This document shows positions 1-27,427 of a stretch of DNA of 27,427 nt, piece by piece. A program made the translations under genes and the position numbers. The DNA is taken from IMG/VR virus record IMGVR_UViG_3300044477_000110, positions 1 to 27,427 of that record. One strand, given 5' to 3'. Under the pieces are notes generated by a model. It made no database searches, was not told the origin of the DNA, and saw only the letters and a program-made list of their open reading frames with translations. The DNA is from a virus (Duplodnaviria > Caudoviricetes). How positions within the stretch are numbered: position 1 is the stretch's first letter; the number at the start of each line of letters is the position of its first letter.

Positions 1-756
1 TAACAGGTTTCCAGTCATGTACTCATTGATCTGAGCAAGAGTAGATGAATACTTACCAGAGCCATTCACAAAGGCTTTAATCTTTGCAATGGTATCGGCT
101 GAATTCTTCAACTGGATCCACTGAGCATTAGACATCACTACATACTGAATAGTAATGCCCTTTTCTAATGCAGCAAGATAAACCGACTCGATATCGTCGA
201 TAGGTTTTGAGCTGGCAATGGTTGCCCATGAGGTTGTCACACCTGATTTATTGGCAGCTGGCACACCGAACGAAACGGCAGTTTCAGTAACAACACCACC
301 GGCATTGTTATTCTTATCCAAGGTTAACTCACCTTTAGATAATGCTTGAATAGCCAAGTGCTCCATACGGGCACGAACACCATTGTACACGAAATCGGTA
401 TCTTTAAATACCAGCTCAATCAATGATGTTTTATCAGCATCTCCATTTGCCTGAGTACGAAGCGTATTGTACTTATTCCAATCGCTTTCGTTCATGCTGC
501 GCTTAATACCGATTTTAGGGATGTCTCCGCTTTGCTTCGATACCACAGTGCGGGTTTTCTCTGGTGCTGATGAATCGTAACTGATAACATCGGCCATTAC
601 AGGTACACCCTTCTCTCCGGTTAGGGTCTCCCACTTTAAGGTGTCAACTCTTTCAAGATCGAAGAAGTTAGGGAACAACACCGGTTTTACTTTATTGGTG
701 GTCAACCGCGCTTTAAGCGTCTTAACATTGACCTCCTTTAACAAGGACCTTTCCAT
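1..756 (-). CDS. Major capsid protein (lambda gpE-like family), 3' end beyond the window
   Basis: Not in the ORF track. Read manually from ATG at 756: MERSLLKEVNVKTLKARL...FPNFFDLERV...PVMADVISYDSSAP...GDIPKIGIKR...ARMEHLAIQALSKG; open to position 1; follows scaffold and decoration genes. Confidence 0.85.
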   Translation of the reverse strand, partial: MERSLLKEVNVKTLKARLTTNKVKPVLFPNFFDLERVDTLKWETLTGEKGVPVMADVISYDSSAPEKTRTVVSKQSGDIPKIGIKRSMNESDWNKYNTLRTQANGDADKTSLIELVFKDTDFVYNGVRARMEHLAIQALSKGELTLDKNNNAGGVVTETAVSFGVPAANKSGVTTSWATIASSKPIDDIESVYLAALEKGITIQYVVMSNAQWIQLKNSADTIAKIKAFVNGSGKYSSTLAQINEYMTGNLL

Positions 757-775
757 TTATAGTAAGGATTTAAGG

Positions 776-1357
776 TTAGACAAAACGAATCAATGAGAGT
801 TTCTCTTTGATTCCTGCATTTAAAGGATAAGGTAGAATAGACTCCTTAACGGTTCCGCGTACCATCACCCCTACTTGTTGGTTTGCAACAGACAAGTCAA
901 CACCCGCTAAAGTGATACCAATAGGAGCGTATTTGTATGTTCCGGCACCGGCGGCAGCTGTTGCTGAGGCTTGAACCAAAACATCACCAACTGCCAATGC
1001 AACGCCAATGGTTGCGCCAACAGTTACAGCATCGTAAGATGCATTTGAAGCATCAATAGCCGTAATGGAAACCGACGCGCCAGTGAACTTATTGTTACTG
1101 ACTACATCACCAACTTTCGCTTCATGGCCTTTATAGACCTTATAAGCAGTCTCGTTATTGGCGGCAGCTTCGTAGACTTTCAACGTTTTGACTACATGCA
1201 GTAGCCCGTTTGAATCTTCCCCAACCACAGCACCAGGTTTGAGCTCATCCGTCGAAACCAGATCAGCTTTCGCAATGGTACCTCCCCCAACTTTGTCCTC
1301 AATCATATTGATGACAACGAGCGGGTTTTGATATTCTGTACTCTCTTTTACGTACAT
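776..1357 (-). CDS. Head decoration / capsid-stabilising protein
   Basis: 193 aa, Ala/Val/Gly-rich, C-terminal GVMVRGTVKESILPY; lies between scaffold and major capsid. Confidence 0.65.
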   Translation of the reverse strand: MYVKESTEYQNPLVVINMIEDKVGGGTIAKADLVSTDELKPGAVVGEDSNGLLHVVKTLKVYEAAANNETAYKVYKGHEAKVGDVVSNNKFTGASVSITAIDASNASYDAVTVGATIGVALAVGDVLVQASATAAAGAGTYKYAPIGITLAGVDLSVANQQVGVMVRGTVKESILPYPLNAGIKEKLSLIRFV

Positions 1358-1372
1358 GGTTAAACTTTTAGA

Positions 1373-2086
1373 TTACACACTTAGTTTAATAACTCCAGGC
1401 TGCACATCGTCTGGCTTAGCAACATCCTGAATAAGCTTAACAAGCTCGTCATCAGTACCAATCGGATTGCTATTACTTGGAACATACTCGCCCCGCTCAA
1501 TTGCCGCATTAATTGTCAATTGCTGCAACTCCAAACCTTCTGCTTCAAGTGATGTCACCTGATCTTCAAGCGACTTGTCGGAATTCACATCAATGCGTGA
1601 AAGCCATTTTGTCTGAAGAGCAGCAGGTAGTTTTGTTTTTGCCATCAAAAGCCTTGCTTGATCTAACTTTTGCGTTGCGTTTTGAGTGGTCACAACTCCC
1701 GTTAACATCTGTTGAAGTTTCAACAGATTTTCGTTTTGTTGTTGTAATGTAGTTTTTACCCACTCTGGGACTTCGCCCCCTTGACCTGGTACAGGGTTGG
1801 CTTGCCCCCCTGGCTGCGGATTTGGGTTCGGGTTTAAGGGTTTGCCATTTTCATCCAATCCCATCTTTTGGTAAAAGGCTTTTTGTGCGTCACTAACGCG
1901 CTTATCGCCGGTTGTCTGTAGGATTGTTGCAAATGACTTCACAAGAGGCTCGACCCCTGCAATTGCGGTTTCGAGTTGTGATTCGTCTGTGACAGTTTTG
2001 CTCAAATGTTCGGCAACACTGTCCAATACAATTGTTTGAGTTCCTTGGAATTTAGCCCTCAAAAGTTGAAGTATTCTATCTTTCAT
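1373..2086 (-). CDS. Capsid scaffolding protein
   Basis: Helical, Gln-rich, Pro/Gly/Asn linker followed by a VPEW motif; position upstream of decoration and capsid. Confidence 0.65.
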   Translation of the reverse strand: MKDRILQLLRAKFQGTQTIVLDSVAEHLSKTVTDESQLETAIAGVEPLVKSFATILQTTGDKRVSDAQKAFYQKMGLDENGKPLNPNPNPQPGGQANPVPGQGGEVPEWVKTTLQQQNENLLKLQQMLTGVVTTQNATQKLDQARLLMAKTKLPAALQTKWLSRIDVNSDKSLEDQVTSLEAEGLELQQLTINAAIERGEYVPSNSNPIGTDDELVKLIQDVAKPDDVQPGVIKLSV

Positions 2087-2108
2087 AGCACTGTGCTGTT
2101 TTGGTCAG

Positions 2109-2179
2109 CAAAGTATCAATAGTGCTATTGAGGGCAAAAGAAAGCGAAGGTTATGCTTTCACTGATTGTGGAAGTGTGA
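2109..2179 (-). promoter_or_regulatory. Putative late promoter with activator site, copy 1 (scaffold-capsid operon)
   Basis: Minus-strand TACTTTG at 2109-2115; + strand GGTTATGCTTTCAC at 2149-2162 and TCAC-N13-GTGA; same spacing as the copy at 5688-5758. Confidence 0.55.
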
Positions 2180-2183
2180 ATAA

Positions 2184-2390
2184 AACGATGAAGAGTATCA
2201 ATTTGAAATATCAGCCATTCTACATAAACTTGACGGAATTGTTTCCCGTGCTGCTATTGCCAGAGCCACTGGGATCAACGAAAAACAGATCGGTCACTAT
2301 GCTATGGGTATTCGTACCCCTCGCCCTGCACAACAACAAAAAATAATTGACGGCATTCACCGTCTGGGGCGTGAGCTTGCTTCAGTATAA
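2184..2390 (+). pseudogene. Start-less remnant of a HicB-like antitoxin (C-terminal HTH domain)
   Basis: Frame reads NDEEYQFEISAILHKLDGIVSRAAIARATGINEKQIGHYAMGIRTPRPAQQQKIIDGIHRLGRELASV*; in-frame TAA at 2181 and no ATG before the HTH; resembles Bacteroidota HicB C-termini. Confidence 0.6.
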
Positions 2391-2395
2391 TACAA

Positions 2396-2435
2396 AAACA
2401 AAGTCCGTTAAATTTTCACTTAACGGACTTTGTTT
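2396..2435. terminator. Bidirectional intrinsic terminator
   Basis: Perfect 16-bp inverted repeat AAACAAAGTCCGTTAA / TTAACGGACTTTGTTT with an 8-nt loop, between convergent ORFs. Confidence 0.8.
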
Positions 2436-2625
2436 ATTCGGTTACTTCTCCTTGTTCAATCCGAACCTGAAGTTCTAATGCTTCGTTTTCGGCTTCTATC
2501 CTGTCAGCCCATCCTGCAAGGGTACGACGCTGACGGTCCTTCTCATCTTCAGGAAGGGCGTCCCATTCTCGTTGCCGTCTATCGGCATCCTTACAATACT
2601 GATCAAAATCAACGGTTAAAGCCAT
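2434..2625 (-). CDS. Small acidic protein, candidate immunity protein for the MuF-ART toxin
   Basis: 63 aa; starts 1 nt after the MuF-ART stop; followed by a terminator. Confidence 0.5.
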   Translation of the reverse strand: MALTVDFDQYCKDADRRQREWDALPEDEKDRQRRTLAGWADRIEAENEALELQVRIEQGEVTE

Positions 2626-2626
2626 G

Positions 2627-4258
2627 TTATATTTCTTTTAAATGAAATCTGTATGTACTGTCGCTGGTTTTGGTGTATTTCACCACATCATACATTGTGT
2701 TCTTATCAAATACAACCTCTTGTTGGTTATCTCTTGCAAATTTACCATTAAATTCAGAAATATCACCCAGCGCCTTTCCTTTTTTGCTCTCTATCAAAAA
2801 TGTACACTTTGATTCTCCTTTCTTTAAACGTCTTAATTCGGTAAATTTTTCAGCAACACTTGCACTTTGGCTTCCCGACGTGAAAAACTTGTGAGTATAA
2901 GCCACTCCCATGCTGTGCGCATCCAGATAGGCCGACAATTGGACTTTATTGAGGATGGAACCTCTGTAAACGGCACCTTCAAAGTTGGGCAACTTATTAA
3001 GTCCACTGCTTAACAGTTCAGAGAATGCATCATTGAAAGTATCTGACTTACCCGTAACCAATGATTTGTTTAATCCCCTATATGCCATTGTATTGCTTCG
3101 AGTGTAATGGTGAATAGAAGATAACTCCATCCCCGTCAAATCTTTGTATTTCTGCTTATAATACGGGTCATTCATACGTGAAATGGCCGTATGTGTTGAT
3201 GGATGCCTTGCAAATATCTTTTCAGCTTCGGTATATTTTGGGGTATTGAAAAAATCTGGCGAATACGCAGGATTATCTTTAACGAAATAAGGCAGATCCT
3301 TCCAACCTCTCGCTCTTTCTTTATTGGCGACACACCATTCTTTGTAGTTATCAGGTACGCCTGTCACTCTATTTACGCTCTCTACCTCACCGTCACCACC
3401 ATTCAATACATCTTCAAGCGAACGATCAAACTCCTCATCGGTTAATTGGATACTTACAGCATAGCACCGACAATGAGGATGCCACTTCGTAAAAACAAAT
3501 TCCTTTGCATACTTACCTGCAAGTCGATCGCACATGTCATTAAACGGCTCTCCATTGAGCGTATGGTTATTTGACAATTTGATTTCTATGCCAACAACAT
3601 TGGAGTCACTTAATCTACGCTCGTGTTCACCTAGACAATAGGCTCTGTTTATTTCGGTGGAGGCCATACGGCGGGCATTTTTATACGACGACCTATATCT
3701 ACCCTGCCCTGGGTTATATGCCTTTGCGGCTTTGCTTAAATGTAGCTGACCAAATTCATCCCTAACCCTACGGAAAAGCATATCTGGATCTACAAGATAT
3801 TTCTTCATATCAGAGGCCAGCTTATTTGCACTTACACCCTGTTTGAATGCTAATTGTAGTTGCAGTTCGATTTCTACTTTAAACTGCTCTGTCATCTTCC
3901 AAACACTCTTTGACAAACGTTTTTCCAAATCGGTTATATACTTTGCAGATGCTTCAGAATACGCATTAAAGGCATTGTCTGACATCACTGCGACGGCCTT
4001 AACTCTTATCTGTTTAGACACCTCTAAGTTGTAATTATTATTAGCTGCTTCCCATGCCGCTGTGACGCCAGCCAATATATTGTTGCTAATGCTATTACCA
4101 AGCTTTGATAATTCTTCCTCTAATTGTCTTCTTAATACTGGGCTTTTGCTTAAATAAAACACTTCCGCCTCATTTCGGGTCATACGGTACAAAGCCGCAA
4201 TCCTATTGATAATGGCCTCATATGCTTTATCTATGTTGGTTAGGTGTTTACCGCTCAT
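2627..4258 (-). CDS. MuF / SPP1 gp7-like head morphogenesis protein with C-terminal ADP-ribosyltransferase domain
   Basis: MuF motifs ARRMASTEINRAY, CDRLAGKY, WHPHCRC; C-terminal ART motifs HYT..Y..LN..L, VYRG, FTSGS, QQEVVF; directly after the portal. Confidence 0.85.
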   Translation of the reverse strand: MSGKHLTNIDKAYEAIINRIAALYRMTRNEAEVFYLSKSPVLRRQLEEELSKLGNSISNNILAGVTAAWEAANNNYNLEVSKQIRVKAVAVMSDNAFNAYSEASAKYITDLEKRLSKSVWKMTEQFKVEIELQLQLAFKQGVSANKLASDMKKYLVDPDMLFRRVRDEFGQLHLSKAAKAYNPGQGRYRSSYKNARRMASTEINRAYCLGEHERRLSDSNVVGIEIKLSNNHTLNGEPFNDMCDRLAGKYAKEFVFTKWHPHCRCYAVSIQLTDEEFDRSLEDVLNGGDGEVESVNRVTGVPDNYKEWCVANKERARGWKDLPYFVKDNPAYSPDFFNTPKYTEAEKIFARHPSTHTAISRMNDPYYKQKYKDLTGMELSSIHHYTRSNTMAYRGLNKSLVTGKSDTFNDAFSELLSSGLNKLPNFEGAVYRGSILNKVQLSAYLDAHSMGVAYTHKFFTSGSQSASVAEKFTELRRLKKGESKCTFLIESKKGKALGDISEFNGKFARDNQQEVVFDKNTMYDVVKYTKTSDSTYRFHLKEI

Positions 4259-5670
4259 CAGATAGTAGGTTCAAATGCATTAGCAGTATTTTGCAAACCT
4301 GTATCTTTCTTTAAGCGTCCCATTTCAGCTTCTGTATCATTCACTAGAGGATTGTTTTCAACGGCTGTTTCTTGTGACATCACTGCTTTTCCTCCGGTTC
4401 CCGTCATCAGCATCTCCATCTCTTCTTTTTCATTGCGAGGTAAGTATGCCTTAAACACTGGTTTCAATCTCAAAATCTTTTCGGTGTCTTTGTAGCTGAT
4501 ATCAACCATGTTTCCACACATTGCTTTCATCAGGTTTAAGCGACGCTGAAACATCTCACCAAATAATTCTACTTTGTTTTCAACCTTCAGGTGAGCATCA
4601 AGAAACATTAACTTCAAAGCAATGCCAGATAAGTTGCCTAACCCTTTCATTTGAGCAAATGAGATATCAGGTGTTTGCGTGCAGGTATGAATCAATTCCT
4701 TCAGAGTTTCAATTTCAAGCTTAACGCTTTCGGGTGCATGATCCCATGACAGATATTCAGCTTTACCATTCTCACCAATCGTAATCATCTTACCTTGTTG
4801 TCCTTTTTCAGCAAAGCCATTGACTTTACCTGTAATAGCAATCATTGGTGAACCGAAATAGTCATTAGTGTCTCCAAAGTTTGAAATAAGTGACTCTAAC
4901 CGGTCAATCATTGTCTGAACAAGATACCACTCTGGATATGGTTGAGTGTAATAAATTATCGGGATCTTACCGGCAAGGTTCTTCTCATTCGTTAAAACAA
5001 CACCACTATCATTCTTCTCAAAATGGTAGATGGTGTCCTTTGTGTAGGTATCCATCTTTGTCACGGACTTGCTATCTCGCTTAATGGTGTACTCACGCGA
5101 AAAAGCAACCATATCCCCAAATTCATCATAGTATGGGAATAGTTTATTACCCTCTGATGGCTTTAATACTTTGATTTTGGGACGTATTTTAATATTGGGC
5201 TTATCCCAATACTCTTCATCTATGACCTGAAACCACAATTCAGCAACCTCACACTCAGAAAACAATGTCCGGGCAATCTCTCTATTGACTGAATCAAGCT
5301 TATTATCATCCCACAATTGCTCAACCATTGCCAACAACTCCTTTGCTTTGGCATCCTGAGTACCTGCCTGAATCCATACTGGATTACCCAACAAAAAGCC
5401 AACTGCACGTTCAACAATAAGCTTTTGCAACGGGATAGCTATTCTATTGACCTCTTCAAGCTTATCAGTATAAGTCACTTCTCCTTTAGCGTCTTTACCT
5501 GATGGTTTTTTAACGGTTTTCATTGGACGCTTGACTGCATCCATTACATCATGTTTGTTGGGATCGTACTGATTGGCTATCTCCTCCGATGAAACTTCAG
5601 ATTCCTCTTTTTCTTGGAGCTTCTTGTATGCTTCGTCTGGAGCTAGCTTAAATATTTCTTCGAGTGTCAT
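4258..5670 (-). CDS. Portal protein, SPP1 gp6-like
   Basis: 470 aa; IVERAVGFLLGNPV, GKIPIIYY, LSGIALKLMF, SQETAV; follows the large terminase. Confidence 0.9.
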   Translation of the reverse strand: MTLEEIFKLAPDEAYKKLQEKEESEVSSEEIANQYDPNKHDVMDAVKRPMKTVKKPSGKDAKGEVTYTDKLEEVNRIAIPLQKLIVERAVGFLLGNPVWIQAGTQDAKAKELLAMVEQLWDDNKLDSVNREIARTLFSECEVAELWFQVIDEEYWDKPNIKIRPKIKVLKPSEGNKLFPYYDEFGDMVAFSREYTIKRDSKSVTKMDTYTKDTIYHFEKNDSGVVLTNEKNLAGKIPIIYYTQPYPEWYLVQTMIDRLESLISNFGDTNDYFGSPMIAITGKVNGFAEKGQQGKMITIGENGKAEYLSWDHAPESVKLEIETLKELIHTCTQTPDISFAQMKGLGNLSGIALKLMFLDAHLKVENKVELFGEMFQRRLNLMKAMCGNMVDISYKDTEKILRLKPVFKAYLPRNEKEEMEMLMTGTGGKAVMSQETAVENNPLVNDTEAEMGRLKKDTGLQNTANAFEPTI

Positions 5671-5687
5671 GGCCGTGCATTTTGCGC

Positions 5688-5758
5688 CAAATTAGCCTAC
5701 ACATTAGAGCGAGTCTTAAAATTCAACGGTTATTGCTTCACCATTAAAGCAAATGTGA
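5688..5758 (-). promoter_or_regulatory. Putative late promoter with activator site, copy 2 (portal operon)
   Basis: Minus-strand TAATTTG at 5688-5694; + strand GGTTATTGCTTCAC at 5728-5741 and TCAC-N13-GTGA; same offsets as copy 1. Confidence 0.55.
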
Positions 5759-7258
5759 TTAAAAGAAAATACCACTCAAATCTTGCATTCCCTCTTCGAT
5801 TTGATCATGAGGATAGAATGTGTTTGCCAATGAGTCTGAGTAGTCGGTTGACCGTCTCAATCGTTTCTTAATTTCTTCTTTGGGTTCAATGATGATGGAT
5901 CCGTTTGATTGGAATTTCCACTTGATTTCTGTGAGCTCTTCTGTTAGCTCATCACATGGAGGTAAACAGGCGTTTTGCTCATTGATGGGATTAAGCCAGT
6001 CTCGGACCGCCCAAAACAAATAAGCTCTCATATTAGCGAACTTATAAACACCTGTCACATCACTCAAGCCATCCGCACTCTCAGAAAATTTACATGAGAA
6101 TGCGTTTTTATATCCCAACTCTTCAAGTCTGGAATAAACACCGGCCCCTTCACCTATGGTATCAATAAAAGCTTTGTTTATGGTATCTTTAAGTATGTTT
6201 GCAAGCTTACCGGCAACAAGCATGTGATCTGCTTTCCCTGCCGTTCCAACCATCTCAAACTTGTCTACATAGTTCTCATAGCGATAACAGAATATTGAAT
6301 TATCACGTCCCATACCGGCCACATCTGCTCCAATGCGAGCTGCAACCTCTTTGCGCTTTGCCTGCCTCCATCTTTCTTGCGCCAATTCAATCCAACTGAA
6401 AGGGATCAAAGTATCTTCCGATACTTCGGGAAACATCCCGCGCACTTTGATGCGGAAAAGGTCATTAGGTCGGTATAGCTTACCATCAAACTCAAAATCT
6501 CCCTTCCCTGATGTGAAATTTGACTTCTCAATTAACTGACACCAGTTATCAATCTTATCTTTCACCCATTCAAAGTCAACCTGACCTGGAATGATAATCT
6601 TTCGCTCCTTAACGTTGGGAGAACTTAAACTGTCGAGTCTGAATTTCTTCCAACGAGGTGACTTCTGAGAACTGGCAGCATAGCCGGTGGGCGTATTAGG
6701 GTTGAAGACTAAAAGTATCCTTGAATTACCCTGCAAGTTACCCTCAATAGCATTGAAGATGTTCTCATCTATACCCGATGCTTCAGTAATGACAAACATT
6801 GTATTGGCCGCGTGAAATCCAGACCATGCTTCATGATTATCTTTAGAGGCTTTAAAGCCTGTCAAGAACCATTCCTCAAAGTCGGTTCGAATATCATACC
6901 CCACCAATCGCCCAGGCAAAACCTTCGCTCTGTTCCATAGGCGGGACACCTCGGGAAACATGATATTCTTAACCTGTCGGTCTGTTGGAGCCGTTAACGC
7001 GATCTTTGTATTCTCAATCAACTCTCCTATTGAATTGAATTTAGGAGTCAGATACATGAAACAGACAGATGCAACTGCGGCAATGAAGTCTTTACCTCGC
7101 GCCGTACCTGAGCAAACTGAAACACGTGGGTACTTCTGTACCGCTGAAAGTATTTCCTGTTGTTCAGGATCCAGATTCACCTTTAAAACCTCACGGGAAA
7201 ACTTATTCCAGTCTGCCCGCCATGAATTCATAACCGATATGTGAGTAGGGTCAATCAT
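5759..7258 (-). CDS. terL: Terminase large subunit
   Basis: Q motif LDPEQQEIL, Walker A-like SGTARGKD, APTDRQ, FNP, nuclease GADVAGMGRD ... STDYSDSLA. Confidence 0.88.
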   Translation of the reverse strand: MIDPTHISVMNSWRADWNKFSREVLKVNLDPEQQEILSAVQKYPRVSVCSGTARGKDFIAAVASVCFMYLTPKFNSIGELIENTKIALTAPTDRQVKNIMFPEVSRLWNRAKVLPGRLVGYDIRTDFEEWFLTGFKASKDNHEAWSGFHAANTMFVITEASGIDENIFNAIEGNLQGNSRILLVFNPNTPTGYAASSQKSPRWKKFRLDSLSSPNVKERKIIIPGQVDFEWVKDKIDNWCQLIEKSNFTSGKGDFEFDGKLYRPNDLFRIKVRGMFPEVSEDTLIPFSWIELAQERWRQAKRKEVAARIGADVAGMGRDNSIFCYRYENYVDKFEMVGTAGKADHMLVAGKLANILKDTINKAFIDTIGEGAGVYSRLEELGYKNAFSCKFSESADGLSDVTGVYKFANMRAYLFWAVRDWLNPINEQNACLPPCDELTEELTEIKWKFQSNGSIIIEPKEEIKKRLRRSTDYSDSLANTFYPHDQIEEGMQDLSGIFF

Positions 7259-7847
7259 TTCGCTCTATTGATGCCTTCATTAAACTCATAAACAAATCGG
7301 CTCCATCCTTACCGGTTATCTCACTCTTTGCCGGTGCATTGAAACCTAACATTGTCGCTATCGCTTCAAGAGACTTCTGTTTGTCGTATGTTTTAATCCT
7401 TACCATCTCTTCAAGAATATCCTCACCGTCTTGCGTTTTCCGCTTCACTTGTTTGGTGTTGACTTCTTGAACAACAGCCTTCACTTCATCAGGCAAACTC
7501 TCAAAGTCTTTCAGTGTCTTCCATCCATCTCGAAGCAGGCCCGAGTGTGCAAATGCGATCTTTCGATGCTCCAAAAGAACAGTCAAAGCCGAAATACCCG
7601 CAGTTTCTGCTAAGTTATTCTGCATCACTTTAATTCGCTCTTGAATTTTAGGTTTTTTCAAATTCTCAAATCCAATGGCACCAACTGTTTTCGGACTATA
7701 CCCTGCTGCAAGTGCTGCTTTGGATGCATTGAAGCCATTAGCAAGGTACTCGTAACAAAACCTCTCTTCCTTCGGAGATAACCTGTCTTTCTTCGGGCTT
7801 GGTAGATTTTCTTTCGAGCTTAGCTTCTTTTTCTTCTTGGATTCCAT
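7251..7847 (-). CDS. terS: Terminase small subunit
   Basis: LSPKEERFCYEYL..NASKAALAAGYSPKT...ENLKKPKIQ; C-terminal EITGKDG. Confidence 0.9.
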   Translation of the reverse strand: MESKKKKKLSSKENLPSPKKDRLSPKEERFCYEYLANGFNASKAALAAGYSPKTVGAIGFENLKKPKIQERIKVMQNNLAETAGISALTVLLEHRKIAFAHSGLLRDGWKTLKDFESLPDEVKAVVQEVNTKQVKRKTQDGEDILEEMVRIKTYDKQKSLEAIATMLGFNAPAKSEITGKDGADLFMSLMKASIERND

Positions 7848-8259
7848 CTAACTCTGATTTAACAATTCCGTGAATGTAGTCAACCTCATTTCTGAAGGCT
7901 TTATATGCTTTCATATATGTTCTCACACTTGATAAAATGTGAGATATTTGTGTCTCATGACAGTTGAGCAAACAGGCCATCTTCTTTCTCAACCCTCTTC
8001 TAAGGGTTACTCGATACTCGAAATAGGCAGGGTCGAACACCTTTACAAATACTGCAACGAATAACGCTCGTGTGTTACTCTTGTCATTATCTGGTAGGTT
8101 CATGTGAAATACACCTTTGATAGAGCAAAAAAGGGTGTAAACACTTAACATCTGAAGATTGTCAAGAATTGGGTCACTATACCTCAACTCTTCGGCAATA
8201 CGTGGGTAGCGATCTACCAACCTCTGATAGATCTCTTTGTAGTTTATTTCTTCGGGCAT
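7738..8259 (-). CDS. Hypothetical protein, possible late-gene regulator
   Basis: 173 aa with an HTH-like segment RKKMACLLNCHETQISHIL; directly upstream of and overlapping terS. Confidence 0.5.
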   Translation of the reverse strand: MPEEINYKEIYQRLVDRYPRIAEELRYSDPILDNLQMLSVYTLFCSIKGVFHMNLPDNDKSNTRALFVAVFVKVFDPAYFEYRVTLRRGLRKKMACLLNCHETQISHILSSVRTYMKAYKAFRNEVDYIHGIVKSELDGIQEEKEAKLERKSTKPEERQVISEGREVLLRVPC

Positions 8260-8288
8260 TATGTGGAATGGTTTATATTAGAATTGAA

Positions 8289-8879
8289 TTATTGCCTCAA
8301 GCTATCTCCTTCAAACCTCACTATTCGGCACAACCTATTTATCCGGTCCATGGTTCGCTCTCCATATCGTTCAAGCAACTGAGGCCCTTTTAAGTTGGTT
8401 GTAATGAATAGGGGAGCAATGCGAGCTTCGGCGGCATTGATGATGGTATTAAAACCTTCATACTTATCACCATAATTCGGCACCATAGGTTCCACTCCCA
8501 ACTCATCAATACACACGGCCCATGAGTTTGCTATCTGACTTGCCTTAGTGGGGATATCATCAGCATGATAATGTCTCAGAACTAATCCTAAATGCTGCAT
8601 CATCATCACCGGCAACACTCCGGTTAAGATGGTTGATTTCCCTCTACCACATGCCCCTTGCAGGAATAATCCTTTCCCCTTGCTATCGGTCATCCAATCA
8701 ATTATCTCTTCGTATTCTGGCAGATGCTTGTACTCTTTGACGCTTCCATCAACGGCCATGAATATTTCTCGGAACATAGTTCTGTTTTGATCATGGTTTC
8801 CAAACCAGAATTTATATGCTCTTCTGCGAGTTTCTACCTTTTGCTTTTTAAGTGCTGCTATCGCTTGCTTAAGTTCCAT
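8289..8879 (-). CDS. AAA+ ATPase, DnaC/IstB-like helicase loader
   Basis: Walker A GACGRGKS, Walker B CIDELGVE, FITTNL, ERYGERTMDRI; coupled to the initiator gene. Confidence 0.85.
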   Translation of the reverse strand: MELKQAIAALKKQKVETRRRAYKFWFGNHDQNRTMFREIFMAVDGSVKEYKHLPEYEEIIDWMTDSKGKGLFLQGACGRGKSTILTGVLPVMMMQHLGLVLRHYHADDIPTKASQIANSWAVCIDELGVEPMVPNYGDKYEGFNTIINAAEARIAPLFITTNLKGPQLLERYGERTMDRINRLCRIVRFEGDSLRQ

Positions 8880-9586
8880 TATGCGAATTTTTCAAGTAGT
8901 TTGTTCTTTCGTTCTTCTGTCGCTGGCTGAAGTATCTGCCCGGGTTTTCCTTTCGTCTCGACTTTTATCGAATAAATATCCTGCCATTCTTTCCCCTTGG
9001 CGTATTCGATTAGTTCTTTCGCCTTCGTGATATTATCCCCACTTAATTCAATAAGCCGCTCACTGAATCGCTTAACACCAGCTTCTGTTTTCAATGGTTT
9101 TTTGATTAACTTTCTATATTGTAACCAATCGTTTACCAATCCCAAGTAAACGGTATTCACAAAGCTTAGATCAAGTTCCGTCCTCACCTTCTTATTTGGG
9201 GGCGTTTTAATAATTACATCAGAAAAGGTATCAGGAAAAGCCTCAGAATTTGATACCTTTTCTGATACCTTTTTCTTAACTTCCTTAACAACAGGCTTTT
9301 CAAACATATCAGATTCAAAAGAGTACCGGCCTAATGACCTTCTACCTTTGCCTGACTTATAAGAAATAAGCCCCGCATTTATCAGGTTGATTCGTGCGAG
9401 GCTTACTGTATTCTCGGAGACGTTTAAGGATAGACAAAGCTCAAGGTTTGAGCATTCAAAGACATCCTCCCATCCCGACTCATTACAGAGGGCAACAAGC
9501 TCATAATAGAGAGCTTGATCTACTGCTGTCAATCGGGATTTGCGCCGTGCCTTTCTGAGTTTATCGGTTAGAGAGTATCCGTCCAT
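8879..9586 (-). CDS. Phage replication initiator (N-terminal winged helix, internal iterons)
   Basis: DnaD-N-like ALYYELVALCN..GW...ARINLINAGLI; central iteron-encoded KVSEKVS; C-terminal WLQYRK....KPLK; upstream of the loader ATPase. Confidence 0.75.
   Translation of the reverse strand: MDGYSLTDKLRKARRKSRLTAVDQALYYELVALCNESGWEDVFECSNLELCLSLNVSENTVSLARINLINAGLISYKSGKGRRSLGRYSFESDMFEKPVVKEVKKKVSEKVSNSEAFPDTFSDVIIKTPPNKKVRTELDLSFVNTVYLGLVNDWLQYRKLIKKPLKTEAGVKRFSERLIELSGDNITKAKELIEYAKGKEWQDIYSIKVETKGKPGQILQPATEERKNKLLEKFA
9223..9273. repeat. Iteron array inside the initiator gene
   Basis: AAAAGGTATCAG, GAAAAGCCTCAG, then inverted TTGATACCTTTT, CTGATACCTTTT (12-bp units). Confidence 0.7.
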
Positions 9587-9588
9587 AG

Positions 9589-9975
9589 TTAGAATGGTAA
9601 ATCATCCCCTTCTTCGTCAGTAGGGATTTGTGAGGGTTGTGTTTGGGTTGCTTCAGACTTAGGGGCTCCTAAGAATTCCATGTGATCTGCAACGATCTCT
9701 GTTACATAATGAGTCTGGCCTTCTTTTTCATACGAACGGGTTTTTAACTTCCCTTCAATATAAAGCTTAGTGCCTTTCTTTACGTATTTCTCACACAATT
9801 CAGCAAGTTGCCGCCACATCACTATGCGGTGCCAGTCCGTCACAACCTTCTTTTCATTGTTCTGGGTATATCTCTCAGTTGTCGCCAAACTGAAGGATGC
9901 CACTTTTGTATTATTCGCAGTGTTGATCTTTGGATCCTCACCAACGTTACCTGATAAGATTACTTTGTTTGCCAT
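9589..9975 (-). CDS. ssb: Single-stranded DNA-binding protein
   Basis: NKVILSGNVGEDP, FSLAT, TDWHRIV, IEGKLKTRSY, acidic tail DDLPF. Confidence 0.95.
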   Translation of the reverse strand: MANKVILSGNVGEDPKINTANNTKVASFSLATTERYTQNNEKKVVTDWHRIVMWRQLAELCEKYVKKGTKLYIEGKLKTRSYEKEGQTHYVTEIVADHMEFLGAPKSEATQTQPSQIPTDEEGDDLPF

Positions 9976-9985
9976 AGGTTTAAAT

Positions 9986-10192
9986 TTATTGTCTGGGATA
10001 TGTTTTTGTACTTGAAAGCTCGTGTTCGAAGTACTTCAATGATGCAATATTGTGATCAAAGGCCACAGAATACTCGTGCATACCGGTTAGATAGGAATAG
10101 ATTATATCTATTACAACCCCTTGAGGTGACTCTGGTATGACATGATATACAGGATCGCCAATTGAAAATCTTGGATTCTTTGGTTGCTTCAT
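9986..10192 (-). CDS. Hypothetical protein (small SH3-like beta protein)
   Basis: PRFSIGDPVYH...FEHEL pattern; fits the operon. Confidence 0.6.
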   Translation of the reverse strand: MKQPKNPRFSIGDPVYHVIPESPQGVVIDIIYSYLTGMHEYSVAFDHNIASLKYFEHELSSTKTYPRQ

Positions 10193-10212
10193 AATGGGTT
10201 TCTTTAAAATAG

Positions 10213-10235
10213 AAAAGCCCCATTACTGAGGCTTT
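10213..10235 (-). terminator. Putative intrinsic terminator
   Basis: Minus strand AAAGCC-TCAGTAATGG-GGCTTTTCT. Confidence 0.55.
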
Positions 10236-10240
10236 AGTTG

Positions 10241-10405
10241 TTACTGATGTATTCTTTTAGAGGTAATGCTAATAAAGCTCCCACAAACAAGGTCATTTAA
10301 AGAAATTGTTTTCTCTCCATACTTTTTATCATATCTGGGTGATTCAGGGTTGCAGTATCGACAATCCCTGCATTTTGCTGCCCTTGTGTATGTTATTGTG
10401 GTCAT
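10241..10405 (-). CDS. Small Cys-rich protein (54 aa), below the ORF-track cutoff
   Basis: MTTITYTRAAKCRDCRYCNPESPRYDKKYGEKTISLNDLVCGSFISITSKRIHQ*; ATGA overlap with the upstream stop. Confidence 0.55.
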   Translation of the reverse strand: MTTITYTRAAKCRDCRYCNPESPRYDKKYGEKTISLNDLVCGSFISITSKRIHQ

Positions 10406-10656
10406 CGATTATTCCTTTCAAGGTGGTTTACAAACAGATCTATCTCTTCACGCAAAATTTTCATTTTCTGAATGAAGTCTTCAACAGTGTCATCGCTGGT
10501 TTTACTCAATCTTGCTGAAATGCTACAATCCGACACTTGGAGATATGTCTCTCTGATTTTATCTCCTTTCCAATGATTAACTTCTCCATCGAAAGCAACG
10601 ACATTGCCGGTGGATGGAGAGCCTATTTTATTCAACCATACTCTGCTATTGTACAT
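10402..10656 (-). CDS. Hypothetical protein
   Basis: 84 aa; tightly packed in the operon. Confidence 0.65.
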   Translation of the reverse strand: MYNSRVWLNKIGSPSTGNVVAFDGEVNHWKGDKIRETYLQVSDCSISARLSKTSDDTVEDFIQKMKILREEIDLFVNHLERNNR

Positions 10657-10711
10657 GACTATTGTAATCGTTTATTGCTTTAAAAATCTGATATACCACT
10701 TGCGGAACTAA
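10646..10711 (-). pseudogene. Displaced original 3' end of the C5 methyltransferase gene
   Basis: Reads LVPQVVYQIFKAINDYNSHVQ*, paralogous to the current C-terminus VIPQLVFQIFKTIDLYENGNSL*. Confidence 0.75.
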
Positions 10712-11157
10712 TGGTTAATTATATAAGAAACGGCTTGAGGTGTTATCCCGTATTCCAAAGCTAGTTTGTTCCCTTTTTCACCATTTCTGAATCTAATTCT
10801 TATCTCATTCCTCTGTGCATCATTAATCTTTGCCGATGTTGAATGTTTTTTCATGATTATTATCCTGCATTCATATGAGCATGTTTTCTGTCTATTCCGT
10901 TTTGTTGGGTTTGGGGTAAATTCCCTTTTACATACTTCACAATTTTTCACAACTGCATACTTCTGATTATGAATAATGCTATGCTCTCTGTTTGATAATA
11001 ATTGCAAATTTGATAGCGAATTGTTCCGCTTATTTCCGTCAATATGATGGACTACTTCATGTCTCATTAGTTTTCTGCCTAGATGTGATTCCATAATAAA
11101 ACGGTGTTCGTCAATGCTTCGACCTTTAATTTTTCTTCTTTTATAAACTGTTTCCAT
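10708..11157 (-). CDS. Free-standing HNH homing endonuclease
   Basis: EHRFIME..LGRKL...EVVHHIDGNKRNN..SNL; CxxC...CS..C zinc motif; C-terminal HTH; likely start METVYK at 11157 (track starts at 11196). Confidence 0.9.
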   Translation of the reverse strand: METVYKRRKIKGRSIDEHRFIMESHLGRKLMRHEVVHHIDGNKRNNSLSNLQLLSNREHSIIHNQKYAVVKNCEVCKREFTPNPTKRNRQKTCSYECRIIIMKKHSTSAKINDAQRNEIRIRFRNGEKGNKLALEYGITPQAVSYIINH

Positions 11158-12082
11158 TTTCGTATAAATCAATCGTTTTAAATATTTGAAATACAAGCTG
11201 TGGGATTACGCTATTTCCGTAAGCCTTTATGGATTCGTTTCGGTGTTTCGGAAAGGTAATTCCGTCCAGTTGGGTGGGAATCCCATCATTTCCCCCACGA
11301 ACTGGGGATTGAGTTGGGAACTTATCCCAGGTTGGCCGAAAAAATCCGGCAGACTGTTCGTTTCTGTTCGTCCGGCTGCTTGTAATGCCTTCGTGCTTCT
11401 CGCTCCTTTGTAATCCCGCGTTGTCGGTGTTGGTATCAGTCCAATGAACATTGCCATGTCCAAAACACTGTTCGGTCTGTTCTCTCCCGCTTTTCGGCTC
11501 ATCATTGTTTCCGCTCCAACATCCAAAAGTCCTTGCACTCGTTCTGGATGGTCCCGTTGTACACTTGTTGGAGTAGGCCACAAACCAAACCCTTTCTCTT
11601 CTATGGGGGGCGTTGACGGCACAAGCTGGAAGTACATACGGTTGTACTTCGTACCCCGCAGCTTCCAGGTCAGTTTGCACCTCGTTGAATACCAATCCCC
11701 CGTTCCAATTAACAAGGCCGAAAACGTTTTCGCCCACAACCCATTCCGGCTGAATTTCCCGAATGACTCTAAGCATTTCAGGCCAGAGGTGACGGTCGTC
11801 TTCTTTCCCAAGTCGCTTTCCTGCAAGGCTGTAGGGTTGACATGATTAAGGGAACCCGCCCACAACGATAGTTGCTTTGAGCGGGTTCCAGTTTGAGTTT
11901 TTTTCAATTGATTCACGGGTTAATGTTTTAATATCGGAATGATGATAAGCATTTGGCCAGTAGTATTTCAGTACTCGTTGGCCGAATGGGTTGATTTCGC
12001 ATGATGAAATAACATCCCATCCTGCCCATGTGGCTGCGAGTTCAAACCCACCAATCCCAGAAAACAAGCTAATTAGCTGCAT
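11141..12082 (-). CDS. DNA (cytosine-5) methyltransferase, alpha chain, interrupted by in-frame TAA TCA at the catalytic Pro-Cys (recoded gene or pseudogene)
   Basis: One frame joins track ORFs 11846-12082 and 11141-11776: motif I SLFSGIGGF, motif IV GGFP*SCQPYS, VI ENV, VIII PHRRERVWFVA, X KAYGNSV; motif IX absent from this frame. Confidence 0.85.
11227..11916 (-). CDS. Overlapping-frame methyltransferase beta chain (TRD-like repeats and motif IX); start uncertain
   Basis: 229 open codons inside the alpha gene; LWPTPT, IPTPTTRDYKG, LNPQFVGEMMGFPPNWT; architecture like M.EcoHK31I beta. Confidence 0.7.
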   Translation of the reverse strand: MNQLKKTQTGTRSKQLSLWAGSLNHVNPTALQESDLGKKTTVTSGLKCLESFGKFSRNGLWAKTFSALLIGTGDWYSTRCKLTWKLRGTKYNRMYFQLVPSTPPIEEKGFGLWPTPTSVQRDHPERVQGLLDVGAETMMSRKAGENRPNSVLDMAMFIGLIPTPTTRDYKGARSTKALQAAGRTETNSLPDFFGQPGISSQLNPQFVGEMMGFPPNWTELPFRNTETNP

Positions 12083-12125
12083 ATTTCCTCCCTCTTGTAA
12101 ATTGGTTGTTTGATCGTTATTGCTA

Positions 12126-12323
12126 TCATATTTTCACTTCTATTTGAGTTTTAATCTTCACGCTTATCGCGCGTCTTCCACTCTCATCGTAAATCCTTGA
12201 CGACTCAGTGATAAGGCTGATATTCGTTAATTCAAAGTCTTTGATAAATGCAGCAAGAATGCTATTTATTTTAGCCTCAGCCTCTTCTTTGGCTATTCTG
12301 ACTTCATCGATGGTTGCTTTCAT
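12126..12323 (-). CDS. Hypothetical protein
   Basis: 65 aa, ATG start with AT-rich leader, operon context. Confidence 0.6.
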   Translation of the reverse strand: MKATIDEVRIAKEEAEAKINSILAAFIKDFELTNISLITESSRIYDESGRRAISVKIKTQIEVKI

Positions 12324-12342
12324 TTGGTTTCGGTTTAACTGG

Positions 12343-12616
12343 TTATTCGGTTGCTTTTTTGATGGCTGCTTTTGCTTTATACCACGTGACGTGATTTCTG
12401 TCGGTAATGCTGATTATTTCAAGAAGAGCCTCAAGTAACTCAGGCGCAGCGGCTACAAGTTTTGCGTTGGCTATTATCTCCTGTTTGGATTGCAATCCTC
12501 CACCAACTTCACCTATAAAAGTCTTATCACTGGATTGATCTACAGTTTCAATATAAAATTCTGAGAATATAGAAGGTCTAAATTTCCATGGCCCAGGCGT
12601 GTGTTTTGTTTCCATT
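12343..12616 (-). CDS. Conserved phage hypothetical protein (HTPGPW ... ANAxLxAAAPELLEAL type)
   Basis: Recognisable motifs KHTPGPW and ANAKLVAAAPELLEAL; likely start METKH near 12615 (track starts at 12639). Confidence 0.7.
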
Positions 12617-12625
12617 GAGTGCTTT

Positions 12626-15142
12626 TTAAACGGTTTCAATTACATCAAATAGTGAAGGAGACATCACATTCATCTCTGTTGACCGGCAGTAACTAACGCC
12701 ATCTCGGAAATATTCAGGGTTCAACTCACATCCTTTGCCTTTGCGCCCCAACTTCATAGCCCTGACAGGGACGGTCATCAATCCTCCAAATGGATCATAA
12801 ACTAACTCGCCTGGATTAGAGTATCGAGTAATACAACGATCAACAATATCAAACTGAAGCGGGCAGACATGCATCTGTAACTTCTTCCTGTTTTGATCGC
12901 CATTGAGGGTGAGCATTCTATTGACATCGCTCCAGACGAACATTGATCTGGCCGGTATCTTCAAAGTTTCGAATGTGGCCGGCAGCTTACCCATATCTTC
13001 TAGAGTAAGGGCGATGTCGGTATGCTCATTAAAATCATAAGTCCTTTCACTCATGAACTCAGAGAAATAGCGGTTGATATCATCAATGCCAAGTTGCTTA
13101 AATTCATCACGTGTCAGGAATCGATTTCCGGAACTGTTCCATTTAGCCCGTGCATCTATCTGCCAGCGTCCGCGCTTGTATTCTTCCTTTGTTTTTACAA
13201 CCGGTAGATCAGCATAGGCCCGTGATGTATCAGTTGGCAGTTTTCTCACAACGATTAAATACTCAGGACATCCAACGCCCATCTTCGTGCCATCCTTACA
13301 TTGTTCTGTCCACCCAAGGCGATAGGTTTGGTTATTCTCTCTAACGACATCCGTTTCAATAGTGATGGTTGCCATCTTCCTGAAGCCGTGCTTCTTAAAA
13401 TGAAGGCTGGTTTCTTCATGGAAATAGTCGAGTGTTGGCATCCCGTCACCGGTGGCATTGCCGAACATCACCCGATCTTTGACATGAATACAAGCAACGC
13501 GCCCAGGCTTTAACACCCTGAATAGTTCGGGTGTCAGATAATCCATTTGCGCCCAGAAATGATCATTATTATTGGTGTGTCCAAAGTCGTTGTAGGAAGG
13601 AGTGTATTCGTAATGGTTGGCAAATGGAATTGATGTCACAATCAGATCAACACTGTTGCTTTCCATCAGCGAAGTCTCAACCACACAATCGTTGTGAACT
13701 GCTTCATAAAGTTTCCCTTTTACCTCTTTTCGATCAACTCCAATTGAGCGTTGCATCTTCTCTTCGGCACTCACTGATGAAAGGCCGTTTTCTTTGATTA
13801 TCTGTGTCATTTTAGCTACTAAATTGTTGTGTAAACTCCACTTTGTTTGAAGTGCTTTCAATATCTCGCCTTCGCTTTCAGCATAGATGATATGGATCTC
13901 AACTACGTGTTTTTGTTGATACCTGTAAACGCGGTGGATGGCTTGAATGAAGTCATTGAACTCATAACCTATACCCAAGAAGATAGCTTTATGGCAGTGA
14001 TACTGGAAGTTGCAACCCTGTCCGCTGATCTCAGGCTTCGTGGCTAAATACTGGATCCTGCCTTCTGAAAAATCAATGATTCTCTTTTCTCTGGTTTCGT
14101 AGTCAAGCGACCCGTACACATCGGCAGCATTCAATCCCTTCAACTCACTCATTACAGCATGTCTCTCGGCTTCTAAATCGTGCCAAATAATGTAATGAGA
14201 TTCTGGATCCTTTTCTATGATTGATTTCATTTCAGCAACCCGTTCGGGCATAGAATCGCGCTTTTCTTTGGCCGCATCTTTTAACCCCAATGCCGCATCT
14301 CGGAACATTTTCACTTGTCCATCCTGATCTGTACCTGCAGTATTGTGATTGACCTTAACAGGATGATAAATTATCTTCATCTCCGGCATATCATACCCTG
14401 TATCATCATAACCCAAATCAGATGGCCTTGTAATGAATAATGCCCAACTGCTCATCCAATACCAGAATTCTTTCTCTTTGTGAGGATAGATGGTCAGATT
14501 ATTGGCCTTTGTCGAATCCCGTTGAAAGAATCGCGTCAACGCCTGACCGGTATCCATCACCTCAAGATATCCGGCATAGTGAATCAGCTCTTTGTACTTG
14601 TTCGGTGACGGGGTTGCGGTGCAGACAAACTTGTATTTCACGCCGCGAAACTTCTCCAAGAACGTCTGATAGGTCAGTGACCCATAAGAGCGCAAAACAG
14701 AGGCTTCGTCAAGGCTTGTCACTACAAATTGTTTGGGGTCTATATCCCCATCCCTGACACGTTCATAGTTTGTGATCAAAATCTTATCATCGGCCTCATA
14801 CGCTTCTTTCATATTCCGAACATAGGTCAATGAGATTCCAAGTTTTTTCAAAGCATCGTTCTTAAATTCCTGCCTTACACCTAACGGGCATACGATAAGA
14901 GCTTTTCCGGCTGGTTCAATTTCGACAATGGTTTTACAGATAATCAACTGTTGAATGGTTTTACCTAGTCCAAAGCTTTCGAATAATGCCCTCCGACCTC
15001 CTTTGATGGCCCATTGAATTGCGTCACGTTGGTGAGGCTTCATTACGGTTCCATCCTTAAACGTCATCAGAGGTATTTCAATGTCAACCCCGCTCACTGG
15101 GGCAATGACTATTTTTGATTTTAGAAATTCGTTGTAATTCAT
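12626..15142 (-). CDS. SNF2-like helicase fused to a beta-class N4/N6 DNA methyltransferase
   Basis: FGLGKT, LDEAS, TATPSPN, QAIHRVYRYQQ; C-terminal VTSIPF, HVCPLQ, VYDPFGG; likely start MNYNEF at 15142. Confidence 0.85.
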   Translation of the reverse strand: MNYNEFLKSKIVIAPVSGVDIEIPLMTFKDGTVMKPHQRDAIQWAIKGGRRALFESFGLGKTIQQLIICKTIVEIEPAGKALIVCPLGVRQEFKNDALKKLGISLTYVRNMKEAYEADDKILITNYERVRDGDIDPKQFVVTSLDEASVLRSYGSLTYQTFLEKFRGVKYKFVCTATPSPNKYKELIHYAGYLEVMDTGQALTRFFQRDSTKANNLTIYPHKEKEFWYWMSSWALFITRPSDLGYDDTGYDMPEMKIIYHPVKVNHNTAGTDQDGQVKMFRDAALGLKDAAKEKRDSMPERVAEMKSIIEKDPESHYIIWHDLEAERHAVMSELKGLNAADVYGSLDYETREKRIIDFSEGRIQYLATKPEISGQGCNFQYHCHKAIFLGIGYEFNDFIQAIHRVYRYQQKHVVEIHIIYAESEGEILKALQTKWSLHNNLVAKMTQIIKENGLSSVSAEEKMQRSIGVDRKEVKGKLYEAVHNDCVVETSLMESNSVDLIVTSIPFANHYEYTPSYNDFGHTNNNDHFWAQMDYLTPELFRVLKPGRVACIHVKDRVMFGNATGDGMPTLDYFHEETSLHFKKHGFRKMATITIETDVVRENNQTYRLGWTEQCKDGTKMGVGCPEYLIVVRKLPTDTSRAYADLPVVKTKEEYKRGRWQIDARAKWNSSGNRFLTRDEFKQLGIDDINRYFSEFMSERTYDFNEHTDIALTLEDMGKLPATFETLKIPARSMFVWSDVNRMLTLNGDQNRKKLQMHVCPLQFDIVDRCITRYSNPGELVYDPFGGLMTVPVRAMKLGRKGKGCELNPEYFRDGVSYCRSTEMNVMSPSLFDVIETV

Positions 15143-15146
15143 TAGA

Positions 15147-17567
15147 TTATATTTTAAATTCCTCCGAAAGAATATCAATCAATTCATCCTGCATCTGGAT
15201 TTCAATGGACTGATGATCTCCGGTGATCTGGTTAGCAACTTCACGTTTTTTATCGATTAGCATGTAAATCCAATTATCAATTGTTTGATAGCCAAGAAAG
15301 TAAGTGCATTGAACTGCGAATTTTTGACCATTACGATCACATCTGTCCTCGCATTGAGTTGTATCGGCGGGATGCCATGGAAGTTCTATAAAGCACACAT
15401 TTGAGCTCGCAGTGAGAGTAATTCCGACACCAGCGGCTTTTATGCTACAAATGATAACATCAACATTCGGATCGTTTTGGAAACGGTCAATACTTCGCTG
15501 TCTGGTCTGTGAATCATCTTCGCCTAATACAGTGACAGCCTTGGGAAATTCCTTCTTAAGCATATCCGAAACCTCTCTCAAATGGCAGAATAGAACCACT
15601 TTTTGATCGGCACTTCTAAGAGAATTCACATGCTCTCTGACTGCCTCAATCTTGCCCCTTGCAGCAATGTTTTTAAGGATTCCGATCTTTACCATCGCCG
15701 CACCTCTCATCGATCTGGCTATTTCAGCATTGCTGGCCTGTCGGTATTCTTTGAGATATCTTTTTAAATCATCCTCAGCTACCTTGTATTCATCAGAAGT
15801 AGTGATCTCAACAGGGAATAGATGTCTGGTTTTAGGAGGTAGATCTTTCAGAACATCTCGCTTTAAACGCCTGATGAATCCTGTTTCTTTCAATTTATCT
15901 CTTATCTCATCACTGCTCATTGATTTGAAACCATCGGCACCGCCAAAATGCTTCAACTGGCCGGTGATGGATAGTAATGGAATCATGTCATCTCTATGGT
16001 TCACAACAGGCGTTCCTGTTAACCCAATCACATATTCCCGCGAAGTGGATAATCCTTTGATGAGTTTACTTTGAAGCGTTCCGGCTTCTTTGCAGCGATG
16101 GAACTCATCGATGATTATGGATTTGAATATCTTAGTCTCTGGCCTAAAATGAATCTTTTTCAAGGTCAGTTCTCCCGGTTCAATATCTAGTACAAAGAAC
16201 TTTTTCAAGCTCTCATAATTCACAATGAAGATGTCGGTTTTCGTGTCTAACCCGAAGGGGTTTTTCATTGCAAATGCCCACCAAGAATGCAGATTTGTGT
16301 TGCTCAAGATCATGGCTCGTTTGCCGGTCCACATTTCCCATTCTCGCTGCCAGTTGATTTTTAAAGAGGATGGGCATATTACAAGACAAGGGAATGAATG
16401 ACTATTGTTTACCGTCATAATGCTTTGAGCCGTATTGTGAGTCACCACATAATCATCCGTCACATACAAATGATCTGGATGATCTACCTTTATGCATCTA
16501 GACTCTTCGACCCCAACAAATGCTATTGATTTAATATACCTTCTAACAGTCGTTGGCTTCCAATTATCAGCTTTGCGTTTTAACGAAAATGGGCTGAAAC
16601 TGACATTAATACTCACTTGATATTCTATGCCTTTCCCTTCTTTTAAACGATCATATCTATTAAGCCTGGCAATGCCTCCAAGTGACTGAACAAGCTTTAC
16701 GACATCCTTGGCGAGTAATAGAGATGTTGTATGAAAAACAGTTCGATTTTTTATACAACTACCATCTGTATCCATCAAGCCTTTTAGAAGATCTATCCTT
16801 GATTCTACGTCATTGTATAAGTACTTTTCAGGAATGGATTTCTCGCCCGACTTGACATTTAAACCTATGCTTTCAATTTCCTCGCTCCACGGATTCTTTT
16901 TGGTTGTATTTGTCTGTGTAATATAAAATTGAGGGCAATTAAGGTTGCTGTTTTTCCAAACTTTCAAATTCGATGGCAATAACGTTTTTACTTTATCCAA
17001 TATTTGACTATCAAAATCAGGATTTGAAAAACAAACATTTCCATTGGATAGTGAACCATCCCCGATAAGCACTCCTAATATATACGAGGGTATAACTAAA
17101 GTCCGACTATTAAAACAGACAGGTTGGGTTATTGGAATCTCCCATTTTAACACAGGCTTTCTTCCTGTATCATCTCTTTTCTTTGATGGTTTTAATATCA
17201 ACCCGGATTTTATAAGTTCACCTGTCGTTTTAACAACCCACCCAAGTCCTCTATTCCTTCTGTTTCGATCTCTTACACACCACAAATGTTCAATATCGCA
17301 TTCGGTCGTACTTTCATCATTAAATGTCACCTTATAAATAGGCCTTTCGCCCTGATTATATACACCTGACACATTAGATGTTTGTCCATCGGGGGTAGAA
17401 ATAATATCACCTACCTTTATTTTCCCCATCGAGATATGTCCATGTGGAGTGTATATTAATGACTTTAGAGGTTGGCTTTTACCTAAACCTGGCTCATCTG
17501 CATTGATAAACTTTTTATATTTCAATCCCGATTGAATCCCCTCTTTTTGATATGGATACGGCTCCAT
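15147..17567 (-). CDS. SNF2/HARP-like helicase containing an intein
   Basis: ADEPGLGK|intein|T, IIDEFH, LTGTPV, AAGVGITLT, QCEDRCDRNGQ. Confidence 0.9.
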   Translation of the reverse strand: MEPYPYQKEGIQSGLKYKKFINADEPGLGKSQPLKSLIYTPHGHISMGKIKVGDIISTPDGQTSNVSGVYNQGERPIYKVTFNDESTTECDIEHLWCVRDRNRRNRGLGWVVKTTGELIKSGLILKPSKKRDDTGRKPVLKWEIPITQPVCFNSRTLVIPSYILGVLIGDGSLSNGNVCFSNPDFDSQILDKVKTLLPSNLKVWKNSNLNCPQFYITQTNTTKKNPWSEEIESIGLNVKSGEKSIPEKYLYNDVESRIDLLKGLMDTDGSCIKNRTVFHTTSLLLAKDVVKLVQSLGGIARLNRYDRLKEGKGIEYQVSINVSFSPFSLKRKADNWKPTTVRRYIKSIAFVGVEESRCIKVDHPDHLYVTDDYVVTHNTAQSIMTVNNSHSFPCLVICPSSLKINWQREWEMWTGKRAMILSNTNLHSWWAFAMKNPFGLDTKTDIFIVNYESLKKFFVLDIEPGELTLKKIHFRPETKIFKSIIIDEFHRCKEAGTLQSKLIKGLSTSREYVIGLTGTPVVNHRDDMIPLLSITGQLKHFGGADGFKSMSSDEIRDKLKETGFIRRLKRDVLKDLPPKTRHLFPVEITTSDEYKVAEDDLKRYLKEYRQASNAEIARSMRGAAMVKIGILKNIAARGKIEAVREHVNSLRSADQKVVLFCHLREVSDMLKKEFPKAVTVLGEDDSQTRQRSIDRFQNDPNVDVIICSIKAAGVGITLTASSNVCFIELPWHPADTTQCEDRCDRNGQKFAVQCTYFLGYQTIDNWIYMLIDKKREVANQITGDHQSIEIQMQDELIDILSEEFKI
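16434..17477 (-). mobile_element. 348-aa LAGLIDADG intein (class 3-type) in helicase Walker A
   Basis: Starts SQPL after GLGK and ends VVTHN before Thr; LGVLIGDG and LKGLMDTDG motifs; W (EHLW), C (RCIKV), T (VTHN) triad. Confidence 0.9.
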
Positions 17568-18111
17568 CTTTAGTCTCTTTAAGTTGTTTTACTTCCACAC
17601 TCGTTAAATACGCCCACTTGTGTCCCCCTGCGCTTCTCCTATTTCCGTTGCAAACCTCTATGATGGTAGCTTTATTGATTCCTGTGATTCTGGAAGCTTC
17701 GCTTACACCATGAAACACACGACATTCATTATTCTGAAATATCTGTTTGCATGGTTTGCTTAATGGGCTTAGTTCTCCTGTGTTGCCGTGGTTCCCTCCT
17801 GGCGTATTGAGTTCAAACCTCGCATGCCTGTTATTTTCTAATTGGGTGCACCACTCTAAATTTTCGGCTCTATTGTCAGTTTTTATACCGTTTATGTGGT
17901 TTACCTGAGGTTTGTTTTCTGGATTGGTATTAAATGTTGCACATACAAGCCTGTGAAGCATTATTCGTTTATAAGTGCCAATCGAAATCCTCAAATATCC
18001 TCGCCATGTTCTATCTGGTTTTAGAAGTGTTTCTTTTTTAATATTTCTCACAAGCCCGGTTGAACTTACCTGATAGTAATCAGGTACTCCTTCAATGTTT
18101 TTCCAAATCAT
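17515..18111 (-). CDS. NUMOD4-HNH homing endonuclease with NUMOD1-like tail
   Basis: WKNIEG..YQVSSTGLVR; HRLV...F; VNHINGIKTDNRAENLEWCT..EN; EASRITGI...SAGGHKW. Confidence 0.9.
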   Translation of the reverse strand: MIWKNIEGVPDYYQVSSTGLVRNIKKETLLKPDRTWRGYLRISIGTYKRIMLHRLVCATFNTNPENKPQVNHINGIKTDNRAENLEWCTQLENNRHARFELNTPGGNHGNTGELSPLSKPCKQIFQNNECRVFHGVSEASRITGINKATIIEVCNGNRRSAGGHKWAYLTSVEVKQLKETKDGAVSISKRGDSIGIEI

Positions 18112-18503
18112 AGATGTTTGATTTTTTGAAATTTCGACACTTCATTTTTGTAATAGTCAATCATCGCTTTGGCTTCAAAATCGCTTATTTTTGATGCTTT
18201 ATGCTTTGATAAGGTCAACCGTTCCACAATGTCATCGCCAAACTCCTTTTTGAGGTGTAAGGTGTAAGCCTCTATGTTACCATTATTGTAGTAGTTACAC
18301 TTGATACACCCTGCATGGCAATTGATTTCACTGAATCGCAACGACATATGTTGTCGTGGTATGAAGTGCATGTTTTGTGAATCTCTCCAGTGTAATATCT
18401 TCCCACAGCAGTAGCACATGATGTATCCATCATTATTCGAATCTCTTAATCTGATGTATTCTGAGAATATGCGGTCTAGTTTATCTCTTTGTGTCTTTGT
18501 CAT
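18108..18503 (-). CDS. NinG/Rap-like recombination endonuclease
   Basis: LDRIFSEYIRLRD, CYCCG, HFIPR..LRF.E.NCHAGC..CN. Confidence 0.85.
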   Translation of the reverse strand: MTKTQRDKLDRIFSEYIRLRDSNNDGYIMCYCCGKILHWRDSQNMHFIPRQHMSLRFSEINCHAGCIKCNYYNNGNIEAYTLHLKKEFGDDIVERLTLSKHKASKISDFEAKAMIDYYKNEVSKFQKIKHL

Positions 18504-18513
18504 TGCAGGATAT

Positions 18514-18541
18514 AAAAAAGAGAGGCTTTTGACCTCTCTTT
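18514..18541. terminator. Intrinsic terminator
   Basis: AAAGAGAGG-N7-CCTCTCTTT with a U tract on the minus strand. Confidence 0.7.
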
Positions 18542-18549
18542 ATTCAACT

Positions 18550-19002
18550 TTAGTTTTCACTACTTAACTTATCGCCGAGATACGGAAATATGTCAATGAT
18601 AGGTGTTTCCGAAATGCTTACAGACTCAAAATCGACAGTCATACCTTTAAGTGATTCTTTTATTTTTGCATCAGCATCGTTTATACTAATGCTCAAAACC
18701 AGCATATTAATTGACACCTTTTTTTCTTTGCCAACAGATTCATCAATTGTCATGAATGTCACTTTCCCTTTATACCATTTTTCGCCACCGTCGGTGGTGA
18801 CAATATCAGAATAATTAGATCTACGAATACTTACAACAGTGAAATCACCACTTATACAAGCCTCCATTTCTTTAAAAATTCTCGTTTCAGCTTCAGTAAA
18901 CGAAATTGCGTCTACGAGATAAGGCTCAGTTACTTTCTTTTCCTTACCTGTTTTTTCATCGATTTTAGTATATCGAATTTTACATTCAAACCAGTTTTGC
19001 AT
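18550..19002 (-). CDS. DUF4494-like protein
   Basis: WFECKIRY.K...KKVTEPYLVDAISFTEAE...ETPIIDIFPY, a typical Bacteroidota family. Confidence 0.8.
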   Translation of the reverse strand: MQNWFECKIRYTKIDEKTGKEKKVTEPYLVDAISFTEAETRIFKEMEACISGDFTVVSIRRSNYSDIVTTDGGEKWYKGKVTFMTIDESVGKEKKVSINMLVLSISINDADAKIKESLKGMTVDFESVSISETPIIDIFPYLGDKLSSEN

Positions 19003-19013
19003 GTGTTTAATTT

Positions 19014-19412
19014 TTAACGTTGACTTATTGGATTAGATAATCTCATTTCCTCTTTGGCCTTACTTACTAAAGTTCGGCACCATTCAAGCTGATGAGTTGC
19101 TGACCTGTTTAATCGTTCAACCCAATCGGCGATATAGTTCTCATCGAATGTGGCTGCGTCTACCAGTTTATTTAGAGTAGAAGCAGGTATTCCGGCAGAC
19201 TTGCCCATTTCTCGCACAATGGAAGATGAAAGCGCCTTATTCCTGTGATACTTAGCATCCGCAAGCATTTTACCCGTTCGAGCGATATAAACTGCCAAAT
19301 CATTACCTCTTTGTGCAATTTCCTCAATATTGTCAGAGGAAGTTATTTCTAAAAAGCCTTGAATGTCTTCGCATTCTGCTTTTATTAGGTGAAGTTCTTG
19401 TATCATTTTCAA
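19014..19412 (-). CDS. Hypothetical helical protein
   Basis: 132 aa; overlapping stop/start coupling with the upstream gene. Confidence 0.7.
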   Translation of the reverse strand: MKMIQELHLIKAECEDIQGFLEITSSDNIEEIAQRGNDLAVYIARTGKMLADAKYHRNKALSSSIVREMGKSAGIPASTLNKLVDAATFDENYIADWVERLNRSATHQLEWCRTLVSKAKEEMRLSNPISQR

Positions 19413-19675
19413 GAGTTATTTAATTGCGAGAAAACAAGCAATGCTTTATTGAAATCTTTAATACACCATGCCCAAATCCCAAATGAATTTGATTTAGGAT
19501 AAGAAACACAATCAAATTGTTGATTAATTCTCCTTTCAAATACTTCATAATGGATATTACCTGTTTCTTTATATGTAAGCACATACATAAATGCCTTTTC
19601 GCTTTCAAATAATTGCCGAAACATATACCCTGAAACTTCACCACGACCTTCAAATTCTTTGTATAGTTCTTTCAT
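19409..19675 (-). CDS. Hypothetical protein
   Basis: 88 aa; ATGA overlaps at both ends; HYEVF...YP..NSFG.WAW. Confidence 0.7.
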   Translation of the reverse strand: MKELYKEFEGRGEVSGYMFRQLFESEKAFMYVLTYKETGNIHYEVFERRINQQFDCVSYPKSNSFGIWAWCIKDFNKALLVFSQLNNS

Positions 19676-20325
19676 ATAGCCTGATTAAATTCTCCGAACA
19701 TTTGCCAGTATTTAAAGCTTAACTCTGTCATCTTATCAAAGCCGCTTCTATATATTTCATCATCCCGCTTGATTGGCACCTTAAACACTTTGAAATTGAC
19801 TTTCGAAATACCGATCAAAACATCCTGATTACTTCCGGCCATATTCATATACCAGACTCGCTGTCGGTCATAATCAAAATGATAGATCGCATCAACAAAC
19901 TGGCTATGAGTAGTTGCAGTGGTAGACTTAATATCCCCGCCCCAGCCTAACACGTCCATAAATAGATCCCATTTAGATCGAGTAGGTAGGAAGTACTCAA
20001 AACCATCACATACAAACCGCTGATTTGGATTAATCATTACTTTTTGAGGTGTTGATCGCTCAAGCATATTCCGACAGAAATCATCCCTCAGAAATGCTTT
20101 TTTCATTTGGTTTGCCTTCTCCCAATCGTCACGGCTATATGGCTCTCCATTGCATTCAAATGTCAGATAGTTGACTTTATCAGGCTCTGTAAGCATCATA
20201 TCTATTAAAGTCCCAAATTTGTAAGCATTAGTAGGATCTGGAGAATCGATGGCATAAAGCATTTTCTTTAAAGCAGAAAGGTCAGAGTTGCTTACCTCTG
20301 ACCTTCCGTAATAAGGATCTTTCAT
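19672..20325 (-). CDS. PD-(D/E)XK exonuclease (RecE/ExoVIII-like, DUF3799-type)
   Basis: SNSDL, FGTLID, RSKWD, DIKST, YDRQ..WY; downstream of recT. Confidence 0.75.
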   Translation of the reverse strand: MKDPYYGRSEVSNSDLSALKKMLYAIDSPDPTNAYKFGTLIDMMLTEPDKVNYLTFECNGEPYSRDDWEKANQMKKAFLRDDFCRNMLERSTPQKVMINPNQRFVCDGFEYFLPTRSKWDLFMDVLGWGGDIKSTTATTHSQFVDAIYHFDYDRQRVWYMNMAGSNQDVLIGISKVNFKVFKVPIKRDDEIYRSGFDKMTELSFKYWQMFGEFNQAI

Positions 20326-20326
20326 C

Positions 20327-21511
20327 TTATTTTCGTGCTTGAACCTTTACCTGTTCTTTGTACTCAATGTAAGGGCTTTGGATTGTCTCATTGTTTTTGT
20401 GAGCGTATTTCTCACAGAAAGCTTTCATCTGGCCCAGTGTCTTTTTCTCAAGTTGATCTATGGCCAGATCTTTACCCTCATGCTCAAACCAGAATTGAAA
20501 TATTAAGCCAAACGCAGCAGGATGCTTAACAATCATATCGTAACCGGTACGCTCCTTTGCCTGCACCGAAGACTCAGTATTGAAAAGCGTTTGCATTTCA
20601 GCAGCTTTAGCTTTAGCCTCAGCTTCGGCTTTAATCTTTGCATCTGCATCTGCTTTTTCTTTAGCCTGGCGTTCCCTTTCTTCCTTTTCCCGCTTCTCTT
20701 GTTCTGCCTTTAACCTTGCAGCTTCAGCAGCATTGTTTCTCTCTGCTGCCGCAATAGCTTCTAATTCGACTTTTTTAGATGGGAGTTTGCTCACTAAATC
20801 AGCCTTTACTTCAGACATTTTCGCTTTAAATGCAGCATGAAACTGATTGTACTTACCATCTGAAACTTCAACTTTCAATGCGATTTTGTCATCCTTGGTC
20901 AGGTAGAGTGTACTAACACCAACCTTGAAGGCTTCGAAATTCTCAACTGGATATACCTCTGGGTACTTTACAATTTGAGCCTTTACAGAATCGATACTCG
21001 AAAGTGTCGCATTATTGAAAATTGCATGAATCTCTTTAATGCATTCGGCCAGATAATCATTGAACCAGTTGCCCCATGAGATTTCAATAGCTGCACGGGT
21101 TTCGGCTCTCTCTTTTTCAATGGCCTTCAGTTTTTGAGCCTCCTCTTCACGCTTTCGCTGTTCTTCAAGTTTCTTAGTGGCATAAGTATTCCGCACGACC
21201 TGAATGCGAGCCACGATACTTTCTGTTTTCTTAGGATCCAAGTCAGCCTCCAATGTGGTAAACTCTTTTTTCACTGCATCTAAAAGCTGCGTAATAGGCT
21301 TGCGCTGCTCCATTATCAAATCAAGTGTTTTCCTTGCTTTAACCAGATAGTTATTCGCCTCTTCATCTGCTTTATCATCCATCGTGGCCATTATCTTATT
21401 CAGCAATGTTTCACCGGCTGATTTGGCCTTTTCAACTCTTGATTTGCTTTGCTCCAATACCTGAGGTACCGTAGCAGTTATTTCATTAAATTTTACAATT
21501 TCTGTACTCAT
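20327..21511 (-). CDS. Coiled-coil protein of the recombination module
   Basis: 394 aa, EK/EA-rich heptads, RKPIT..LD..KK.F; between recT and the exonuclease. Confidence 0.7.
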   Translation of the reverse strand: MSTEIVKFNEITATVPQVLEQSKSRVEKAKSAGETLLNKIMATMDDKADEEANNYLVKARKTLDLIMEQRKPITQLLDAVKKEFTTLEADLDPKKTESIVARIQVVRNTYATKKLEEQRKREEEAQKLKAIEKERAETRAAIEISWGNWFNDYLAECIKEIHAIFNNATLSSIDSVKAQIVKYPEVYPVENFEAFKVGVSTLYLTKDDKIALKVEVSDGKYNQFHAAFKAKMSEVKADLVSKLPSKKVELEAIAAAERNNAAEAARLKAEQEKREKEERERQAKEKADADAKIKAEAEAKAKAAEMQTLFNTESSVQAKERTGYDMIVKHPAAFGLIFQFWFEHEGKDLAIDQLEKKTLGQMKAFCEKYAHKNNETIQSPYIEYKEQVKVQARK

Positions 21512-21522
21512 TTTGATTTGAT

Positions 21523-22431
21523 TTAAAATACTTCATCATCATCTTCAACTATCACACTTGCCTGTTGAACTACAGGCTGAGATGGTTCAGTAGCCTGAAA
21601 TGGTTCGGGCTCTGGTTTGGCTGTCATCTCTGGGGTTATGCGCTCATCTAATCCATAATTAGCAGCCTGTGGTTCATCATTCTGTAGTTTCGAAAACTCA
21701 CCGATTCTGACTTTAGGAAATGTTTTAAAGGCATGCTTAATGGTTTTTGCAGCAAGGAAACCGGTATCAATCTGCCCTTCATTTGATGAATAAAGAGCAT
21801 TGCCAGAGTTGTTTCGATTCTTCTTCGCAGAATAACCTTTAAGACGTTCAATATCATCGGGTAACATCCACGAGAAATCAACCGACCCATCAGCTCTAGT
21901 TAGTCGAATAAACGAACCAATGATATTCTTTGACATTCTGGGTATAGATGCCTCATAAAGGCAAATCTTCTGACCTCGCTCGTTGACTATAGGCTTGAAT
22001 TTATCTCCTTCGTAAACGATCACAGGACTATCTGCATATAGCAGTTGACCTGATTGCATCCTTAGTGCGAGTTCTCCATAAGGGCTTACCTCTAAAGTTG
22101 CTCGTTTTTCGTATTTATCTCCAACTTTCACACTCCCAGGCAAGACATAGAGTAAAGGTTGAGATACATTATCTAGGCTCAGAGCCATTGAGGCAACGTC
22201 TAAAAAGCAGCCGTATACCGAAAATGCGGTACATTTCTGAAGTTCTTCACTTCCCTGAATGATTCGGAGCATGTTGTAATGCTCTTTCTCATAGAAATTC
22301 TCAGCCTGATCTTCATCTGCTTTATGCAGATTCATAAAGAGATTGATAAACCTCTTTTTAACACGCTCATCCTCTAAAACTTGTAGAGGCTTCATTGCGC
22401 TTAATTCCTGAATTGTTAACTTTGCTTCCAT
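21523..22431 (-). CDS. recT: RecT-family single-strand annealing recombinase
   Basis: LQKCT..SVYGC, YVLP, SPYGEL, VYEGDKF, AKTIKHAFKTFP, acidic tail. Confidence 0.8.
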   Translation of the reverse strand: MEAKLTIQELSAMKPLQVLEDERVKKRFINLFMNLHKADEDQAENFYEKEHYNMLRIIQGSEELQKCTAFSVYGCFLDVASMALSLDNVSQPLLYVLPGSVKVGDKYEKRATLEVSPYGELALRMQSGQLLYADSPVIVYEGDKFKPIVNERGQKICLYEASIPRMSKNIIGSFIRLTRADGSVDFSWMLPDDIERLKGYSAKKNRNNSGNALYSSNEGQIDTGFLAAKTIKHAFKTFPKVRIGEFSKLQNDEPQAANYGLDERITPEMTAKPEPEPFQATEPSQPVVQQASVIVEDDDEVF

Positions 22432-22459
22432 ATTAAAATTTTTGGGAATCGATTTTAAG

Positions 22460-22483
22460 GCGGCTTTTCGGAGCCGCTTTTTT
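22460..22483 (+). terminator. Intrinsic terminator oriented against the operon
   Basis: GCGGCTT-TTCG-GAGCCGC-TTTTTT on the + strand; no U tract on the - strand. Confidence 0.55.
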
Positions 22484-22667
22484 ATAGCACACTTAGACAG
22501 TCATCTAATAAGTCAGTATTCAATACACTTTCAGTATTTCCGTCTAAATCATCCAGTTTTAAAACCTGATATTCTCTGAACTCGTGGTTCTTTGCTAATA
22601 TGAATCCATGTCTAAATAGTCTGTCTTTGACTTCAATTTCTTTAAGGTTCCAATGGTCGGTAAACAT
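22482..22667 (-). CDS. Hypothetical protein
   Basis: 61 aa, operon orientation. Confidence 0.5.
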   Translation of the reverse strand: MFTDHWNLKEIEVKDRLFRHGFILAKNHEFREYQVLKLDDLDGNTESVLNTDLLDDCLSVL

Positions 22668-22691
22668 TCGAGTGAATAATTTAAGGGTTAG

Positions 22692-22717
22692 AAAAAAGGC
22701 CGGTACTCATCCCGGCC
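22692..22717 (-). terminator. Intrinsic terminator closing the structured non-coding region
   Basis: Minus strand GGCCGG-N8-CCGGCC-TTTTTT. Confidence 0.75.
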
Positions 22718-22794
22718 ATTAAGTAGATTCTCAAAATGTCTGGGAAGACGCCCAGACTCGCTGATTACATCCTTTAATGGTCCCTTAGGACATG

Positions 22795-22855
22795 CACCAC
22801 ATGCGGGACTCGAACCCGCGACCCTGAGACTCTAACCAACTGAGCTAATGTGGTG
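22795..22855 (-). ncRNA. tRNA-like element A, anticodon arm absent
   Basis: CACCACAT-TA-GCTC AGTTGGTTA GAGT-CTCAGGGTC-GCGGG TTCGAGT CCCGC-ATGTGGTG: perfect acceptor stem, canonical D and T arms, only 9 nt between them. Confidence 0.75.
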
Positions 22856-22923
22856 TTTGCCGTTACAAAAAGCAATCTTGCGAAACATCACGGCATGTTT
22901 ACTTCTATAGCTGTGCGCTATGT

Positions 22924-23054
22924 GGTACATGCGGGATTTGAACCCGATTCGCTATTCCTTGCGAACACCCTTCCCATCGTTTACCAGTTTTGACATAAGT
23001 CTGATTGACGTTGCTTATGCTGATTCTGAGGTGCGCCCAATACGCTCATGTACC
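22924..23054 (-). ncRNA. tRNA-like element B, anticodon region replaced by a ~85-nt structured insert
   Basis: GGTACATG/CATGTACC acceptor stem, D-like GCGT-ATTGG-GCGC, T arm CGGG-TTCAAAT-CCCG; inner stems GCATAAG/CTTATGT and TTCGC/GCGAA. Confidence 0.65.
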
Positions 23055-23058
23055 GTTT

Positions 23059-23367
23059 GCCGGTGTTATTCCCCGGCTCAGTCATGTACTGCATTTACCT
23101 GTGTTTATCGGAAAAATCAACCCGTCGGGGCAGATGTGTCATGCAGTCTTCATTCCGGCAGACCGGCCGGAATAACTTACCCCAGTATTTTTAGGAGAGC
23201 GGGTTGGAAAGCAATGAACCTTTAATTCATTCCCGCATCTCCCATTGTTCCCGAGTAGTATATCAAAACCGCTCGGGTACTGTTTTTTATTCTTTCTAGA
23301 GATTTATAAAAACAGCGAAAAAATTACTCCGCATCGTACCCGAAAAGCCGATCAAGGCCGTTCGGGT
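23059..23367 (-). ncRNA. Tandem hairpin array, probable structured RNA
   Basis: Seven consecutive inverted repeats: 23059-77, 23088-147, 23152-73, 23194-242, 23250-77, 23280-315, 23338-67. Confidence 0.5.
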
Positions 23368-23405
23368 TAAAACCATAAATCGAAAATTCTTTCAATAACT
23401 TTCTT

Positions 23406-23521
23406 TTTATAGTTTATAGTTTTATAGTTTATAAGAGTCATTAGAAAAAGTATCAGGAAAAGTATCAGGAAAACCCTCAGAAAAAGCCTCAATATTTGAT
23501 ACCTTTTCTGATACCTTTTTC
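23406..23521. repeat. Origin-like element: AT-rich TTTATAG repeats plus six 12-bp iterons
   Basis: TTTATAG x3 plus TTTATAA at 23406-34; four direct units at a 12-bp period from 23446, two inverted units at 23496 and 23508; 28 bp identical to 9248-9275. Confidence 0.75.
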
Positions 23522-23837
23522 CTGTTTTTTATCCAAATCTCAACGCATGACACTATAACATCTTATTATCAGTTTTTCTATGCCTACAGTTAAAAGCCAT
23601 TTCAATCTGACTTTCGGCCTGACAACGGAGCTGACCTACTTATTCGGCCGTCACCCATAAAACTGTTTTTGCGACTTACTTACCCGTAAAGGCTTAGCTG
23701 GCAAAAAGTGAATCGCGTAACGGACTAATTTGCCAAAGCCACATATTCAATCGTTCGCTTCTCGCTAATACCGAATCTTATCCCGTATCATTGGCCACGA
23801 TGCCTAACGGTCATTAATAACAGTATCCGATTGCACT

Positions 23838-23853
23838 CAACATTTCAAAGAAC
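23838..23853 (-). promoter_or_regulatory. boxA-like antitermination element
   Basis: Minus strand GTTCTTTGAAATGTTG just after the stop of ORF 23885, at the head of the non-coding region. Confidence 0.55.
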
Positions 23854-23884
23854 ATTATGCCATTTTTGGCTTGTGAATAGAGGT

Positions 23885-24115
23885 CTATGCCTCTATCCTG
23901 ATGTCGCCAACCATTGTTGACTTGTAGGTTGATTTTAGGATTGAATTTCTGATCTGCTCAACATCATCTGTTGTAATCCCATCTTCACACCGATATGTGA
24001 TATTATTGCCGTGCTGATTTGACACGGAAATCAGGTCAATATTGGTATTACAGGTCATGACAATCCCAGGGAGGATAGTTTCGCACCATACTCCAGCTGT
24101 TGCAGTTGCTTCCAT
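23885..24115 (-). CDS. Hypothetical protein
   Basis: 76 aa, operon context. Confidence 0.6.
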   Translation of the reverse strand: MEATATAGVWCETILPGIVMTCNTNIDLISVSNQHGNNITYRCEDGITTDDVEQIRNSILKSTYKSTMVGDIRIEA

Positions 24116-24121
24116 AAAGTT

Positions 24122-24397
24122 TTATTTATTGTGTTCGAACCAGCTTGCTCTGTTGCTTGTGCGAGCTACTGCCTCTAATTGAATGCGATCTATCCTAACT
24201 TTGGTATTACCTTCTCCATCTTTTATTGGCCTAACCAAACCCTCTTTTATCCATCGATTAACGATACTTTTACCGTGAATACATTGAGCTTCTTTCAAAC
24301 TTAAATGAGGCTTTAATTGACCAGTAGCAACCAATACTTTCTGAGCTGCTAATTCGGCTGTCTCCAACATCATGATTCTCATTTGCACCTCAGTCAT
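24122..24397 (-). CDS. Excisionase-like / MerR-type HTH DNA-binding protein
   Basis: LSLKEA...G...VNRWIKEGLVRP.K.G....VRIDR..LE. Confidence 0.6.
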   Translation of the reverse strand: MTEVQMRIMMLETAELAAQKVLVATGQLKPHLSLKEAQCIHGKSIVNRWIKEGLVRPIKDGEGNTKVRIDRIQLEAVARTSNRASWFEHNK

Positions 24398-24400
24398 AGC

Positions 24401-25195
24401 TTAGTTTTTGATGGTTCGTTTCGAATACTTCTGTAAGAACTTACGCCCCTCCTCAGTCCAATAAAGATGATGTGATGTTTGATCTTTGCCGTTGTGGTCA
24501 ACATAGGGGTGTGGCTTGTATTTGGCATATCCTTTGCCTGAAAAATCAGCCCTTAACGCCCATGTGTCGTTTACCTTACGCAATACACCTTCAGCTTTTA
24601 AAAATTGGTTTAAAGCCTTAGCCGATGTAAAACCAAGCTCGTTAGCTATTTCGGTGGTACTTATCAGGCTACCACTGTTCATCACACTGTCGTGGTACTC
24701 TATCTTTGGCGCAGCTTCTCTGAGTTGTTCGGCCTGCTTCTGAGCTACCTGATTAAAAACTTCGGCTCTGCTTTCAGCTACCTGACGGCGTTCGCGCTCT
24801 GCTTTTAGCTCGGTTGCCAAGCCTATCAATAAATCAGGATCCAACAGTATCTCTTCCAGTTTCGACGGTGTTGCCGTCATTCCTTTGGTTCGCAACTCTT
24901 TTAGGTATGATTTTACCTGACTCTTGAACGCCTTGGCAATGGGCTTGCGGCTTTGCATCAATACTTCATAGAGGCCGTCTTCGGTGAGAAAATTACATTC
25001 TCCTTGCAACCCTCCTAAGTTAAACTTAGCCACCTCTTCTGGTTCTACACGGCTGATCATGTCCGTCACATTGCTTAATCCAATCCATTCCGCTACTTCC
25101 TTTGCCAAAAACAAAGGCTCTTCAAACGTTCCGTAAACGCTTACCGATTTATCGAGTATTGATGTGGTTCCGACTATTTGCAATTGAGTTGTCAT
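24401..25195 (-). CDS. Phage antirepressor (BRO-N plus ANT/KilA-C)
   Basis: YGTFEEPLFLAKEVA, FLTEDGLYEVLMQSRKPIAKAFK; APKIEYHD, TTEIA.ELG..SA..LN..L, WTEEGR.F. Confidence 0.9.
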   Translation of the reverse strand: MTTQLQIVGTTSILDKSVSVYGTFEEPLFLAKEVAEWIGLSNVTDMISRVEPEEVAKFNLGGLQGECNFLTEDGLYEVLMQSRKPIAKAFKSQVKSYLKELRTKGMTATPSKLEEILLDPDLLIGLATELKAERERRQVAESRAEVFNQVAQKQAEQLREAAPKIEYHDSVMNSGSLISTTEIANELGFTSAKALNQFLKAEGVLRKVNDTWALRADFSGKGYAKYKPHPYVDHNGKDQTSHHLYWTEEGRKFLQKYSKRTIKN

Positions 25196-25198
25196 AAT

Positions 25199-25750
25199 TT
25201 AGTTTTTAAAAAGGTTATTGTCTTTTGCGTACCTGATGAAATCGGCCATCGAGTGGATATGTAACTTCTTGAAACTATTTTTCCGATGGTTATTCACAGT
25301 ATTGAGAGAGATAAAAAGAGCTGATGCAATTTCGTTATCGTTTTTACCTTCGTAGCACATTTGCATTACTTCCAATTCGCGGACACTCAATGAACTATTA
25401 AACTTAGGGTTGCAAATAACACCGTCGTGCTTACATTCACCTCTCATGGGACATGCCACAAATTCAAAGTTCATACGCCCTATGTGGTCTATATCCAGTA
25501 CATTGTCATAGTTCGAGAAGTTGCACTTGATAAATCTCCGAACTTTTAGAAATCGGTTGAACGATGGGTTCTTGATACTCGCCTTGTAATATTCAGACAG
25601 GGCTTTATTCGCTTCGGGATAGAACTCCATGATTATCTCTTCCATTTCGCCAATAAACTCAATGTCCGTCTGACTCAACATGCGCGTACCTGCATCATCC
25701 TGTATCATCACCTCATTATTGGGTGTTGTATAAAATTCTATTGATTTCAT
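25199..25750 (-). CDS. LuxR C-terminal HTH transcriptional regulator with Cys-rich N-terminal part
   Basis: LSVRELEVM...G..DNEIASALFISLNTVNNHRKN..KKL; CPMRGEC...IC. Confidence 0.85.
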   Translation of the reverse strand: MKSIEFYTTPNNEVMIQDDAGTRMLSQTDIEFIGEMEEIIMEFYPEANKALSEYYKASIKNPSFNRFLKVRRFIKCNFSNYDNVLDIDHIGRMNFEFVACPMRGECKHDGVICNPKFNSSLSVRELEVMQMCYEGKNDNEIASALFISLNTVNNHRKNSFKKLHIHSMADFIRYAKDNNLFKN

Positions 25751-25950
25751 GCTTTCTCGGGGAATAACTCGTTTAGCTTATGGCCTGTAATGCGCGCTAT
25801 CGCCTGTTGTTCAACATGTGATGGATATGATCGCATGTTCATCCAACGATAAAAGGTGGCTACATTTCGTTTCGTTTTGTCTTCAACCTTACGCCTAAAG
25901 GTTATTTTCTCCTTATCTGTCAGGCTGTTGAAATAGTCTTGTATTGTCAT
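25747..25950 (-). CDS. Cro-like HTH protein
   Basis: 67 aa; ATFYRW....YP.....AIA.ITG....ELFP. Confidence 0.65.
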   Translation of the reverse strand: MTIQDYFNSLTDKEKITFRRKVEDKTKRNVATFYRWMNMRSYPSHVEQQAIARITGHKLNELFPEKA

Positions 25951-26051
25951 TCTACAACTATTATTTGTAATTTATTCTTTATTTTGCAGTTTTTTATCAT
26001 ATTTGTATAGCACTTTTATAATCACTCTAATAATACTAAGCTATACTATAC

Positions 26052-26240
26052 ATGAAAGAGATAGTCATTTGTAAGCATTTTGTTGATAGCATTGATAATA
26101 AATTAAAGTCGAAACAAATACCTGTTGAAACCAATAAATTGCTTAGTGAAGGCTGGCAACTCGAAAACACCTTTTATTCGGAAGGGGCAGTCGTGTTTGT
26201 GCTGTCGAAATCAACCCCCGATGATTTAAAGCCGATGTAG
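26052..26240 (+). CDS. Small hypothetical protein on the repressor strand
   Basis: 62 aa; NKLLSEGWQL motif; ATG with AT-rich leader. Confidence 0.55.
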   Translation: MKEIVICKHFVDSIDNKLKSKQIPVETNKLLSEGWQLENTFYSEGAVVFVLSKSTPDDLKPM

Positions 26241-26362
26241 TGTTGTTTGAGTAATTTGATTTCGGCAATAGCTTTGTCAAAATCATTTTCGTTTGCTAAC
26301 ACCAGTTTAATGTCAGCACTTTGCCAAAGCTGGTTTTTGTAGAATGTTACTGTGAGTTCCAT
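26174..26362 (-). CDS. Hypothetical protein
   Basis: Likely start MELTVTF at 26362 (track starts at 26458); 3' end overlaps the convergent ORF. Confidence 0.4.
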   Translation of the reverse strand: MELTVTFYKNQLWQSADIKLVLANENDFDKAIAEIKLLKQHYIGFKSSGVDFDSTNTTAPSE

Positions 26363-26374
26363 TGTTTTAGGGAT

Positions 26375-26387
26375 ATATGTCAAAGAA
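26375..26387 (-). promoter_or_regulatory. Second boxA-like element
   Basis: Minus strand TTCTTTGACATAT between the first and second early ORFs. Confidence 0.4.
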
Positions 26388-26405
26388 AGTTTTGAGACGG
26401 TGATG

Positions 26406-26618
26406 TCACTTATCGGATAGTGTGTTTTCGTTGAGAAAAGACTCGATATCTCGTGCAATAGGGCTCACTTTTTCGGGAGGGCAACCCACTCTAATAGCCA
26501 TATTTATAGATTCTTTTCGTAGGTTATAAATATTAGATTCATCAACGGATGTCTCAACTTCTTTTTTCATTATCGCCATGCCTAGCAGGCGGTAAATGGT
26601 TTTTGTTTTTTGTATCAT
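26406..26618 (-). CDS. First leftward early gene, hypothetical
   Basis: 70 aa; starts about 30 nt downstream of a TATATTTG promoter element. Confidence 0.55.
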   Translation of the reverse strand: MIQKTKTIYRLLGMAIMKKEVETSVDESNIYNLRKESINMAIRVGCPPEKVSPIARDIESFLNENTLSDK

Positions 26619-26646
26619 TGTGCATTGTTATTTGATTACTACAATG

Positions 26647-26698
26647 CAAATATAAAGGAATCCTTTAATATAATCCAAGAACTTAAAGGAATATTTTA
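26647..26698 (-). promoter_or_regulatory. Early lytic promoter with two putative CI operators
   Basis: Bacteroidota -7 element TATATTTG (26647-54); palindrome TAAAGGAATCCTTTA (26653-67) and variant TAAAGGAATATTTTA (26684-98). Confidence 0.7.
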
Positions 26699-26722
26699 AT
26701 AAAATATTAAAATAATTTTTAA

Positions 26723-27424
26723 ATGTCTGTTAAAGAGAGACTTATAGAGTTTGTTAAGTATAAAGGAATTTCCAATTCTGAGTTTTGTAGAAGAATTGGA
26801 GTATCAAATGCCTTTATAAGTTCTATGGTTAAGTCGATCCAACCAGACAAACTTAAAAGTATTACTTCAAGTTTTCCTGAATTAAATACAGGCTGGTTAA
26901 TGACAGGCGAAGGCGAAATGTTGAAGGATGCAAATACCGAATACAAATCGGAATTACAAGAAAAGCAATTTGCATCGCACATTGAAGTAAAAGTTGTAAC
27001 CACAAATGCTCGCGCCGGATACTCAGAATCTTATTATGCCGATGAGTATTTACAAGATATGCCCACTGTATTGATTGAAGCAGATAGGGAATACAAGGGC
27101 AAGTATTTGGCATTTGAAATAAATGGCGATAGCATGGAGCCAGACTACAATGCTGGCGATGTAGTTATATGTAGAGAAATAAAGAGAGATCTTTGGCGAT
27201 CGAAACTACATATTAACGATTGGGATTTTGTGATTGCCCATAGTACCAAGGGTATTATGCTGAAGCAAATAACCAGTCATAATGTAGAAACAGGCGAAAT
27301 TGTCTGCCATTCTGTAAATACCGAAGAGCATCCTGATTTTACATTAAACCTTCGCGAAGTGGCGTTTCTCTATAATGTAGTAGAGCATCGTATTTCAGGA
27401 AAGAACAAGAGAAGACACCGATAA
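26723..27424 (+). CDS. CI-like repressor (HTH plus S24 peptidase)
   Basis: N-terminal KERL..F....GIS..EF...IGVS, LNTGWLMTGEGEM; catalytic GDSMEP and IMLKQ; divergent from the lytic operon. Confidence 0.9.
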   Translation: MSVKERLIEFVKYKGISNSEFCRRIGVSNAFISSMVKSIQPDKLKSITSSFPELNTGWLMTGEGEMLKDANTEYKSELQEKQFASHIEVKVVTTNARAGYSESYYADEYLQDMPTVLIEADREYKGKYLAFEINGDSMEPDYNAGDVVICREIKRDLWRSKLHINDWDFVIAHSTKGIMLKQITSHNVETGEIVCHSVNTEEHPDFTLNLREVAFLYNVVEHRISGKNKRRHR

Positions 27425-27427
27425 AAA

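Follow-up and report, generated by a model that had tools for sequence, protein, structure and literature searches.

What kind of RNA is encoded where the acceptor stem and T arm of a tRNA enclose 86 nt of other sequence, and what could such an RNA do for a phage? The question is raised by element B (22923..23054, minus strand), found in the 27,427-nt stretch of DNA that was analysed here (the window), which derives from the genome of a temperate phage. A cI-like repressor gene at 26723 (plus strand) is followed on the minus strand by genes for a LuxR-type regulator and an antirepressor, two small ORFs, a stretch of approximately 1.2 kb that is devoid of long ORFs (22668-23884), a 61-aa ORF, a gene for a RecT-like annealing protein (21523..22431, minus strand; phrog_148, E 8.5e-08), and the replication and packaging genes. 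Element B and a second tRNA-like unit, element A, are located between the antirepressor region and recT, which lies downstream of both; no ordinary tRNA gene was found in the window. The closest named relative of the RecT-like protein (71% identity) is encoded in a contig of Breznakibacter xylanolyticus, and all 11 of its matches bear Bacteroidota names. From the names of these relatives, the host of the phage likely belongs to the phylum Bacteroidota.

A terminator-like GC hairpin with a T run (22698..22717, minus strand) lies between A and the 61-aa ORF that precedes recT; it was identified by consensus match only, with two such hairpins found against 1.5 expected in shuffled sequences. The promoter scan was uninformative (3 found, 3.9 expected), and minus-strand matches to a Bacteroidota -7 motif occur at 26654 and 24303 (within 22600-26800).

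The window also contains several features of separate interest: (i) a 58-nt repeat-rich stretch within the replication-initiator gene (9218-9275; likely origin iterons), an 86% alike copy of which in the non-coding early leader (23452-23521) is a candidate initiator binding site for autoregulation or a candidate decoy, (ii) strongly folding stretches upstream of B (23180-23399, z -5.35; 23055-23180, z -3.63; both minus strand), for which another computation gave z -3.27 and which have no Rfam match, (iii) a non-coding segment (23552-23791) with approximately 95% identity to contigs of public runs X3 and X14 (the latter an RNA library) and partly X2, possibly another small RNA, whose folding is no better than that of shuffled sequences, (iv) a DNA methyltransferase (11141-12082, minus strand) whose two ORFs match consecutive parts of phrog_363, pointing to a frameshift or a broken gene, and (v) an SNF2-type helicase (15147-17567, minus strand) whose internal LAGLIDADG domain probably represents an intein.

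Anatomy of element B and its relationship to element A

Element B is a tRNA-shaped unit of 131 nt plus a discriminator A at 22923; the CCA end is not encoded. The predicted 8-bp acceptor stem (5' strand 23047..23054, 3' strand 22924..22931) is followed by a short D-like hairpin (23033..23045; 4 bp and a 5-nt loop with GG at its end), an 86-nt middle occupying the place of the anticodon and variable arms (22947..23032), and a T arm (22932..22946; 4-bp stem, 7-nt T loop), all on the minus strand. The eight acceptor pairs are present in both the MFE and the centroid structure, with probabilities of 0.98-1.0 for the seven pairs computed, and the corresponding values are 0.87-0.89 for the D-like hairpin and 0.81-0.92 for the T arm. 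The whole unit folds better than shuffled sequences (z -2.06), whereas its middle, folded alone, does not (z -0.72). Within the middle, the hairpin just 5' of the T arm (22966-22947) is the firmer one (pair probabilities 0.67-0.94), and the stem at 23020-22993 is marginal (0.5-0.59). The earlier note had drawn the element as 22924..23062, with a middle of about 85 nt containing two extra stems. The element is real and the length of its middle was nearly exact, but only one of the stems is well predicted, and the RNA would start at 23054 rather than 23062, the additional bases being part of the leader.

Element A (22795..22854, minus strand) is a 60-nt tRNA-like unit located 70 nt downstream of B; its D and T arms are present but its anticodon arm is all but missing, and it is matched by the Rfam tRNA model (44.1 bits) with the anticodon arm deleted. 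In the best folds the acceptor and T branch is composed of 8+4 bp in B, where all 12 pairs are intact, and of 7+5 bp in A. A 20-nt T-arm/acceptor string, which the earlier note had recognised as common to both elements, is present in the window in exactly two copies, at 22927-22946 and 22799-22818 on the minus strand, and was absent from all of 100 shuffled sequences. A T arm combined with a perfect 7-8-bp acceptor stem is likewise confined in the window to B and A, while among 200 shuffles one such frame appeared once and two never; the frame of B is beyond chance.

When A is aligned with B, the matching blocks are the last 8 nt of the leader, the four innermost pairs of the acceptor, a portion of the D arm, and the 3' end (18 of 20 nt). 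At the three outermost acceptor pairs both strands have changed, and pairing is retained without a mismatch, as had been read from the sequence before. Since the elements have the 3' 20-mer and an aligned 5' block in common, duplication is the simplest explanation of their origin, and these similarities support the proposal that A and B are paralogs. The CTCAG motif, also put forward as a common feature, is indeed found in both, but a pentamer is too short to serve as evidence. Only 11 viral loci were found to contain the 19-nt core of the 3' 20-mer, and at least six of them are ordinary tRNAs. A further observation is that the last bases of B (22920-22926, minus strand) are a copy of the 5' acceptor strand of A (7 nt), and a longer alternative frame could therefore close on the 3' strand of A, in competition with the B acceptor.

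Leader hairpins, exchangeable slots and the wider class of tRNA shells

Both elements are preceded by a hairpin: that of B (23059..23077, minus strand) is separated from the acceptor by a 4-nt AAAC spacer (23058-23055), and that of A (22859..22894, minus strand) ends with CGGC followed by AAAC (22858-22855). The two had been considered the same leader; the CGGC end and AAAC are present in both, but the hairpins have only their last 8 nt in common. In a prophage locus (L001/L047), 42 of 43 nt of the B leader (23095-23053) are kept, and the sequence behind it is different and leads to a tRNA-like unit whose anticodon arm is irregular; another unit, which is armless, is located upstream. A search of metagenomes with the leader pattern gave eight matches, seven of which were dropped as chance-like or of unrelated context; in the one retained (L061), a Leu-type frame, whose middle measures about 100 nt, stands behind the identical 19-nt leader. 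Related leader hairpins were detected at 109 loci of viral contigs (70 distinct), and at 27 of the 70 the hairpin is followed, at a distance of no more than 3 nt, by a closed acceptor and T-arm unit (57-185 nt), a combination seen at 0 of 70 on the control strand; by eye, at least three of the 27 units read as ordinary tRNAs. Hairpins of this type (L066-L174) are short and GC, with a purine-rich loop and usually a conserved 5-nt motif ahead, and they head tRNAs, tRNA-like units or ORFs. No Rfam family spans the leader hairpin in the 20 related loci searched; the hairpin may be an antitermination or processing element.

Part of B itself is carried nearly unchanged by contigs of four public runs (X2, X8, X3 and X11), all derived from DNA or probably-DNA runs. 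The X2 and X8 contigs show zero differences, that of X3 has two changes and one inserted base over 22904-23084, and in the X11 copy the discriminator is changed (to G in one relative). A change at 23009 in a contig of a relative falls in the loop of the weak stem of B. These copies confirm the sequence and, being nearly identical, provide no covariation. A diverged homolog of B was not found in cultured phages or plasmids, a B-like D-arm and T-arm pattern had 0 matches in viral contigs, and among 401 genomes of the order of G001 the leader alone was present, in a single genome (G001).

The positions of A and B are occupied by other units in related DNA. In the X5 contig, the B leader (23097-23053) is followed by a Leu-type D arm; in the X11 contig, the 3' part of B is followed by the start of another frame in the slot of A; and in X2 and X4, the 58 nt behind the D arm of A are exchanged for 101 and 100 nt, respectively, a replacement known by its length only. 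Pieces of X8, X10 and X5 matching the arms of A may stem from ordinary tRNAs and were not used as evidence of a loaded A. Four gut-phage loci with a common upstream flank (L136, L072, L090 and L099) carry units of 61, 102, 119 and 119 nt, and recT-linked loci of other phages contain, in the same region, tRNA-Met, tRNA-Arg and more units with a shrunken anticodon arm. Such units are placed upstream of recT, in the early operon, in many relatives. These comparisons show that the units in these slots are interchangeable and that the slots have been refilled in relatives.

Additional tRNA-like units in which the anticodon arm is shrunken or replaced by a tetraloop hairpin (L001:3455-3530, L006:3105, L010:3157 and L299:594-680) are located upstream of recT or elsewhere in other phages. 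In another viral contig (L142:585-845), a match to permuted tmRNA (74.7 bits) was found directly behind an armless 57-nt unit, which may belong to a two-piece tmRNA.

How widespread are tRNA frames with foreign middles? A pattern whose only requirements were a Leu-type D loop and, 62-92 nt away, a T loop matched at least 119 loci of viral contigs, with about 1000 such stretches estimated in the collection; the middles are 59-89 nt long and unrelated in sequence. Among the matches listed, 78 of 114 distinct loci close a perfect 7/7 acceptor, compared with 2 of 114 for a control 7-mer. This comparison is the fair test of pairing, because the 75 strict units taken from the matches listed were selected for perfect pairing; for the same reason a covariation count over the class units, being circular, was rejected as proof. 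The strict units have 33 different acceptor sequences and middles that fall into 65 clusters, and the 38 units with one common acceptor bear 32 unrelated middles. Two features outside the search pattern recur, namely U before the T arm (70/75) and A as the discriminator (60/75), and B carries both. By contrast, U at position 33 is not enriched (28/75). The middles fold weakly (mean z -0.79, below -2 in 6 of 75), which also fits neutral filler. The pattern was absent from the 121 cellular genomes searched, and a search of cultured phages with one unit (L223) returned 21-nt D-arm matches only. Frames of tRNA with unrelated middles are common in viral contigs. Together with the refilled slots, they support the suggestion of a tRNA scaffold that displays a variable module.

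A covariance model (R1) built from 46 of the 75 strict units scored L061 at 77.5 bits, T5 RNA1 at 45.7, T4 rnaC at 20.2 and T5 RNA2 at 19.0, and the true tRNA-Leu of T4 and T5 at 43.6 and 38.4 bits, respectively. In B it matched the T arm only (8.0 bits, E 1.2), without a full-length Leu-type match, and since B fails this strict model it is classified as a divergent variant. Element B would work like the Leu-type shells and shares their slots, but stands outside the strict Leu-type family. The top R1 match in the window (22926-22792, 18.4 bits) was rejected as chimeric, with the tail of B paired to the 3' strand of A.

Comparison with known tRNA-like RNAs

Tested as a canonical tRNA, B has the 12-bp acceptor and T-stem branch with its T loop; it has G rather than U at position 8 and a short D loop, and the 86-nt middle stands where an anticodon arm with its 7-nt loop would be expected. 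ARAGORN called no tRNA and no tmRNA at B in the window. The earlier note had named a known Rfam family or an intron-containing tRNA as identities that would contradict its proposal, and neither was found: B matches no Rfam family above noise, introns included, except for a 15-nt T-arm fragment, and no contig joint in eight runs omits the middle.

The same note considered the family possibly undescribed, which holds as regards Rfam but not as regards phage RNAs, where T5 RNA1 and RNA2 and T4 rnaC precede it. The T5 record (NC_005859) lists RNA1 (30501-30644) and RNA2 (32959-33083) as 'tRNA-like stable RNA with unknown functions'. Like B, they are phage-encoded, 125-144 nt long, and built of an acceptor stem and T arm around a long non-decoding middle; the likeness found is one of layout rather than of middle sequence. 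The T5 RNAs are encoded inside a large tRNA cluster of a lytic phage, whereas B is part of the early operon of a temperate phage and differs from them in its 8+4 branch and its adjoining armless paralog. The T4 species 1 RNA (rnaC, 139 nt) resembles B in that a hairpin immediately precedes the T arm, which is close to the 3' end, but the fold of rnaC is far stronger (z -4.57), its acceptor imperfect, the D-like hairpin missing and its timing late in infection. The role of rnaC and rnaD is described as unknown (PMC3014915; PMC9697503). The Leu-type shells share with B the overall plan, the leader and the slots (L061 and the X5 contig), the U before the T arm and the A discriminator; their long D loop is missing from B. 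The class and the leader hairpin are not described in the literature searched, which consisted mainly of open-access papers and did not extend to the older T4/T5 RNA papers.

The 12-bp acceptor branch split 8+4 is also a feature of 8/4 allo-tRNAs, and some allo-tRNAs and irregular tRNA polycistrons are phage-borne and some unused in translation (PMC5389517). In the allo-tRNAs described there, the anticodon arm is present, the long D stem is capped by a tetraloop and position 73 is mostly G or U (PMC5389517), in contrast to the 4-bp D stem, 5-nt loop, A73 and lack of an anticodon arm in B. Given that only the 8/4 branch is found in B, its identity as an allo-tRNA was rejected.

YrlA Y RNAs and tmRNA resemble B in that a tRNA-like elbow module without a working anticodon is joined to another domain. 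G-U at 3-70 is the alanine mark, and tmRNA combines this identity pair with a tag frame; the 3-70 pair of B is U-A, and its identity as a tmRNA was rejected because the covariance-model score was 12.1 bits against a cut-off of 47 and ARAGORN made no call. YrlA is encoded beside Ro60 and has a permuted layout in which the acceptor stem is an internal stem-loop, as outlined in PMC4201824, whereas the ends of B lie at the acceptor and the window has no Ro60-like partner gene. No Ro60-like protein was detected among the 38 window proteins (compared with PHROGs, and eight of them also with Pfam), and Y RNA identity was rejected on these grounds and the lack of an Rfam match. A remnant of an attachment site was rejected as well, as both acceptor strands are present and no integrase gene is found beside B in the window.

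Proposed role and alternative explanations

We propose, with a probability slightly under one half (about 0.45), that B is a host-processed, stable, non-decoding RNA acting in trans as a decoy or carrier for host tRNA-binding proteins. Both elements would be transcribed from the early leftward promoter region, and the transcript may end near the terminator-like hairpin (22717-22698), itself a weak match. Host RNase P would cut the 5' end of B at 23054, since the 12-bp acceptor and T helix is what this enzyme measures; the T loop is required and the D loop is not, as reported in PMC4919913. After 3' trimming and addition of CCA, a stable RNA of about 135 nt would result, whose shell may supply maturation and stability while the fast-changing middle sets the partner, most plausibly a tRNA-targeting defence protein. 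The role in trans is the least certain step of this explanation. It is favoured by the conserved shell, the fast-turning middle, the early timing and the use of phage tRNAs against tRNA-cutting defences, which they counter as decoy or supplement (PMC13096335). Those precedents are complete tRNAs, whereas A and B are armless, and the proposal is also weakened by the poorly folding middles, by the degenerate D arm and the G at position 8 of B, by the G discriminator of one relative and by the failure of B with the R1 model.

The same weak folding, combined with a frame that is retained around unrelated middles, would be expected if A and B were processing marks in cis, where cleavage by RNase P punctuates or stabilises the early transcript, with the middle as mere filler under no constraint. 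The location of such units upstream of recT in the early operon of many relatives agrees with this reading, as does the statement in PMC4919913 that RNase P is content with the T arm and acceptor. A tandem pair of marks would be redundant, however, the terminator-like hairpin (weak as it is) separates A and B from recT, and the Leu-type members retain a long D-arm sequence that is dispensable for RNase P; we regard cis marks as possible but doubtful. It is less probable that B is a functionless, decaying remnant of a duplicated phage tRNA gene with an insertion, although relatives have ordinary tRNA-Met and tRNA-Arg genes in this region, the D arm of B is degenerate, and the nearly identical copies of B give no support to long-term selection on it. 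Decay is difficult to reconcile with three acceptor pairs that differ from those of A without a mismatch and with the 12 intact branch pairs, or with the variety of acceptors kept by the class (33 in 75 units, which were chosen for perfect pairing).

Whether the middle could be an antisense guide on a tRNA shell, controlling phage or host mRNAs in the manner of C4 or CI RNAs, was addressed within the 27-kb window, which covers only a part of the phage and none of its host. The locus is downstream of the antirepressor gene. Within the window, the middle finds matches of at most 9 nt on the early/late strand and 11 nt on the other, within the range of shuffled sequences, and its best duplex with 34 start regions (-24.3 kcal/mol) was equalled in 43 of 60 shuffles; complementarity in this 27-kb stretch is no better than chance, and we rate an antisense guide as improbable. 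Least probable is an intron-containing tRNA or a miniature tmRNA active in translation. A possible 5-bp stem at the anticodon position around the insert (probability approximately 0.35) and one open frame across the middle, with a stop before the T arm, could be read in its favour. Against it stand the ARAGORN and Rfam results, the U-A rather than alanine-type 3-70 pair, the rarity of U33 in the class, and the absence, in the eight runs, of contig joints that skip the middle. Self-splicing introns, moreover, are far larger than 86 nt.

Returning to a host-processed RNA acting in trans, a broader and distinctly tentative extension, which we rate as unlikely in its full form, is that the early operons of temperate phages house a toolkit of exchangeable RNAs, A and B being two of its cassettes, with leader-marked slots, RecT-type swapping, release by RNase P, and middles serving as ligands for different host defence or tRNA-binding proteins. 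If true, the toolkit would be the RNA counterpart of the variable anti-defence gene loci and would explain the stable RNAs of T4 and T5.

The tRNA-like stable RNAs of these two phages were already known, with their role unexplained. At the locus described here, the early operon of a temperate phage carries, in an exchangeable slot, a tRNA shell of non-Leu type with an 8+4 branch and an armless paralog. Such tRNA-like phage RNAs are common in viral contigs, in exchangeable slots; those in the window are missed by ARAGORN. As a near-empty and a loaded unit are placed 70 nt apart, the pair offers a clean test of shell versus insert function. Should the inserts prove to be ligands of defence proteins, they would represent a new kind of anti-defence RNA.
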